Positions 1 through 64,000 of a stretch of 64,000 nucleotides of DNA are shown here, piece by piece. How positions within the stretch are numbered: position 1 is the stretch's first letter; every line of letters starts with the position of its first letter. The notes beneath the pieces are model-generated. The model was not told the DNA's origin, searched no databases, and saw only the letters and a list, made by a program, of their open reading frames with translations. The stretch comes from a bacterium (lineage in GTDB: Bacteria > Patescibacteriota > UBA1384 > 2-12-FULL-50-11): positions 1,378-65,377 of the forward strand of contig JAJTYJ010000001.1 of assembly GCA_021463485.1 (NCBI GenBank). Reading direction: 5' to 3'. The translations under genes and the position numbers were made by a program.

Positions 1-1035
1 TTTGGACCGAAAACGATCATGATATTACCCGGTGAAGAAGCAGAGAACGGCACTCCTAACATTACGGCAAACTTTGCCCCTTCAACGCTGTTTGTCGATG
101 ACATTATTTATCTTAGCCAGAACGCAAAATTAATCGATCAGCCAGTCGATTACGCTACTTTTATCGGTGGCCTAGTTTCTAAGGGCACAACAAAAATTAG
201 CGGTTTACCTGTTGGCATCACACCGGGAGCGGCTGATTTATTTAGCGTTGTCATAAAAGAGGGTGAAGGTATTTCTCAGGAAAACGTCGATAAAAAAGAA
301 AAAGTTATGGTTATTTCAAAAAATGCCGCGGAAAAACTGGGCGCTACCATCGGTGACGAACTCTCAATTGGTGCTAATAACTTTAAGCTGACCGGTGTAT
401 TTGAGATCGAACAAGAGCTAAACCTAACATCCAGTAGCGGAGATATGTTTCTAATACCTGTTACCGTTGCTAATGAGATCAACCAATCAGAGCAAGTTAA
501 TCGAGTAATTGTTTACGCAAAAGATATAAACGAGGTAGATAAGGCTCGTGAGGAAGTAAAGAATTTACTTACAGCCAAACACGGCTCCACTGATTTTACG
601 GTATTAAAACCGACTGATTTGCTCGAAACGATTAACCAAATTACTGATGTTTTAGCATATATGGTAGTTGGTATCGCTTCAATCTCGCTGCTAGTGGGTG
701 GGATCGGGATCTCAAATATTATGCTTGTAACCGTTGCTGAGCGAACTCGCGAGATCGGAATCCGGAAAGCCGTCGGCGCCACTGAAGGCGCAATTTTGCT
801 CCAATTTTTAATAGAGGCGGTGCTCCTAACAGTGATTGGCTCAGTTATCGGTCTTTTAATGGCCTACGGCACCTCTTTACTGGCAGCAAAATACTCGCCG
901 CTCGAACCGTTAATTACACTACAGACTATTGGGATCGCTTTGAGTATGGGTGGGATTGCCGGTATCGTCTTCGGGCTATTCCCGGCGATTCGCGCTGCTC
1001 GCAAGAACCCTGTCGAAGCGCTCCGATTCGAGTAA
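1..1035 (+). CDS. ABC transporter permease, MacB/FtsX family (5' part probably outside window)
   Basis: C-terminal GIASISLLVGGIGISNIMLVTVAERTREIGIRKAVGA and PAIRAARKNPVEALRFE are MacB-type permease signatures. Confidence 0.9.
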   Translation, partial: FGPKTIMILPGEEAENGTPNITANFAPSTLFVDDIIYLSQNAKLIDQPVDYATFIGGLVSKGTTKISGLPVGITPGAADLFSVVIKEGEGISQENVDKKEKVMVISKNAAEKLGATIGDELSIGANNFKLTGVFEIEQELNLTSSSGDMFLIPVTVANEINQSEQVNRVIVYAKDINEVDKAREEVKNLLTAKHGSTDFTVLKPTDLLETINQITDVLAYMVVGIASISLLVGGIGISNIMLVTVAERTREIGIRKAVGATEGAILLQFLIEAVLLTVIGSVIGLLMAYGTSLLAAKYSPLEPLITLQTIGIALSMGGIAGIVFGLFPAIRAARKNPVEALRFE

Positions 1036-1036
1036 A

Positions 1037-1888
1037 TTACTGAACGCTTGACGGTGGGGTCGATGGCGGCTGGTTATTACCTAATACCATATTCTCATCC
1101 ACTAACGTTGCTGGCGGATCTTGTACGACCACTTCTTCTAATGGTTGGGTAGCTGCGGCTGGCGCTGGTGGCACCTGAGCAGCGATAGGCTGCGCTGGAT
1201 CGTTCATATCGTGAAGCGTCGTCGATGATTCTTGGAGTTTCTTAACGCGTTTTCGCGTATCAGCGACTAGAATCAGAATTAAAACATCGAGCAACAATAG
1301 CGGGAAGAGTAAAATTGGCCACAACGTTCCGCCGCCAGTACTAAACACTCCGCTACCCAACGTTGTTTCTTGTTTAGACGCGCCAGCAGTATCGGTGGTG
1401 TCACCGAGCTGAACACCGGTACCGTTCGTGCTTGGAGCTGTTCCGGTGTTCGTACTACCGCTCCCTGTACCGGTTGAGCCGGGCTGTGTATTACTTGTCG
1501 TACCAGAGCCGGTTGTAGAGCCACTAGTATTACCTGTGGTTGAGTTAGTAGTGTTACTGTTTGTATTTGAGTTGGTAGTTGAGTTGCTCGTGCTATTGCT
1601 GGTTGTATTATTACTCGTGTTACCGGTGTTGCCAGTATTGTTATTGGTAGTTGTGCCGCAGTTTGGATCGGGTGATTCTTCCCCTTCAACTACAACCACG
1701 CACGGCTCAGTTGTGGTTGTGTTACTGTTGTTCGTTGATCCGCTACCAGTGCCTTGTGTTGTTTGCCCCTCACCACCTGGCTCAGTTGCCACCTCAGCTC
1801 GGAAGATCCTCATTGAGGAGAATACAAAAACGATAATCGCAACTGCGACCGCTACGGCAGTGATTGGTAGTATTAATTTATTATTCAG
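1037..1888 (-). CDS. Thr/Asn/Ser/Gly-rich low-complexity membrane-anchored surface protein
   Basis: The ORF-track frame (1813) extends upstream to CTG 1888 after a GAGG tract, adding a signal-like hydrophobic segment; second TM near the C-terminus (LWPILLFPLLLLDVLILILVA). Confidence 0.65.
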   Translation of the reverse strand: MNNKLILPITAVAVAVAIIVFVFSSMRIFRAEVATEPGGEGQTTQGTGSGSTNNSNTTTTEPCVVVVEGEESPDPNCGTTTNNNTGNTGNTSNNTTSNSTSNSTTNSNTNSNTTNSTTGNTSGSTTGSGTTSNTQPGSTGTGSGSTNTGTAPSTNGTGVQLGDTTDTAGASKQETTLGSGVFSTGGGTLWPILLFPLLLLDVLILILVADTRKRVKKLQESSTTLHDMNDPAQPIAAQVPPAPAAATQPLEEVVVQDPPATLVDENMVLGNNQPPSTPPSSVQ

Positions 1889-1956
1889 TTCCCCCCTCGC
1901 ATTTTCTTAATGCTAACCAATCAATAACAATTAGACAAGCTTGGGGAGTTTTTATC

Positions 1957-1985
1957 TTGACGCTGTGTAAAGTTTACTTTACATT
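1957..1985 (+). promoter_or_regulatory. sigma70-type promoter (TTGACG-17-TACATT) with overlapping palindromic operator TGTAAAG-TTTA-CTTTACA (1966-1983)
   Basis: Read directly; perfect 7-bp inverted repeat covering the spacer and the -10 box. Confidence 0.8.
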
Positions 1986-1998
1986 ATTCCTAGAAACG

Positions 1999-2697
1999 AT
2001 GACAAAATTTCGGTTATTACTTCGAGAACTGCGGCAAGCGAACGACTTGAGCCAAGAAGAATTGGCTCGAGCACTTCAGGTATCGCGACAGTCGATTATC
2101 TCACTTGAGCGCGGGGAGTATCTACCGAGTATGCCGGTACTGATCTCGCTAATTGAGTTTTTCGACTGTCCGATCGACCAGCTGATCGACGGCGTCTCAC
2201 CGAAAAATAATCAACAATTTGTAAACCAAATCGAGAAAGGGGGTGAAAAGCAGATGCAACTAACGCCATGGAGTCCGTTTCAAGCGATTGATCATATGCA
2301 AGAAGAGATGAATAGTATGATCGAACGAACGTTCGGTCGCGGAGATTGGTCTAACGCTCTACAAGCAACGACCGGTGCGATGAACATTCACGAGAGCGAA
2401 AAAGAGTACGAGATCGAATTCCAGGTTCCGGGTTACACGGAAAAGGAAATTACAATCGAGATGACCGAGAATACCCTAACAGTTTCCGGCGCCAAAGAAG
2501 AGGAGAAAAAAGAGGGTAAAGATGTTGTTCGACGAGAATGGCAACACAGCCAATTCAGACGCTCTATCCGCTTTACCCACCCGATCAAAGAGGATAAAGT
2601 CGAGGCGAAAATGGAGAACGGTACGCTCAAAATCATCGCTCCAAAAATAGAGCCAACAAAACCAAAAGTAAAAAAGATCGAAGTTAAGAAAGGTTAG
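1999..2697 (+). CDS. XRE-family HTH fused to Hsp20/alpha-crystallin small heat-shock protein
   Basis: N-terminal LRELRQANDLSQEELARALQVSRQSIISLERGEYLPS (XRE HTH); C-terminal alpha-crystallin domain (AKMENGTLKIIAPK) with I-x-V tail KKIEVKK; one uninterrupted frame. Confidence 0.9.
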   Translation: MTKFRLLLRELRQANDLSQEELARALQVSRQSIISLERGEYLPSMPVLISLIEFFDCPIDQLIDGVSPKNNQQFVNQIEKGGEKQMQLTPWSPFQAIDHMQEEMNSMIERTFGRGDWSNALQATTGAMNIHESEKEYEIEFQVPGYTEKEITIEMTENTLTVSGAKEEEKKEGKDVVRREWQHSQFRRSIRFTHPIKEDKVEAKMENGTLKIIAPKIEPTKPKVKKIEVKKG

Positions 2698-2716
2698 GAC
2701 CTAACAACTTCTAATG

Positions 2717-2741
2717 AAAAAGGCGCTCAGAGCGCCTTTTT
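2717..2741. terminator. Bidirectional intrinsic terminator
   Basis: AAAAAGGCGCT-CAG-AGCGCCTTTTT hairpin between convergent genes. Confidence 0.8.
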
Positions 2742-3035
2742 CTATTGCGACTCTTCGAGTTGTTTCTGCCAGTCTTCTTTGTACGCTTCGGGATCACTAA
2801 TTACGCCGATACCGGGGATAAATCTAGTTGTGTAACTATACGTTTTTTCCCCTTTACGTTCTGCTTCCTCGATTGCTAATTTCCGCTCGATTATCATCGG
2901 CGATACTTCACCGTTTGAAGCAACTGGTTTTCGCACACTAAAATACTGGGTTGCCCCGATCATCAAGATAATTGCTCCGACCGCCGGGGCAATTGAAGAA
3001 AATCGTGTTAATGCGTCTACTACTTTCTCTTTCAT
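2742..3035 (-). CDS. Small membrane-anchored hypothetical protein
   Basis: 97-aa ORF with one TM segment; starts immediately after the stop of the upstream paralog. Confidence 0.6.
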   Translation of the reverse strand: MKEKVVDALTRFSSIAPAVGAIILMIGATQYFSVRKPVASNGEVSPMIIERKLAIEEAERKGEKTYSYTTRFIPGIGVISDPEAYKEDWQKQLEESQ

Positions 3036-3626
3036 TTATTGGTATCTACCTTCAACTCGCCAGCGCAACGGAATCATGGCACCAGATTTCATAATAGTTC
3101 CTCCGTCAGTATTCTCATACTTACCGTGTGCCCAGCCGTAAATTCCTGTAGTGGAGATGTTATTTGTGTTGGCGTTATTCATTCCACCTAGCACACCCTG
3201 ACCCCAAGCGTAACCGTGATTCTGAACAAAAAGATCAGCAGAATCAGGGTTAATAAGCTCAAATGTCCAACTGGTATGGGCTTGATCACCTTCAAACGCA
3301 ACTGCCCACAAGTAGTCTCTTGCCATTTGGCTACCCGCGCCACAAAGACCGTAATTTCTGTAACAGTCCGGCAGCGCTGGGAGTTTCCAGGTTGAAATGT
3401 ATTTAGGGACAGAGTTCTCCTCGTAAGTTACCTGCCACTCACCCGGTCCAATTGCAAACTTTTTCTTTGTTGTGCCTAGTTCCGTTCCAGGGTTGTTATT
3501 GACGTTGATCGTTAACAACTTCATCGCTTGCCATACGGTGTGAGTTGGTACGGCGGCAGAACCGATTCCAGGCGCGATCAAAAGTAACAATGATAATGCG
3601 ACTAAAATACTCGATTTATTCTTCAT
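3036..3626 (-). CDS. Secreted protein of unknown family, paralog 1
   Basis: Signal peptide; shares IGPGEW, WKLPALPDCY, YGWxHxxY and PLRW motifs with neighbours. Confidence 0.8.
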   Translation of the reverse strand: MKNKSSILVALSLLLLIAPGIGSAAVPTHTVWQAMKLLTINVNNNPGTELGTTKKKFAIGPGEWQVTYEENSVPKYISTWKLPALPDCYRNYGLCGAGSQMARDYLWAVAFEGDQAHTSWTFELINPDSADLFVQNHGYAWGQGVLGGMNNANTNNISTTGIYGWAHGKYENTDGGTIMKSGAMIPLRWRVEGRYQ

Positions 3627-4236
3627 AGCTTACTCCTGTGACATCCCAACGAAGAGGAATCATAACACCCGACCATACGAAACCACCACGATCGCAGTTA
3701 CAGTATCTGGCGTGTGACCAACCGTACGTTCCAGTAGCGATCACATTGTGACTGTTGTCACTATTTTTTCCTCCCAGTACTGCCGAGCCTCGTACGTGGC
3801 TACTAATGTTTGAGAATAAACCGGGATTTAATGGCTCCAGTTCCTGAAATGACCATCTCTGAGGATCGTTTGGATAGTCGGAATAGCTCGTTGCTAGTCC
3901 CCATAAATAGTTATTCACCAGAGCACCGCCTGGCTGGCAGGCAGCGCGACCAGCAGAGGTGTAACAATCTGGTAGCGCCGGAAGTTTCCAAGTTTCCTCG
4001 TAAATTGGGGTGTAGTTGCCACCCGATGCCTGCCGTTCATATTTTACGTACCACTCGGATGGACCAATCACAAACTGACGCTTAGTTGTCTCTAGTTCAC
4101 CGCCGCCGTAGCCGTTCGTGTTAACGACTAGCACTTTTTTTGTTTGCCAGGTGGAACTTATATCCTGAGCGTTGACCGTTGCTACATTGCTCAAAGATAG
4201 GAAGATAGCACCGGCTGCTAACAATAGTTTAATCAT
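3616..4236 (-). CDS. Secreted protein of unknown family, paralog 2
   Basis: Signal peptide; IGPSEW, ETWKLPALPDCY, YGWSHARY, PLRW. Confidence 0.8.
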   Translation of the reverse strand: MIKLLLAAGAIFLSLSNVATVNAQDISSTWQTKKVLVVNTNGYGGGELETTKRQFVIGPSEWYVKYERQASGGNYTPIYEETWKLPALPDCYTSAGRAACQPGGALVNNYLWGLATSYSDYPNDPQRWSFQELEPLNPGLFSNISSHVRGSAVLGGKNSDNSHNVIATGTYGWSHARYCNCDRGGFVWSGVMIPLRWDVTGVSYEE

Positions 4237-4868
4237 AAAATATCACCACTTACCTTCCATTCAGTTGGTAATAGAAAGCCTGCCCATACAAAACCACCAC
4301 GTCCCCCAACATTGTAGCGACCATGAACCCATCCATATGCGCCCATAAGTGACAAATTATGAATGTTTCGACCGTCTTTTCCTGATATTGTTCCTTGTCC
4401 CCAAGCTCGACCGTTATCCCTGATAAATAGCGCGGGATCATCGGGATTCATTAACCCAAACTTCCAAGTTCTCGCCGGACAGCTAGAAACGTTGGTATCA
4501 CAAACTATTCCCCAAATAAATTTTGAAACGTTCGCACCGCCAGGACTACAGCTGGCAGCGTCAGCATAACAATCAGGCATACTAGGCAATGTCCAAGTTT
4601 CTCTGTACTTCTCTACACCACTTTCAGAGTATGATACTGTCCACTCACCTGGGCCAATCGCAAAGTTTCGTTTACTCCTGCCGAGTTCGTTACCGACATT
4701 ACCCTGAGTATCGATAGTTAAAACTTTCGTTGCTCGCCAATCTTCAACGACGTCCGGGGCGGTTTGTGCGCTAATTCGAGAACTATTTTGGTTCGAATAT
4801 ATAAGAAAAACACCAAGCGCAGCTAATATAAATCCGAGAGTATATTGCAGTATAACTTTCCCTCCCAT
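4233..4868 (-). CDS. Secreted/membrane-anchored protein of unknown family, paralog 3
   Basis: N-terminal TM; IGPGEW, ETWTLPSMPDCY, YGWVHGRY, PTEW. Confidence 0.8.
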   Translation of the reverse strand: MGGKVILQYTLGFILAALGVFLIYSNQNSSRISAQTAPDVVEDWRATKVLTIDTQGNVGNELGRSKRNFAIGPGEWTVSYSESGVEKYRETWTLPSMPDCYADAASCSPGGANVSKFIWGIVCDTNVSSCPARTWKFGLMNPDDPALFIRDNGRAWGQGTISGKDGRNIHNLSLMGAYGWVHGRYNVGGRGGFVWAGFLLPTEWKVSGDIL

Positions 4869-4911
4869 GTCTCTTTTAATACTGTCGGATTTTAATGATT
4901 AGTCAAGCGAG

Positions 4912-5490
4912 CTACTCTATAGTAATTGATTGAATACTGTCACCAACTGAGATTTGTTTGACAACATCCATACCACCGGTGACTTTGCCAAAAATCGTGT
5001 AATTCTTTGGTAGCGAGTCGTTGTCGGCGAGCATAATGAAAAACTGACTGCTATTGGTATTAGGCCCGCGATTAGCCATAGCCAGCACACCTTCTTTGTA
5101 CCCGTTTTTATACGACGGCGTGTCCTCGTTTAGCTCATCTTCGAACTCTGATCCGTAAATTGAGGCTCCGCCGGTACCGTTACCGTCCGGATCGCCGCCT
5201 TGAATAACAAAACCTGGCTCAACCCGGTGAAACGTTAAACCGTCGTAAAAGCCGTTCTTAGCAAGCGTTGCAAAGTTTGTTACCGTTTTCGGCGCGTCTT
5301 GTGGATAAAGCTCCAACCGGATATCACCTTTTTTTGTTTTAATAGTCGCCTTGGTTGCAGAAACTTGTTCAAATGTTGTTGGATCACCTGTCATTTTTTT
5401 AACGCCTCCTTGTTTATCTTCTGACTGCGGAATTAGTAAAAATACGCCAACCACCGCTATAACACCGATAATGATATGTGTAATTTTCAT
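4912..5490 (-). CDS. Cyclophilin-type peptidyl-prolyl cis-trans isomerase with N-terminal anchor
   Basis: APKTVTNF, FYDGLTFHRV, FVIQGGDP, LAMANRGPNTNSSQFFI. Confidence 0.95.
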   Translation of the reverse strand: MKITHIIIGVIAVVGVFLLIPQSEDKQGGVKKMTGDPTTFEQVSATKATIKTKKGDIRLELYPQDAPKTVTNFATLAKNGFYDGLTFHRVEPGFVIQGGDPDGNGTGGASIYGSEFEDELNEDTPSYKNGYKEGVLAMANRGPNTNSSQFFIMLADNDSLPKNYTIFGKVTGGMDVVKQISVGDSIQSITIE

Positions 5491-5508
5491 TGTGCGCCCG
5501 TTCAGGAT
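5491..5508 (-). repeat. Duplicate of tRNA-Val 3' end (18 bp, copy of 5558-5575)
   Basis: TGTGCGCCCGTTCAGGAT present at both positions. Confidence 0.85.
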
Positions 5509-5559
5509 AGTCGACTAACGTCGCCTTCCTTCACTCTAATACTTTTTATGTTTGTCATG

Positions 5560-5631
5560 TGCGCCCGTTCAGGATCGAACTGAAGACCCCTTCCACGTCA
5601 AGGAAGTGCTCTACCGCTGAGCTACGGGCGC
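5560..5631 (-). tRNA. tRNA-Val(GAC)
   Basis: Cloverleaf GCGCCCG...CGGGCGC-A; anticodon arm CTTCC-TTGACGT-GGAAG; no encoded CCA. Confidence 0.95.
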
Positions 5632-5683
5632 CTGGCTAATTAACCAGTTAATTTTACTGAAAAATTAGTAGCGTGTGAAGTTG

Positions 5684-6337
5684 TTAGTTCGTAACCGTCC
5701 CTGTAACAGTCCACTTAAGAGGCATTAGCGTTCCGGAACCTAGGAAGCGAGCTCTACTATCAAAACCTGGCTCGTACCAGTGTTGGAACGTGTACGCACC
5801 GCTTTGCATAATACATTCATCTTCGTCGCCATTTCTTGGCGAAGAAATACAGCTAACAGTCTTTTGAGTGCCGGTACCGCCGTTTAGACGATTTTTCGTG
5901 CTAGTAAAGTCGTTTGGCGCTCGAACAGCAAACGTATAAAGCATACTATTTGTGCCGCCAAGAGCATTCTGTTGCGTAAAGCAACCCGCCATTATCTCAG
6001 CCGTGTTAACACCGCTTATATCGCAGCCCTTTTCGTCAGTATGAGCAAGCATCTGGATATTGGTAATACTCGGACCCGCCCATGTTTCGGTGAAGGTTTT
6101 CGAGCCAACAGTACCGGTGACAGTCCAGCCCCAAACACCGATCCCCGCTTGACCAACTTGCGAACTACCAACACGAACGTCAGCAGTTAGGACATTATTG
6201 GCCGTCCACGTACTTGTATACGGCGTAGTGCCCTGCGCAGAGGTTTTAACGTCCCCCTTAGACACGTAGAGCATCGCAGCGCCAGCCAGCGCCAAAACAA
6301 AACCAATTCCCATATGTAACAACGTTGTTCGATTCAT
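5684..6337 (-). CDS. Secreted protein of unknown family, divergent paralog 4
   Basis: N-terminal TM; WTANNVLT, ETW, GAYTFQHWY and PLKWTVTG align with paralogs 1-3. Confidence 0.7.
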   Translation of the reverse strand: MNRTTLLHMGIGFVLALAGAAMLYVSKGDVKTSAQGTTPYTSTWTANNVLTADVRVGSSQVGQAGIGVWGWTVTGTVGSKTFTETWAGPSITNIQMLAHTDEKGCDISGVNTAEIMAGCFTQQNALGGTNSMLYTFAVRAPNDFTSTKNRLNGGTGTQKTVSCISSPRNGDEDECIMQSGAYTFQHWYEPGFDSRARFLGSGTLMPLKWTVTGTVTN

Positions 6338-6426
6338 ACTTTTATATTCACGACAATCGGCATGGCTGTCAACTTTTGATTACGAAGATTGATTTTCGAT
6401 CCTGTTAAACGTAAAATATTGCTATT

Positions 6427-6500
6427 GGTCCCGTCGTCTAGTGGCCTAGGACGCCTGGTTTTCATCCAGGAAATCACGGGTTCGACTCCCGTCGGGACCG
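6427..6500 (+). tRNA. tRNA-Glu(TTC)
   Basis: GGTCCCG...CGGGACC-G; anticodon arm CCTGG-TTTTCAT-CCAGG; GGTTCGACTCC T-arm. Confidence 0.95.
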
Positions 6501-6581
6501 CAAACAGAATACACACCCGTGTTGCCTTGCAATCACGGAAACGACTCCCATTGGGACAGCAAAAAAATGTGGCTAACCTAG

Positions 6582-7007
6582 TTAGCCACATTCGGGTTTT
6601 TCGGAAGTCTGTTGATCGATTCGCAGGTCTAACTCGTGTTCGCAGTTAGCAGCTGCCTCATCACAAGCTTCGATAGCGAGTCGAGTTGGCAGGGACAAAT
6701 TACGAGTTTCGATTATGCGCTGTTTTTCACGAATAGCCTGTGCCTTAAGCTCTCCGAGAATTGCCTTTACACCCTCGTCCTGCTCAAACTGAATTTTAAG
6801 GTCGATCTCAATGAGCCGCTCATCGAGGATCTTGATTCGAGCGTCATCTCTGAGATCAATCTCCGCCGCGCGCTCTGAGTATTGCTTGTTCTTGTGCCTA
6901 TTCAGAATCCATAACACACCAGCAATTGCCGTAGAGGTAATTCCGATCCCCCACAACATCTTGGTATCGAGTTTCTTTCGCTCTATCTCACGCTTACTCA
7001 AGTACAA
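6582..7007 (-). CDS. Hypothetical protein, single TM plus helical domain
   Basis: 141-aa ORF with an upstream GGAGG; no recognised motif. Confidence 0.55.
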   Translation of the reverse strand: MYLSKREIERKKLDTKMLWGIGITSTAIAGVLWILNRHKNKQYSERAAEIDLRDDARIKILDERLIEIDLKIQFEQDEGVKAILGELKAQAIREKQRIIETRNLSLPTRLAIEACDEAAANCEHELDLRIDQQTSEKPECG

Positions 7008-7063
7008 ATACCTCCAATAAGGAATGTGTTGATATTAGCATTAAAATACGCAACGCTACATAT

Positions 7064-7708
7064 ATGTCTAAACGCGGTTTCACCTTAATTGAGGTACTAA
7101 CAACAATTACGATTATCGGAATTTTAGTCGCTATTACGACGATGGTTTATAGTAGCTCGCTTAAACGTTCTCGAGACGGTCAACGTAAAACGGACTTAGA
7201 CAGTATCAAAAACGCGTTAGAGCAATACTATCTCGATAATCGTAGTTACCCGTCGTTTAACAGCACTCGTGGCAATATTTACAACGCTCGCTGGCAATTC
7301 GAAGCTGGTTTAGTTAGTAATTGCGCTTCAAATCGGGCAGCGCTAGCGCCGCTGATTCTCCCTACGATACCCGAGGATCCTATTAATAAGCTACCGGCCT
7401 CAGCAGGCGGATGTAGCGAACTAACTGGTAATAATATGTCCGGAGAATATATCTACTTTGTCGCTGGGAACACCATACCGCCAAACAGCGATCCGCGCCC
7501 AAAAGCAGGCTATTATCTTTTGGCAAAAATGGAAACAGCACCTAGCGTTAATATTAATAATAACGGCGCTAACGATTCGTCATCGATTACCTTTATCCGC
7601 AATAGAGTCCAGGGATGGGGATATGATTTATCGGGAATAGTAATCGGTAACGGAATAAGCGGATCAGTCACTCACAATTACTTCGTTAACTCTAAGCCAA
7701 ACAACTAG
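7064..7708 (+). CDS. Type IV pilin / GspG-like protein
   Basis: RGFTLIEVL N-methylation motif; RD..RK.DL..I..ALEQYY.DN..YP. Confidence 0.9.
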   Translation: MSKRGFTLIEVLTTITIIGILVAITTMVYSSSLKRSRDGQRKTDLDSIKNALEQYYLDNRSYPSFNSTRGNIYNARWQFEAGLVSNCASNRAALAPLILPTIPEDPINKLPASAGGCSELTGNNMSGEYIYFVAGNTIPPNSDPRPKAGYYLLAKMETAPSVNINNNGANDSSSITFIRNRVQGWGYDLSGIVIGNGISGSVTHNYFVNSKPNN

Positions 7709-9219
7709 TCTTTCACTAGCACACCGCTAGGAATCGCGGTTTTTTTGGTGACGTTAAAGACGGTAAATGGCTTATTAAATAACATACGCGTCTGCGAATC
7801 GATCGCCGGAATCGCCGAGAAAAATATGCCGCTAACCGGAAGCAGGATTGGCGCTAACAACCACTCTTTAATAATTGTAAGAATGTAGACCGAGCGCTTA
7901 CCAGGACGTGGTGGCACTAGTAGAGATGCCACGAGCATGTTGGCGATCATACCAGTCCACGCTGCTATCAGAAATGTTCTATAAACAGTAGGAAAGTTAT
8001 AACCGAGCACACTATCTCGAAAATCCGGGTTCACGACTATCGGTAGCCAACCGATTAGCAAAATAAACGACTGGGTAGCAAGCGAGTAGTGGGATTCGAA
8101 CAGCCGTAAAAATTGCAGCCATTTGTAGAAAAACGGAATTCTAGGATTACCAAAAGAATGCCGAAAGACGTACGGAACGTCGGAAACCCCCCAAAACCAG
8201 CGACGACGTTGAAGATACTGCTCGCGAAACGTGTCCATAATATCTTCGCCCTGAACTGCGTCCATATAAACCGGCACAAATAGCGGAACCACGTGGTGAT
8301 TGCCGTCAAATCTGAAGTACGAACGCCAGTACTGATGCCCATCTTCAACCACCGTCGCAACCGACCAGAAATCTGTTTGTACTAGGGCTTCGAAACTCTG
8401 AGCGTGGGCGGCGAAGTTACGCGAGTAGTGCGGTCGCATCGCCTGTATGAGTTGCCAGAATGATGAGCCGAGTGCTGTCAGTTTTACCGGTAACGGCACT
8501 TGCCAGATATTATTGAAAAACATCGGCAGGGGCTGGAAGCTTTTATGAATTGGGTCTGGGTCGGCGCAGTACGACCAAGTAAGGTTGGCAAAATAGTCAC
8601 GATCGACCCGGTTATCGGCGTCGAGTGTTGTGAGAATTGCGTCAGAATACTTAATTTTTTTCTCATCAAGATATTCCTTAACCCGACGCGCCGCCCAGGT
8701 AATGTTTGGCCCCTTGCCGCGAACTTCACCTTCAATATCTGCTGGGTGGCTGGTAGCCATAAAATGGAAAAACGCATGTTCGTACTCGTGCGTTAAGATC
8801 TTGGCATACTCCGGCGCTAACTCTTTTTCACGCCCTTCAAACGCCGCAACAACAATCAACCGATCAGCTGGGTAGTTGCTCATTTTTATGGCATCGATGG
8901 TGTGCCGAAGAATTGAGATATCCTCTTTATACGTTGGCACAATGGCGACGTGGTAAAACCTATTCTGTGCCTCGGGATAATCGTTGTTGAGTTTAGTTAG
9001 CCAATCAATTTTACGCTCACGGTTATATCTAGCAAAACCGGCTAGTAAGTATCCAGTGATGAGAAAGACTTTAATTAACCAGTAGATCGCGTAAAGCAAG
9101 ACTAGCATCGTTAGGACAGGCGGGTTAAAAATTGCAAGCAATATTAATCCAGTTAACGTCGTCCAGGTTAGTAATCCCGGAATAATCTCCCAAACTCGGC
9201 TTCGTTGATACCCCAGCAT
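7705..9219 (-). CDS. Integral-membrane family 2 glycosyltransferase
   Basis: PTYKE, LDAD, VVED and QRRRW motifs with multiple TM helices. Confidence 0.9.
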   Translation of the reverse strand: MLGYQRSRVWEIIPGLLTWTTLTGLILLAIFNPPVLTMLVLLYAIYWLIKVFLITGYLLAGFARYNRERKIDWLTKLNNDYPEAQNRFYHVAIVPTYKEDISILRHTIDAIKMSNYPADRLIVVAAFEGREKELAPEYAKILTHEYEHAFFHFMATSHPADIEGEVRGKGPNITWAARRVKEYLDEKKIKYSDAILTTLDADNRVDRDYFANLTWSYCADPDPIHKSFQPLPMFFNNIWQVPLPVKLTALGSSFWQLIQAMRPHYSRNFAAHAQSFEALVQTDFWSVATVVEDGHQYWRSYFRFDGNHHVVPLFVPVYMDAVQGEDIMDTFREQYLQRRRWFWGVSDVPYVFRHSFGNPRIPFFYKWLQFLRLFESHYSLATQSFILLIGWLPIVVNPDFRDSVLGYNFPTVYRTFLIAAWTGMIANMLVASLLVPPRPGKRSVYILTIIKEWLLAPILLPVSGIFFSAIPAIDSQTRMLFNKPFTVFNVTKKTAIPSGVLVKD

Positions 9220-9221
9220 AT

Positions 9222-9521
9222 TTAGATAATGGCAGATCGGGCGACGATGTAGTACCCGATCACCGCCAGTTCAAGCATGATGATGATGGTTAAAAGTAGC
9301 GTTTTAACCGCAGGCATTTGACGATATAACATGAAAAATACCACGCTATCCACGATAAACAGACCGAGCGAGTAGTAGTAAACCGACATTCCGGCCGCTA
9401 ATTGAGTACGGGCAAACAAACCAGTACCAAAAATAACCACAGCAGCAACAAGCCAAACAATTAACGCCTTTCTTTCTGGGATTGGTTGGGAAGAGTACCA
9501 GCTTCGCAGTCGAGTTATCAT
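9222..9521 (-). CDS. Small multi-TM membrane protein
   Basis: Three hydrophobic segments; operonic position. Confidence 0.6.
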   Translation of the reverse strand: MITRLRSWYSSQPIPERKALIVWLVAAVVIFGTGLFARTQLAAGMSVYYYSLGLFIVDSVVFFMLYRQMPAVKTLLLTIIIMLELAVIGYYIVARSAII

Positions 9522-9574
9522 CCTTTGTTTCCACAGGATACTCGAGAATCTCGAGAATACCAAGAGCTATTTAA

Positions 9575-11614
9575 CTAGTACCTACTAAATAGACGCTGGA
9601 ATCTGCGGCCATTTGACGCCACGAGCAAGCCGAGCGAGCTTAATAGCACCGTGACAATATTCTGATGTTGGCTCGGTATCGAGCCAACAGGCTCCGGATT
9701 ACTGGTTTGGTTGGCGATCGGAGTAATTTTTTTAGTCGCGGCTGCCACTACAGCTGGCGCTGGAGTTGATTTTGAGACGGCCGGTTGAGTAGTTCTTTTA
9801 ACTGGTGCGGGTTGTGGTTTCGGCGACTCAGTTTTAGTTGTTTGCACCCTGCTAACTACGACTGATTCAGGAAATACCCAGGTCTCCACCGCCTCGCTGG
9901 CTGAATTCCAGTCGACGATCGCCGAAAACTGTATCGAGTCCCCCACGCTTAAGTATTTTTTACTCTCAGTTAGATGCGCTTTAATCCGCGCCAACTGAGA
10001 GCTAAGTGTAAAATAATCGCTCTCAACGTCGGTAGCTGTACTATTGAGCGCTACTTTTTCACCGAGTCGTTGCTGGAGTTCGTCTGACATTGAGACGTCC
10101 GCCGGATCGATAGTAGCAATCCCTCCAATTATCGCGTCATCTGGTGCGTCGATAATTATTCTTTTCGTTTGACTCGAGCTTAGCTCGCCGGTTACGAGCG
10201 CTGTTTTATCTTTAATATTTGGGATGACACCCTTGGTTCTACTTAAAAATACTTGAATACCAGCTGTTTGATCTTGTAGGTAAAATGCTTCGTCAGAAAC
10301 CTGCCCCTGATCGGCCGTCACAACACCAGATACCTCAAGGAGCGTCCCCGCTAACGCCAGACGCGCCTCACGAACAGAGAGTTGATGCGTTGGTTTCGTC
10401 GGAAGGGTTGCCCTAATCCAGCTAGTGAGCGTTGCCGTTCGATACAGATTGGGGGCCAAGCTGCTGTTTAGTAGTAGCAGAAAAACCTCTTGATTATGCT
10501 CCAGCAACGCTTTGAATTTTGCCGATCGAGCCCAAGAGCCATTACGCAGCGAAAAGCTTAGGCCATCTGCTGAGAACTGGATATCAGCGCTTTCGTATTT
10601 CCATAGCACAACACCACTACTTAGTTTATTAGCACGGTCGTAACCCGCCGAGATTGTAGCGGGCAGCCAACTGCCGAATTCTGTCGATAGCCAATGTTCG
10701 CTCCCGCTTTGAAAATACAGCCAGTTTGCACCTTCGACCGCCACTAATTCACCGCCCTCAGTTGGAGCCGCAGTTAGCTCTGGAATAGCCCGCCCGTAGT
10801 CTAACTCGTGTAATCGGCCTTCTATCTCTAGAAATACTCTACTCCCCAATGTCCTAGCAGAGAGTATCGGTGAGGAAATCGAGAGAGTGAGTTCGATCAG
10901 TTCGTTCGGCGTCAGAATTACGACGATAACGATATCAGTTTTCCCAACAAATACCGAGAGCGTGTCGGAGCTAGACAAGAGTGATAATTGGGCGCTGCTT
11001 AGCTGAATGAAGGTGTTGCCAGTAGAAAGCTGAAAGAGTTTGCCGTCACAAACGACTGTTGGCAACAGTGCAGTTACGCGAGTAACTTCTAAGCAATCTA
11101 ACTCGTCTAAGTTACTCCAGGCTTCCCCAGCCCAACCGAAAACCGTCACTTTACTAGCCTGTAGATCAAGATAATAAAATTGGTCGCTAGATAGATAAAA
11201 CTGATCTAATTTTGATCCGACAATCGGTTCTGTTATTTCAGTAAATTCACTCCCAGCATAAAACAGTATCTTATTGTTTGTCCGAACCAATAACGGTGCC
11301 TGGCGGCTATACTCCAGTATCGGCTCATCCATTAACCCGGGCACAGGATAATAACCGAGACCATCCTTTGATCGAAGTAGTAATTTCTCTCCGATCCTAT
11401 CCACCACAACAAATAGTTCCCCATTAATTAAGAACTGCTCTAAAACCGTCCCGTTAATAACAGCGAGCTGAAACGGCTTCGAATTTGCCCGTAAGCGATA
11501 CTGTTTTTCGCCAGCTTTGATCACTAGCTTATTTTCAACTCTTTCTAAATCGGCCGCCAACGAGACAGTTGGGAGAAAAAGAAAAAGGATGAAGAGCCAA
11601 ACTTGCCGCTTCAT
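9575..11614 (-). CDS. Large secreted protein with OB-fold-like C-terminal region and membrane anchor
   Basis: Signal peptide; VSGVVTA..AFYLQDQTAGIQVF resembles extracellular OB folds; Pro/Ala/Thr linker then hydrophobic tail. Confidence 0.6.
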   Translation of the reverse strand: MKRQVWLFILFLFLPTVSLAADLERVENKLVIKAGEKQYRLRANSKPFQLAVINGTVLEQFLINGELFVVVDRIGEKLLLRSKDGLGYYPVPGLMDEPILEYSRQAPLLVRTNNKILFYAGSEFTEITEPIVGSKLDQFYLSSDQFYYLDLQASKVTVFGWAGEAWSNLDELDCLEVTRVTALLPTVVCDGKLFQLSTGNTFIQLSSAQLSLLSSSDTLSVFVGKTDIVIVVILTPNELIELTLSISSPILSARTLGSRVFLEIEGRLHELDYGRAIPELTAAPTEGGELVAVEGANWLYFQSGSEHWLSTEFGSWLPATISAGYDRANKLSSGVVLWKYESADIQFSADGLSFSLRNGSWARSAKFKALLEHNQEVFLLLLNSSLAPNLYRTATLTSWIRATLPTKPTHQLSVREARLALAGTLLEVSGVVTADQGQVSDEAFYLQDQTAGIQVFLSRTKGVIPNIKDKTALVTGELSSSQTKRIIIDAPDDAIIGGIATIDPADVSMSDELQQRLGEKVALNSTATDVESDYFTLSSQLARIKAHLTESKKYLSVGDSIQFSAIVDWNSASEAVETWVFPESVVVSRVQTTKTESPKPQPAPVKRTTQPAVSKSTPAPAVVAAATKKITPIANQTSNPEPVGSIPSQHQNIVTVLLSSLGLLVASNGRRFQRLFSRY

Positions 11615-12207
11615 CCTTCTTCGCCAACCAACGCCCGGTGCATCTCGAGGATCACGCGGGCAAGTCGATTCGGGTCGGGTACATCGGTGATAGTAAAGTA
11701 ACCTTGTAAGCCTGGTTTGTGCGGATCATCCGTGGTGCCGCCGCCCGCAGTTTCAACGATGAGTAAGCCGTAATTAAAGAAGCTTTGTAGAAACCCAGTA
11801 ACCTCAGCCGAGACGTTTTGAACTTGTTTTAACGATAGCTCAGAGGTTTTACGACTCAATAGCCCTTCTTGAGACACGTTAATTAGTCGCTCGTTGGTGA
11901 TAAAGATAATGTCGTAATAAAAATTAATCCACGAACCAAACAGAAACGTTAGCAGAAAGATGTAATAACCAGACAATAGCACGGTAATAATGGGAACGAA
12001 GTCCGACACTCCGTTAGTAAAGCCGATCCCGATCGCAAACAACAGAAAAAGTGGGAAGAGTCCCATCGCTAATACAATTAGTAGCGTTGTTAAAAAGCCG
12101 GCCCAGTGATGTCGCACGGCGTACTTAATTTCTTCTCCAGGATGAAGGTTAAGATACAAAAACGCTGGGTCGTTACTGTTTATATGTTCTTCGATTAGAT
12201 GCGGCAT
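11611..12207 (-). CDS. Membrane protein with bacterial PH domain
   Basis: Two TMs then ITNERLI..Q.GL..R...E..L..VQ.V....G..Q..FNYG.L.VETAG. Confidence 0.8.
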   Translation of the reverse strand: MPHLIEEHINSNDPAFLYLNLHPGEEIKYAVRHHWAGFLTTLLIVLAMGLFPLFLLFAIGIGFTNGVSDFVPIITVLLSGYYIFLLTFLFGSWINFYYDIIFITNERLINVSQEGLLSRKTSELSLKQVQNVSAEVTGFLQSFFNYGLLIVETAGGGTTDDPHKPGLQGYFTITDVPDPNRLARVILEMHRALVGEEG

Positions 12208-12398
12208 TACTTAATCCCGATATAAATACCGCTAAATATCAATATCAATAGCACCAAGAGTATATGTGTCGATAATACCGGTATCGAGGCATCGCCGGGC
12301 AAGCGGTACTTAAAAACCTGAAAAAAGTACAGCAAATTTACCACAAGCATAATCGCTAAAAATAGACCGTAGCCAATTAAGATGTAGCTATTAAGCAT
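12207..12398 (-). CDS. Small two-TM membrane protein
   Basis: 63-aa hydrophobic ORF translationally coupled to its neighbours. Confidence 0.6.
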   Translation of the reverse strand: MLNSYILIGYGLFLAIMLVVNLLYFFQVFKYRLPGDASIPVLSTHILLVLLILIFSGIYIGIK

Positions 12399-12399
12399 T

Positions 12400-13569
12400 T
12401 TACGGGCGGATGTATCGCGGTGTTCCCCAATTGCTTGGGTTTATTCTCCGCTGCGAGTATTTTTTAGCCGGACTCCAGTTATATTCCGAAACCAAGATAT
12501 CGCTTGACGAGTAGACAGCTTCGACAACCGCAACGTGTCCCCATTCGTCACCCGGGAATAGCGGTCGGTTCCAGGACACGACGTCACCGACTCGAGGCAA
12601 CCCGCCGTACTGGACTTTATACCCTTGATCTGTGGCTAGCGCCGGCCAGTTGTATGCACTACCGCTACCGGGTCTGGTGTTATTAAATGGTACTCCGTGT
12701 ATCTGAAGGAACTTCCATGCAGCATACGATGTACACTGACAAGTGTAGTACAGCCAGTTATCTACACGATCACAGCTACCTGCCCATGGGTATCCTCCTG
12801 TGCCACCGGAGTTAGTAAATCCGCCAGCAGCAAGACGCGCCTGGTAGATATCGTTACTAATTTGTGCAGATTGTTTTTTAATTTGCTCTAATAGTTCCTC
12901 ATATTTCGCCTGCTCACCCTGGGTTTGGTTGAGAAGGTAATTCTTTTGGTTTTTCTGACTCGTTAGCGTACCCCTTGATCGATCAAGCTCTTGTCGGAGG
13001 GTTTCGAGGCTTGCCTTTTGGCTTTCACTATCTGTTTTCTTCTTTTCGAGATCGGTCTTTAACGCGTTAACGGTGTCGATATTTTTTCGCAGATCAGTTT
13101 GAATCGCTTGGATATACTCCGCTTGCGAGAGCGCTTCTTCAAGATTAGGGCTCTGGAGTAATAACTCCATCGTACTAGTTTGTGAGAGCTGGTAGAGATT
13201 TACGTATGCGCCCTTGAGTTTAGCCGACAAGACATCAAGCTCAGTCTGTTGCTTCTGGATATCTTGAATCAAAAGATTAATAACACTATTTGTTGCCGCG
13301 ATTTGCTCTTCGGTGTTTTGAATTCGGCTTGAAGTATAACTAATGTCTCCATCCAGATCTCCAATCAACTCTCGCAAGTTACTTGCTTCTCGTTTTTTCT
13401 GCTCAAGGGCTTTTCGGTTTTGCTCTTCTTTTCTCTTTAATTCTGCTTGACGCCTTAGTAGCTCGTCGAGCGTCTCAGCTTGCGCGCTCATCGGCGCGAG
13501 CGTTGCAATTCCAAGCGTTAGTACGAGAAAAAAGCTAATAAGTCGCACAGCTAACGATTTACTCATCAT
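12400..13569 (-). CDS. Coiled-coil CHAP-domain peptidoglycan hydrolase (PcsB/CwlO-like)
   Basis: Signal peptide, long coiled coil, CQCTSY and WGHVAVVE..SEYNW CHAP motifs; downstream of ftsEX. Confidence 0.9.
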   Translation of the reverse strand: MMSKSLAVRLISFFLVLTLGIATLAPMSAQAETLDELLRRQAELKRKEEQNRKALEQKKREASNLRELIGDLDGDISYTSSRIQNTEEQIAATNSVINLLIQDIQKQQTELDVLSAKLKGAYVNLYQLSQTSTMELLLQSPNLEEALSQAEYIQAIQTDLRKNIDTVNALKTDLEKKKTDSESQKASLETLRQELDRSRGTLTSQKNQKNYLLNQTQGEQAKYEELLEQIKKQSAQISNDIYQARLAAGGFTNSGGTGGYPWAGSCDRVDNWLYYTCQCTSYAAWKFLQIHGVPFNNTRPGSGSAYNWPALATDQGYKVQYGGLPRVGDVVSWNRPLFPGDEWGHVAVVEAVYSSSDILVSEYNWSPAKKYSQRRINPSNWGTPRYIRP

Positions 13570-13603
13570 ACCTATCCTAGCATGCCGCTTGTCGGTTGCA
13601 ATG

Positions 13604-14530
13604 TTAGGCTCGCAAATACCGACGCATCGAGATAACACTAACAACTACGCCTAGAATTACACCGATAAGCAGCTGAAAACCGATAATTTGCCAGATGTAA
13701 TGGAGTACGTACGCGCCGAAACTTAAGTTCAAAACGTCGGCGGTGATACTAATATATCCGCTGGCAATTTGTGAAACCAACACAATAAACAGGGTAGTTA
13801 TTATTGTGCCAAGCACTCCGTAGAGTACCCCTTCAACTATAAACGGGCCGCGGACAAAGGCGTTTGACGCACCGACGTATCGCATAATTTCGATCTCATC
13901 TGAACGGGCAGAGATGGTGATGCGAATAATATTAAGAACGTTGAATATGGCAATTATTCCAAAGAAAATACTCAAAAACAGCCCAACCCGCTGTACTAGC
14001 CGAGTAATACTAACGAGCTTGTTAACTGCGTCTTTGTTTTTAACGTACGACACGCACTCGTTACAGATGAGTTTCTCGGTATCGGCGATTTCGATACTAC
14101 TCACTACTCCCTGTATTTCGTCTGGGTCGGTTGTATCAACCTGGAGACTGCGGGGCAGCGGGTTGTAGGAGTCGCTCACTGGCTTTTTAACGTCCTCATT
14201 AATCGGCAGCCGCTGCCAGATTTCTAGCGCTTGTTTCTTGTTCACAAAGATAACTTCCTGAATGTTTGGCTGCGATTTAATTCGATCGGCAAGTGCCATA
14301 ATTTTCTCGTCTGCCACGGCGTCATCGGTAAAGTAAATGGTGACGTCGATCTTCGAACGAATCGCCTCCGCGGTATCTCGAACGATAAACGAGAAGAGCA
14401 GAAAGACGCTAATCATCGTTAGCGTTAGCGTCATTAAAAGTGTCGCCCCGAGCGTTAACCAGCGGTTTCTCCAAAAATTATTTAGGCCGAGTTTTACAAT
14501 CCGCAACACGGTTTCGAGTTTATATGACAT
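13604..14530 (-). CDS. ftsX: Cell division permease FtsX
   Basis: NPLP motif, RSDEIEIMRYVGASNAFVRGPFIVEG. Confidence 0.95.
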   Translation of the reverse strand: MSYKLETVLRIVKLGLNNFWRNRWLTLGATLLMTLTLTMISVFLLFSFIVRDTAEAIRSKIDVTIYFTDDAVADEKIMALADRIKSQPNIQEVIFVNKKQALEIWQRLPINEDVKKPVSDSYNPLPRSLQVDTTDPDEIQGVVSSIEIADTEKLICNECVSYVKNKDAVNKLVSITRLVQRVGLFLSIFFGIIAIFNVLNIIRITISARSDEIEIMRYVGASNAFVRGPFIVEGVLYGVLGTIITTLFIVLVSQIASGYISITADVLNLSFGAYVLHYIWQIIGFQLLIGVILGVVVSVISMRRYLRA

Positions 14531-15290
14531 ACTTACCTCCGTGCTGATCGCTGACGATTTTCCCAGACTTCATCAGTACTACTCGCTTCTGGATACGATC
14601 GACAACTTGGCGGTTGTGCGTGGCAAGAATAATTGTTGTTCCTTTCTGATGAATTCGGTACAACAATTCGATAATTTCCCAGGTATTAACTGGATCTAGG
14701 TTCCCCGTTGGCTCATCGGCGATCAATATTTTTGGGGAGTGAACTAGGGCTCGAGCGATCGCGACGCGCTGTCGTTCGCCGCCAGAGAGTTCGTGCGGAT
14801 AATTCTTTGCCCGCCGACCCAAATTAACCAAATCAAGCACTTTTTCTGTTCGCTTCGCGATCTCAGCGTTCGAAAAACCACAAACCTCCATGGCAAACGC
14901 CACATTTTCCCAAACAGTTTTCTGGGGCAGTAACTTAAAGTCCTGAAACACTACTCCGATTTTTCTTCGGTAGAGCGGCACTTCTTTACTACGCAAATCC
15001 GCCAAGTTCCGGCCGGCGACGTACACCTCCCCGGTAGTCGGGGATTCCTGAATAGTCAGAAGCTTAATTAGAGTTGTTTTACCAACACCGCTTTGACCAA
15101 CCAAACAGACAAACTCGCCCTCGCGGATTTCCAGATCAACTTCTCTTACCGCCAGCCGACCAGGGTACTGCATCGTTACTTTTTTAAATTCGATCAACGG
15201 CCTTGAAGACGTATTTATTTTCCGCTCGGATTTAGCCGGCGCCCCGATGCGAAGAATTTCCTGGTCAGCTTTTTGTATGTCGGTTGTCAT
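14520..15290 (-). CDS. ftsE: Cell division ATPase FtsE
   Basis: GQSGVGKTT, RRKIGVVFQDFKLL, LSGGERQRVAIARA, ADEPTGNLDP; precedes ftsX. Confidence 0.95.
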   Translation of the reverse strand: MTTDIQKADQEILRIGAPAKSERKINTSSRPLIEFKKVTMQYPGRLAVREVDLEIREGEFVCLVGQSGVGKTTLIKLLTIQESPTTGEVYVAGRNLADLRSKEVPLYRRKIGVVFQDFKLLPQKTVWENVAFAMEVCGFSNAEIAKRTEKVLDLVNLGRRAKNYPHELSGGERQRVAIARALVHSPKILIADEPTGNLDPVNTWEIIELLYRIHQKGTTIILATHNRQVVDRIQKRVVLMKSGKIVSDQHGGKYVI

Positions 15291-15325
15291 CCGAGTTTGA
15301 GCATAACAAGCTTTTACGCCTGCTC

Positions 15326-16570
15326 CTAGAGCAGAATCAGCGCTATCAGCGCAGTAGACATAATGAAGAACGTCGCGTAGCCAACGATGTTGGTTGCCAG
15401 CGAATTAGTGAACTTTCCCATAATTTTTTTGTTATTGGCGACATGAAGAATAACAAAGATAAGAATTGGCGCCGTACAACCGAAGAAAATGCCGGTATAA
15501 ACTAACGCTTTAATCGGATCAACACCAAGTAATGGGATTAATAATCCTACTAGTGTCGAAATAATAATTATTAAATAAAATTGAGGCGCTTGGTGGAACT
15601 TTTTATTCAGACCCTCCTTCCAACCAAATGTTTCAGCTAGCGCATATGAGCTTGCACCAGCGAGTACCGGGATAGCTAGAAATCCGACGCTAACTACACC
15701 TAGAGAGAAAATAACATATGCTAAATCTCCGGCAAAAGGACGAAGCGCTTCCGCCGCTTCCTTTGTAGTGTTAATCGTTGTAATACCGTTTGAATTCAAC
15801 GCCACCGCCGCTGTCACGATAATAAACCACATAACGATATTAGAAAGTAGCATTCCAAGCGTGACATCCTGTTTCATATCGTTTAACTCACGTTTACGGA
15901 TAAACCAATGCGCAAAGAGCCGCTTAATTTTAGTCTTCTTATCTTCCACCTCCATCGAGGTCTGCCAGAAAAATAAATACGGCGAGATTGTTGTGCCAAA
16001 AATTGCGACAATAAGAGCAAGAGTTTCTTTCTTAAACTCTAAGCTTGGTACTAAGGTACCGCGGATCGCGCCGGCCCAATCTGTCTCTGTGAAAAACGGC
16101 ACTGCCACATAGACAAGCAACGTTAACGCCACCCACTTGAGAACGTTCGCGATAGTTTGATACGAGCTGTAAAGTAGGGCGATGAGAATAAGTACTGTGT
16201 AGAAGATCGCTAAAATCGGTTCGGGTATCGGGACTAGTAGGTGTGTAGTAGCCGCCATTGCCGAGAGATCGGCACCGATATTTAACGTATTACCGGCAAC
16301 CACTAGTAGCATCAGCGTAACAAGAAGTGGTTTTGAGTAGTTACGTTTTAAATTCCCAGCCAGACCGTGACCGGTAACCAAGCCAATCCTAGCGCACATT
16401 TCCTGAACCACTGTCATTAGCGGGAAAGTTAGAAGCGCCGTCCAAAGCAAGCTAAAGCCTGTCTGGGCACCAACTTGTGAATAAATCGCGATGCCCGACG
16501 GATCGTCGTCACTAGCACCAGTTACCAGCCCTGGACCGATTTTCCTCCAAAAAGAACCTAAGCGAGACAT
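15326..16570 (-). CDS. NRAMP-family divalent metal transporter
   Basis: GPGLVTGASDDDPSGI and GTTISPYLFFWQ motifs. Confidence 0.9.
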   Translation of the reverse strand: MSRLGSFWRKIGPGLVTGASDDDPSGIAIYSQVGAQTGFSLLWTALLTFPLMTVVQEMCARIGLVTGHGLAGNLKRNYSKPLLVTLMLLVVAGNTLNIGADLSAMAATTHLLVPIPEPILAIFYTVLILIALLYSSYQTIANVLKWVALTLLVYVAVPFFTETDWAGAIRGTLVPSLEFKKETLALIVAIFGTTISPYLFFWQTSMEVEDKKTKIKRLFAHWFIRKRELNDMKQDVTLGMLLSNIVMWFIIVTAAVALNSNGITTINTTKEAAEALRPFAGDLAYVIFSLGVVSVGFLAIPVLAGASSYALAETFGWKEGLNKKFHQAPQFYLIIIISTLVGLLIPLLGVDPIKALVYTGIFFGCTAPILIFVILHVANNKKIMGKFTNSLATNIVGYATFFIMSTALIALILL

Positions 16571-16604
16571 CTCTATTTACAACGATGAAGCACAAAGCTG
16601 CTTT

Positions 16605-17408
16605 CTACAAGAGTGACTCTAACTCGACTTGAATGTTTTTAGCGGAGCGCGGATCGATCCTTTTCAACCCTTGTTCGAAGAGCACTCCAAACCTCACGGC
16701 CTCTTTTTCTTTAGCGATATGGGTGCAGATCACCGAAAGTAATCCGTACAGTTGGGTCTGTCGGTAATCGTAGCGCTCACCGCCGTGGTCGGCCGAAAAC
16801 CATCCGAGACTTTGCTCGGCTATTTCGTATGCCTCAAGATACTCTTTTTTCTTTAAATGGAGTGAAGCGATAGATAACAACGTTGTAGCTAGGTAGAAAC
16901 CTTTCGTCGGATCTTTTTTAAAACAGTCGAGGGCTTTCTGATAATACTGGTTGGCGGGATCGAGATCGTTGTGTGCGAGATAATAGTCGCCAAATTTTGT
17001 ATACGTTGCGCCGAGCTCGCCGAATTCGTCGCCCTGCTGTAACTCAACGATGCTCTTCTGGAAATAATCTAGCGCCTGCGAGCTTAAGCCTGCTTTAGCA
17101 AACGCACTTGCGCCATCTCTGTAAATTGTGCCTAGTTGCACAGTTTCGTCGATCGAACGGAACACTTCTGCGGCTTTGTGGAGATAATTAAGTCCGTCTC
17201 GGAGGTAACTCGACTCTTGATTATTACTATCAGCGCTTTGGAAGGCAGCTATCGCTGCGCCGTGCAGGGCTCTACCGAGTTCAAAATTATTTCCCTCTAG
17301 CTCGGCCGCTCTGGCAATCGTCGCGTACGCTTCGATCGCTTGATCGACTTTGCCAGAATTGCGAAGATTATCTGCCTTTAAAAATTCTGACTCAAAGTCG
17401 ATCGTCAT
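16605..17408 (-). CDS. Tetratricopeptide-repeat protein
   Basis: Repeated A..Y...A/LG..Y helical-repeat pattern. Confidence 0.75.
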   Translation of the reverse strand: MTIDFESEFLKADNLRNSGKVDQAIEAYATIARAAELEGNNFELGRALHGAAIAAFQSADSNNQESSYLRDGLNYLHKAAEVFRSIDETVQLGTIYRDGASAFAKAGLSSQALDYFQKSIVELQQGDEFGELGATYTKFGDYYLAHNDLDPANQYYQKALDCFKKDPTKGFYLATTLLSIASLHLKKKEYLEAYEIAEQSLGWFSADHGGERYDYRQTQLYGLLSVICTHIAKEKEAVRFGVLFEQGLKRIDPRSAKNIQVELESLL

Positions 17409-17425
17409 GTTTTTAGCATACCGTA

Positions 17426-20011
17426 CTACTGGCGGTGATGCGGCGCGTTAATTAAGCCGCATTTTTTATACTTGTAGACCTTACCCGTAACTGGATCGAT
17501 CGCTCCGCACGGGCACGGATCGTTTCGACCGATTTTATTTGTTTGGCTTTGGGGCTGAGTAACTTCTTCCTGCTTATTGTACGCCACCCTCTGATTCGTC
17601 TGCTGCTCTGGGGGCGCGGAACCGACGTTGACGTGTAGAAGCATTTCAACAATTTGTCGATTAATCGTATCCTGGAGCTCAGAAAATATTCGGTAGGCTT
17701 GTTGTTTATACTCTACGAGCGGTTCACGCTGACCGTACGCTTGTAACCCGATACTCTCACGTAAATCTTCGAGGTTTTTAAGATGCTCAACCCAAAGTAC
17801 GTCGATAGCGCGCAATACTACAGCTCGCTCAACTTCAAATCGTAGCTGCGTTCCCCAATCTTTCGAACGAGCTTCGTACGACTTTTGCTGCTCTTCAGTG
17901 AAAAGCTGTACTAGCTCATCGTGAAATTCGATGGCCGCTTCGTCGCTAAACGTTGATCGGACTATCCGCTCTCGACGCCGATAGATCGCTTCGCGATGCT
18001 TGTTCATAACGTCGTCGTATTCAACAAGTTGTTTACGAATATCGAAGTTGTGAGTCTCCACCTTTGACTGGGCTTGTTCGATGGCCCTTGAGAGAAGTTT
18101 GTTATTGATACTCAGGTCTTCTGGGATATTAAGCCTTTCCATAATCGCTTTCATTCGATCGCCGCCGAAAATTCTCATTAAATCGTCCTCCATCGAGACA
18201 AAGAACTGACTAACACCTGGGTCGCCTTGACGGCCGGCTCGACCACGCAGCTGATTGTCGATACGTCGCGACTCGTGTCGTTCGGTACCGATTACGTATA
18301 ATCCCCCTCTTTCCAATATCTCTTGGTGTCGCTTCTCCCAGATCGTAAATTCTTGTTTGGGCGCATCGCTCGACGGCGGTGGACCGCCCAGTACGATGTC
18401 GACGCCACGACCAGCCATATTAGTCGCAACCGTTACCGACCCAGGCAGTCCAGCTTCGGCTACGATCTCGCCTTCTTTCTGATGGAATTTAGCGTTAAGA
18501 ACGCGGTGCTCAATTTTTTCGCTTTTCAGTAGTTTGCTGATCACTTCAGACTTGGCGATCGAGACTGTTCCAATTAACACCGGTTGACCGTTTTGCTGCA
18601 ACTCCCGAACTAATTCCGCTACTGCCTTAAATTTTGCTCTCTCTGTTTTATACACTACATCAGCTAAATCGCGTCGCTGCGACGGCCGATTTGTCGGTAT
18701 CGAAACAACTTCTAGGTGGTAAATCTTCGAGAATTCTTCTGCTTCCGTGCTTGCTGTTCCGGTCATACCGGCAAGCTTGAAGTAGAGTCGGAAGTAGTTT
18801 TGGAATGTAATCGTAGCGAGCGTAACCGACTCCTCTTGTACTATCACCCCTTCTTTAGCTTCAATCGCCTGGTGAAGTCCACTTGAGTATCGACGCCCGT
18901 GCAGTAATCGCCCAGTAAATTCATCAACAATAACTATCTGCCCGTCTTTAACTACATAATCCTTATTTTTCTTAAATAAAGCATATGCTTTTAAGCTCGT
19001 ATCAGCATAATGGACCAGTTGGGCATTAGAAGGATCGTAGAGGTTGTTAACACCGGCTGCTTTCTCGAGTTTCTGTATACCTTCGTTGGTTAGCGACGCG
19101 CTTTTGGCTTTCTCATCTACGATAAAGTCTGTTTGTGGTTTTAATGTTTTAATGTGTTTGGCAAATTCTTTATAATAGCCAGCTGATTCTGATGATGGTG
19201 CCGAGATTATCAACGGCGTTCGAGCTTCATCAATTAAAATTGAGTCTACTTCATCCACAATAGCATATGCTAGTTCTCTTTGTACAAGCTGCCTTGCATC
19301 CTGAAGCATGTTGTCGCGAAGGTAGTCAAAACCGTACTCATTATTTGTGCCGTAGGTAATGTCGGCAGCGTACGCTTCACGTCGCTCGACTGGGCGCAAC
19401 CGCTGAAGTCTCCAGTCGTTCTCGCCGTTATCGAAAGAGGAATCGTAAACAAAAGAAAACTGCGGTCCGATTACACCAACAGTTAGTCCAAGGAAGTCGT
19501 AAATTTGGCTCATCCACCCCGCGTCTCGGCGGGCAAGGTAATCGTTGACTGTAACCAAGTGAACGCCAAGTCCTGTCAACGCGTTAAGGTAAAGTGGCAA
19601 CGTCGCTACTAATGTCTTACCTTCTCCTGTCTGCATCTCAGCGATCTGCCCTTGATGGAGAACGACGCCACCGATAATCTGAACGTCGTAGTGTCGCAAC
19701 CCGAGTGTTCGTTTAGAAGCCTCTCGCACTAACGCAAAAGCATATGCTAATTCTGGTTCAAGTATATTGTTTATCAACTTCTTACGAGTTGTGTTTTGTT
19801 CGACACGGTCAGAAATGGGTTCAGTTTCGGCGATCACCGTAGCCACTGCTACCCTGATCTTGTCGCGCAACTCAAGCGACTGTTTGCGCAACTCTGCATC
19901 CGTTTTCTTCTCTAGAACTGGTTCGAGTGCGTTAACTTCGTCAACAGCTTTCTGATATTTGCTGACTTCTTTCTCGTTTGGGTCACCAAAAATTTTTTGA
20001 AAAAAACCCAT
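17426..20011 (-). CDS. secA: Preprotein translocase ATPase SecA
   Basis: MQTGEGKT, DEVDSILIDEARTPLIIS, ATNMAGRG, GRAGRQGDPG; start set at ATG 20011 (MGFFQKIF). Confidence 0.98.
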   Translation of the reverse strand: MGFFQKIFGDPNEKEVSKYQKAVDEVNALEPVLEKKTDAELRKQSLELRDKIRVAVATVIAETEPISDRVEQNTTRKKLINNILEPELAYAFALVREASKRTLGLRHYDVQIIGGVVLHQGQIAEMQTGEGKTLVATLPLYLNALTGLGVHLVTVNDYLARRDAGWMSQIYDFLGLTVGVIGPQFSFVYDSSFDNGENDWRLQRLRPVERREAYAADITYGTNNEYGFDYLRDNMLQDARQLVQRELAYAIVDEVDSILIDEARTPLIISAPSSESAGYYKEFAKHIKTLKPQTDFIVDEKAKSASLTNEGIQKLEKAAGVNNLYDPSNAQLVHYADTSLKAYALFKKNKDYVVKDGQIVIVDEFTGRLLHGRRYSSGLHQAIEAKEGVIVQEESVTLATITFQNYFRLYFKLAGMTGTASTEAEEFSKIYHLEVVSIPTNRPSQRRDLADVVYKTERAKFKAVAELVRELQQNGQPVLIGTVSIAKSEVISKLLKSEKIEHRVLNAKFHQKEGEIVAEAGLPGSVTVATNMAGRGVDIVLGGPPPSSDAPKQEFTIWEKRHQEILERGGLYVIGTERHESRRIDNQLRGRAGRQGDPGVSQFFVSMEDDLMRIFGGDRMKAIMERLNIPEDLSINNKLLSRAIEQAQSKVETHNFDIRKQLVEYDDVMNKHREAIYRRRERIVRSTFSDEAAIEFHDELVQLFTEEQQKSYEARSKDWGTQLRFEVERAVVLRAIDVLWVEHLKNLEDLRESIGLQAYGQREPLVEYKQQAYRIFSELQDTINRQIVEMLLHVNVGSAPPEQQTNQRVAYNKQEEVTQPQSQTNKIGRNDPCPCGAIDPVTGKVYKYKKCGLINAPHHRQ

Positions 20012-20015
20012 TAAA

Positions 20016-21218
20016 TTACTTGAGCTCACTCGGAAGGTTGACAGTACCGTCTTCTTCTTGGTTATTCTCAATCAGTGCTAAAAGTAGACGTTCGGTCGCT
20101 AGAGTACCGTTTAGCGTATGTGCGAGTACGGTCGTTTGACCGTCTGAAACTTTTGTTTTTAACAACCGTGCTTGAAAATCACCGCAGTTACTCGCCGAAT
20201 GGGTTTCGCGGTACTGACCTTGCGACGGAAACCATGTCTCGATATCGATTTGCTTCATTGCAATATGGCTTTGGTCGCCGCTCGAAAGTAGTACTTTTTG
20301 ATATGGCAGATTGAACCGCGAGACAAACTCTTCCTGCATAGAAACGATAAGTTCGTGCTCTTTTTCTGAATCATCCGGGTGGCAGATCGAGACTAGCTCT
20401 ACTTTGTCAAATTGGTGCATGCGAAACATTCCTTTAACGTCACGACCGTACGAACCGGCCTCTTTACGGAAACAACTTGAGTAACCAACGAAGCGCATTG
20501 GTAAATCGTTCCGGTTATAAGTTTTATTCGCCGCGAGCATTAGTAACATCGGCTCCGATGTCCCAACTAGGTATTGATCGTCCCCAACCCGAAACGTGTC
20601 TTCCGCACCACGCGGGAAGAACCCGGTCGAAAGCAGCGTCTCGCCGCGACTAATTACAGGTGGCACGACGTAGGTGAAACCTTTCGACTCGGCGAACGCG
20701 ATTGCAGTGGTGAATAGTTGTCGATGCGCTTTTGCCGCTTCACCGATCAAATAACGGAAACGTGCGCCGCTCGCTTTGGCGGCCGATTCTAGATCGAGCC
20801 AACCAAGGTCCTTCATTATTTCCTCGTGCGGCCGACCGTCTTTAACTGTAATCTTGCCGTTGGTAGCTAATACTTTATTACTCGTAGCATCCTTACCAAC
20901 TGGTACGTCTGGCGCGAGTATATTCGGTAGTACCGAGACGGCAGAGTGCAACTCAAGCTGACATTCGCGTACCTCGCCCTCAGCCTGATCGATCATTTTT
21001 TTCAAAGCTACTAACCTCGAGCGATGCTCTTGGGCTGACTGTTTAGTTTTGGTGAGACCGTTTCGCTCGGCCTGCAATGCCTCGAGTTTTTGTACGGCTG
21101 TGCGCCACTGTAGATCAAGTTTTAATAAGGAGTCGACAACATCGGGGTTATCGTTACGCTTCCTTAACGTCTCTTTTATCTCTTCTGGTTTACTGCGAAG
21201 TAACGCGATATCAATCAT
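20016..21218 (-). CDS. serS: Serine--tRNA ligase
   Basis: N-terminal coiled coil, GTSE, FRKEAG..G.D..G..R.HQF.KVE, HTLNGT. Confidence 0.97.
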   Translation of the reverse strand: MIDIALLRSKPEEIKETLRKRNDNPDVVDSLLKLDLQWRTAVQKLEALQAERNGLTKTKQSAQEHRSRLVALKKMIDQAEGEVRECQLELHSAVSVLPNILAPDVPVGKDATSNKVLATNGKITVKDGRPHEEIMKDLGWLDLESAAKASGARFRYLIGEAAKAHRQLFTTAIAFAESKGFTYVVPPVISRGETLLSTGFFPRGAEDTFRVGDDQYLVGTSEPMLLMLAANKTYNRNDLPMRFVGYSSCFRKEAGSYGRDVKGMFRMHQFDKVELVSICHPDDSEKEHELIVSMQEEFVSRFNLPYQKVLLSSGDQSHIAMKQIDIETWFPSQGQYRETHSASNCGDFQARLLKTKVSDGQTTVLAHTLNGTLATERLLLALIENNQEEDGTVNLPSELK

Positions 21219-21263
21219 CGGTCAAAGTGTAACAGACCTTACCTGGAGTATTCCAGAGCCCTG

Positions 21264-21725
21264 TCACGCAACCGAAATAATTTCGTAGATAACGGAACCG
21301 TCAGGAGTCTCTACTTTGACTTTGTCTTTAACTTTGTGACCTAGTAAAGCTTGCCCAACTGGCGAATCAACTGAAATTTTGCCCTTTTCCGGATCTGACT
21401 CTGTCGGTCCGACTAGCTCAAAACTATCTTTATCGCCGTCAACACTAAAAGTAACAGTTGTACCGATACCGATCGTACCAGTGTGGTTTTCGGCGACAAC
21501 TTTTGCCTGCTTTAGAACTTGCTCGATTTCCTGGATACGCCCTTCGACAAACGATTGCTCCTCTTTGGCTGATGTGTATTCGGCATTCTCACTCAAATCG
21601 CCGAGCTCTTTTGCTACTTTGATACGATTAACGATCTCTGGTCGTCGGATAGTCGTTAATTCATGCAACTCTTGTTGCAACTTGTCTAAACCCTCTTGTG
21701 TAATAAGAATCTCTTTCTTGGGCAT
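21264..21725 (-). CDS. greA: Transcription elongation factor GreA
   Basis: GDLSENAEY, ISVDSPVGQALLG. Confidence 0.97.
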   Translation of the reverse strand: MPKKEILITQEGLDKLQQELHELTTIRRPEIVNRIKVAKELGDLSENAEYTSAKEEQSFVEGRIQEIEQVLKQAKVVAENHTGTIGIGTTVTFSVDGDKDSFELVGPTESDPEKGKISVDSPVGQALLGHKVKDKVKVETPDGSVIYEIISVA

Positions 21726-21954
21726 AGTGCTCTCCTACATCAGTGGCGGCAATAAAAAAAATAAAACGCCGACCAACTTGTTAATTACTAATACAGAAAT
21801 TCTAGCGCATCCGCCCCTTCTGTCAATACTCTACCTTCCAATACTCTGTAATTTCGTTAATTTGTAACAAATTACAAATCGTGCCGCTCGAAAGCTATAC
21901 AATAAGAACACGTTGTCATAGGTTAAAGAACGGTAAACGACTATACTTCTTGAG

Positions 21955-23571
21955 ATGAGAGATGAACAAACGCCAAAATCTACAGCACTCTGGGAACAGT
22001 GGCTACAGCGCTTGAGCGGAATAGAGCATCACGAAGCGGATCTCTTCCGAGTAGAACTGCTCGAATTAGTAGCCGACAGCCTAACTGACACCGATCAATT
22101 CTTTACAAGATTTGGAACGATTGCCCAACGATGCCTAGCGGTTCCGGTTTTACTTGTGCAAAGAACCGATAAGAATCAGGTTTTATTCTCTAATATTAAC
22201 CGCGCTCGCGAAGCTAAAATCGTTCAAGTACTGCCAGGGTCATCAGAATCAAACAATACACTGACTGAACGACGCCTTAAAACAGCGATCGCGACTGATT
22301 TCTTAGAAGAGCCGCTACGAATTATCTATCAATTACCGCTCCAGCACGGGCAATCACCAATCCTATTAACTCTGTTAACTACCAATCCAATTAGCGTTGA
22401 AAAAAGGAAGTATTTGCATTTCGTCAATTTACTACTAGGAATTCGGCGACGACGGCAGCTTTTGCAAAATCAGCTAGCTCAAGAGCAACAGCGACTTGCT
22501 GCCCTTACCCATCATTTGAGCGAGGGGTTGATCGTATTAACGCAACAATTAGATATAACAATATGGAATCGGCCGCTCTACCGACTTACTGGCTATTCCG
22601 TCAAAGAAACTCTAGGCAAACCCCTAACAGATTTCCTCCAGATTCCTGGCAACAATCGCTGGCTAACTTCGTTAATTGCAGAGTATGGCCCGCAGACAAC
22701 CAAAAATACGTTCGCCAGCGACGTACAAATATTAACTAAGCAGCGACAAACGAAGTGGGTTAATATTTCCGGCTCGTTCATCCGAGATGATAACGGGGAG
22801 ATAACTCAAACTATCATTTTGGTTCGAGATATCTCTCATCTTAAAGAGCTAGAGCAGCGCAAGAACGAATTTATCTCTATCGCCACCCACGAACTTCGTA
22901 CGCCCATCACCGCTGTAAAGGGTTACTTAAGCTTACTTAGTAAAGACACGAGTACCTTCAGCGAAAAACAGTCTGGTTACTTGGCACGAGCAACTGAAGC
23001 GAGCGAGCGGTTAGTTCGATTAGCTGAGGATTTACTAGAAGTAGTGAGAGTCGAAGAGAACCGTATGCAGTTTACGATTAGACCGGTTGACGTTTCGTTA
23101 GTTATTAAGAAAGTCTGTAACGATTTTAGTAGTAAGGCCACCCAAAAGAATGTGGAGATTAACTTCACAGCGCCGGCCGAGCGTGTTCTAATTGCTGCTG
23201 ATCGCATTAGGGTCGAGCAGGTTTTTGCAAACCTGATCGATAACGCCCTGAAGTACACCAAAAGAGGTGGTGTAACTATTACACTGTCCCATCCAATTAC
23301 CGCTAATAAGCGGTTCGTTTCCGTTGAGATTAAAGACACCGGTGTTGGCATCGACCAAAAGGACATCGCCGGCATCTTCGAAAAGTTCCATCGCACCAGA
23401 ACCGCTGCCACGAGCCGGGAGTCGGGCGTCGGCCTGGGTTTGTACATTGTAAAATCGTTCATTGAAAAACAAGGCGGAACGATTACTGTCCAGAGTAGGG
23501 TCGGTCGCGGCAGTACGTTTACAGTTACTTTCCCGGCACTAAAAACTAATAAGAAAACTAGAAAGAAATAA
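21955..23571 (+). CDS. Cytoplasmic PAS-domain sensor histidine kinase
   Basis: PAS region, H-box THELRTPIT, NLIDNALKY, DTGVGI, GVGLGLYIV. Confidence 0.93.
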   Translation: MRDEQTPKSTALWEQWLQRLSGIEHHEADLFRVELLELVADSLTDTDQFFTRFGTIAQRCLAVPVLLVQRTDKNQVLFSNINRAREAKIVQVLPGSSESNNTLTERRLKTAIATDFLEEPLRIIYQLPLQHGQSPILLTLLTTNPISVEKRKYLHFVNLLLGIRRRRQLLQNQLAQEQQRLAALTHHLSEGLIVLTQQLDITIWNRPLYRLTGYSVKETLGKPLTDFLQIPGNNRWLTSLIAEYGPQTTKNTFASDVQILTKQRQTKWVNISGSFIRDDNGEITQTIILVRDISHLKELEQRKNEFISIATHELRTPITAVKGYLSLLSKDTSTFSEKQSGYLARATEASERLVRLAEDLLEVVRVEENRMQFTIRPVDVSLVIKKVCNDFSSKATQKNVEINFTAPAERVLIAADRIRVEQVFANLIDNALKYTKRGGVTITLSHPITANKRFVSVEIKDTGVGIDQKDIAGIFEKFHRTRTAATSRESGVGLGLYIVKSFIEKQGGTITVQSRVGRGSTFTVTFPALKTNKKTRKK

Positions 23572-23987
23572 TGAAAAAAATACTACTTGTTGAAGACGAA
23601 CCACTATTAATCGACTTATATAAGGAGGCTTTTAGCGAAGACGTTTTTGATTTACACGTCGCCACTACTGGCAGTGAAGGGCTGAAGGCCGCTAGATCTA
23701 ACCCCGATTTAATACTGCTCGATATTTTACTACCTGAGATGAACGGTTTTGAAGTGCTACGATCGATCAAAGCTAATAGTAAAACGAAGCACATCCCAGT
23801 TATTGTTCTCACTAACCTAGGTAGCGAGCAGACCGATAAAGACAAACAGCTTGCTTTATCGCTTGGAGCGATCGACTACTTAGTGAAGTCGTATCACACT
23901 CCAGATGAACTAGTTTCCATCGTTAAAAAACTACTAAAAATTACCCTCCAACAAACGAAGAATTCAACTAGCCAAAAATCTGCCTGA
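23571..23987 (+). CDS. Stand-alone response regulator (receiver domain only)
   Basis: ILLVEDE, PDLILLDILLPEMNG, VLTN, DYLVK; no output domain. Confidence 0.93.
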   Translation: MKKILLVEDEPLLIDLYKEAFSEDVFDLHVATTGSEGLKAARSNPDLILLDILLPEMNGFEVLRSIKANSKTKHIPVIVLTNLGSEQTDKDKQLALSLGAIDYLVKSYHTPDELVSIVKKLLKITLQQTKNSTSQKSA

Positions 23988-25119
23988 ATCTCAGGGCTAT
24001 ATACAGCGAGACGGCGTCCTCAAAACTTCTCGGATCCTTACCGAGTAATTCCTCAATTTTATCCAGGCGATAAATTACAGTGTTGCGATGGACCTTCAGT
24101 ATCTCTGCAGTCTGAGTAAGATTTAGGTTTGCATTAAGAAACGCTTGAAGTGTCACAAGCAGCTCTTCGTCGTTCAACTTTCGCAGAACCTCCTCAGCAA
24201 ACGTTCTTTTGCTCTCGGTGGAGTTCGAGAGGAGCATTGGGATAATCCCAAGCCCTTCCTTGCGGTACACTTTTTTACTCGGGTCTACACGCTCGCCGAT
24301 CTCAAGAATTTCTACCGCCTCACGAGCGCTCGGTATAAGCTCGTCGATCGAATTTGCGGCGCTACTAATTGAAACTTTTACATCAGTGATGTGCACGTTC
24401 TTTAATGCATCAGTAATCTCTGAGAGATGTGTCGTAATAAGTTCGCAGAATCTCTGGTAGTCAGTTGTTGAGAGATCTTTCAGCACCAAAAACGAGTCAT
24501 TGCCTATATAACCGATAACGTTATCTTGATTTTTACTAAAAAAACTAGTTAACGCTTGTTCGATATCGTGTTTTTTGGCGGCAATTAAATTTTGTTTTTC
24601 TCCTAACGGCTGCCCGACGCTTTGCAGATAATTATCCCAAAATCCGCTAAGCTTCAAAACCATACTCGCTCGTTGTAAATCGAGCCGAAATCCGAGTGCT
24701 GCCATCTGCTGCTCAAGCTCTTCTGCATCGATCGTACTCGGACGGTACGCCAATCGAGTCATCAATAAATCGACCGCATCTGGTTTTGGTTTGTGAGTAT
24801 CTACAAATTGTTGGATGATCAATTCTGCTAGACTCAGCAACACTTGAATAGTTTGGCTGTCCTCCTCTGAAGTTTCGATAACGAGTAACCCGGACAACTT
24901 CCCTTGCTGAAACAGCGGTAAGGCTCGGAGATGGGTTTTACCGTCGACGGCAACAGAGCGTTTTTCTGGAGAAATCGTATCTCGAATCGGGAACTCCTTA
25001 ATTGGGGAAAAATCGTTAGCGCTCGGGTAAGGTTTACCGTTGCGATCGATAATCGCAATCGATCTAGTGATGACTTGCTTTATTTGCTGATACAGTTGTT
25101 GTACTAGTAGCGGTGACAT
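23968..25119 (-). CDS. CdaR/PucR-family transcriptional regulator
   Basis: C-terminal HTH TAEILKVHRNTVIYRLDKIEELLG; N-terminal sensor-like region. Confidence 0.9.
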   Translation of the reverse strand: MSPLLVQQLYQQIKQVITRSIAIIDRNGKPYPSANDFSPIKEFPIRDTISPEKRSVAVDGKTHLRALPLFQQGKLSGLLVIETSEEDSQTIQVLLSLAELIIQQFVDTHKPKPDAVDLLMTRLAYRPSTIDAEELEQQMAALGFRLDLQRASMVLKLSGFWDNYLQSVGQPLGEKQNLIAAKKHDIEQALTSFFSKNQDNVIGYIGNDSFLVLKDLSTTDYQRFCELITTHLSEITDALKNVHITDVKVSISSAANSIDELIPSAREAVEILEIGERVDPSKKVYRKEGLGIIPMLLSNSTESKRTFAEEVLRKLNDEELLVTLQAFLNANLNLTQTAEILKVHRNTVIYRLDKIEELLGKDPRSFEDAVSLYIALRFRQIFG

Positions 25120-25218
25120 GTTCCCCCTTTATATGTTTATACAAAAAAATATACTAATTTAGTATCTGTAAACCAGAATATCTAAATAAGTAAGTAAATA
25201 AACTGTATGTTTATACAA

Positions 25219-27201
25219 TTATTCCGTTGTGACCGCTGGAACAATTGGCGTTAACGGTAATCGAAAATACTGCTCAAAGATATTTTTCGCAACTGGAGCG
25301 GCTACAGAGAATCCTTCACCACCACCCTCTACGATAACCGAAATAGCGATCTCAGGATTATCGAACGGCGCAAAAGCAGTAAACCAAGAGTGGGTTTTCT
25401 CTTTCCCAATACTAAACTGTGCTGTGCCGGTTTTTGCTGCAATCGGGATCGGTAACGTTAAAAACGAGCGCGCCGAGCCACTAAGAACTGTTTGTCTCAT
25501 CCCTTCTCGAACGACCGAGAGCGCTTCCGAGCTCACAATCTGATTAGCTTGTTGTTTTGGCGCAAAGTCTCTAGTTTCAGTTTCGTCTGACGAGAGGACC
25601 GACTTAATAAACTTGGGTTGGTAGAGTGTGCCGCCATTAGCGATGGCAGCAGTTGCACGCGTTAACTGGAGCGGCGTAAGCAGAAAGTCTCCCTGCCCAA
25701 TCGCCAAATTGTAGGTGTCGCCGATATACCACGACTCCTTTTTCACCTTCTTTTTCCAATCCGGCCTCGGCACTATGCCTTTAGTCTCCCCTGGAAGGTC
25801 GACACCAGTTGACTTACCAAAACCGAATTTTTCGAGATAATTTGCTAGTCGTTCAACTCCGAGCCCACCGATATTCTTATGGCCGCCGCCGATAGTGTAA
25901 AAGAAAATGTTATTACTCTCAGCAATTGCCTGTTTCACGTCGGCCACGCCATGCGTCTTCCAGTCTGGAAACGTCCACTGGCCGATAGTGATTTTACCTT
26001 CTGATGTGTCGATCTTTGTCGTCGGTGTAATCACTTTTTCTTGCAACGCTGCGGCAGCAACTACCGGCTTAATTGTTGAGCCAGACGGATACTGGCCGCT
26101 AATTGCACGGTTAACTAATGGCGAAAGTGGATTAGCTAGTACCGCTTTTCGCTGCTCTTGGTCGACGGCTCTTGAAAAAATATTGTTATCAAAGAAAGGC
26201 GCGCTCACCATCGCTAATATGTCACCGCTTCTCGGATCAAGTGCAACGGCGGCGCCGCTGGTTGCGCCGTTTTTCTCGATCGCTTCTTGGAGCGATTTTG
26301 CCGCCACTTCTTGAACAGCAGCGTCGATCGTTAATACTAGAGTCTGGCCGGGTCTGGCCGGCTGAACGCCGACAGATCGAATTTTCCGACCAAGCGAATC
26401 GACTTCGAGCGTTTCGATGCCGGGACGTCCTTGCAATTCACGATCGTACGTTTGCTCTAATCCAGTCTTGCCAACGAGCGATGTCGGCAAGAGATCGTCT
26501 CGTTGCTCTAGATCATCAGCGTCAACTTTACCGATGTAGCCTAATATGTGGCCGAGACCGGGAACCGACGAGTAAAGACGGCTAGGGGTTTTAACGACAT
26601 CAACTCCCTCAATACCATTAAGACGGAGCTCAACAGAAAGCGCTGTTTCTCGATCTAACCCTTCCAATAGCGTCACGGCATCTCTGGTTTTGGTCTCTTC
26701 TACTGTTTTTTTGAAAACAGTAGATTCTATTTTGAGTGCGCTCGACACCCGAGTAATAAATTCTTCTCTCAATTCTTTTTTGTTTGGTACTTCTTGAGGA
26801 GAAAGAACAACAGAAAAATTTGGAACGTTTTTGACAAGAACAACGCCGTTACGATCAAGGAATAACCCCCGAGCCGGAATCACTGCTTCAGCTTTAAGTC
26901 TATTACCTTCTGCAAGTTGATAGTTGGCTTGCCCCTGAGATATTTGTAGCACCGTCAACCGCAAGACAACACCAGCAACAATTAGCACAAGAATGAGTTT
27001 AAACGGCATAAACTGACGTCGTTGCATTACTTGTTCGGAGAAAAAAGGATCAGCCTCTTCGGCGATTCGATCAAAGCTTTGCTCGTCGTCAACTTTCTTT
27101 ACAGAAGCAATTGGTAAAAACGGGTCAAATAACCCCGTATCTGAAGATCTCAGATTTTGCTTACCGAATAACTGCTGTAACCATCGAAAAAAACTTTTCA
27201 T
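25219..27201 (-). CDS. mrdA: Penicillin-binding protein 2
   Basis: STIK, SNN and KTGTAQ catalytic motifs; follows mreBCD. Confidence 0.95.
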   Translation of the reverse strand: MKSFFRWLQQLFGKQNLRSSDTGLFDPFLPIASVKKVDDEQSFDRIAEEADPFFSEQVMQRRQFMPFKLILVLIVAGVVLRLTVLQISQGQANYQLAEGNRLKAEAVIPARGLFLDRNGVVLVKNVPNFSVVLSPQEVPNKKELREEFITRVSSALKIESTVFKKTVEETKTRDAVTLLEGLDRETALSVELRLNGIEGVDVVKTPSRLYSSVPGLGHILGYIGKVDADDLEQRDDLLPTSLVGKTGLEQTYDRELQGRPGIETLEVDSLGRKIRSVGVQPARPGQTLVLTIDAAVQEVAAKSLQEAIEKNGATSGAAVALDPRSGDILAMVSAPFFDNNIFSRAVDQEQRKAVLANPLSPLVNRAISGQYPSGSTIKPVVAAAALQEKVITPTTKIDTSEGKITIGQWTFPDWKTHGVADVKQAIAESNNIFFYTIGGGHKNIGGLGVERLANYLEKFGFGKSTGVDLPGETKGIVPRPDWKKKVKKESWYIGDTYNLAIGQGDFLLTPLQLTRATAAIANGGTLYQPKFIKSVLSSDETETRDFAPKQQANQIVSSEALSVVREGMRQTVLSGSARSFLTLPIPIAAKTGTAQFSIGKEKTHSWFTAFAPFDNPEIAISVIVEGGGEGFSVAAPVAKNIFEQYFRLPLTPIVPAVTTE

Positions 27202-27683
27202 AATCTTCGCCCCAACCAGCGCTGTAGTAATTTATATCGAACAGCAAACACATAGTACACCAGCGATCCAAACAGAATACTGTAAAAAAGTGAGAAGATT
27301 GCAGCTGTTGTGAGGATTTGACGCGCCGAAAGTGCAATAATTATCTCCCACAACACAAGTTGGAGACCGAGCACTAGTAGCGACTGAGAGAGCGAGGACA
27401 GCTCGAAAAAGCGGTCCTTTAATTGGTTGGTCAGATACGTCAAAAGTACCAACACAGCCACCCAAAACCCAAACGGCAGAAAACTAACGAAATCCAGTGT
27501 TAAACCGAGAATAATCGCCCAACGATACGCGATCTGGATATTTCCAAACCACACAAATGCCCAAATAGTTACTACTACCAAATTTGGTGCGCCGTACCCT
27601 GCGAGCGTAAAGTGACTAACAGGACCGAGCGTCAGACTGGCGACGATTAACGCAGCCAGAACAAGAAAAATATAAATCATCAC
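27198..27683 (-). CDS. mreD: Rod shape protein MreD
   Basis: Hydrophobic; PNL and GL.LD motifs; lies between mreC and mrdA. Confidence 0.8.
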   Translation of the reverse strand: MMIYIFLVLAALIVASLTLGPVSHFTLAGYGAPNLVVVTIWAFVWFGNIQIAYRWAIILGLTLDFVSFLPFGFWVAVLVLLTYLTNQLKDRFFELSSLSQSLLVLGLQLVLWEIIIALSARQILTTAAIFSLFYSILFGSLVYYVFAVRYKLLQRWLGRRL

Positions 27684-28462
27684 TTAATCACAAAAACCGT
27701 TTGAATATTTCGGATATTAATCGGCGAGGCGATACGCGCAGAAACGAAGATCTCCTCTTTAGTAGAAGTTACCTCTTCGATCGTGCCGACTGCGATTCCC
27801 GCCGGGTATAAACCCTCCATCGAAGATGTAACAACCAAATCACCGACTTTTACCGCGGCGTCAACTGGAATGGTGTCGACAACTAACCCGCGAATACCGC
27901 CCTTTAATATCCCCGAAGTTTTGCCCTCAGTTAATAGGACGGGGGTGAGAAGATTTCGATTAGATAATAACCACACTTCCGAGGTTGATTCGCTGACTTT
28001 CTTTATCTTTCCGATTAGATAGCCGTTTGAGACAACCGCTTGTTCAAGAGCAACGCCGTCTTTTGTGCCACGGTTAAGCGTCAGGGCTTGGAAAGTTCCG
28101 GCCGGTGAATAATTAAGAATTGTGGCTGGCAGCAGCGTGAGATCGCTACGCGTCTTTGAAAATCCGAGATCTTTCTTTAATAATTCGTTTTCGTTTTTCA
28201 GTGCTGACAAGTTTGAGAGCTGCGCACGCAGTTCGTTATTTTGTTGTTTTAGTTCAGCGTTTTCTTTCGATAACTCGGTAATTGAGCCGATTAGCGAAAA
28301 AAACGTGCGGACCTTACGAACTGATGTGTCGAACGCAATTACTGGGGCAGCGATCGCGTTACGGGCCACATCGCGTACTGGTTTGAACAACGCAAACTGA
28401 GCAACAACGATTAAGAGAATAACAATAATAATTGCAGTCGGTCGACGACGGAATCGCCTCAT
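27680..28462 (-). CDS. mreC: Rod shape protein MreC
   Basis: TM, coiled coil with ENxxLK, NRGTKDGV, GDLVVTS...YPAGI. Confidence 0.93.
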   Translation of the reverse strand: MRRFRRRPTAIIIVILLIVVAQFALFKPVRDVARNAIAAPVIAFDTSVRKVRTFFSLIGSITELSKENAELKQQNNELRAQLSNLSALKNENELLKKDLGFSKTRSDLTLLPATILNYSPAGTFQALTLNRGTKDGVALEQAVVSNGYLIGKIKKVSESTSEVWLLSNRNLLTPVLLTEGKTSGILKGGIRGLVVDTIPVDAAVKVGDLVVTSSMEGLYPAGIAVGTIEEVTSTKEEIFVSARIASPINIRNIQTVFVIK

Positions 28463-29499
28463 CGCAACGCGCTACTAAGCAGTACACTGTCTAACGTTTC
28501 TAGGTCTTCCAACACGACCCCAGTGCCGCGGGCCACAGCGGTTAGCGGTTCGTCAGCGATATAAACTTTCGTCTGCGTTGCTTGCGAGATCAGGGTGTCG
28601 ATGTCTTTAAGTAGCGCGCCGCCGCCGGCCAAAACGATACCGCGATCCATAATATCCGCAACTAGCTCTGGTGGGGTTTCCTCAATAGTTTGTTTTACTG
28701 ATTCAACGATGATCGTTATCGACTTAGCGATGGCTCGTCGAACTTGTTCGTCGTTGATAATAACCTCTCTTGGCAAACCGCTAACTAAGTCTCGGCCGCG
28801 CATCGGACGCTCGAGTTTATCTTTTAATGGATAAGCTGACCCGATCTCAATTTTAATCCGTTCAGCCGTTCGCTCGCCAAGCAGTAAATTAAAGTTATCT
28901 CTAGCAAAGTCGATAATATCTTGGTTCATTTCGTCGCCAGCAGTCCGCACCGAACGCGACGCGACTATTCCGCCCATCGAAATAACAGCGACCTCAGTTG
29001 TACCGCCTCCGATATCAACGATCATACTGCCCGTAGCTTCCTGTATCGGCAGACGGGCGCCGATCGCCGCAGCGACTGGTTCCTCGATCAAGAAAGCTTG
29101 ACGAGCGCCAGCGTTCATCGCAGCTTCTTCAACGGCACGTCGCTCAACCTCCGTGACGCCGTACGGGATACCGATCAGCACTCGGGGACGAGGGAGAAAA
29201 GAAAACCGCTCCTTATGAACGCGATCGATAAAGTACTTCAACATTTGCTCGGTTATTTCGAAGTCGCTAACGACGCCGTCGACTAACGGTCTAGTGGCGA
29301 CGATATGACCTGGCGTTTTTCCAACCATAATTTGCGCCTCGTGACCGATTGCTAGCACTTGTTTTGTTTTTTGGTTAACCGCTACAACCGACGGCTCGTT
29401 GATGACAATCCCTTTACCGCGTACGTACACTAGGGTGTTAGCAGTACCTAAATCGATGCCGATATCATGTGAAAATGCACCGAAAAAGCGGTTAATCAT
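28459..29499 (-). CDS. mreB: Rod shape actin MreB
   Basis: DIGIDLGTANTLV, DIGGGTTEVA, GIVLAGGGALL. Confidence 0.98.
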   Translation of the reverse strand: MINRFFGAFSHDIGIDLGTANTLVYVRGKGIVINEPSVVAVNQKTKQVLAIGHEAQIMVGKTPGHIVATRPLVDGVVSDFEITEQMLKYFIDRVHKERFSFLPRPRVLIGIPYGVTEVERRAVEEAAMNAGARQAFLIEEPVAAAIGARLPIQEATGSMIVDIGGGTTEVAVISMGGIVASRSVRTAGDEMNQDIIDFARDNFNLLLGERTAERIKIEIGSAYPLKDKLERPMRGRDLVSGLPREVIINDEQVRRAIAKSITIIVESVKQTIEETPPELVADIMDRGIVLAGGGALLKDIDTLISQATQTKVYIADEPLTAVARGTGVVLEDLETLDSVLLSSALR

Positions 29500-29546
29500 T
29501 GTGATTGAATTCTATGGTATGAGGGTTCGAAAATCAATGACGAGTC

Positions 29547-30302
29547 CTAGCGGTACACCAGGATGTTACGACTGCCGGTGGTGATGTCGCCGGCCGTGTA
29601 GTCGTGGATGGCGTTTAATAAGTCGTTCTTCTGGTAACGAAAGTGCTCACCTCGTCGCGTACCGGGATCGTTAGTAATAAACTCGTCGCTATCGTAACCG
29701 ATCACCACCAGCATATGATAACGCGGTCCCGGAGGAGTAAAATACGGATTTGGTAAAAGACGGCCAGCCGCTGGTAAAATTACTGGATTGCCATCGACGA
29801 TCTCTTGCTCAATTTGTTCAGCAGTTGGGTTTTTTATAATTTCAGCGCCGTCAAAACCAAGATACGAACGTGCGGCGTCACGGAGTTCTTTGACTGTCAC
29901 ATCGTACCCGTATCCGCTCAACGTCTGCCACTCCACAAAGTTGATTAACTTTCGATCGAGCGCTTCAAGCTCCATCGCCGGCTCCTTTTTCTTATAGGTG
30001 TAGACCATTAACAGACTTGCTTCTTCACATGTTTCCTTGTGAATAGCGCCCCACCGCCCAAACGGAGCTTGCGAATAAAAGGGCACCTCAAGCAGCGCGC
30101 TGGTTGGGAGCGGCTTCTTTACTTCTGGTTCTTTTTTCTCTTCGGGCGGTGGATTTACGACTGTCGGCGTGTTGCTTGTTGGTGTAGTTGTAAACGTCGG
30201 TTTTATATCTTGCTTACGTGTACCAAGATATAAAACCGTACTGCTAATACCAATAAACAGACCAATTGCCACAACATAAGCAAATTGAGAACTCTTATAC
30301 AT
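29547..30302 (-). CDS. Membrane-anchored C39-like cysteine peptidase
   Basis: VPFYSQAP, CEEASLLM, YHMLVVIGYD, ITNDPG. Confidence 0.85.
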   Translation of the reverse strand: MYKSSQFAYVVAIGLFIGISSTVLYLGTRKQDIKPTFTTTPTSNTPTVVNPPPEEKKEPEVKKPLPTSALLEVPFYSQAPFGRWGAIHKETCEEASLLMVYTYKKKEPAMELEALDRKLINFVEWQTLSGYGYDVTVKELRDAARSYLGFDGAEIIKNPTAEQIEQEIVDGNPVILPAAGRLLPNPYFTPPGPRYHMLVVIGYDSDEFITNDPGTRRGEHFRYQKNDLLNAIHDYTAGDITTGSRNILVYR

Positions 30303-32194
30303 CAGTACACCACCACTCCCGCCCGGCTTAATCTCGCCCAATTACTGTCAAATTCCGCTGCTTTCCAAGTAACTCGCCCGGCGATCGGGTCGTTAACGAT
30401 AATTGCTGTTGGCGACTGAACGTTGCCTTTATAACCGATCACAGTCCGTGCGTGCTCGCCTTTCCAAGCCGGGATAGTTTTACCACTCGGCGTTACCCAA
30501 GGATCATAATATGCTCTACCCTGAGTTCCCCAAACAACGATCGGATTCCCGGCGTCGATCTCTCTTGCTAAATCCTGAAGCGTCATATTTGTTTGCGCCT
30601 TAGCAGCTCGGTAGCTCGACGCGGCTTTTGCAATCGGCGCCCAGTGAACCCCGTATCCAGTACTATTTTGTGAGCCGTTAATATCACCAACAAATGCTAG
30701 GTCTGGATCGCCCCAAACATTCCCAGACCGAGTCGTTGGGTCATAACCGATATGACTCATGATCTCATCTTCGCTCACACGAACTCCCCGATACGCCAGC
30801 GCCATTTTCAACGCAGCGGCTTCGCACGAGAGCGCCCGATCTTGTTTATCAAGTGTTACGTTAAGCGTAATGATCTTCTCTTCAGTTGAAAATGTACTAG
30901 TAACCGCCGATCTCATCGTCTTTTGATAACGGCTCGCCGCACTTGATCCGATCGAAACTGTGTATTGAGTTGAGTACTCAAGTGACGCGGCAGGAATTAG
31001 TTGAAGCGTAACGTCGTCTTTCCAGTTCTTGGAGTAAATAATGGTTGGCGAGATACTGACGGCGCGTTCGACCGAGCTTCTATCGACCGGTTGGTTGAAT
31101 TTTATCGTGACAACAGACAATCTCGAGACACCGGTTGATTTTGAGGTCGGGACGATACTACGAATCTCTAACGGCCCGACTGTGGAAAACGAATACGTCC
31201 CGGCACTAACGATCGTGCTTCCTTCGGACGACGATAGTCCTGGTTGAACTGTTAATCTGTAAGTGGTTTCAAATTTGAGGCGCTCGTTAAACAGATACTC
31301 TGCAACCTGCCCACTCGCCAGAACCCAGCTTCCAGCAGTTTTAGGCTCTAAACTAAGAAAAGTGATTGCCGATTCAGACACGTCTTGAGCAAATGTTACA
31401 GTCAGCTTCGAGAGATCGGGTAATACGTCTGCTCCTTGAGGCGAAACAGCAGCAATCCCTAGCGGCTCAGTTGTAGTAAATTGCTTTGTAATTACTTGTT
31501 CGCGTGCACCTCTCTGTATGACTTTTTGCAAACCGGTATCGTACCGAATAATCTCTCGATCGACAGTCAATTCGTACGTAACCCCTTGTTGTAACGGTGC
31601 CTTCGGAGTTAATAGAAATTGACTCTGGTTTTTTGCGCTCACTACATCAAACTCAAACTCTGGTTTGAACGAGAAAAAGTACTCGACAACGCGCTCGGCA
31701 GGGAAATCAAGGTCGACAACAACTGGCTCAGTTATTTTATGCGGCGAGCCGACGGTAATATTTTTGATCGATGGCAATGGTTGAGTCATAAAACTTACGG
31801 TGTGTGCTGTGCCGTCACTGGAGCTAAGTACCCCACGGATACCAGAAAGAGTAACGGTATACGTGGTGTTCGGCTGAAGCGCGCTGGTTGGCTCGAAAAC
31901 GACTGTGCGGAATAACCGACCGGCGATCACCGGATCTTCCCAGTGCCAACGCCCCTCGGTCTCCGGCGTGATAACCGGCGTAAAACTTTCGCGTGAGACC
32001 GGTAAAGAAAATGAAACTCTAATATCGGTTAATAGCTCCGCGCGGCTATTTTGTGACGCGATCAGCGTTTCTTGAACCTTGGGCGACACAAACGATAACA
32101 TCACACCAACGACAGCTAGAATAGCTAGCGCTCCCAGCGATAACTGGACAACAAACGCTCGAGGATGCTCAGCCCATGAGCGCCAAAGTTTCAT
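30302..32194 (-). CDS. Ig-like repeat protein with C-terminal C39-like peptidase
   Basis: Repeated I...P..V.....I.F..PV...L.....Y.V Ig-like units; SCEAAALKM, EHARTVIGY, VNDP. Confidence 0.85.
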   Translation of the reverse strand: MKLWRSWAEHPRAFVVQLSLGALAILAVVGVMLSFVSPKVQETLIASQNSRAELLTDIRVSFSLPVSRESFTPVITPETEGRWHWEDPVIAGRLFRTVVFEPTSALQPNTTYTVTLSGIRGVLSSSDGTAHTVSFMTQPLPSIKNITVGSPHKITEPVVVDLDFPAERVVEYFFSFKPEFEFDVVSAKNQSQFLLTPKAPLQQGVTYELTVDREIIRYDTGLQKVIQRGAREQVITKQFTTTEPLGIAAVSPQGADVLPDLSKLTVTFAQDVSESAITFLSLEPKTAGSWVLASGQVAEYLFNERLKFETTYRLTVQPGLSSSEGSTIVSAGTYSFSTVGPLEIRSIVPTSKSTGVSRLSVVTIKFNQPVDRSSVERAVSISPTIIYSKNWKDDVTLQLIPAASLEYSTQYTVSIGSSAASRYQKTMRSAVTSTFSTEEKIITLNVTLDKQDRALSCEAAALKMALAYRGVRVSEDEIMSHIGYDPTTRSGNVWGDPDLAFVGDINGSQNSTGYGVHWAPIAKAASSYRAAKAQTNMTLQDLAREIDAGNPIVVWGTQGRAYYDPWVTPSGKTIPAWKGEHARTVIGYKGNVQSPTAIIVNDPIAGRVTWKAAEFDSNWARLSRAGVVVY

Positions 32195-32835
32195 CGCTCG
32201 TACAATGACTTAGCCGCCGAGTAGATCGGGCCAAAGAAAGCACCGAACAACGCCACCACAATTAATTCTTCAAGCGGTAGCCCGGCTACTGTTGCGCCGC
32301 TTAGCCCCTCGGTAAACCACAAGCTACTAAGCGAGCCAGATCCGTGGGTAATAAGCGAAAATAGTACCGCGTACAACAATCCTGTACCGATCGCGGAAAA
32401 CATCGCGTCCCAAAATAGATCTGATCGTAATAGCATAAGTAGAACCACGTTTATCGCTAATCCTATTATCACCGCTACCACCAACGGAACGACTCCAAAT
32501 AAGAATAGCGATAAGCCAATCATTAAGCCGATCAGAAATACTGATAGGTGCTGTCGCGTCGATGAGCGCTTCTTTGTAAAATGTGTCGAAAATACTAGTT
32601 CGTAGATAACCGCTGAAAGACCACCAAACAGAAACACGATCAGCGCTTGAATTAGAAAATATTGATACAGCTGCGTTGTAGTTAGCTGTTCGAAATACCC
32701 AGTTCTTAACAACGGATCGATAATTACTAACGGCAGGGCACAGAGCCCCCCAAGTACGTAGTGTTTTCGAATCTCTCGGTTACGAGTTAATATCGTCACG
32801 CTTACTATTATTAATAGAGCAACAGCATATGCCAT
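32191..32835 (-). CDS. Lycopene-cyclase-like integral membrane protein
   Basis: Multi-TM with GLPLEEL motif. Confidence 0.6.
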   Translation of the reverse strand: MAYAVALLIIVSVTILTRNREIRKHYVLGGLCALPLVIIDPLLRTGYFEQLTTTQLYQYFLIQALIVFLFGGLSAVIYELVFSTHFTKKRSSTRQHLSVFLIGLMIGLSLFLFGVVPLVVAVIIGLAINVVLLMLLRSDLFWDAMFSAIGTGLLYAVLFSLITHGSGSLSSLWFTEGLSGATVAGLPLEELIVVALFGAFFGPIYSAAKSLYER

Positions 32836-33749
32836 TAGAAATACTGTCTAACCTTAGCCCGATGCTCCTCGTAGGTTTTTGAAAAAATCGTCTCGCCTTT
32901 CGCGTGAAAATAATAGAAGTAATCGTGAGTTTCTGGGTTTAGAACTGCTTTAATACTCTCTAGCCCAGGATTAGCGATAGGACCAGGAGGCAAGCCGTCG
33001 TTGAGGTAAGTATTATACGGGGAGATAACATTACGATAATCATCAACGGTTACGATCGATTTCGACGACCCCTTGGCGTATTGTATCGTCGCATCAGCCT
33101 CAAGTCTCATACCCTTTTTTAACCGATTCACGTAAACTCCTGCGATCGCAGCTCGGTCGCTCGGACCCTTAGCTTCGCGCTCAATTATTGAGGCCAATAT
33201 CACTACGTCCGGGTCGACTCGTAACTCCTTAGTACGCAATTCAAAGTTATCGCGTAAACGCTCGATCACCCCCTCGATAGTTTCGTCGATCTTGAACTCG
33301 TAGGTATCAGGAAAAAGATAGCCCTCGTATTGTTTGGCAGCGGCGGCAAATCCGACCATCTGCTTTAGACCCTTCTGCTCAACGAGCTCTGTTTCAATAT
33401 CGCTTGCCCACCAACCTTCTTTGATAGTAATACGGATGACTTTAAATTTGCCTTTGTTGAGTTGCTCAAGAATTGTACTGGCTGAGTCTCCGGCTGACAG
33501 CTCGTATGTGCCAGGAATAATCACACCTTTTACGAGCTTACTGTATACAAAAAAAGCAAACTGACTTTTAATAAGCCCTTCGGATGATAGCGTCTGAGCG
33601 ATACTCGCTCGCGACATACCGGCGACAATTTTTATTTCTTTTTTATCTGTATTACCGGCGTCTTTCGGGCCTAGTAGATAAATAAAAGTCACTGAAAAAA
33701 TCAGCAGTAGAGCTAGTAACACTAATGCGCCGCGCTTAAGAAACACCAT
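32835..33749 (-). CDS. mltG: Endolytic transglycosylase MltG
   Basis: EGYLFPDTY, LASIIEREA, SPYNTY...GLPPGPIANPG. Confidence 0.95.
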   Translation of the reverse strand: MVFLKRGALVLLALLLIFSVTFIYLLGPKDAGNTDKKEIKIVAGMSRASIAQTLSSEGLIKSQFAFFVYSKLVKGVIIPGTYELSAGDSASTILEQLNKGKFKVIRITIKEGWWASDIETELVEQKGLKQMVGFAAAAKQYEGYLFPDTYEFKIDETIEGVIERLRDNFELRTKELRVDPDVVILASIIEREAKGPSDRAAIAGVYVNRLKKGMRLEADATIQYAKGSSKSIVTVDDYRNVISPYNTYLNDGLPPGPIANPGLESIKAVLNPETHDYFYYFHAKGETIFSKTYEEHRAKVRQYF

Positions 33750-34170
33750 TCTCTTCAAAGTATTGCTGTAAAATTAACTGCGCCGATACCTGGTGAACCC
33801 GCTCTTTGGCGTTAGTTACAGAGATTCCTTGGGATTCCAGAATTTCCTGCGCCATAAAACTAGTTAACGTCTCATTAACAAAATGAACCTGACAGTTTGT
33901 TTTCTTCTCTAGCTCAGCCACAAACGATGAGATCTTCTTTGACTCTTCTGTATGTTTATTGCGCTCATTGACAGGTAGCCCAACAACAAACGCGCTCGCC
34001 TCTTCGATCTCAAGTAGTGTTTGTAGCTCCGCAATCGCAGTTTTTTTAGTCTCACCGAAATAGAACGATTCGTTCTTTTTACAACTTAACGTTGTTAATT
34101 CAGTTGCAAGCGCTTCGCCAACCGCCACTCCGATGTATCGACTACCAATATCTAAACCTAAGTAACGCAT
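33736..34170 (-). CDS. ruvX: RuvX/YqgF nuclease
   Basis: LGLDIG..IGVA, VVGLP, NETLTS, SAQLILQQY. Confidence 0.88.
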   Translation of the reverse strand: MRYLGLDIGSRYIGVAVGEALATELTTLSCKKNESFYFGETKKTAIAELQTLLEIEEASAFVVGLPVNERNKHTEESKKISSFVAELEKKTNCQVHFVNETLTSFMAQEILESQGISVTNAKERVHQVSAQLILQQYFEENGVS

Positions 34171-35937
34171 TTACTCGATCGGTTTTTTATTACTAAATCC
34201 GTACTCGACCCGTATTGCGCCTTCCAGTAATGGCAGACGTGCGATCCACCAACTCGGCGAGATACTAACCTCAACTGAATCAGCTTTGTACGTCTCTATG
34301 ATCGAGTTTTTGGCAGAATCGACACTTTTATTTTTAACCGAGCGAGCGATTGTGGCTTTGTCGATCTTCTCAACCATATAGCCGCTCCCCGCTACCTCGA
34401 TTGTTAGTTTGGTCTTATCATCGGTAATACCTTTTGTTGTTATCGATGGCTCTTTGCCATCCTCAAATACCAACTCCTGAGTCTCGGTCAAGGTAGAGGA
34501 TAGCTTAGCTCTGAACTGGTCGTCTACAAGTTTTTTCTCGAAGGCTAGGCTGGCAAATTCTATCTTTAGAGTTAAATTAACGCTCTGTGCTTCCTCATCT
34601 ACTTTCTTATCGGTTGTTTGCTCTTTCACTGTCTGCCAAACAGCATCAGGAAGAATTAATAGACCCTTTGCTTTTTCCGCCAAATCGGCTTTTGCTTTCG
34701 TTTCCATCTCCGCCTTAGCGGTGGCGACGGCGGTATCGAGATCTTGTTGTGAAAGAACAGTAATTTGTTTGGTTAACCCGCCCGAAAACGCTTCAGTACT
34801 TTCGATAACGGTATTATCAAGCGCGCCCGCCAACGTAAACGACGATTTAGGAATATTGTAGCTCTCGCCCGGCTCGACGGCAGTGACCTTTACGGTTTTT
34901 GTGTCGTAAATAGGTTGCCCGTTGTTTGGGTTGAACGTAACTCTCGAAACGGTCACCGCATTATTAAGAGTGAAAACTTTTTTTGTAGAGACATCTGTCG
35001 CCTTCGTTCCGGTGGCAAATGTCTGGTCTTTACCGGCCCCAGACCCGTCACGGTACTTATTGGTGATACTAATAGTACCCGTAGCTTTACTGCCGATATC
35101 TTTTTTACCGGTCGCCGTGATAGTTGTACTCGAAGACTGCTCACTGGTGACAACACTACCCTTTACCGCGCCTTCGGCAGTTTCCGTTTGCACCGCCAAT
35201 AACAACGTATCGCTAACTGGCTCAGCTGGTAAGACAACAGTGATTGTGGCTTTCGGCAACAGGAAAAACGTTACTGTGGTTAATACTATAAGAATTCCCA
35301 GCGCGATTAACGCCGCCTTCCAGGGAAATTTAAACGGTTCCGAGGCTCGTGGAGCGCCGACTCGAGTTACGATCGGCGGCAGCGATGCGCCGTCAGCTTC
35401 CTTGGGCTGCTCCTCGGCATCAGGCTGCTTATCGTCAGTAGTTTCGATTGATGATGGGGTAGTAACCGTAATGATTTTTTCCTCGGTATCGGCATCGGCC
35501 GTCGCCTCTGACTCAGAAAACTCTTCGAGTTCGCTACTCTCATGCTCCGCAACCGAAGTTGCACCGCCCATAACTGGGCGGTTGGGATTATACTGGCGAA
35601 CCGGAACACCGTCGATCGTCGTGTCTACAGTTGCTGGCTCTTCAGGCGCTGTCGATCTAACCGGTTGCTGGGGCGAGTTTGCGATAGCACCGAGCGAAGC
35701 GTATGTCGGTACCCCTACTTGTTTTGCGAGTCTCGTACCGATCTTGTTTCCAGAGATAATTACTACCTCTTTTTGGAGATTCTTTGCCTCTTTTGCTAAG
35801 AGTTTTAAATTAACCAAGCTCTGGAAAAGCGAGCTATTTTTCGGGACAACAAGCGCAACGCTTCCGTCGCCTTCGGCGCCGATTTTCTCGATAACTGAGG
35901 TTATTTCCTCGTCTGGTTCTAAATAAATCTGTTTCAT
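34171..35937 (-). CDS. Membrane-anchored protein with baseplate-J-like extracellular domain
   Basis: IYLEPDEEITSVI N-terminus, acidic linker, one TM, KATGTI...VTAVEPGESYNI...FSGG pattern. Confidence 0.65.
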   Translation of the reverse strand: MKQIYLEPDEEITSVIEKIGAEGDGSVALVVPKNSSLFQSLVNLKLLAKEAKNLQKEVVIISGNKIGTRLAKQVGVPTYASLGAIANSPQQPVRSTAPEEPATVDTTIDGVPVRQYNPNRPVMGGATSVAEHESSELEEFSESEATADADTEEKIITVTTPSSIETTDDKQPDAEEQPKEADGASLPPIVTRVGAPRASEPFKFPWKAALIALGILIVLTTVTFFLLPKATITVVLPAEPVSDTLLLAVQTETAEGAVKGSVVTSEQSSSTTITATGKKDIGSKATGTISITNKYRDGSGAGKDQTFATGTKATDVSTKKVFTLNNAVTVSRVTFNPNNGQPIYDTKTVKVTAVEPGESYNIPKSSFTLAGALDNTVIESTEAFSGGLTKQITVLSQQDLDTAVATAKAEMETKAKADLAEKAKGLLILPDAVWQTVKEQTTDKKVDEEAQSVNLTLKIEFASLAFEKKLVDDQFRAKLSSTLTETQELVFEDGKEPSITTKGITDDKTKLTIEVAGSGYMVEKIDKATIARSVKNKSVDSAKNSIIETYKADSVEVSISPSWWIARLPLLEGAIRVEYGFSNKKPIE

Positions 35938-37181
35938 TACTGTTTAAGTCCCGCTACTGCCTTCTTCATAACACTTTCCAGAATACTGGATTCTCCGATT
36001 AAATCTAAGGCGACGTTCGCCAACGCTAACGGCGTCACTTCCGACACGTCGGATAACTGTTTTGTCTCATCGACCATATTAGCGACGTCACTTGGTTTAA
36101 TAAATTGAACATCGGGCTGCCTGGCAAACGGTAAACTCTTATACCAGTCGCTGCTTTGAAGTGCCTGCTTTATTTCTGGTAAGTTACTCCCACCGCCACA
36201 AAGTAGAATCTTTGAAGGTAACAAATCGCCCTCACCAAACTCTTCAAGAGAGATCTCGAGCGCCGAGAGCCAAACGCGAACATCCGCTTTGAGAGCATGT
36301 TTAATTAACTCAGCCTTTTCGGCTTCAAGAGTAGCGGCGCTGTATTGAAGTTTAGCTTCTTCGCCGATCTGGAACGTTTCGCCAAGCGCCGCCGCAACGC
36401 GTTTTGTAAACGCTCGGCCGCCGATTGCAAACATCTTAGTCCCCTCAACGCCGCCGTTTCGTACGACCGCTACGTCGGTGGTGCCGCCGCCGATATCGAT
36501 AAAAATCGCGGCAAAGTCGGTCGATTCTTCGTCGATGCAGCGGGCCACCGCGTATGGCTCGGCCGCGACGGCTAAGAGCTCTAATCCGAGCTCTCGAACG
36601 ACTGTTTCGATCGCCCCAAGTTGAACGATCGGCGCAAACGAATTATAAACACCGACAGCCAGCTGCTTCCCTTGATAACTCATCGGGTTCGCGACTTTGT
36701 AGCCGTCGATAACAACGCTAACGATTGCGGCGTTTACTAGTTGAACGTCGATCTCATCTTGACCGGTTTCGGCTGCTAGTTCTGCGCGCGCCTGGCGAAA
36801 CGCCTCGGCTTGAACTTGATTGACGATGTCTTGAAGCTCGCTCATCTGGATCTGCTGTTGCGGTTTGGTTCGATTCACCTTGATACTAGCTGTGGTTCCT
36901 TTAACAAGTTCGCCGGCGATACCTACGATCACTTTATCTGGTAAAAATTTGGCTTGCTCAGCTGCTTGCTCGATCGCTTTCTCACAGTTAATCGCAACGC
37001 CGTGAATATCGGTTACGCCGCCGCCTTGCATATCAGAAAGTCGCTGTCTGGCTCTACCGGCGCCGCGAACAATACCCTTACCATCAATAACTTCAAAAAC
37101 CAAAGCTTTTACGTACTCGGTACCGATATCTAAGCTAATCGCCCAGTTACTCTGCTTCTTCTTCCCTCCAAAAAGTCCCAT
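35937..37181 (-). CDS. FtsA-like actin-fold ATPase
   Basis: SLDIGTEYVKA, EPYAVA, DIGGGTTDVA, LCGGGSNL; start at ATG 37181. Confidence 0.85.
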   Translation of the reverse strand: MGLFGGKKKQSNWAISLDIGTEYVKALVFEVIDGKGIVRGAGRARQRLSDMQGGGVTDIHGVAINCEKAIEQAAEQAKFLPDKVIVGIAGELVKGTTASIKVNRTKPQQQIQMSELQDIVNQVQAEAFRQARAELAAETGQDEIDVQLVNAAIVSVVIDGYKVANPMSYQGKQLAVGVYNSFAPIVQLGAIETVVRELGLELLAVAAEPYAVARCIDEESTDFAAIFIDIGGGTTDVAVVRNGGVEGTKMFAIGGRAFTKRVAAALGETFQIGEEAKLQYSAATLEAEKAELIKHALKADVRVWLSALEISLEEFGEGDLLPSKILLCGGGSNLPEIKQALQSSDWYKSLPFARQPDVQFIKPSDVANMVDETKQLSDVSEVTPLALANVALDLIGESSILESVMKKAVAGLKQ

Positions 37182-37265
37182 TCGTATCCTCAAAATACCA
37201 GTTTGACCCTGGACAAGCAACGTAATTATCAGTAAAATTACCTCGTTCATATTTAGGAGAAAATT

Positions 37266-37817
37266 GTGTCTGCAAAACTGGAAATACTGGAGTTCCTTAA
37301 TAACTCACTGCAATCGCCACCACTCGACATTCTATGTTCATACAGTGAAGAGGTCTTTGATCGTGCTACTACCTCTCAAGACCTAATCAAAGGAGATATT
37401 GAGGGGCAGGTTAGGCTGTGGTGTCGACGTGGATCATTCTTCAAAAACCTTGCCCAATCAGATCTCGAGAATCTTCGAGATCAAAAGGCGGGAGCTGCTC
37501 GATCAATCTTATACTCACGACTTTGTGTTACCTTGTTGGGCCACCGACCAAATTCTATAGAGATGGCTAACCTTTTCGCAGGAGATAAGCCGATCGCTAA
37601 AAGAATCCTGGCGAGTACCAACCCTGAAGCCATAAAGATTCGTGAACACCTGGCTCCCGCTATGATCACTATGGAATTGTTTGGACTCGCTGAAGTACTT
37701 GCACTTCGAAACATAAACTATGAAAACGAAGTAGAGGTTGCTCAGGCAACTGAACGATTTATGCATCGTGCTGATCGCCTAACCGAACTGCTTGTCTTCA
37801 GACGCAGCGTGCTTTGA
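37266..37817 (+). CDS. Hypothetical protein
   Basis: AGGAG before GTG start; fills the gap opposite to the surrounding operon. Confidence 0.55.
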   Translation: MSAKLEILEFLNNSLQSPPLDILCSYSEEVFDRATTSQDLIKGDIEGQVRLWCRRGSFFKNLAQSDLENLRDQKAGAARSILYSRLCVTLLGHRPNSIEMANLFAGDKPIAKRILASTNPEAIKIREHLAPAMITMELFGLAEVLALRNINYENEVEVAQATERFMHRADRLTELLVFRRSVL

Positions 37818-39483
37818 TCCGTCGTACACCTTGGGAGGAAGCTTCCTCTTTCAAGATTTCAAACCGGCCTAACTCGCCGGTTTTTTTTACGTGCGGTCCA
37901 CCGCAGAGTTCCTTAGAAAAGTCACCGATCGTGTACACGGAGACCATTTCGTCGTATTTGGTGCCGAACTCGGCTTGGGCACCGCTGGCAAGCGCTTCGA
38001 CTTTACTCATTTCTTCTTGAACAACAGGCAAATCTTCTGCAATCTTTGCGTTCACAATTGTCTCAACCTCTTTTAACTCTTCATCGGTTAACTTGCGGTC
38101 AAAATTAAAATCAATTCGCAACCGCTCACTCGTTACGTTCGAGCCTTTCTGAACAACATCGTTTCCGAGAACTTTCTGTAAGGCAGCAAGTAACAGATGG
38201 TGCGCCGTGTGGTGTTTGATTGTTTGGGGTTCGTGATCGGCTAAGCCACCTTTAAACTGTCCGGCCAGACCCGCTCGAGAAACTTCTTGGTGTTGGGTGA
38301 AGAGCTTGGCAAAATAACTTGTGTCAACAGAAAGTCCTTGAGTCACAAGGTACTCAATCACTAGTTCTTTTGGAAAACCGAACGACTCGTACATATAGAA
38401 CGCCAGTTCGGTAATAGATTTCTCACGAGTAATTATTTCTGAGTCAGTGTGAACATCCAGCCATTTCTCAAGATACAAACGGGCTCGCGTGAGATTCTTC
38501 TCAAATTGTTCGTGCTCTTTTTTATAAACTATCAGGACTTCTTCTAAGTCTAATAGCTGATACTGTTCGGAGTAAAATGTTCTAACTTCAGCAAGAATTG
38601 TTGCTGGAATTTGAGGATTGCTTTCAAGAAAGCTAACTTTACGAATTAACCTCCTTAAGATATAGCCTCGGCCTTTATTACTTGGCTCGATTCCAGCACT
38701 AATTAAAAATAATGCTGCTCGCAAGTGATCAACGATAATTCGACTTTCGTATTCTCTTTCTGGATCAACCAACTTGACCCAATTAGCATATGGCTCGATC
38801 TGCCATACCGACGTTTTTCCTTGCAATGTTGCCGCCAGGCGTTCTAGGCCCGAGCCAGTATCTAGTCCTTGACTATTTAATTCAACAAAACTCCCCTCTC
38901 GATCTTTGTAGTACTGATTAAACACCAGGTTCCAAACTTCAACGCCGTCGATATAAATCTCGCTCGTCGGTCCGCACGGACCTTCGTCGCCAGTCGGTCC
39001 CCAAAAGTTATCTTCCCGTCCGGCTTTTTCAACGCGAACGCCGAGTTCTGCCCAAACTTTTTCCGAATCAGTATCCGCCGGCGTTGTGTCGTCGCCCCTG
39101 AACACTGTTGCGTGTACGCGTTCTTTTTCAACACCCAGCTCCAAATTCACAAACTGCCAAGCTTCTTTAATTGCTCGCTCTTTCATTTCGTAGGATTCTG
39201 CCTCGCCGAATCTAAAGTTGCCAAGCATCTCGAAGCTAGTTAAGTGCGTATCATCACCGACTTCGGCTATATCAGATGTTCGAATTACTGGCTGCACTGT
39301 CGCTACCGCTGATGCTGGCGCCTCAGAGGGATGCGAGTAAAAATCTTTAAACTGTTGCATACCAGCAGTAGTAAATAAGACGCTCGGATCGTTTTCTGGT
39401 ACAAGCGAAGATCCGGGCAATACTTTGTAGCCCCTACTCTGAAAAAACTGTAAAAATTTTTCTCGAACTGTCGCTAATTCCAT
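37798..39483 (-). CDS. alaS: Alanine--tRNA ligase (short form, no C-Ala domain)
   Basis: LFTTAGMQQFK, FEMLGNF, HTAHHLL, ELCGGPHV, GVRRIKA. Confidence 0.96.
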   Translation of the reverse strand: MELATVREKFLQFFQSRGYKVLPGSSLVPENDPSVLFTTAGMQQFKDFYSHPSEAPASAVATVQPVIRTSDIAEVGDDTHLTSFEMLGNFRFGEAESYEMKERAIKEAWQFVNLELGVEKERVHATVFRGDDTTPADTDSEKVWAELGVRVEKAGREDNFWGPTGDEGPCGPTSEIYIDGVEVWNLVFNQYYKDREGSFVELNSQGLDTGSGLERLAATLQGKTSVWQIEPYANWVKLVDPEREYESRIIVDHLRAALFLISAGIEPSNKGRGYILRRLIRKVSFLESNPQIPATILAEVRTFYSEQYQLLDLEEVLIVYKKEHEQFEKNLTRARLYLEKWLDVHTDSEIITREKSITELAFYMYESFGFPKELVIEYLVTQGLSVDTSYFAKLFTQHQEVSRAGLAGQFKGGLADHEPQTIKHHTAHHLLLAALQKVLGNDVVQKGSNVTSERLRIDFNFDRKLTDEELKEVETIVNAKIAEDLPVVQEEMSKVEALASGAQAEFGTKYDEMVSVYTIGDFSKELCGGPHVKKTGELGRFEILKEEASSQGVRRIKARCV

Positions 39484-40224
39484 TTAATTTCCAGGGAGGA
39501 AAACTCGCCACAGATCGTTGACGCCGCTAGCATCTTCAGCTGGCTCTTGATCTGAAATAGGATTCGACAGGAGTCCGCGCCAAAAATCGATTATCGGTAC
39601 AGTCGTGATTAAACTGATATCGGTTTTGGGCTGGACGTTAAAGCTACCCGTCTCACCGGCAGGGTTTTCCCACCACTTGCCGTAGATCTTATCATACGCG
39701 CGCCACATTGCCAGAATTTTGTCGGCGTAACCGACCGTCCCGCGTACCGGTGTGCCACGCTCGTAAGCGAGTACTGCTCCGCCACCGCCGTTATAGGCGA
39801 TTAGACCCTTCTTCATATCGCCTTTATAATCTCGAATTCTCGTACAGATGTAATACGCCCCGAATCTAATGGAAAGATCAGGATTTTTCGTTAGATCGCT
39901 CGGTGTAAACGGGGAAACACCTAAGCGTTTAGCCGTGGCAACCGCGGTCGAGGGGATAAACTGCGTCAAGCCAACTGCACCAGCGTACGACTTGGCGTTC
40001 TCGCGCCAACCGCTTTCGGTCATAATTAGCGCTGCCAGGAAGTTCGGAGTAACAGGAAGACCCTGGCAGTATTCTTGCGTCCATTTAGCTACCGAGGCTC
40101 GATACTTTTCAGGCAACGGGTAGCTCACGCTGGCAAACAGTACCGGCCCGAGAAAAAAGACTGTCACGCCAGAAAGCAGCAGAATTCCTGTAATTAGTAA
40201 CGTAATTTTCTTACGCATCGCCAT
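39484..40224 (-). CDS. SLT-domain lytic transglycosylase
   Basis: ALIMTESG, GAVGLTQF, AYNGG. Confidence 0.9.
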   Translation of the reverse strand: MAMRKKITLLITGILLLSGVTVFFLGPVLFASVSYPLPEKYRASVAKWTQEYCQGLPVTPNFLAALIMTESGWRENAKSYAGAVGLTQFIPSTAVATAKRLGVSPFTPSDLTKNPDLSIRFGAYYICTRIRDYKGDMKKGLIAYNGGGGAVLAYERGTPVRGTVGYADKILAMWRAYDKIYGKWWENPAGETGSFNVQPKTDISLITTVPIIDFWRGLLSNPISDQEPAEDASGVNDLWRVFLPGN

Positions 40225-40248
40225 TTCGTCTAGTGTACCAGAGATAGT

Positions 40249-40328
40249 TAGTGCGCGAGAGAGGAATGTCGCTACGCTCCTTCTCCTTCACTTCGTTCAG
40301 TCGCAGTGAACCTTAGGTTTAAGTCGCT
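40249..40328 (-). repeat. tRNA-linked repeat unit A: short element plus duplicate of tRNA-Leu(GAG) 3' end
   Basis: 40249-40265 equals 40332-40348; 40260-40312 is identical to 40440-40492. Confidence 0.9.
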
Positions 40329-40334
40329 CTGTAG

Positions 40335-40418
40335 TGCGCGAGAGAGGACTTGAACCTCCACGGGGTTGCCCCCACAGCCACCTCAAGGCTGCGTGTATAC
40401 CAATTTCACCACTCGCGC
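40335..40418 (-). tRNA. tRNA-Leu(GAG)
   Basis: Anticodon arm CAGCC-TTGAGGT-GGCTG, long variable arm, GGTTCAAGTCC. Confidence 0.95.
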
Positions 40419-40430
40419 ATAATGTTAACA

Positions 40431-40508
40431 GTGCCGGAAAGAGGAATGTCGCTACGCTCCTTCTCCTTCACTTCGTTCAGTCGCAGTGAACCATGGGTTC
40501 AAGCCGCT
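40431..40508 (-). repeat. tRNA-linked repeat unit B: same element plus duplicate of tRNA-Leu(CAG) 3' end
   Basis: 40431-40445 matches 40554-40568 at 14/15; shares the 53-bp core with unit A. Confidence 0.9.
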
Positions 40509-40554
40509 ACCGAAAGAGCGAAACGCCGCCACCTCTGGTGGCAACATCTCGCTG

Positions 40555-40639
40555 TGCCGGAGAGAGGACTTGAACCTCCACGAGCCGTAAGGCTCACTGG
40601 CACCTGAAGCCAGCGTGTCTACCGTTTCACCACCCCGGC
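40555..40639 (-). tRNA. tRNA-Leu(CAG)
   Basis: Anticodon arm CTGGC-TTCAGGT-GCCAG, long variable arm. Confidence 0.95.
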
Positions 40640-40682
40640 AAATTACACCTGATAATTTTACCAAAGAAGTAGCTATTTTTCA

Positions 40683-41975
40683 CTACTTGACCGACCATTG
40701 GCTGATCGATTGCCAGCGATCACGAAGCGCCAGCGGTAGCCATGGCTCTTTATAATTAATCGAATCTTTCAAAAGGAATGATTCCTCTTCCTGCTCTAAA
40801 ACTAAGGCGACACCCAAGTCTTTAAGAAGAATGTGCAAAGAATTAATCATCTCGCGTCGCTTTGCCGGACTTAATTCTCCTTGAATCTGAGCGATAAGCG
40901 TATCAACTTGCTGGTCTTTAACGCCGCTAATATTGTTCGACGGCGGTCGGAGTTGGCTGGAGTGCCAGACGTAGTACGGATCGAGTTCGGCGCCGTACTC
41001 TACTCCAACCAACATCGCCTGAAAATCTCTTGAAGGGCTAATTTTGTTAATTATCTCTTCCTGAGACTTATACTCGACAGTAGCTGGAACGTTTGCCGCT
41101 TGCCATTCGGCGCTGAGTTTAGTGGCAATACTTTTATACGGCTCGACATCCGGAACAGTTAACGTGAATGGCTTAGTTAGGCTCTGGGTAAATAATTGTT
41201 GTCGCGGGACTAACTCTCGGAATGGAGCGCGGTTGATATTTAGAACCAGTACGTAATATCGCGGTAGTTGGAACGATTTTTTTTCGTAACCATCTGGCAC
41301 TGCGTCAATAGCTGAGAGCGTACCGCCGTCGATATTCTTTTTCTCGAAAGCTTTCTTCAGTGCTGCCTCGTCGGGAAAAGTATGGACAATAATCTTATTA
41401 ATATACGCACTTTGCGCTTTGGCTCGCGTATTTCGAGTAAACACAGTAGTTTTTTCGGTCATCTTTCCGACCTTGTACGGCCCGTAATCAAATAATGGCT
41501 GTGCTAATAACAGAGGGAGATTGCTATTTGGTGTAATCAACTCAACCGTTAATGTGTTACCCTCCAATAAATTAAGCTGTGACGGCCCGATGAGATCAAG
41601 ATTTTCGTTAAGACTCTGGAGAATCTCCTCTCCATCAACCTCGGGCGCGATTTGGAAGCTGTACAGCGTTTTCTCCGGATTAACTTCCCATTTGGTAATA
41701 AGCTGATTCTGTAAATTCCCTTGAGCATCGATAGTAAACAGTCCGCTTTTCGTCAACTTTGAGGCGATTGTTTGAACCTCGCGTTCTCCGCCCACTATTC
41801 CGTCTACATAGGTGCCACCGATCGTTGGCGACGATCCTTGTGAACCAGCAAATTGGCGGAACCAAAAAGTACCGCTAATTACGATCACTACAGAAAGAAC
41901 CGCTAGAAGAATTTTTTCGTACTGGGCGACAAGTGAGCTAACTTTATTAGCTACCCGCGCAACGATGCGCAACAT
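40683..41975 (-). CDS. Family-5 (peptide) ABC substrate-binding-like protein
   Basis: TM anchor, GGTYVDGIVG, GPYKV, DPYYVWHSSQ. Confidence 0.75.
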   Translation of the reverse strand: MLRIVARVANKVSSLVAQYEKILLAVLSVVIVISGTFWFRQFAGSQGSSPTIGGTYVDGIVGGEREVQTIASKLTKSGLFTIDAQGNLQNQLITKWEVNPEKTLYSFQIAPEVDGEEILQSLNENLDLIGPSQLNLLEGNTLTVELITPNSNLPLLLAQPLFDYGPYKVGKMTEKTTVFTRNTRAKAQSAYINKIIVHTFPDEAALKKAFEKKNIDGGTLSAIDAVPDGYEKKSFQLPRYYVLVLNINRAPFRELVPRQQLFTQSLTKPFTLTVPDVEPYKSIATKLSAEWQAANVPATVEYKSQEEIINKISPSRDFQAMLVGVEYGAELDPYYVWHSSQLRPPSNNISGVKDQQVDTLIAQIQGELSPAKRREMINSLHILLKDLGVALVLEQEEESFLLKDSINYKEPWLPLALRDRWQSISQWSVK

Positions 41976-41978
41976 CGT

Positions 41979-42194
41979 TTACAAGAAGAGTTGGGCAATT
42001 GCTGAAACAACAAAGACGGCTGCAAAAAGTATAGTCGTTCGAAATAGCAATCGCTCAACGCCTCGACGAGACCGATATGATAGATCTTCACCACCGAACG
42101 CTCCCCCTAAACCGGTACCACGATGCTGAAGAAGTATTGAAACGATCAAAATTACCGCAGCGATAATTTGGATCACCTGGACAGTATTGGCCAT
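41979..42194 (-). CDS. secG: Preprotein translocase SecG
   Basis: ILLQ.RG.GLGGAFGG...RRGVE; two TMs. Confidence 0.92.
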   Translation of the reverse strand: MANTVQVIQIIAAVILIVSILLQHRGTGLGGAFGGEDLSYRSRRGVERLLFRTTILFAAVFVVSAIAQLFL

Positions 42195-42242
42195 GTGTGC
42201 AAAATATTAGCCTTCTCCAGAGAGTAAGTCAAGGTAAAACTG

Positions 42243-42314
42243 AGGCCAGAAGGGGATTTGCACCCCTGTAAAACGGTTTTGCAGACCGTTCCCTAACTAC
42301 TCGGGCACCTGGCC
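42243..42314 (-). tRNA. tRNA-Cys(GCA)
   Basis: Anticodon arm ACGGT-CTGCAAA-ACCGT; T-loop TGCAAAT is atypical. Confidence 0.88.
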
Positions 42315-42419
42315 AATTACTCGATGATTATACCTGTATTTTCTTCAGCTAACGAGCTGTTTTAGATCATATTTACTTTTGCTACACTTCCGACATCAAC
42401 TGAAGGAGGTTGAAGCACC

Positions 42420-43607
42420 TTGGCAATTAAATATTTGAATGATCGACTCTACTTCCAAATCCCCGTCAGCAACGACGATCTTCGCCTATACCAGACTAGG
42501 GAAATGACCCGACTTAGAGAAGTGTCTCTCTCAGCCATCCCACCTTGGGTTCTGCCCTGCGGGCTATGTGCTACGAAGTTTGAGCACTCCGTTGGTGTCG
42601 AGTACTTAGCACGAATTGTCTGCGAGCAACACGGATTCAGCGATCAGGCGATTAATATCCGATTCGCTGCGCTTGGCCACGATGTCGGCACGCCGCCGTT
42701 TTCGCATATGTCCGAGTACTATCTCAAACTACTTCACGGCAAGGATCACGAAGAGTTTGCAGAAGATGTACTGCTAAACTCTGAGCTGAGCGAAGAAATG
42801 ACACGTCAGGGTGGAAATGTCGAGACAATTACTCGAATGATCACTGGCAAATATCCGCCGCTTAGCGATATCGTTAACGGATCGATTGACGTCGACAATC
42901 TAGATAACTCTTTGCGGTATTGCATCAGTATGGGCCTAGTGAACCACCCAACATACAGCCCTGTTACTTTGGCTAGTAGCTACCGGTTTTCTGAGTCCAG
43001 AGGTATATATCTAGACGAACGTGCCCTACCGGAGCTACCAGGCTGGGAAGAATGTCGATCACGCACATATAGCTTTGTGTACTCGGATCGCAATCTTGCT
43101 CCGGGCAGTATGCTCCACCGAGCAATGGATCTTGCAACTAGGATAGGGGTTGACGAGATTCCACCAGAGTTTTTCCGAATGACTGATTCAGCCGCATATC
43201 AGTGGTTACTCACTAAGTGCAACAGCAGAACAAGGAATCTAGCTGAATGTGTGCAACACTTCCAACAACATGAATTGGTTGTATCTGCGACATTGGATCA
43301 TGAAGACGAGGCGTTAGCTGAGCTAATTAGCACACCGTGGTCGCGAGGAATCCTTGCCGATGAGGTGGCAGATGAGCTCTCAATTTCACCTGAAAGCGTC
43401 TCCGTATATCACGGCAAGAATAAGGGTTATAAAGCTATCCACCTACCGATCCTGGACGACGCAGGCTCTGCCTTGCCTATGCACCAATCGATCCTGCATG
43501 AAAGTTGGTATCTCCGAATATTTGTAGATCCGGCTAAAATCAACCAGAGGACTAAGTCAACAATACGGAGGTTGCTAGAGAAAAAACTCACATCATTACA
43601 ACTATAA
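42420..43607 (+). CDS. HD-domain phosphohydrolase, SAMHD1/dNTP-triphosphohydrolase-like
   Basis: KFEHSVGV, GHDVGTPPFSHMSE, DHE, IDVDNLD; AAGGAGG RBS. Confidence 0.85.
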   Translation: MAIKYLNDRLYFQIPVSNDDLRLYQTREMTRLREVSLSAIPPWVLPCGLCATKFEHSVGVEYLARIVCEQHGFSDQAINIRFAALGHDVGTPPFSHMSEYYLKLLHGKDHEEFAEDVLLNSELSEEMTRQGGNVETITRMITGKYPPLSDIVNGSIDVDNLDNSLRYCISMGLVNHPTYSPVTLASSYRFSESRGIYLDERALPELPGWEECRSRTYSFVYSDRNLAPGSMLHRAMDLATRIGVDEIPPEFFRMTDSAAYQWLLTKCNSRTRNLAECVQHFQQHELVVSATLDHEDEALAELISTPWSRGILADEVADELSISPESVSVYHGKNKGYKAIHLPILDDAGSALPMHQSILHESWYLRIFVDPAKINQRTKSTIRRLLEKKLTSLQL

Positions 43608-43632
43608 CCCGGCGATCGCCGGGTATTTTTTG

Positions 43633-43705
<73 letters not shown>

Positions 43706-43776
43706 AATTCAACCAATATTCTATCTGCTGAACTCGGTTGTGTAAAGGAGAAAACTCGGTTAGTATCCAGTTAGAA

Positions 43777-44085
43777 ATGAGTAAAAAATCTAAGAAAAAC
43801 CTACAAAAGATACTGGCTAAGCGGCAGCAGCTCCAACAGCTTAAACCAAGTTCGCCGGCCGAAACGCTGTTACCCGTGCCTGAAAAGCACGTGGCGCTGC
43901 CAGCCGAACCTAAGCCAGCAACCCAACTACCAGCTTACTCTCACGGACGCGAGCTAATCCGCACTTCAGTCAGTATCGGTATTATCACTCTGTTGTTAGT
44001 TGCGATAATCATTTTCGATCAGCAGAGAAACGATTTAGAGACGTTTGGCAATTGGCTATACCAGGCACTTCGGCTTGATCAGTAG
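43777..44085 (+). CDS. Small single-TM protein
   Basis: Basic N-terminus, Pro-rich linker, C-terminal TM. Confidence 0.55.
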   Translation: MSKKSKKNLQKILAKRQQLQQLKPSSPAETLLPVPEKHVALPAEPKPATQLPAYSHGRELIRTSVSIGIITLLLVAIIIFDQQRNDLETFGNWLYQALRLDQ

Positions 44086-45501
44086 TTAAAGAATCGGCTC
44101 TTCTTTCCAAGAAAGAATTGCGTGAGACCCGGTTTTAGGAAATAGCGGCGGCGGGTTAAGCGTTAGATACGGGTCGTACGTTTGCGTTGTATTTTGGTAC
44201 CCGGAAACTACCGTGCCGCTCCCGTTTACCCAACTCCACGTCCACCAGGAATTACTAGCGATACCGCCGTAGATACTAATACTATTCCGGACATTCCCGG
44301 AATAAAGCGGACGGAAAACTTTTCCTTTCTGCGAAAGCAGATACGCGTCTAATACTAAATCGTTCTCGCTATTAGAGTTAACCCGGATATCAGATTGGCT
44401 AACGATCCCAAGCGCCACACTACCGTCCTTAGCGGCGTAAACAATATCGTTTTGCAAATAGACGCTAGTATTAGTTGAAGTAGTATCTGGTAGCCTACCG
44501 GAAGCGACTGTTAGTCTTGAAGTAATTGTTCCCCAAATCCAGGCGTTATCGGCAACGTAAATAATGCCGTTATTCGGTAATGCGGTCGCGGTAGCATCCC
44601 ACACAACAGACTGTATCAACGAATCGGCTCGACTGTGCGCCGTACAGGTACCCCCCGAATTACCGGCGTCGCGACTAGCAGTAACCTTCCCGATCAGCAC
44701 CGTCCCGTTGGCGTTGAATTGCAAGGCGTAACCGCTATATGTTTTTCTTCCTTGGTTGTCGACTAACGTCGGCAGGTGGATACCGTCGTCAATCGCCGCC
44801 GTTTGCAGCGCGCTGAGGTCAGTCGTAATTTGGTTAAAGTCGATTTGTGGAACCGGGAAATTCCAGTACGTTGTCGGTCCGCCGGTACCCCAAACACCAC
44901 TTTTCACGCTGCCGTCGCCGCCAAAACAGGTAGAGGGCGTATATGTCGAAACAGCAGCCGTTACCAAACCGTTAGCCAAACCGTCGAAATGAATTCCCTT
45001 ATTTGAGTGCACCAAACCATTAGTCGTTTCCGTGTTGCCAAACCAAGCTTCTGAGTTAGTAACAAACGAGTATTGCGCGAATGACGGAACGCCAAGACTG
45101 GCAAGAATGGTCCGTTTCTCCCCCGTTACGGTCTCGCCGACGGATCGAACAGTAACAGTATTACCGCCAGAAACAGGCGGAGTAATCGTTAGCTCGTATT
45201 CACCTAAGATATTACCATCGACGTCTTTGTATTGGTGTGTGTACGGCCCGAACGGTCCGTTCCCGGTGCAAGAATTACCGTCACAGTAATCTTGGCTGTT
45301 GTGCGAGAGATGCCAGAGGTAATAGTTTATCCCTGCTTCCGCTACGTTTAGCGCTGTTGTCGATTGGCCTTGTTTTTTAACGATTCGAAAGTTACTGAAC
45401 GCCAACGAAAGAATTGCAGTTGTGATAATAAACACAACTGCAGCGATCGTCATGATTAACGGCAAGTAATACCCAGACTTTTTTCGTAGGAATATCTTCA
45501 T
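44086..45501 (-). CDS. PilX-like minor pilin
   Basis: SG-YYLPL N-terminus, ALNVAEAGI, VRSVG; follows other pilins. Confidence 0.8.
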   Translation of the reverse strand: MKIFLRKKSGYYLPLIMTIAAVVFIITTAILSLAFSNFRIVKKQGQSTTALNVAEAGINYYLWHLSHNSQDYCDGNSCTGNGPFGPYTHQYKDVDGNILGEYELTITPPVSGGNTVTVRSVGETVTGEKRTILASLGVPSFAQYSFVTNSEAWFGNTETTNGLVHSNKGIHFDGLANGLVTAAVSTYTPSTCFGGDGSVKSGVWGTGGPTTYWNFPVPQIDFNQITTDLSALQTAAIDDGIHLPTLVDNQGRKTYSGYALQFNANGTVLIGKVTASRDAGNSGGTCTAHSRADSLIQSVVWDATATALPNNGIIYVADNAWIWGTITSRLTVASGRLPDTTSTNTSVYLQNDIVYAAKDGSVALGIVSQSDIRVNSNSENDLVLDAYLLSQKGKVFRPLYSGNVRNSISIYGGIASNSWWTWSWVNGSGTVVSGYQNTTQTYDPYLTLNPPPLFPKTGSHAILSWKEEPIL

Positions 45502-46091
45502 AAATTAGTTTTAAAATTTCTTAGCGTGGCTTTTGTGGTAACTGTTATCGGGTTAGCTAGCATACCAGTAATATCAAGACAACTTGGTAATACCTCGATA
45601 ACCCTCACCTCCGAGAGTGAGACCGGTACAGGCAATAACGTGTTCTCTTCGTTGTAGTACTTAAATAGAGGTAGAAGATCGCTATTTGTAACCTTTGGTA
45701 GCAGGGTAAACGTTTCAGTGTCTTGAGGGTCGTAGGTGTAATTTGGCGCTGTACCGCTGGCTGGGGTTACATCGTATCTAACAGCTTGCTCGCCGTTATG
45801 GGAGGCGATTCGGTAGTAAATCTCGCTAGGCGCGGCGTCGCCGACGTTACGATACGCCCGCACTCGTAATGTTGTATTAGTTGCTTCCAATATTTGGGTG
45901 GTACTTCGTAGTACTTTATTAATATTATCTACCCCTAGATTAATATCACGTTGGACTAGCGAGGTCGCCTCCACCCGACGATTATCTGAGAGACTCTTTA
46001 CGACCACCGAAATAACGATAGCGCCCAGAATAGAACCGAGACCGGCAACAACTATCAGCTCAATAATCGTAAACGCCCGACGGCTGCCCAT
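45498..46091 (-). CDS. PilW-like minor pilin
   Basis: RAFTIIEL prepilin motif; C-terminal LRN. Confidence 0.8.
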   Translation of the reverse strand: MGSRRAFTIIELIVVAGLGSILGAIVISVVVKSLSDNRRVEATSLVQRDINLGVDNINKVLRSTTQILEATNTTLRVRAYRNVGDAAPSEIYYRIASHNGEQAVRYDVTPASGTAPNYTYDPQDTETFTLLPKVTNSDLLPLFKYYNEENTLLPVPVSLSEVRVIEVLPSCLDITGMLANPITVTTKATLRNFKTNL

Positions 46092-47467
46092 CAGGAAACG
46101 GTGAAGCCGCCGACTTGTGTAATAACCTTGCCCGCGGCATCAACAACGATATCCCAAACCCCAGTAGCAACTCCGCTAAGATTTAGTGTTACGGTAATTG
46201 TCTTTTGGTTTGCATCTACAACTATTGTGGTTGGGTTTACATCACTATAACCCGCTCGCGAAAGTTTCACTGTGGTACTACCAGGAAAACTATCTCCCTC
46301 AATCACAATTTCAACTGTACTCCCCGCCACGCCAGAGGTCGGGCTAACGGTTGAAATAATCGGCCAGCTACTAGCAGTGGTAGCAGTCATGGCGACATTA
46401 GTCGTTGCGCTTGGCACCACCGACACGGCTTGATACGGGCTGGTAGTAAGAATGGTGTAGCCGGACGGAACACTTAACGCGTAGCTATCCCACTCGATAT
46501 TATTGAACGTTGCGATGCCGCTGGCGTTGGTTGTTTGGTTATAAACATTCTTCGGCAACTCTGGATTGAACTGTGTTATTTTTGTGCTCGTTGCCGTAAC
46601 TTGTATGCCGCTCACCGGCTGGTTTAATTCGTTAACAACAGTTACAGCCATATCGGCTAAATAATCGATCGCTAAGTTCTGGATAGTAATTTGCTGCTGG
46701 TTAATATCGACGTCGGGCTGAACTTGATTCGGGTTTTGAGCGGTGCGCGGTGTCGTAAAATCACTCGAGTAACCGTCTTTAGTAACCACAATGTGATATC
46801 CGTTCTGGTTATCAGGCGGTACATTAGCCACGAACACACATCCTTGGTTATTTGTTATTCCTTGAACGTTCACGCCCAACACCGTATTAGTTATCGTTAC
46901 AGTCGCATTCGGTACAGCTAGGCCTTGGGAGTCATTAATACAGACCAACAACATACCCGTGTTTGATGGCGTTTCGGCTGCTTTCGCCGCAGCGTTACTT
47001 GCGAGCGTCGCAAGTACGGTTGGGTTATTGAGCTGAGTAACGGTAATCTGTATACGTTTGTAATCAACCGGTACTGTGTCTTGTTGCGTTGAGGTCTGTC
47101 CGTCGGTACATTCGTACACTCCGGCACCAGCTGGAACTGCACAACCGTCGTACGGATCATCGATTGTAATAATGATAGTTGAGAGGGTAAAGTCTAACCC
47201 GCTTCGATTAACAGTTTGGGTGTCTGGGATATCACCTTGCGGTAGAATCGTTCCGTTTTGCGTCGCTAGATCGTTGTACGGCAAGTTGCGCAGCGTCTCC
47301 ATCTGCTCGTTTGCCAACAGCGTCGCTGCAGTCCTGGCCTTACCGGCGCCAACTACATTTAGTACTAGGATAAAACTTGTTACTAGTACGCCAAAAACGG
47401 CCGTAATAATAAACGTGTCGATAACGATTTCCAGTATTGTGAACGCTCGACGGTTTTTTAGTTTCAT
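46091..47467 (-). CDS. PilV-like minor pilin with beta-sandwich and IPT/TIG-like domains
   Basis: RAFTILEI, LANEQME.LRNLPY, P.ISTVSP.SG..G..V. Confidence 0.8.
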   Translation of the reverse strand: MKLKNRRAFTILEIVIDTFIITAVFGVLVTSFILVLNVVGAGKARTAATLLANEQMETLRNLPYNDLATQNGTILPQGDIPDTQTVNRSGLDFTLSTIIITIDDPYDGCAVPAGAGVYECTDGQTSTQQDTVPVDYKRIQITVTQLNNPTVLATLASNAAAKAAETPSNTGMLLVCINDSQGLAVPNATVTITNTVLGVNVQGITNNQGCVFVANVPPDNQNGYHIVVTKDGYSSDFTTPRTAQNPNQVQPDVDINQQQITIQNLAIDYLADMAVTVVNELNQPVSGIQVTATSTKITQFNPELPKNVYNQTTNASGIATFNNIEWDSYALSVPSGYTILTTSPYQAVSVVPSATTNVAMTATTASSWPIISTVSPTSGVAGSTVEIVIEGDSFPGSTTVKLSRAGYSDVNPTTIVVDANQKTITVTLNLSGVATGVWDIVVDAAGKVITQVGGFTVS

Positions 47468-47508
47468 CCCCTCTTACTCATCATAGTACAGAAGCAGCTG
47501 TAGGCAAG

Positions 47509-49005
47509 TTAAGCTTCAAAGCGATATTGAAGCGCTTCCGAGACGTGCGGACTAGTTATAACCTCGTGTCCCGAGAGATCGGCGATAGTTCTTGAGACTT
47601 TCAGTACTTTATGAACCCCACGACCGCTTAAGCCGTATACATCAACCGCTTTTTTTAGAATTTGCTCCGCCGTTTCATCGATCACGCAAATAGTATTTAG
47701 CGCTTTCGGCGGAATCCGACTATTAAGGCAGCCGTTTCTCTTAATCTGCAGTTGACGTGTTTTAGTAATGAGCGAGCGAATTTGCGCCAATTCACTACGC
47801 CCGTCTTTTTCTGTACGGAGCTCGTCGTAAGTCATCGAAGGGAGTCGCATCGAGATATCGATACGATCAACGATCGGCCCGCTTACTTTCTTCTGATATT
47901 TTTGAATCTGTTGAGGAGAGCACTGACACTCTCTCTTTTCAGACCCAAACCACCCGCAGGGGCAGGGATTCATCGTCGCAACGAATAAAAATTCTGCCGG
48001 ATACCGGACCGACCCCTCAGCTCTGGCAACTGTGATTACCCCGTCTTCGAGCGGTTGTCGTAACGATTCAAGAATGGAACGGGGGAACTCCGGCAACTCA
48101 TCAAAAAACAACACTCCACGATGCGCATACGAGATTTCGCCCGGATGCGGTGGCGAGCCGCCGCCGACAACCGCGACAGGGCTAGCGGAGTGGTGTGGGT
48201 TGCGAAACGGTCGCTCAATTGTTAGATGATCGTAGTTACGTTTTGTTTGTAATCCGTGAATTTTTAGCATTTCAATTTGCTCATAGATGTTCAGCGGCGG
48301 CAGCAGTGCTCGGATGCCTCGCGCTAGCAACGTTTTACCAGCGCCAGGTTCACCATGTAAAAGAATATTGTGATTACCGGCAGCTGCAATCACTGCCGCC
48401 CGTTTCGCTTGCGACTGACCCCTAACTTGTAACCAATCGTCATCGTGCTCGTTAATGGTTGCTCGTTTAACAGCGGGAGTTGGTGTTTCGATCCCATCAA
48501 AATACGCAATTACATCTTTAAACGTCTCAACCGGAATGACATTAATAGTTTTAATTAATGAGGCTTCTGCGTAGTTCTCAAGTGGTAGTACAACGTTCTC
48601 AAACCCGTTTCTTGCCGCCCAGTCAGTTAATATTAGCGCCCCAAAAACTGGCTGGATGCGTCCGTCAAGTTGTAAACCTCCGAGCAGCAACGTCTTTTCC
48701 CAACGTTCGCTTTTGGCGATCTGCTCGTCGGCAACTAAAACTGCTAGTGCGATCGGCAGGTCAAAGTGAACTCCGCTTTTCTTCACCGCTGACGGCGCTA
48801 GATGCACAGTAACCCGGGCTATCGGTAATTTATATCCGCTGTGTTTAAGCGCTGAGCGAATACGTTCTTTACTCTCGTCGACAGACTTATCGGCAAGACC
48901 AACGATCGTAAAGCTCGGCAATCCTTGAGCGACGTCAACTTCGACTCGAACCGCCAGGCCGTCAACCCCATCTACTGTCGCAGAACGGAGGGTTGAGAGC
49001 GCCAT
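47509..49005 (-). CDS. comM: ComM/YifB Mg-chelatase-like AAA+ ATPase
   Basis: VGLAD..V.ES.ERIRSA, GEPGAGKT, PFRNPHHSAS, DELPEF, MNPCPCG. Confidence 0.93.
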   Translation of the reverse strand: MALSTLRSATVDGVDGLAVRVEVDVAQGLPSFTIVGLADKSVDESKERIRSALKHSGYKLPIARVTVHLAPSAVKKSGVHFDLPIALAVLVADEQIAKSERWEKTLLLGGLQLDGRIQPVFGALILTDWAARNGFENVVLPLENYAEASLIKTINVIPVETFKDVIAYFDGIETPTPAVKRATINEHDDDWLQVRGQSQAKRAAVIAAAGNHNILLHGEPGAGKTLLARGIRALLPPLNIYEQIEMLKIHGLQTKRNYDHLTIERPFRNPHHSASPVAVVGGGSPPHPGEISYAHRGVLFFDELPEFPRSILESLRQPLEDGVITVARAEGSVRYPAEFLFVATMNPCPCGWFGSEKRECQCSPQQIQKYQKKVSGPIVDRIDISMRLPSMTYDELRTEKDGRSELAQIRSLITKTRQLQIKRNGCLNSRIPPKALNTICVIDETAEQILKKAVDVYGLSGRGVHKVLKVSRTIADLSGHEVITSPHVSEALQYRFEA

Positions 49006-49008
49006 CGG

Positions 49009-49659
49009 CTACGGGCCAAAAATAATAACTGAGAAACCAACCAAACAGATCGCTATCACACCCCACCCGAGTAAAATAACGGGTAATTTCCGACCAAGTA
49101 CAGCTAGGACTGTTCCTGCCAGATAAGTAACTGCCAAAAGTAGCAACGTCAGCACGTTCGGGCCGGTGGACGGTAATGTTTGGGTACTGGCTGCCTGGTA
49201 ATTCAAGTTACTAAGCGACGCCATCACCATAACAAATAGTCCGCTAATCGAGAGAATACCGGTTGTTGCTTGGGTTCGAGTTATCGCGCCGATCGCTGCT
49301 GGAGTGCCAGGCTGATTATCGATTTGCCACTGAGTATACAGGGCTAGTTGACCGCGCGGGAAAAATTGTCCGTTACAATCGGGACAACTCCAATACTGTC
49401 CGGATTGCGGATTTAAATCGTGGTCTGATCGTTCAAGTAGAGTGTTATCGTTCGGACAAACAACATCCGAAGCTTGTACTGAGTAGTTTGGAGCACCTGT
49501 TTCGAATTGTTGAACGCTCGTTATATCTAACCGATCGCCTAGCGGACGCGGAAACCAAAAACCGTTGCACTGCGTGCATCGCTTGGCTTCAACTGTTCGA
49601 GCGCCGCTACTTCGTAGTATAACCGGCTCGGAGTCGCTGTCGCACAGCGGACACTTCAT
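49009..49659 (-). CDS. Double zinc-ribbon (zf-TFIIB-like) membrane protein
   Basis: CPLC..CTQCNGFW, CPND..CPDCNGQF, then three TMs. Confidence 0.7.
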   Translation of the reverse strand: MKCPLCDSDSEPVILRSSGARTVEAKRCTQCNGFWFPRPLGDRLDITSVQQFETGAPNYSVQASDVVCPNDNTLLERSDHDLNPQSGQYWSCPDCNGQFFPRGQLALYTQWQIDNQPGTPAAIGAITRTQATTGILSISGLFVMVMASLSNLNYQAASTQTLPSTGPNVLTLLLLAVTYLAGTVLAVLGRKLPVILLGWGVIAICLVGFSVIIFGP

Positions 49660-49683
49660 TAATTTTTCCCCTCACACATACCA

Positions 49684-50460
49684 CTACTTTACGTTTTTTT
49701 CTCGGTGATTCAAGAATTCATCCACTGCCATATTCGCTTGTTCGTCAGTCGAGCACTTAACTAAGACGCCATGATGTCGCCACCAAGTGAGTTGTCGACG
49801 GATATAGGCTCGACTTGACCGCTGAAACTGGTCGATCGCCAGCTCACGATTCATCGCTCCGGTAATATACTGCGTCGCAAACCGGTAATCTAATCCGATA
49901 TCAAACAGCCAGTCAGCGCTTACTCCGCTATTTAGTAACTCCTGTGTTTCGATTACCAATTCGTTAAATATACGCTCAAACCGCTGATCAGATTTTCGGT
50001 ACAGCCACTCACGATCTTTGTCGATATAAAGTGTTAGCTGTTCGAATTCCACCGATTTTCTATTCTTTGAATTACGCCCTCCTCCGAGCTCGTAGCCATC
50101 GAGCAGCGCACTAACGTACAAACCAGTTCCCCCGACGACAATAGGTAACAAGTTTGATTCCCAGATCTGCTCGATCGCCGTGTTAGCGCTTTCCAACCAA
50201 TCAGCAACAGTAAAACGCGTGCCCGGCTCAGCGCAATCAATTAGCAGCTGCGGTACCCTGTCGATGCATCTGGCGTTGTACCCGCGCCAGTCGCACGGTT
50301 CGCCCTCTTTATTTGTGCCGACATCAAGACCCCTATAAACCTGTCGGGAGTCGGCAGAAAGAAGCACTCCGTTGTATTTCTTTGCCAAATTCACAGCGAG
50401 CACCGTTTTACCAGAACCGGTCGGTCCGACTACGGCGATAACTCTCTTGCGTATTTCCAT
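49684..50460 (-). CDS. miaA: tRNA dimethylallyltransferase (short)
   Basis: GPTGSGKT, SADSRQVY.GLDVGT.K, VGGTGLY, RRQLTWW. Confidence 0.92.
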   Translation of the reverse strand: MEIRKRVIAVVGPTGSGKTVLAVNLAKKYNGVLLSADSRQVYRGLDVGTNKEGEPCDWRGYNARCIDRVPQLLIDCAEPGTRFTVADWLESANTAIEQIWESNLLPIVVGGTGLYVSALLDGYELGGGRNSKNRKSVEFEQLTLYIDKDREWLYRKSDQRFERIFNELVIETQELLNSGVSADWLFDIGLDYRFATQYITGAMNRELAIDQFQRSSRAYIRRQLTWWRHHGVLVKCSTDEQANMAVDEFLNHREKNVK

Positions 50461-50486
50461 TGAACCCATATTATGGGTTCAGACAA

Positions 50487-51206
50487 ATGTTGAAAATAGA
50501 CAAGCTTGTGAAAGCCTACCAATTTCGTCGCGAAACCGTACCAGTTCTTCTTAATATTTCGCTAGAAGTACCGAGAGGTAAAATATTTGGGTTTCTTGGC
50601 GCTAACGGCGCCGGTAAAACCACAACTATTAAAGTGATCGTCGATTTACTCTTCGCTGACAGCGGAACGGTAACGATCGATAATGTACCGCATAGCTCAA
50701 TTAAAGCTAAGCGGCTAATCGGATTTATGCCTGAGCAGCCTCAGTTTTACCACCACCTGAGTGCGCGCGAAGTGTTGCTATTTGTTGGGGAGCTCTTCGA
50801 GCTTGAACCAAAAGATGTAGAGACAAAAGCCAAGAATTTACTACGACAAGTCGGGCTAGCCGACGCAGAGAATACTGTAGTTCGACGATTCTCTAAGGGA
50901 ATGCACCAACGACTCGCCTTTGCTGTCGCGCTGATGAACAATCCAAAACTACTCATTATGGACGAACCGCTTGACGGCCTCGACCCGCTTGGACGCCTCG
51001 ATTTTAAACGACTATTTCTCGAGCAAAAAAAATTAGGTACTACAATATTTCTTAGTTCCCATATCCTTTCGGATGTTGAAGAGATCTGCGACGAAGTAGC
51101 GATTATTAATAAAGGACAGATCGTGAAACAAGGAACTCCTCAAAAGCTACGCGGCACCTACCCAACGCTCGAAGAGTACTTCGTCAGTACGGTTCAAAAG
51201 CAATGA
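50487..51206 (+). CDS. ABC transporter ATP-binding protein
   Basis: GANGAGKTT, FSKGM.QR, DEP..GLDP. Confidence 0.93.
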   Translation: MLKIDKLVKAYQFRRETVPVLLNISLEVPRGKIFGFLGANGAGKTTTIKVIVDLLFADSGTVTIDNVPHSSIKAKRLIGFMPEQPQFYHHLSAREVLLFVGELFELEPKDVETKAKNLLRQVGLADAENTVVRRFSKGMHQRLAFAVALMNNPKLLIMDEPLDGLDPLGRLDFKRLFLEQKKLGTTIFLSSHILSDVEEICDEVAIINKGQIVKQGTPQKLRGTYPTLEEYFVSTVQKQ

Positions 51207-51976
51207 AACTCAACGCATCGATAATCAAAAGTATCGCCATAAACACGTTCCGCGAAACTGTTCGTGACAAACTTCTTTATTCACTGCTCGGATTCGCAGT
51301 GTTAACGATCGCGGCGAGCCTACTGGCAGGTTCGGTGTCGCTCGGACAAGACGCTCGGGTCATCCAGAATTTCGGCATAACTGCGCTACTCGTATTTTTA
51401 TTAATTATCACTATTTTTATCGGCACCCAGCTTGTGTACCGAGAAGTCGAACGAAAAACGATTTATCTGACGCTCTCAAAACCGTTAACCCGCGAATCAT
51501 TTTATCTCGGAAAATATATCGGGCTTTGCCTAACGATTGCCGTTAGCGCTTTAGTGATGGGCGTTGTCTTTCTAGCGGTCTTACGCTGGAAAACCGGGCA
51601 ATTCTCTACACCAGTGATTTGGGCGACTAGCTTCGTTGTTTTGGAGGCATGGTTATTAACGGCTGTGGGGTTGTTGTTTAGCAGCTTCACTAGCGCCTTA
51701 GCCAGCGCCGTTTATACGTTTGGAATTGTACTTATTGGCCACTCGGCAACAACTATTTGGATACTTAGCCAGAAATCCCAGGGAATTTTGCGATACGTCT
51801 TGGAGGTGATTTACTATCTCTTCCCGAACCTAGAGAAATTTAACTTACGCAACGAAATCGTTTACAACTTCCAGCCAGATCTTCAGCAAGTGTTACTAGT
51901 CATAGCTTATTTTATCGCCTACACCGCTGCCGTTTTATTTGCTGGCTTAGCGATTTTTCGCCGGGATGAGTTTTAA
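51203..51976 (+). CDS. ABC-2-type permease
   Basis: IAINTFRETVRDK, E.ERKTIY..LSKP. Confidence 0.88.
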   Translation: MKLNASIIKSIAINTFRETVRDKLLYSLLGFAVLTIAASLLAGSVSLGQDARVIQNFGITALLVFLLIITIFIGTQLVYREVERKTIYLTLSKPLTRESFYLGKYIGLCLTIAVSALVMGVVFLAVLRWKTGQFSTPVIWATSFVVLEAWLLTAVGLLFSSFTSALASAVYTFGIVLIGHSATTIWILSQKSQGILRYVLEVIYYLFPNLEKFNLRNEIVYNFQPDLQQVLLVIAYFIAYTAAVLFAGLAIFRRDEF

Positions 51977-52814
51977 ACAACTACAATTCGAGCGGATATC
52001 TTGGTTACTACCGATCGCGCTACTGCTTTTCTCGTACGTTGCGCAAATCAACTACGACGTCTGGCGCCGCTACTCAGCACCCAAAATTCAAACCACTTAT
52101 AATTTGTATATTGAGCCTCAACCGCTCTCGACCGAAAGCTCTAAGGCGGTTAGTTTCGGCGCTAAGGAATTTGTCGCCGATCTGTACTGGCTTAAACTAA
52201 TTCAGTATTACGGCGGCGGCGACCCAAACGGTAAATACCGCAAACTAGCAGAGTTGTTTACCACTATCACAGATCTTTCGCCGAGGTTTACCGCCGCTTA
52301 TCAAGCTGGACTCTTAATACTACCAGGCGAGGGTTTTATTAACGAAGCAATCGCACTTGGTGAGAAAGGGATTAAAAATTTACCCGATCATTGGGAGATG
52401 CCGTATTACACTGGCATCGTTTACCACATCTATAAAAAAGACTACCTCACCGCCGGTAAGTACTTCGAAGACGCTGCCAAGTTACCGGGCGCACCCGAGA
52501 ACGCCAAATACTTAGCCGCTATCTATTACAATAAAGGCGATCAGCGCCAAACCGCTTACGCCTTGTTTAAAACTGTCTACGACGGCACACGCGATAGTTT
52601 TATTAAGGAGCGAACTGCTAAGTATCTCGCCCACCTCGAAGGGATTTTTTTGCTCGACGCAAAAATTGCTGAATTTAAGCAGCGGTATAACCGGTTGCCA
52701 AGAACATTAAACGAACTAATATCCACAAAATTGCTGGACAGTATCCCCGTCAGTCCGCTTGGGCTTACGTACCAATACGACGCCGAAAACGGCAAAATTA
52801 TTGAGACAAAGTAG
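51966..52814 (+). CDS. TPR-like accessory protein of the ABC system
   Basis: ADLYWL..IQYYG, ITDLSPRF, P..W, C-terminal P..L..L..P.G..Y. Confidence 0.7.
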   Translation: MSFKQLQFERISWLLPIALLLFSYVAQINYDVWRRYSAPKIQTTYNLYIEPQPLSTESSKAVSFGAKEFVADLYWLKLIQYYGGGDPNGKYRKLAELFTTITDLSPRFTAAYQAGLLILPGEGFINEAIALGEKGIKNLPDHWEMPYYTGIVYHIYKKDYLTAGKYFEDAAKLPGAPENAKYLAAIYYNKGDQRQTAYALFKTVYDGTRDSFIKERTAKYLAHLEGIFLLDAKIAEFKQRYNRLPRTLNELISTKLLDSIPVSPLGLTYQYDAENGKIIETK

Positions 52815-53763
52815 CCTCGCCGGTAAATATCTGCCAAATTGCGTTGGCAAGTTTGCGCGCATCGTGGTATAGCGGCGAGTGTTCGTCGATTAAATCCGCA
52901 AGCACGATCGGAATATCAGCGATTTCAGTTTTATTCGTAGTGATATTTCTGATCGTACCCAGCTTCCCCTCTTGGCCGCTACTCTCAACAATTCTTGAGT
53001 TAACCAGAGCTGCGTCAAATCGAGTGCCGTTCACGTACTCACGAAGTTTAGTGATGTGATCGTCAACGCTATACCCCTCAGTTTCGCCGCGCTCGGTCGA
53101 TGCGTTACATACGTAAATTTTTCGAGCAGACGATTCTTCAAAGGCAGTACGCAAATCTTTAATTAAAAAATTAGGAACGATACTTGTGTAAAAGCTACCC
53201 GGCCCGACGACAATCAAATCGGCGTTTTTAATAAAGTGCAACGCGGTCGGGTGAGCGTGGGCATCTTCGGGTATGATCGAAACTCGCTTTATCCCAAACC
53301 TGTGACCCTGGATTGCGGTATCAACTTCACCGAGCGCCTGCTGCCCGTTCTTTAGTTCGCTGATCAAACTGACGTGCTCGAGCGTCGATGGGATAACCTC
53401 GCCTTTGATCGCGAGAATTTTACTGCTAGCTCGGACAGCCGACTCAAAATCCCCAGTGATATCAGCGAGCGCGATTAACAGTAAATTACCAAGCGAGTGA
53501 CCGCTCAGTCCCCGCCCTTTATTAAAGCGATACTCAAACAGTTTCGTCAGCAACTGTTCGTCGTTTGAAAGCGCCGCTAAACACTTGCGGACGTCACCGG
53601 GCGGTAGTACGCCCATTTCACGACTAAGCCGACCGCTCGATTTACCGTTGTCGGTCATCGTGACGATACCAGACAAACTAATTGGAAAATGCTTTAAGCC
53701 ACGTAAAAGCGTTGAGAGTCCACTTCCGCCACCGATAGCAACTACTTTAGGTTTCTCAGTCAT
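52798..53763 (-). CDS. YvcK/GlmR-family (UPF0052) protein
   Basis: IGGGSGLS.LLRGLK, DNG.SSG, PPGD.R, GHSLGNL, GPGS.YTSI.PN. Confidence 0.9.
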   Translation of the reverse strand: MTEKPKVVAIGGGSGLSTLLRGLKHFPISLSGIVTMTDNGKSSGRLSREMGVLPPGDVRKCLAALSNDEQLLTKLFEYRFNKGRGLSGHSLGNLLLIALADITGDFESAVRASSKILAIKGEVIPSTLEHVSLISELKNGQQALGEVDTAIQGHRFGIKRVSIIPEDAHAHPTALHFIKNADLIVVGPGSFYTSIVPNFLIKDLRTAFEESSARKIYVCNASTERGETEGYSVDDHITKLREYVNGTRFDAALVNSRIVESSGQEGKLGTIRNITTNKTEIADIPIVLADLIDEHSPLYHDARKLANAIWQIFTGEATLSQ

Positions 53764-54263
53764 GGAACCAGAGGGTGGACGTACCGATCATCCCCCTGAT
53801 CACTTGTATCCGCTGACCACGGCTGCAACGCAAATACTTGGGCCGCTTCCGAAGTTTTTGTATCCGATATCGCAACAACCGCCGTCTTGATAACACCTAG
53901 GTAGTTAAAGTCGCTAAGCTTGTATTTCATTGTGTAGCTGCCGTTAGCGTCTGCTTTGGCGTGGGTTGTTTGTGGATTATCGATCGTGCCATCGGGATAT
54001 GTAGTTACAATATCAAGCTCAGCGAACGGGACGGTCTCAATCGTCATTTCTTGAACCTGACCGAGCTTCATTACTGGTCGGGAAAACGAGATAGAGAGCG
54101 GAAAAACCTGTTCGTCAATGCCGAGCGATTGCGACGCTAAAACCGAGCGACCGATCGCGACTGGGTCGTGCTGACGGGCGACTTCTTTATTCCAATACAG
54201 TCCGAGGGTTGTTAACCCAAGCGCCACTACGGTAAAAACTGTATTTCGCAGAGCTTTCATCAT
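53760..54263 (-). CDS. Membrane-anchored hypothetical protein
   Basis: N-terminal TM and beta-rich domain. Confidence 0.6.
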   Translation of the reverse strand: MMKALRNTVFTVVALGLTTLGLYWNKEVARQHDPVAIGRSVLASQSLGIDEQVFPLSISFSRPVMKLGQVQEMTIETVPFAELDIVTTYPDGTIDNPQTTHAKADANGSYTMKYKLSDFNYLGVIKTAVVAISDTKTSEAAQVFALQPWSADTSDQGDDRYVHPLVP

Positions 54264-54357
54264 CTTGTACCAACATTGTAGCAAGCCGTAATCCAAAATG
54301 AAGCGACTTTCAAGGGTTGCCGCTTCGACCAAAACCCGGTACGTTCGAAAGTACGAA

Positions 54358-55302
54358 ATGGAAAAACAGGTTGATACTATAATTATTGGTTCAGGTGTAG
54401 CGGGGTTAAGTGCGGCGTTATACGCGGCTCGCTACGAGCTTTCGACGATTGTAATTGGCGACATGCTCGGCGGCGCTACCGCCTCGGCGTGGATTATCGA
54501 GAACTACCCAGGATACGAATCGATCGACGGTTACGATCTCGTTGTTAAGATGCGCGATCAGGTTGAAAAAATAGGCGTTGAGATTGTCGCCGATCGCGTT
54601 ACCGATATCAAAAAGACTGGCTCGACGTTTGAGCTCACGACCGAGACTGGAAAAACATTTGGCACCACAACCGTCATTTTAACGATGGGCGCTGCCAGGA
54701 AAAAGTTAGGGCTAGCTCGTGAAGATGAGCTAGCACTCGGAAAAGGCATCCATTACTGCACTACCTGTGACGGCCCGCTCTACAAAGGAAAAACGATCGG
54801 GATCGTCGGCGCCGGCGACGCTGCGGTAAAGGGAATGAGCCTTGCTGTCCAATACGCCGATAAAATCTATTCGTTCGTTCGCGGCGACCAATTCAAGGCC
54901 GAACCAGTTAATTACGAGCGGATCAAAGGACATATCGACAGCGGTAAAATTGAGGTGATGTTTCACGAAGAAGTTGCTGAGTTCTTGGGCACGGAGCGAC
55001 TAAACGGCGTCAAATTAAAAAGTGGCAAAGAAGTCGCGCTCGATGGGCTCTTTATTGAGATCGGCGCCACTCCTGAGGTAGAATTAGCCGTTAAGATGGG
55101 GGTTGAGTTAGATAACTACGGTTATATCAGCGTTAATAATATGATGGAGACCAACGTTGAGGGCATATACGCCGCTGGCGACACTACCAACTTTTTTGGT
55201 CACTTCAAACAAGTAATTACTGCTAGCGCTATGGGCTCTGTCGCTGCCACTAGCGCATTCAAGCACGCTACCGGCAACATCGCGCAGGTTGAAGGCGACT
55301 AA
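54358..55302 (+). CDS. trxB: Thioredoxin reductase
   Basis: IIGSGVAGLSAALY, ENYPG, YCTTCDG, GIYAAGD. Confidence 0.9.
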   Translation: MEKQVDTIIIGSGVAGLSAALYAARYELSTIVIGDMLGGATASAWIIENYPGYESIDGYDLVVKMRDQVEKIGVEIVADRVTDIKKTGSTFELTTETGKTFGTTTVILTMGAARKKLGLAREDELALGKGIHYCTTCDGPLYKGKTIGIVGAGDAAVKGMSLAVQYADKIYSFVRGDQFKAEPVNYERIKGHIDSGKIEVMFHEEVAEFLGTERLNGVKLKSGKEVALDGLFIEIGATPEVELAVKMGVELDNYGYISVNNMMETNVEGIYAAGDTTNFFGHFKQVITASAMGSVAATSAFKHATGNIAQVEGD

Positions 55303-55342
55303 ACTTGCATCACACCTACACTCGGAGTATGCAGGGAATGTG

Positions 55343-56542
55343 ATGCGAAGATATTTTATTACCGCCCTTTTCATACTCTCGCTCGGCTGGACAGTTCCAG
55401 CTGCTTACGCCGAAGAAAACCTTATCCCGAATAATTCGGTCGAGAATTCAGTTAATAGCGCTCCGATCGATTGGCACCCCGGATACCTATGGGGAGATTT
55501 GGATGCTCAGTACGAGTATGTAAGCGTTGGTTACCAAGGTAGCTACGCCGTGCGCACCACAATTACTCGCTACAACTCAGGAGATGCCAAATGGTATTTT
55601 ACGCCACAACCAATTATCGGCGGACAGCTGTACCGGTTTTCCGATTATTACTTCGCCGATACAACGAGCCGCGTTGTAGCAATGGTTCAACATCAAGATG
55701 ACTCAATAACCTATACAGAGTTGCGCTCTGCAGCGCCGAGTTCAAATTGGACGTTATATAGCGATGTGTTTACTACACCGCTATCTGCAAAAATGGTTAG
55801 CGTTTTTCACTTAATCTCAACAATCGGTTCATTGACAACAGATTCGTTCTCGTTAACTCCTGAGTCAATAAGTAACTCAGGATTTGAGCGCGGACTCGTG
55901 AGCGTTACTTTTGATGACGGCTGGCAGTCGATCTACCAAAACGCGCTGCCGATCCTTGAACAAAATAACATTAAGAGTACGCAGTATATTGTTACCGGTT
56001 TCATCGGCACTCCTGGCTACATGTCGTTAGCAGAAATTAGTGATTTTTATTCCAAGGGGCACCAAGTAGCGTCGCATACCGTCAATCACTACGACTTAAC
56101 TACTTTATCCAGGAAGAAGCTCATTACCGAACTAGCGCAATCGAAATTATACTTGGAGCGATATGTGGGGGGAGTTGTGACCGATATCGCGGCGCCGTAC
56201 GGCGCGTACAATGCTGCCACCACAACGCAAATAAAAAAGTACTATCGCTCACAAAGAACCTCAGATGTCGGGTTTAATACCAAAACCAATTTCAATCAAT
56301 ACCAGTTACGCTCACAATACCTAACTCCCAACACCAGTATTGAACAGTTCCGATCATGGCTAACAACAGCCCAGACAGAAAAATCTTGGCTGATACTCAT
56401 GTACCACAACATTGACTACTCTGGGTCGGCATACAGTGTGACACCAGAAGCACTTGCTACTCAATTAGCCGAAATCAGAGAAAGCGGATTAATTGTTGAA
56501 ACTATTAACCAGGCTCTTGAGGAAATTTTCTCTCAATTGTAA
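55343..56542 (+). CDS. Secreted polysaccharide deacetylase (NodB/CE4) with N-terminal carbohydrate-binding-like domain
   Basis: TFDDG, SHTVNH, APYG, LMYH. Confidence 0.88.
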   Translation: MRRYFITALFILSLGWTVPAAYAEENLIPNNSVENSVNSAPIDWHPGYLWGDLDAQYEYVSVGYQGSYAVRTTITRYNSGDAKWYFTPQPIIGGQLYRFSDYYFADTTSRVVAMVQHQDDSITYTELRSAAPSSNWTLYSDVFTTPLSAKMVSVFHLISTIGSLTTDSFSLTPESISNSGFERGLVSVTFDDGWQSIYQNALPILEQNNIKSTQYIVTGFIGTPGYMSLAEISDFYSKGHQVASHTVNHYDLTTLSRKKLITELAQSKLYLERYVGGVVTDIAAPYGAYNAATTTQIKKYYRSQRTSDVGFNTKTNFNQYQLRSQYLTPNTSIEQFRSWLTTAQTEKSWLILMYHNIDYSGSAYSVTPEALATQLAEIRESGLIVETINQALEEIFSQL

Positions 56543-56551
56543 GTGTCTATG

Positions 56552-56624
56552 TGGGCCCGGTGGGACTCGAACCCACGACGCTCGCCTTAAAAGGGCGACG
56601 CTCTACCGACTGAGCTACAGGCCC
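56552..56624 (-). tRNA. tRNA-Lys(TTT)
   Basis: Anticodon arm TCGCC-CTTTTAA-GGCGA; GGTTCGAGTCC. Confidence 0.95.
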
Positions 56625-56739
56625 GCAGTTACCCATAGATTTTACTACATCCACCCCAAAACCTCAATCTGTTAATACGTCGTAATTTGACCCGCAGCCG
56701 TTTTTTGTTACGTTTTTACTAACACCAGGAGGGTGGACA

Positions 56740-56865
56740 TTGCACTTACTTACTCGCAAACCTAAGATCTCGAACGCACACATGGTTGCCCGATGGGCAC
56801 GACGATTTCAGCGGCCGCAAGGCTACAGCGACAAACGTCGTGGCAGGCGTTGCCGAGCGAGATAA
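56740..56865 (+). CDS. Putative 41-aa Arg-rich small protein
   Basis: AGGAGG upstream, TTG start, terminator hairpin right after the stop; too short for the ORF track. Confidence 0.5.
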   Translation: MHLLTRKPKISNAHMVARWARRFQRPQGYSDKRRGRRCRAR

Positions 56866-56870
56866 CAACA

Positions 56871-56894
56871 TGCCGGGCTCGACCCGGCACTTTT
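56871..56894. terminator. Intrinsic terminator
   Basis: TGCCGGG-CTCGA-CCCGGCA-CTTTT. Confidence 0.7.
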
Positions 56895-57420
56895 AGTAAT
56901 CTGAGCTTCTACCCTTACCGAGTCCGCCCGTTGCTATTAGCGCAATGAGCGGCGCTATCATCCACCAAACTTCCTTGTTAATTATAACTCTCGCCACACG
57001 AGAAGTTTCGGCAAACGCGGTTTTGGCTTCGGGTGTCATGAACGAGAAAACCGCAGCCAAAATTAACGCTGAATTTAAAAAACTAAAAATCGCCAGCTCA
57101 AATGCAGTTAATTTCCCGCGCGATGACGAGCCGATTCCCAGCCCAGAGCGTATCGTCACAAGAATAATAGTAAGTAGGAAGACGCCACTCTGAATCGAAA
57201 ACGGCGAGGCGTTGGCTCGAATGAATAACTGGTTCGCAACGGTTTTGTCGCCGTTAAAGAACGCTTGTAACGGTCCACCGAGAATATTGGCCATCACGAT
57301 ACCAACATATATGGCGAGAAGTGTCACAACTACCTTATCTCGCTGAAGCACAAAGCTGTACCCGATGCTAACGATGAAAAAGATGATTAAAAATAAATCC
57401 CAACTTGGAACGGTTTGCAC
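56893..57420 (-). CDS. Multi-TM membrane protein (CvpA-like)
   Basis: WDLFLIIFF start and 4-5 TMs; GGAGG RBS with GTG start. Confidence 0.6.
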   Translation of the reverse strand: MQTVPSWDLFLIIFFIVSIGYSFVLQRDKVVVTLLAIYVGIVMANILGGPLQAFFNGDKTVANQLFIRANASPFSIQSGVFLLTIILVTIRSGLGIGSSSRGKLTAFELAIFSFLNSALILAAVFSFMTPEAKTAFAETSRVARVIINKEVWWMIAPLIALIATGGLGKGRSSDY

Positions 57421-57496
57421 CCTTTGTCCTCCTATAAATTAGTATCTAAAGAAGCGGCTCGAGTGTCAAATCTACAAGTCGTGTTACACTACCCAC

Positions 57497-58552
57497 ATGA
57501 GCGATGCTGTTGAGCTCGTCAAAAACCCTGTCGAATCTGCAAAAGAAGCTGGTTTGCGCTATTTTACCGACTCAAAACTAACAATCTCCCGCCTTAAACA
57601 CGGCGAAGGCTTTAGGTACGTAGATAAAGACGAGCAACCAATTACTGATAAAGAAACGATCGTTAGGATTAAGTCGCTAGTGCTACCGCCTGGCTGGACA
57701 AACGTTCGGATCTCACCAGTAGCTAACAGCCATCTTCAAGCAATTGGCGTAGATGAAAAGGGCCGCAAACAATACCGCTACCACCCCGATTGGCTTAAAT
57801 TTCGCGATCAAACCAAATACGACAAGCTAATCGATTTCGGCAAAGCCCTACCAAAAATTCGTACTCAGGTCTCAGAAGATCTCGCCAAGCACGGCCTGCC
57901 GCGCGAGAAAGTGTTGGCCACAATCGTTAAATTACTCGAAAAAACGATGATTCGAATCGGTAACGAGCAGTACGCTAGAGAGAATCAGTCGTACGGTTTA
58001 ACGACGCTCCAAAATCGCCACGTGGATGTCGGCACTCAAAAAGTAACGATCAATTTCAAGGGCAAAAGTGGGCAATTCCACACCATCGAACTCGAAGATC
58101 GCCGGCTTGCTCGTCTAATTGGCCGGCTTCAGGACTTGCCCGGCCAGGATTTATTCCAGTTTATCGACGAAGACGACAATCTCCACTCAATCGACTCATC
58201 AGACGTTAACGAATATATCCAAGATGCTGCCAACGACTTATTCACCGCCAAGGATTTTCGGACTTGGCGCGGTACCGTGTTAGCCGCCTGGTTTCTAGCA
58301 GACGCTGAGCGCGCCAGAAGCGAGCGAGAAAACAAGCGAATTGTTTCGCAGATTGTTAAAGAAGTCGCCAAAGAGCTCGGTAACACCCCAACAGTCTGTC
58401 GCAAGTGTTACATTCACCCAACCGTTATCGAAACGTTCTTGAGCGACTCTGGTCTAACAATTAAAGAAATTAACACCATTGAAATCGACACGGTCGATTT
58501 ACTGCCGGAAGAAAAAATTGTTTTAGAGTTCTTGAAACAAAATACGGCCTAG
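57497..58552 (+). CDS. Bacterial DNA topoisomerase IB
   Basis: GRKQYRYH, IRIGN..Y, F.GKSG, KDFRTW, LGNTP.VCRKCYIHP. Confidence 0.93.
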   Translation: MSDAVELVKNPVESAKEAGLRYFTDSKLTISRLKHGEGFRYVDKDEQPITDKETIVRIKSLVLPPGWTNVRISPVANSHLQAIGVDEKGRKQYRYHPDWLKFRDQTKYDKLIDFGKALPKIRTQVSEDLAKHGLPREKVLATIVKLLEKTMIRIGNEQYARENQSYGLTTLQNRHVDVGTQKVTINFKGKSGQFHTIELEDRRLARLIGRLQDLPGQDLFQFIDEDDNLHSIDSSDVNEYIQDAANDLFTAKDFRTWRGTVLAAWFLADAERARSERENKRIVSQIVKEVAKELGNTPTVCRKCYIHPTVIETFLSDSGLTIKEINTIEIDTVDLLPEEKIVLEFLKQNTA

Positions 58553-59152
58553 CTATCTATCGAGACTTTTAAGCTGTTCGTAAAGTTCGCGCTGCTCGCG
58601 AGTGAGGCGCTTCGGGATTTCGACGTGCAGCACAACAGTTAAATCACCACGACCGCGACGGGTTTGCTGACCCTTACCACGGAAACGAAAGGCCATACCA
58701 TCTTGGGCACCGGCAGGAATTTTTAACTCAATCTCATCACCAAAGTTAGTTTTAAATCGGACTGTATCTCCGAGCACTGCTTGGGGGATAGAGATGGAGA
58801 GCTGGACTTGAACCTGCGAGAACGCAGATTCAAATAAGTCCTCGAAAATTGAGCCAAAGCCGCCGGCCTGTCCGCCGAATCCCGCTCCAGAAAAATCAAA
58901 TCCGCCAAAACCTTGTCCGCCGGCCTGTCCGCCGAATCCGCCATGCGTTCCAGCGTGGCCGAACTGGTCGTACTGCGCTCGTTTCTGCGGATCCCCAAGT
59001 ACTTGATACGCTTCGTTTATTTCTTTAAATTTTTCGGCATCGCCACCTTTGTCTGGGTGTAACTTATGCGCCTTACTTCGGTAGGCTTTTTTAATCTCTG
59101 CTTCAGACGCAGTTTTTGAAACACCAAGAACGTCGTAATAGTCTTTAGACAT
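58553..59152 (-). CDS. dnaJ: Short DnaJ-family co-chaperone
   Basis: [12 protein letters not shown]-domain, G/F region, one C-terminal subdomain; no CxxCxGxG repeats. Confidence 0.85.
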
Positions 59153-59789
59153 AGTTAAGCTTTACTTTTCCATTGTGCACTACCAAGAAACTTGCCAGAC
59201 CTGGTCGTAAGAATATCCCAGAGTTAGCAAATCTAGTCGCCGCGTCAATCTCGGGGAGGTGGCTGTGTCCGCAAATTAACCACTTTTCTGACTTATTACT
59301 TTTATGCCAATTTTTCATCCTCTGGTTGCTGGTTTGGTATACATTTAGATATGGTCTCCCGATAAATCTTATTAGCAACCGTTCTAGTACTGAACCAAAA
59401 TACAAAATCCACTTAGGTAAGTTTGGATGTCGCATATCTAGCGTTGGATCGAGTAGATCGCCATGCGCAACGTAGAATTCTGTACCAGCTTGCGAAAACT
59501 CATAGCTCGTCGCTACTCTCTCGGAAAGAATTGAATAATCCTCTACGCTTTTCGGATCGTGGTTACCGAACAAATATACAGCGTTTTTCTGTTTAAAAAG
59601 CGGAAATAACTCTTTCCATCGAGAATCTAAAAATTCTTGCAGGCTCATGCCAAAACCTTCCCACAAATCCCCGTTAATTATTAGCTGATCTGCGTCCGAG
59701 ACAATATTCTTGATTAATTCAAATTTGGCGGGCTCAAACCGCTTTGTTAAATGTAAATCAGAAATAATTACTATTTTCTCGGTAGACAT
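59145..59789 (-). CDS. Calcineurin-like metallophosphoesterase
   Basis: SDLH, NGD, GNHD, HGD, GHSH. Confidence 0.9.
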
Positions 59790-59813
59790 CCAGCAATATT
59801 TTACCTCAAAAAA

Positions 59814-59829
59814 GTAAAGTTTGCTTTAC
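59814..59829. promoter_or_regulatory. Palindromic operator GTAAAG-TTTG-CTTTAC between divergent promoters
   Basis: Same core as 1966-1983 and 63294-63311; flanked by TAAAAT (minus, 59798-59803) and TGnTACAAT (plus, 59831-59839). Confidence 0.7.
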
Positions 59830-59845
59830 GTGCTACAATGTTTTT

Positions 59846-60076
59846 ATGAATGAAGTGCGAGAAGTTAATATCAACGTCCCGAAAAAAGCGATCGTTATTA
59901 ATAAATACGCCGAGAACGGCGGCGGCTGGATTTGGTGCTTAGGTTTTATCGGTGCCATCGTTTACTATTGGCAGAACGCCAACGGCTTTGGAGAATACTT
60001 TTTTGGATTTCTAAAAGCCTTGGTTTGGCCAGCCTATATGGTCTACGACCTGTTTAAGTTTTTGGGTGTTAACTAA
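59846..60076 (+). CDS. Small membrane protein
   Basis: 76 aa; GFIGA..YY....F....G.LKALVWPA..VY. Confidence 0.75.
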   Translation: MNEVREVNINVPKKAIVINKYAENGGGWIWCLGFIGAIVYYWQNANGFGEYFFGFLKALVWPAYMVYDLFKFLGVN

Positions 60077-60723
60077 TCTTCTTTGTTTTTAAAAACTCCA
60101 CTGCAAACATCTGGGTAATCTTTTTTAAACTCGCTATCAGCAGGAACAGCTGCCCAAATTGCATCGATCCTCTTGCGAGAATCCGCGTCGAAATAGCCCA
60201 TCGGGCATAACCGATCGATAAGTAGTGACGAAGATGCTAGCTCCCAGTGAATCTGCCCGGAGCCGTCTTCTTTAGTTGGTGCACGTTGAAGTATCTCCTT
60301 GCGGCCGGTATAGCCAAGTAGCTGACCCTTCTTTATTTTGGCCAGTGGTTTGATTTCTGGTTCGATTGTATTTAGCTCCTTGTACTCAATTTTATAAAAA
60401 CCGCTATAGATCGTAACATCAATTGACCCCGCTTTGGTCTTACTGGCAGTAAAAATACGCCCATCAGCTGAAGCAATAATCGGCGTCACACCCATAAAAC
60501 CAAAATAGATACCTGGGTGACCGTTCGGGTTACCGTTGGCTTCGTTATGTTCTATTTTTTCGCCCATTGGAATTAGGCTAACCCGCGAGTCGTATTCGGG
60601 AGTAAACGGTAATGAAATTTCGATATGTTTGTGCGGTAAATACGCCCAAGGCTGGAATAGAAATAACGCCAATAGTAGTACGATTGCGCCAACCGTAATC
60701 CCCAACCATTTCAGCAATCTCAT
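60073..60723 (-). CDS. M23-like peptidase-fold protein, degenerate metal site
   Basis: HPGIYF, IASADG.I, IKKGQLLG, QIHWE. Confidence 0.65.
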   Translation of the reverse strand: MRLLKWLGITVGAIVLLLALFLFQPWAYLPHKHIEISLPFTPEYDSRVSLIPMGEKIEHNEANGNPNGHPGIYFGFMGVTPIIASADGRIFTASKTKAGSIDVTIYSGFYKIEYKELNTIEPEIKPLAKIKKGQLLGYTGRKEILQRAPTKEDGSGQIHWELASSSLLIDRLCPMGYFDADSRKRIDAIWAAVPADSEFKKDYPDVCSGVFKNKED

Positions 60724-60749
60724 TCTTACTGTAAGCATGGCAGAAAATA

Positions 60750-60778
60750 AAAAAACGCGAAGGGGATGCCTTCGCGTG
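60750..60778. terminator. Intrinsic terminator (minus strand)
   Basis: A-tract then ACGCGAAGG-GGATG-CCTTCGCGT. Confidence 0.75.
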
Positions 60779-60782
60779 TCGG

Positions 60783-60995
60783 TTAGCGGCGCGCGGCGTC
60801 GTACGCTTGCCGTTCTTCCTCTGATGACGGACACGGTTTTACCAAATTACCGTAGAAGTATTTTCTTCCGAAATACAGCAACGGATTATCGGTAGCTCCG
60901 CAGAGAACGCAAACTTCGTCGTAGAGCGACGAGTCGGAGTAACGAGTTCGGTGCGTTGGGTGGCACCGGTCTTGGTATTCATTAGTGATGTCCAA
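60783..60995 (-). CDS. Small Cys/His (zinc-finger-like) protein
   Basis: H...CVLCG...C; followed by a terminator. Confidence 0.5.
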   Translation of the reverse strand: MDITNEYQDRCHPTHRTRYSDSSLYDEVCVLCGATDNPLLYFGRKYFYGNLVKPCPSSEEERQAYDAARR

Positions 60996-61114
60996 ACTGG
61001 ATATTTATCGCAAACAGTACAACGTATGTCTAGTCGACAAACGTTGACGTAATGACGGACTACCTCCTTGAGTAGTGAGAAGCTAGATGGTAAAATGGCG
61101 CCGGAGCATTGCAC

Positions 61115-61315
61115 ATGGATCAACAAAATTTAGCAACCCTCAGACGCCCCTTGGCCTGCGTTAGCCCCGAGCGAATTCGTGAGATGGCTCAGTCTGGCGA
61201 CCGCACTCAATTTCGCGCAGAAATTCTACATATGAACAGCTGTGACAAGTGTCGAAGCGCCCTCAACGAAGCCGAGGCATCTCACAAACGCGGCCGGCCT
61301 GGATACGTCGGCTAA
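61115..61315 (+). CDS. Small protein with ZAS/zf-HC2-like motif
   Basis: C...HMNSCDKC; GGAG before ATG. Confidence 0.55.
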   Translation: MDQQNLATLRRPLACVSPERIREMAQSGDRTQFRAEILHMNSCDKCRSALNEAEASHKRGRPGYVG

Positions 61316-61329
61316 GTACACTCCCCTTA

Positions 61330-61368
61330 CGGCTCGGTTTGGACTCGTTTCAACCGAGCCGTTTTTTT
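61330..61368. terminator. Terminator between small ORF and dnaK
   Basis: CGGCTCGGTT...AACCGAGCCG-TTTTTTT. Confidence 0.75.
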
Positions 61369-63256
61369 ATTTTGTTTCTTTTGGCTCGTCTGAAGATGGT
61401 TCTTCGGACTTTTTCTCATCACCTGGAGCTGGATCGGCAGACTGTTCGTACATCGCTTGACCAACTTTTTGCATCGCAGATGAGAGTTTCTCTGCTTCGG
61501 CTTTAACTTTTTCGACGTCGTCGCCACCTAAGGCTGCACGTGTCGCGGTGATCGCATCTTCGACTTCGCGCTTATCTTCTGGTTTTACTTTGTCGCCGGC
61601 GTCTTTGAGTGATTTTTCGGCAGTGTGGATAAGAGCTTCGGCCAGATTGCGCTGCTCAACGAGTTCTTTTTTCTTTTTGTCTTCTTCAGCGTGTTTTTCG
61701 GCTTCAGCTTTCATTTTTTCGATTTCGTCGTCAGACAAACCGCTGGAAGACGTGATAGTAATTTTTTGCTCTTTGTTAGTTGCTTTGTCTTTGGCCGAAA
61801 CGTTAAGAATTCCGTTAGCGTCGATATCAAACGTAACTTCGATCTGCGGAACACCGCGCGGCGCAGTTGGGATGCCATCAAGATGAAACTTACCGAGTGT
61901 TCGATTGTCGCTTGCCATCGGTCGCTCGCCTTGTAGAACGTGAATTTCAACTGAGGTTTGATTGTCGGCGGCGGTTGAGAACGTCTCGGTTTTTGAAGCC
62001 GGAATCGTGGTGTTGCGGGCAATCAACGGTGTCATCACGCCACCTAATGTTTCGAGTCCGAGCGTTAGCGGCGTTACATCGAGTAAGAGAATATCTTTCA
62101 CTTCGCCCGACAGAACACCTGCTTGTAGCGCGGCGCCGAGCGCAACCGCTTCGTCTGGGTTGACACCCTTTGACGGCTCTTTTCCGAAAACTTCTTTAAC
62201 CGTTTCTTGAATTAACGGCATTCGGGTCATACCACCAACTAAAATAACTTCGTCGATATCGCTCTTCGAGAGCTTGGCGTCTTTAATCGCTGATTCGCAA
62301 ATGGCAACAGTTTTTTTGATGAGTTCGCCGGTTAGCTGTTCGAGCTTAGCACGGCTGAGTGTTGTAACTAAGTTTTTTGGACCGTCGGCATCGGCTGCGA
62401 TAAACGGCAGATTAATCTCAGCTTCCTGTGTGGTTGAGAGTTCGATCTTGGCTTTTTCAACCGCCTCTTTAATCCGTTGCATCGCCATCGCATCGCCGCG
62501 GAGATCCATACCTTCGGATTTGTTGAATTCTTCAACAACCCAGTCCATAACTTTTAGATCGACATCGTCTCCGCCTAGGTGGGTGTCGCCGTTAGTGGAA
62601 AGTACTTCGAAGCTCGACTCGCCGTCGGTTTCGCCGACTTCGATAATAGTGATATCAAACGTACCGCCACCGAAGTCATAAATCGCGATTTTCTGATCTT
62701 TTTTAGTTTCTTTACCGAGCCCGTACGCAAGTGCGGCAGCGGTTGGCTCGTTGATGATTCGTTTAACTTCTAAACCAGCAATAGTACCGGCGTCTTTAGT
62801 AGCTTGGCGCTGCGAATCGTTAAAATAAGCCGGGACAGTTACAACTGCGCCGTCGACTTTTTCGCCGAGATAACTTTCGGCGTCGGCTTTAATCTTAGCC
62901 AAAATCATCGAGGAAACTTCTTGTGGTGAGTAATCTTTGTCGCCCATTTTTACTTTGACAGCGCTGTCAGATTTAACGATTTTGTACGGCATAAGTTTAA
63001 TGTCACGCTGCACTTCGTCGTCTTCGAACTTGCGTCCAATTAATCTCTTAACTGAATAAATGGTGTTCTCCGGATTCGTAACTGACTGACGCTTTGCCAA
63101 CTGACCAACAAGTCGTTCGCCTTTTTTATTAATGGCCACGATTGATGGCACTAAATTTCCGCCTTCGGCGGTCGGGATCATTTTGGCTTTGCCGCCTTCC
63201 ATAACAGCCGCAGCTGAGTTAGTTGTTCCTAAGTCGATACCAATTATTTTACCCAT
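61367..63256 (-). CDS. dnaK: Chaperone DnaK
   Basis: [41 protein letters not shown]. Confidence 0.99.
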
Positions 63257-63291
63257 GTAATTCCTCCGTTAGATTTTGCATTACACAAAAA

Positions 63292-63319
63292 ATTGTAAAG
63301 TTTCCTTTACATTTGTCAA
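63292..63319 (-). promoter_or_regulatory. dnaK promoter (TTGACA-16-TACAAT) with overlapping palindrome TGTAAAG-N4-CTTTACA (63294-63311)
   Basis: Minus strand reads cTTGACAaatgtaaaggaaacttTACAATt. Confidence 0.85.
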
Positions 63320-63389
63320 GAAATACTGCTCTAAGTAATTGCCTCTGCGGGAGAATATGGTACAATTCTCGCACAACTGGAGGTGCACT

Positions 63390-63713
63390 TTGGAGTTGGG
63401 GCCGAATTCAAGGAGAAACTACGACTACTTCGTAGCGAACTTCCCACGACTGAGGCATTTTATCGAGATCACCTACTCGACTTGCCCACACAGGGCAACG
63501 CGCATGATCTTCGGGCTTCTCCGGGCAACCAGGTCGCCGGGCACGTACGATCCCACAATATCACGCATGAGTAATAACGAGATAATCTCGCCCGAGACCC
63601 GATCTCGTCTGGAAGAAGTCAGAGGAATCGGGGTGGGATGCGTGGTGCTCTTCGACGAGGTGACCAAACAGTGGCGAGAGGAATATCCCGAGGACTTTTC
63701 GTCGGAAGACTAA
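63390..63713 (+). CDS. Hypothetical protein with helix-hairpin-helix-like motif
   Basis: TGnTACAAT, GGAGG, TTG start; LEEVRGIG. Confidence 0.55.
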   Translation: MELGPNSRRNYDYFVANFPRLRHFIEITYSTCPHRATRMIFGLLRATRSPGTYDPTISRMSNNEIISPETRSRLEEVRGIGVGCVVLFDEVTKQWREEYPEDFSSED

Positions 63714-63751
63714 GTTTGAGAGCAATAAGGTATGTAATGTAATTGGTCCAA

Positions 63752-63790
63752 ATGCCGCCTTTTACCTTTCGGGGAATGGCGGCGTTTTTC
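63752..63790. terminator. Terminator hairpin between convergent ORF and grpE
   Basis: GCCGCC...GGCGGC-GTTTTT. Confidence 0.6.
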
Positions 63791-63791
63791 T

Positions 63792-64000
63792 TTAACTCTT
63801 TGAGACCCGGACCTTAGCTGGGCGAATTACTTTACCATTAATCTGCCAGCCGGATTCAACCTCGTCGATGATATGCTCAGCCGGAACTTCGGTGCTATTT
63901 TCGTACGAGATCGCCTCGTGCAAGTTGTGGTTAAACGGTTGGCCTTTAGTCGGGATACGTTCCAGCCCGGCTGCGGCCAGTGTCGCTTCGAGCTGCTGTT
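63792..64000 (-). CDS. grpE: Nucleotide exchange factor GrpE (3' part only)
   Basis: Manual translation GLERIPTKGQPFNHNLHEAI...GWQINGKVIRPAKVRVSKS*. Confidence 0.92.
   Translation of the reverse strand, partial: QQLEATLAAAGLERIPTKGQPFNHNLHEAISYENSTEVPAEHIIDEVESGWQINGKVIRPAKVRVSKS

Follow-up and report, generated by a model that had tools for sequence, protein, structure and literature searches.

The window, by which we mean the whole 64,000-nt stretch of DNA analysed here, carries at 1999-2697 on the forward strand a gene that joins a DNA-binding domain of the XRE type to a small heat shock protein (sHSP), and the question raised by this locus is what such a protein controls and whether its chaperone half reports stress to its DNA-binding half. 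According to the original prediction, a single frame of 232 aa contains a complete XRE helix-turn-helix (HTH) and a complete sHSP with an I-x-V tail. This description holds, as the translation is free of stops and Pfam finds both domains above the cut-off: HTH_3 at residues 8-62 (window 2020-2184, model 1-55 of 55, E = 4.4e-16) and HSP20 (PF00011) at residues 130-230 (model 2-102 of 102, E = 2e-20). The alpha-crystallin domain and its tail (2386-2688), which are also supported by AlphaFold and by fold matches, lead to I227-E-V229 (2677-2685) in the C-terminal sequence I-E-V-K-K-G, and the N-terminal arm of the sHSP half carries W91-S-P-F94; the W-x-P-F arm and the I-x-I/V tail are sHSP motifs. 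A longer reading of 277 aa from TTG 1864 was rejected, because it would cross the promoter and the homologs begin at the ATG. Behind the gene, a perfect 13-bp hairpin with A and T runs on either side (2716-2742, z = -3.62) is likely a two-way intrinsic terminator.

An assembly artefact that conceals a stop codon between the two domains can be ruled out. A protein search returned 131 relatives, nearly all of which have both domains, and contigs of the public runs X7, X9 and X13, from three other studies, span 1999-2688 unbroken, with no indel listed in the gene. The named relatives come mostly from Candidatus Berkelbacteria or Patescibacteria, and some of the genome records were deposited as Saccharibacteria. 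Across the loci the linker between the domains ranges from 0 to 113 aa, always in frame and free of stops; in L207 (G078) it has been lengthened to 113 aa by a threefold 10-aa repeat with the frame kept. The fusion gene is present twice in two genomes, G139 (C1:2678 and C6:55625) and G052 (C52 and C65).

The predicted promoter of the fusion gene consists of a -35 hexamer, TTGACG (1957-1962, forward strand), and a -10 hexamer, TACATT (1980-1985, forward strand), which are 17 bp apart, and the homologs have equal geometry. Only 13 nt separate the -10 hexamer from the ATG, so the leader would be very short or absent. A perfect palindrome over the gene's own promoter had been claimed, and it is indeed present at 1966-1983, where TGTAAAG-TTTA-CTTTACA (with arms of 8 bp if the spacer is taken as 2 nt) fills the promoter spacer and overlaps the -10 hexamer as a predicted operator of the form TGTAAAG-N4-CTTTACA. 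Three matches with up to two mismatches occur in the window against 0.28 expected, and none of 100 shuffles reaches three. In addition, 64 of 67 distinct fusion loci have the palindrome (up to two mismatches) no more than 260 nt upstream, 57 of them in perfect form, although part of this conservation must be attributed to promoter constraint, since the right arm coincides with the -10 box. Where a -35-like hexamer is present, the spacer measures 17 bp at 82 of 104 sites and 16-18 bp at 98. Judged by its sequence context, a palindrome that fills the spacer and covers the start of the -10 box is in the place of a repressor on a normal promoter; MerR-like activation was ruled out by the normal length of the spacers. 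Contigs from RNA libraries cover gene, intergenic and antisense DNA alike and are flat over the flanks, so they are silent on transcription.

The 722-kb genome to which the window belongs (94% complete) contains six perfect palindrome sites, which precede the fusion gene, dnaK, groES-groEL, clpP, a Clp ATPase gene whose ClpB/C-type assignment comes from the partial sequence of a near-identical relative, and an ABC transporter. At the fusion gene, dnaK, groES-groEL and clpP the palindrome lies between -35 and -10, and at clpB/C it lies upstream. In the window, the perfect copy at 63294-63311 is placed between TTGACA (63314-63319, reverse strand) and TACAAT (63292-63297) ahead of dnaK (61367-63256, reverse strand), a predicted member of the regulon. 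Another copy, with two mismatches (59813-59830), has a phosphoesterase-dnaJ pair on the reverse strand to one side and a 76-aa hydrophobic ORF on the forward strand to the other; the phosphoesterase-like gene and the short dnaJ-like gene (58553-59789, reverse strand) are probable members. The DnaJ-like protein (58553-59152, reverse strand) has 199 aa, falls under the NCBIfam cut-off and apparently lacks the zinc-finger region.

The same targets recur across the class (Berkelbacteria). We examined 53 class sites, of which 40 were chosen from palindrome lists in a way that avoids the fusion's own site and 13 were loci returned by palindrome search; their genes were named by BLAST to ORFs of the own genome, which had been named from sequence and, for dnaK and dnaJ, also by family match. 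Chaperone or protease genes follow 45 of these sites (dnaK 15, groES 13, clpP 8, clpB/C 5, dnaJ 4), and the remainder precede the fusion gene (4), the phosphoesterase gene (2), an ABC ATPase gene (1) or a contig end (1). The operator copies are perfect at four dnaJ and two phosphoesterase genes. As for clpP, its start lies 26-28 nt past the first base of the operator in eight of eight loci, and by its sequence this gene also looks leaderless. The clpB/C operator of the own genome (G000:C31:14767) and of G064 (L242) lies between nusA and clpB/C, with a TTGACA that points back into nusA and a separate promoter-like sequence nearer clpB/C, an arrangement for which a roadblock or an antisense promoter is possible. 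A perfect operator also stands immediately 5' of a gene pair for an ABC-transporter ATPase and permease in three genomes of the family (G000:C23:69606; L194 and L243), and no -35 was seen at the own-genome site; it may mark a regulon member outside the chaperones or a relic of the ancestral role of the HTH.

The distribution of the system is opposite to that of HrcA. No HrcA was found in any of the 151 class genomes, the 94% complete own genome included. The exact palindrome is present in 130 of them, against 1 for a reversed control, and the fusion-type HTH in 127. Both features occur together in 124 genomes, neither in 18, the palindrome alone in six and the HTH alone in three, counts which describe a pattern and not independent trials, as the class genomes are kin. 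The three genomes with only the HTH have sites with one to three mismatches at the fusion gene (3/3) and at dnaK (2/3). Among the six with only the palindrome, the gene is cut by a contig end in two, completeness is 85-86% in three, and it is rated at 100% in one (G121). The 18 genomes with neither feature are spread over seven families, with ten in a single family, and in the three that were looked at dnaK directly follows the preceding gene with no site. HrcA, fusion and palindrome were all not found in class genomes of families f5, f6, f8, f9, f15 and f28 (for instance G003, G027, G006, G013 and G032); with the queries used, dnaK was not found in G013 and G032, nor groES in G027 and G032. 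Such lineages possibly have unregulated or reduced chaperone sets.

Among 191 genomes of other Patescibacteria, by contrast, HrcA was found in 179 and the palindrome in 4, each with a single copy. None of the 150 matches listed, out of 179 in these genomes, spans both domains, and their hsp20 genes are stand-alone and often near CIRCE. A regulator common to all Patescibacteria is ruled out for this sample, and the proposed co-occurrence of the fusion architecture with the palindrome and with absence of HrcA thus applies to one class and fails for Patescibacteria at large. A profile search of 1.84 billion representatives revealed many further fusions without taxonomic placement, and fusions outside the class are possible, because ten divergent ones are among those not placed.

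Other known regulators were also searched for in the own genome. Neither a CtsR domain (PF05848) nor a MerR-type HTH (PF13411) was found, and one Sigma70_r2 match only points to a single sigma factor, with no alternative sigma factor as in sigma-32 control. No CIRCE match with fewer than four mismatches to the consensus was found in a scan which does detect CIRCE near hsp20 genes of other Patescibacteria. As well, the fusion protein itself has no HrcA domain by Pfam, and no domain of RheA or of archaeal Phr is among its Pfam or NCBIfam matches.

The HTH half belongs to a CylR2-like subfamily. CylR2 is its closest solved structure (E = 1.3e-8), and the five-helix HTH_3 fold, the S/T-R-Q recognition helix (SRQSIISLE in the window) and the P-S after helix 3 are CylR2-like traits; a profile match to a stand-alone member of the subfamily has a probability of 99.3. 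The single-domain form of this subfamily has 65-80 aa, against 232 aa in the fusion, and for 125 of 127 class genomes the frame that holds the best HTH match is no shorter than 130 aa; G112 has a short XRE with a different palindrome, and in G030 the HTH match stops at a contig edge. According to the available part of one report, CylR2 is a homodimeric promoter-binding repressor, and CylR2-like HTHs dimerise alone (10.64898/2026.09.04.749385).

The palindrome appears to follow this type of HTH beyond the class. Two stand-alone small XREs from Glutamicibacter (L106 and L107), which have the identical SRQSIISLE helix, and one from Bacillota (L115) were chosen by protein alone, and all carry the palindrome upstream at one or two mismatches. 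More generally, it was found with 7 of 12 short-tailed XREs (three of the seven chosen by DNA pattern) and with 0 of 44 long-tailed ones. Since near-identical palindromes accompany stand-alone XREs of other phyla that share this helix, the palindrome is predicted to be the family-typical operator of this HTH subfamily. The second HTH_3 protein of the own genome was rejected as the binder, having a different helix and no site. These sequences suggest a likely history in which a small XRE with a local role was inserted, together with its promoter, before an hsp20 gene and lost its stop; its site would then have spread to the chaperone promoters while hrcA disappeared. The claim of a heat-shock regulator therefore has strong comparative support, made up of regulon, operator position, a distribution that mirrors HrcA and the match of protein to DNA site, and the fusion is very probably the repressor of a chaperone and protease regulon through the 18-bp palindrome.

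In addition to the repressor, the gene is predicted to encode a free sHSP from a nested start. An internal Shine-Dalgarno (SD) sequence, AAAGGGGGTGA (2236-2246, forward strand), encodes K-G-G-E of the linker and pairs with the genome's own 16S end, GATCACCTCCTTT, in a duplex of -16.9 kcal/mol, stronger than at any start among 446 long ORFs of the own genome. Seven bases 3' of it stands the in-frame ATG 2254 (codon 86), where a typical sHSP arm begins, and the predicted product of 147 aa (2254-2697, forward strand) would comprise the N-terminal arm with W-x-P-F, the alpha-crystallin domain and the I-x-V tail. The first ATG of the fusion, on the contrary, has no SD (duplex -0.1 kcal/mol) and lies 5-13 nt past the -10 in 41 of 64 loci, so that it looks leaderless or near-leaderless.

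The nested start is widely conserved. Of 48 long-linker loci, 40 have an SD duplex of -8 kcal/mol or stronger at an ATG that lies 30-48 codons ahead of the alpha-crystallin domain; none of the 19 short-linker loci does. Such a duplex is rare elsewhere, with 7 cases among 204 other in-frame ATGs and 2 among 67 first starts. In the motif G-G-[ED], GGT encodes the second glycine in 15 of 15 cases (background 124/433), and the SD core is seen in three reading frames (20, 16 and 1 cases), which argues that the constraint on the linker acts on bases and not on residues. A control of random synonymous recoding reached p <= 0.05 in only 15 of 43 loci, a modest outcome because the linker residues themselves force purines. 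The database protein P0096 is exactly the internal-start product of homolog L004, and gene callers sometimes pick the internal start. The internal start is probably used, and one gene likely gives little repressor and much free sHSP. The picture of a single fusion protein in the original prediction is thus right about the fusion and incomplete, since most homologs have an internal start for free sHSP. An RNA thermometer over the internal SD found no support, as accessibility in 40 loci equals that of shuffled flanks and hardly shifts from 20 to 50 C (local fold z 0.75), and an internal promoter for the free sHSP was rejected, its pattern being present in 3 of 40 loci only.

As for the sHSP half, the AlphaFold model of the protein (pTM 0.43) consists of two confidently predicted domains connected by a disordered linker; most strands of the alpha-crystallin beta-sandwich have pLDDT > 90, and the top PDB fold matches of this half are all sHSPs. 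Such a layout is easier to reconcile with a tether than with a fixed allosteric contact, a monomer model being weak evidence here. The I-x-I-like tail is retained in 59 of 67 loci, half-domain forms included. Forms without the internal start and the arm occur in several lineages, where the alpha-crystallin domain is still there, diverged and on long branches of the tree. Well-supported branches force at least seven changes of the internal-start state in this tree, which is a quick, unrooted version from 108 columns and does not show a single origin of the fused domain. Because the sHSP domain is kept where free chaperone can no longer be made, it appears to serve the repressor. About half of the domain is left in four genomes (G022, G035, G079 and G008): in three of these regulators the first strands remain, along with one hairpin and the I-x-I tail, the other retains the first four strands and no tail, and the operator is upstream in three of the four. 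A single-sequence fold of a half-domain variant had a pLDDT of 50.6. To some extent, these half-domain forms and the forms that lack the arm argue against client sensing as the sole route. Elsewhere in the own genome (G000:C1:218262-218732) there is another Hsp20 gene, which stands alone and lacks an operator; its product has an acidic N-terminus and falls into a distinct, well-supported clade within the class.

In the mechanism we propose, an HTH dimer, as in CylR2, would occupy the 18-bp site, which lies between -35 and -10, and so block the single sigma-70 polymerase. One transcript would yield a little full-length repressor from the (near-)leaderless first ATG and much free 147-aa sHSP from codon 86. 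Under heat or another folding stress, the alpha-crystallin domain, N-terminal arm and I-x-V tail of the repressor would be drawn into sHSP-client assemblies, by which the operators would be emptied. Free sHSP, once induced, would then compete for clients more successfully than the fused domain does, and DnaK/DnaJ, ClpB/C and ClpP, likewise induced, would dissolve the assemblies, so that the repressor returns and the response is switched off. We give a probability of about 0.6 to this main reading, namely that the fusion is the main heat-shock repressor of the class, which binds the operator, is pulled off the DNA by co-assembly with clients and is accompanied by a nested free sHSP. That the sHSP domain is the stress sensor is plausible, and sensing by co-sequestration with unfolded protein seems somewhat better than an even bet. 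The wider statement, that HrcA was replaced in the whole class by one feedback gene, with a leaderless-start repressor carrying a built-in aggregate sensor and an internal-start free sHSP that buffers and resets this sensor, is one on which we regard the odds as evenly balanced.

Several other explanations, given here in order of falling probability, start mostly from the same repressor and regulon. The sHSP half might be an intrinsic thermometer or allosteric switch, in which a temperature-driven change of oligomer alters DNA binding with no client involved. It is known that sHSP oligomers change state with temperature, and the tail on which we reported above is widely retained, even in half-domain forms. 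Heat usually frees sHSP dimers, however, which would raise and not lower the amount of free repressor; besides, with a single palindrome per promoter, oligomer avidity would add little, and the AlphaFold model contains no fixed packing of the HTH against the alpha-crystallin domain. Even with the precedent of HrcA, which can itself be an intrinsic thermosensor according to the part of PMC8533110 available, we consider a thermometer unlikely. Induction by proteolysis, with the sHSP half or a basic tail delivering the repressor to ClpC/ClpP, as for CtsR, would agree with the membership of clpP and clpB/C in the regulon and with a Clp ATPase gene that directly follows the fusion in 8 of 67 loci, one of them with a McsA-like N-terminus. 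The gene after the fusion in L212 (G020) and L241 (G052) opens with a McsA-like Cys-rich segment and in L212 matches a Clp ATPase, a gene order that recalls the ctsR-mcsA-clpC layout. But adjacency to Clp is a minority arrangement (32 loci have other genes and 27 no called ORF), and ClpP induction would be a positive feedback without obvious shut-off, which makes this route improbable.

To the view that only the HTH matters, the sHSP half being a lost-stop passenger or a solubility tag and stress being sensed through chaperone titration or HTH instability, as for HrcA-GroE and HspR-DnaK, we attach little weight. In appearance, the internal SD and start match exactly what stand-alone hsp20 genes have in other Patescibacteria, from which it follows that the fusion arose by joining two genes; the autonomous dimerisation of CylR2-like HTHs in the portion of the report cited above (10.64898/2026.09.04.749385) and the long branches of domains without an internal start would also suit a passenger. 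Against a passenger, the linkers, whatever their length, are all in frame and stop-free, no operator-bearing split form is among the best HTH matches of the 127 class genomes, and the domain persists where no free chaperone is possible. Finally, it is very improbable that the palindrome is bound by another protein or that the fusion activates instead of represses. The six class genomes with a site and no detected HTH could hint at another binder, and the related regulator GakR acts positively, as stated in the part of the same report that was available (10.64898/2026.09.04.749385); against this, 124 of the 130 genomes that carry the site also have the HTH, helix and site are found together in other phyla too, and normal 17-bp spacers with a site over the -10 do not speak for an activator. 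The reading we prefer is a repressor that is titrated by sHSP-client assemblies.

Compared with known systems, the predicted regulator works like HrcA/CIRCE or HspR/HAIR, and by sequence it is a member of neither, nor of CtsR. In the accessible part of one account, HrcA and HspR are described as autoregulated repressors at inverted repeats in dnaK and groE core promoters, with unfolded protein titrating the chaperones and so relieving repression (PMC6032397). The likeness, known here from sequence, lies in autoregulation and in a predicted operator over the core promoters of dnaK and groE; the differences are the lack of homology, another operator, and a chaperone that, unlike GroE or DnaK there, is not a separate protein but a portion of the repressor chain. 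Unlike that of HrcA, the regulon predicted here covers HrcA-type (dnaK, groE) and CtsR-type (clpP, clpC) targets together. CtsR controls clpP and clpC, is often encoded beside clpC and binds direct repeats; it shares targets with the fusion, which has a palindrome in place of direct repeats, and its family was not found in the own genome.

With CylR2 of Enterococcus faecalis and the stand-alone XREs of 65-80 aa, the fusion shares the HTH structure match and, in relatives, the same palindrome. These are single-domain local regulators beside membrane-protein genes, whereas here the HTH is fused to an sHSP and the site has spread to chaperone and protease promoters. Nested in-frame starts that give two products of one frame are known from clpB, infB and cheA, and what differs here is that the long form is predicted to be a DNA-binding regulator and the short form a complete chaperone. 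A functional analogy may also be drawn with IbpA of E. coli, which, in what was available of two reports, represses its own translation until sequestration into aggregates relieves it (10.1101/2020.04.20.050740) and damps sigma-32 at the level of translation (PMC10410725). Both would be sHSPs whose co-aggregation with denatured protein relieves repression, but IbpA has no DNA-binding domain and works on mRNA translation, via sigma-32, while the control proposed here would be transcriptional and direct.

The architecture had been claimed as not previously described, and no description of the fusion or its operator was found in the literature searched, subscription journals and supplements aside; in the part of PMC11608272 that was available, the main text mentions no hsp20, hrcA or XRE, and the architecture might be listed in a supplementary table of some paper on CPR genomes. 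If the reading is true, an sHSP sensor would for the first time be part of a transcription factor, and a single gene would serve as a portable reporter of protein aggregation. In known repressors the sensor is a separate chaperone (GroE or DnaK), whereas here sensor and repressor would share a chain, and the free chaperone translated alongside would provide the reset. Moreover, the analysis names a candidate master regulator, operator and regulon for a large uncultured lineage and documents what appears to be a clean exchange, at the root of a class, of one heat-shock repressor for another that is unrelated to it. The natural variants (with or without internal start, arm-less, half domain) would form a deletion series for what aggregation sensing by an sHSP needs.

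The fusion gene also has neighbours of another kind. Divergent from it, a gene at 1037-1813 (reverse strand) encodes a low-complexity protein of 258 aa rich in Thr, Asn, Ser and Gly, with one hydrophobic segment and no Pfam match. At 3036-4868 and 5684-6337 (reverse strand), four ORFs of 196-217 aa have N-terminal hydrophobic segments, shared motifs and no Pfam match, and apparently represent a tandem family of secreted proteins.
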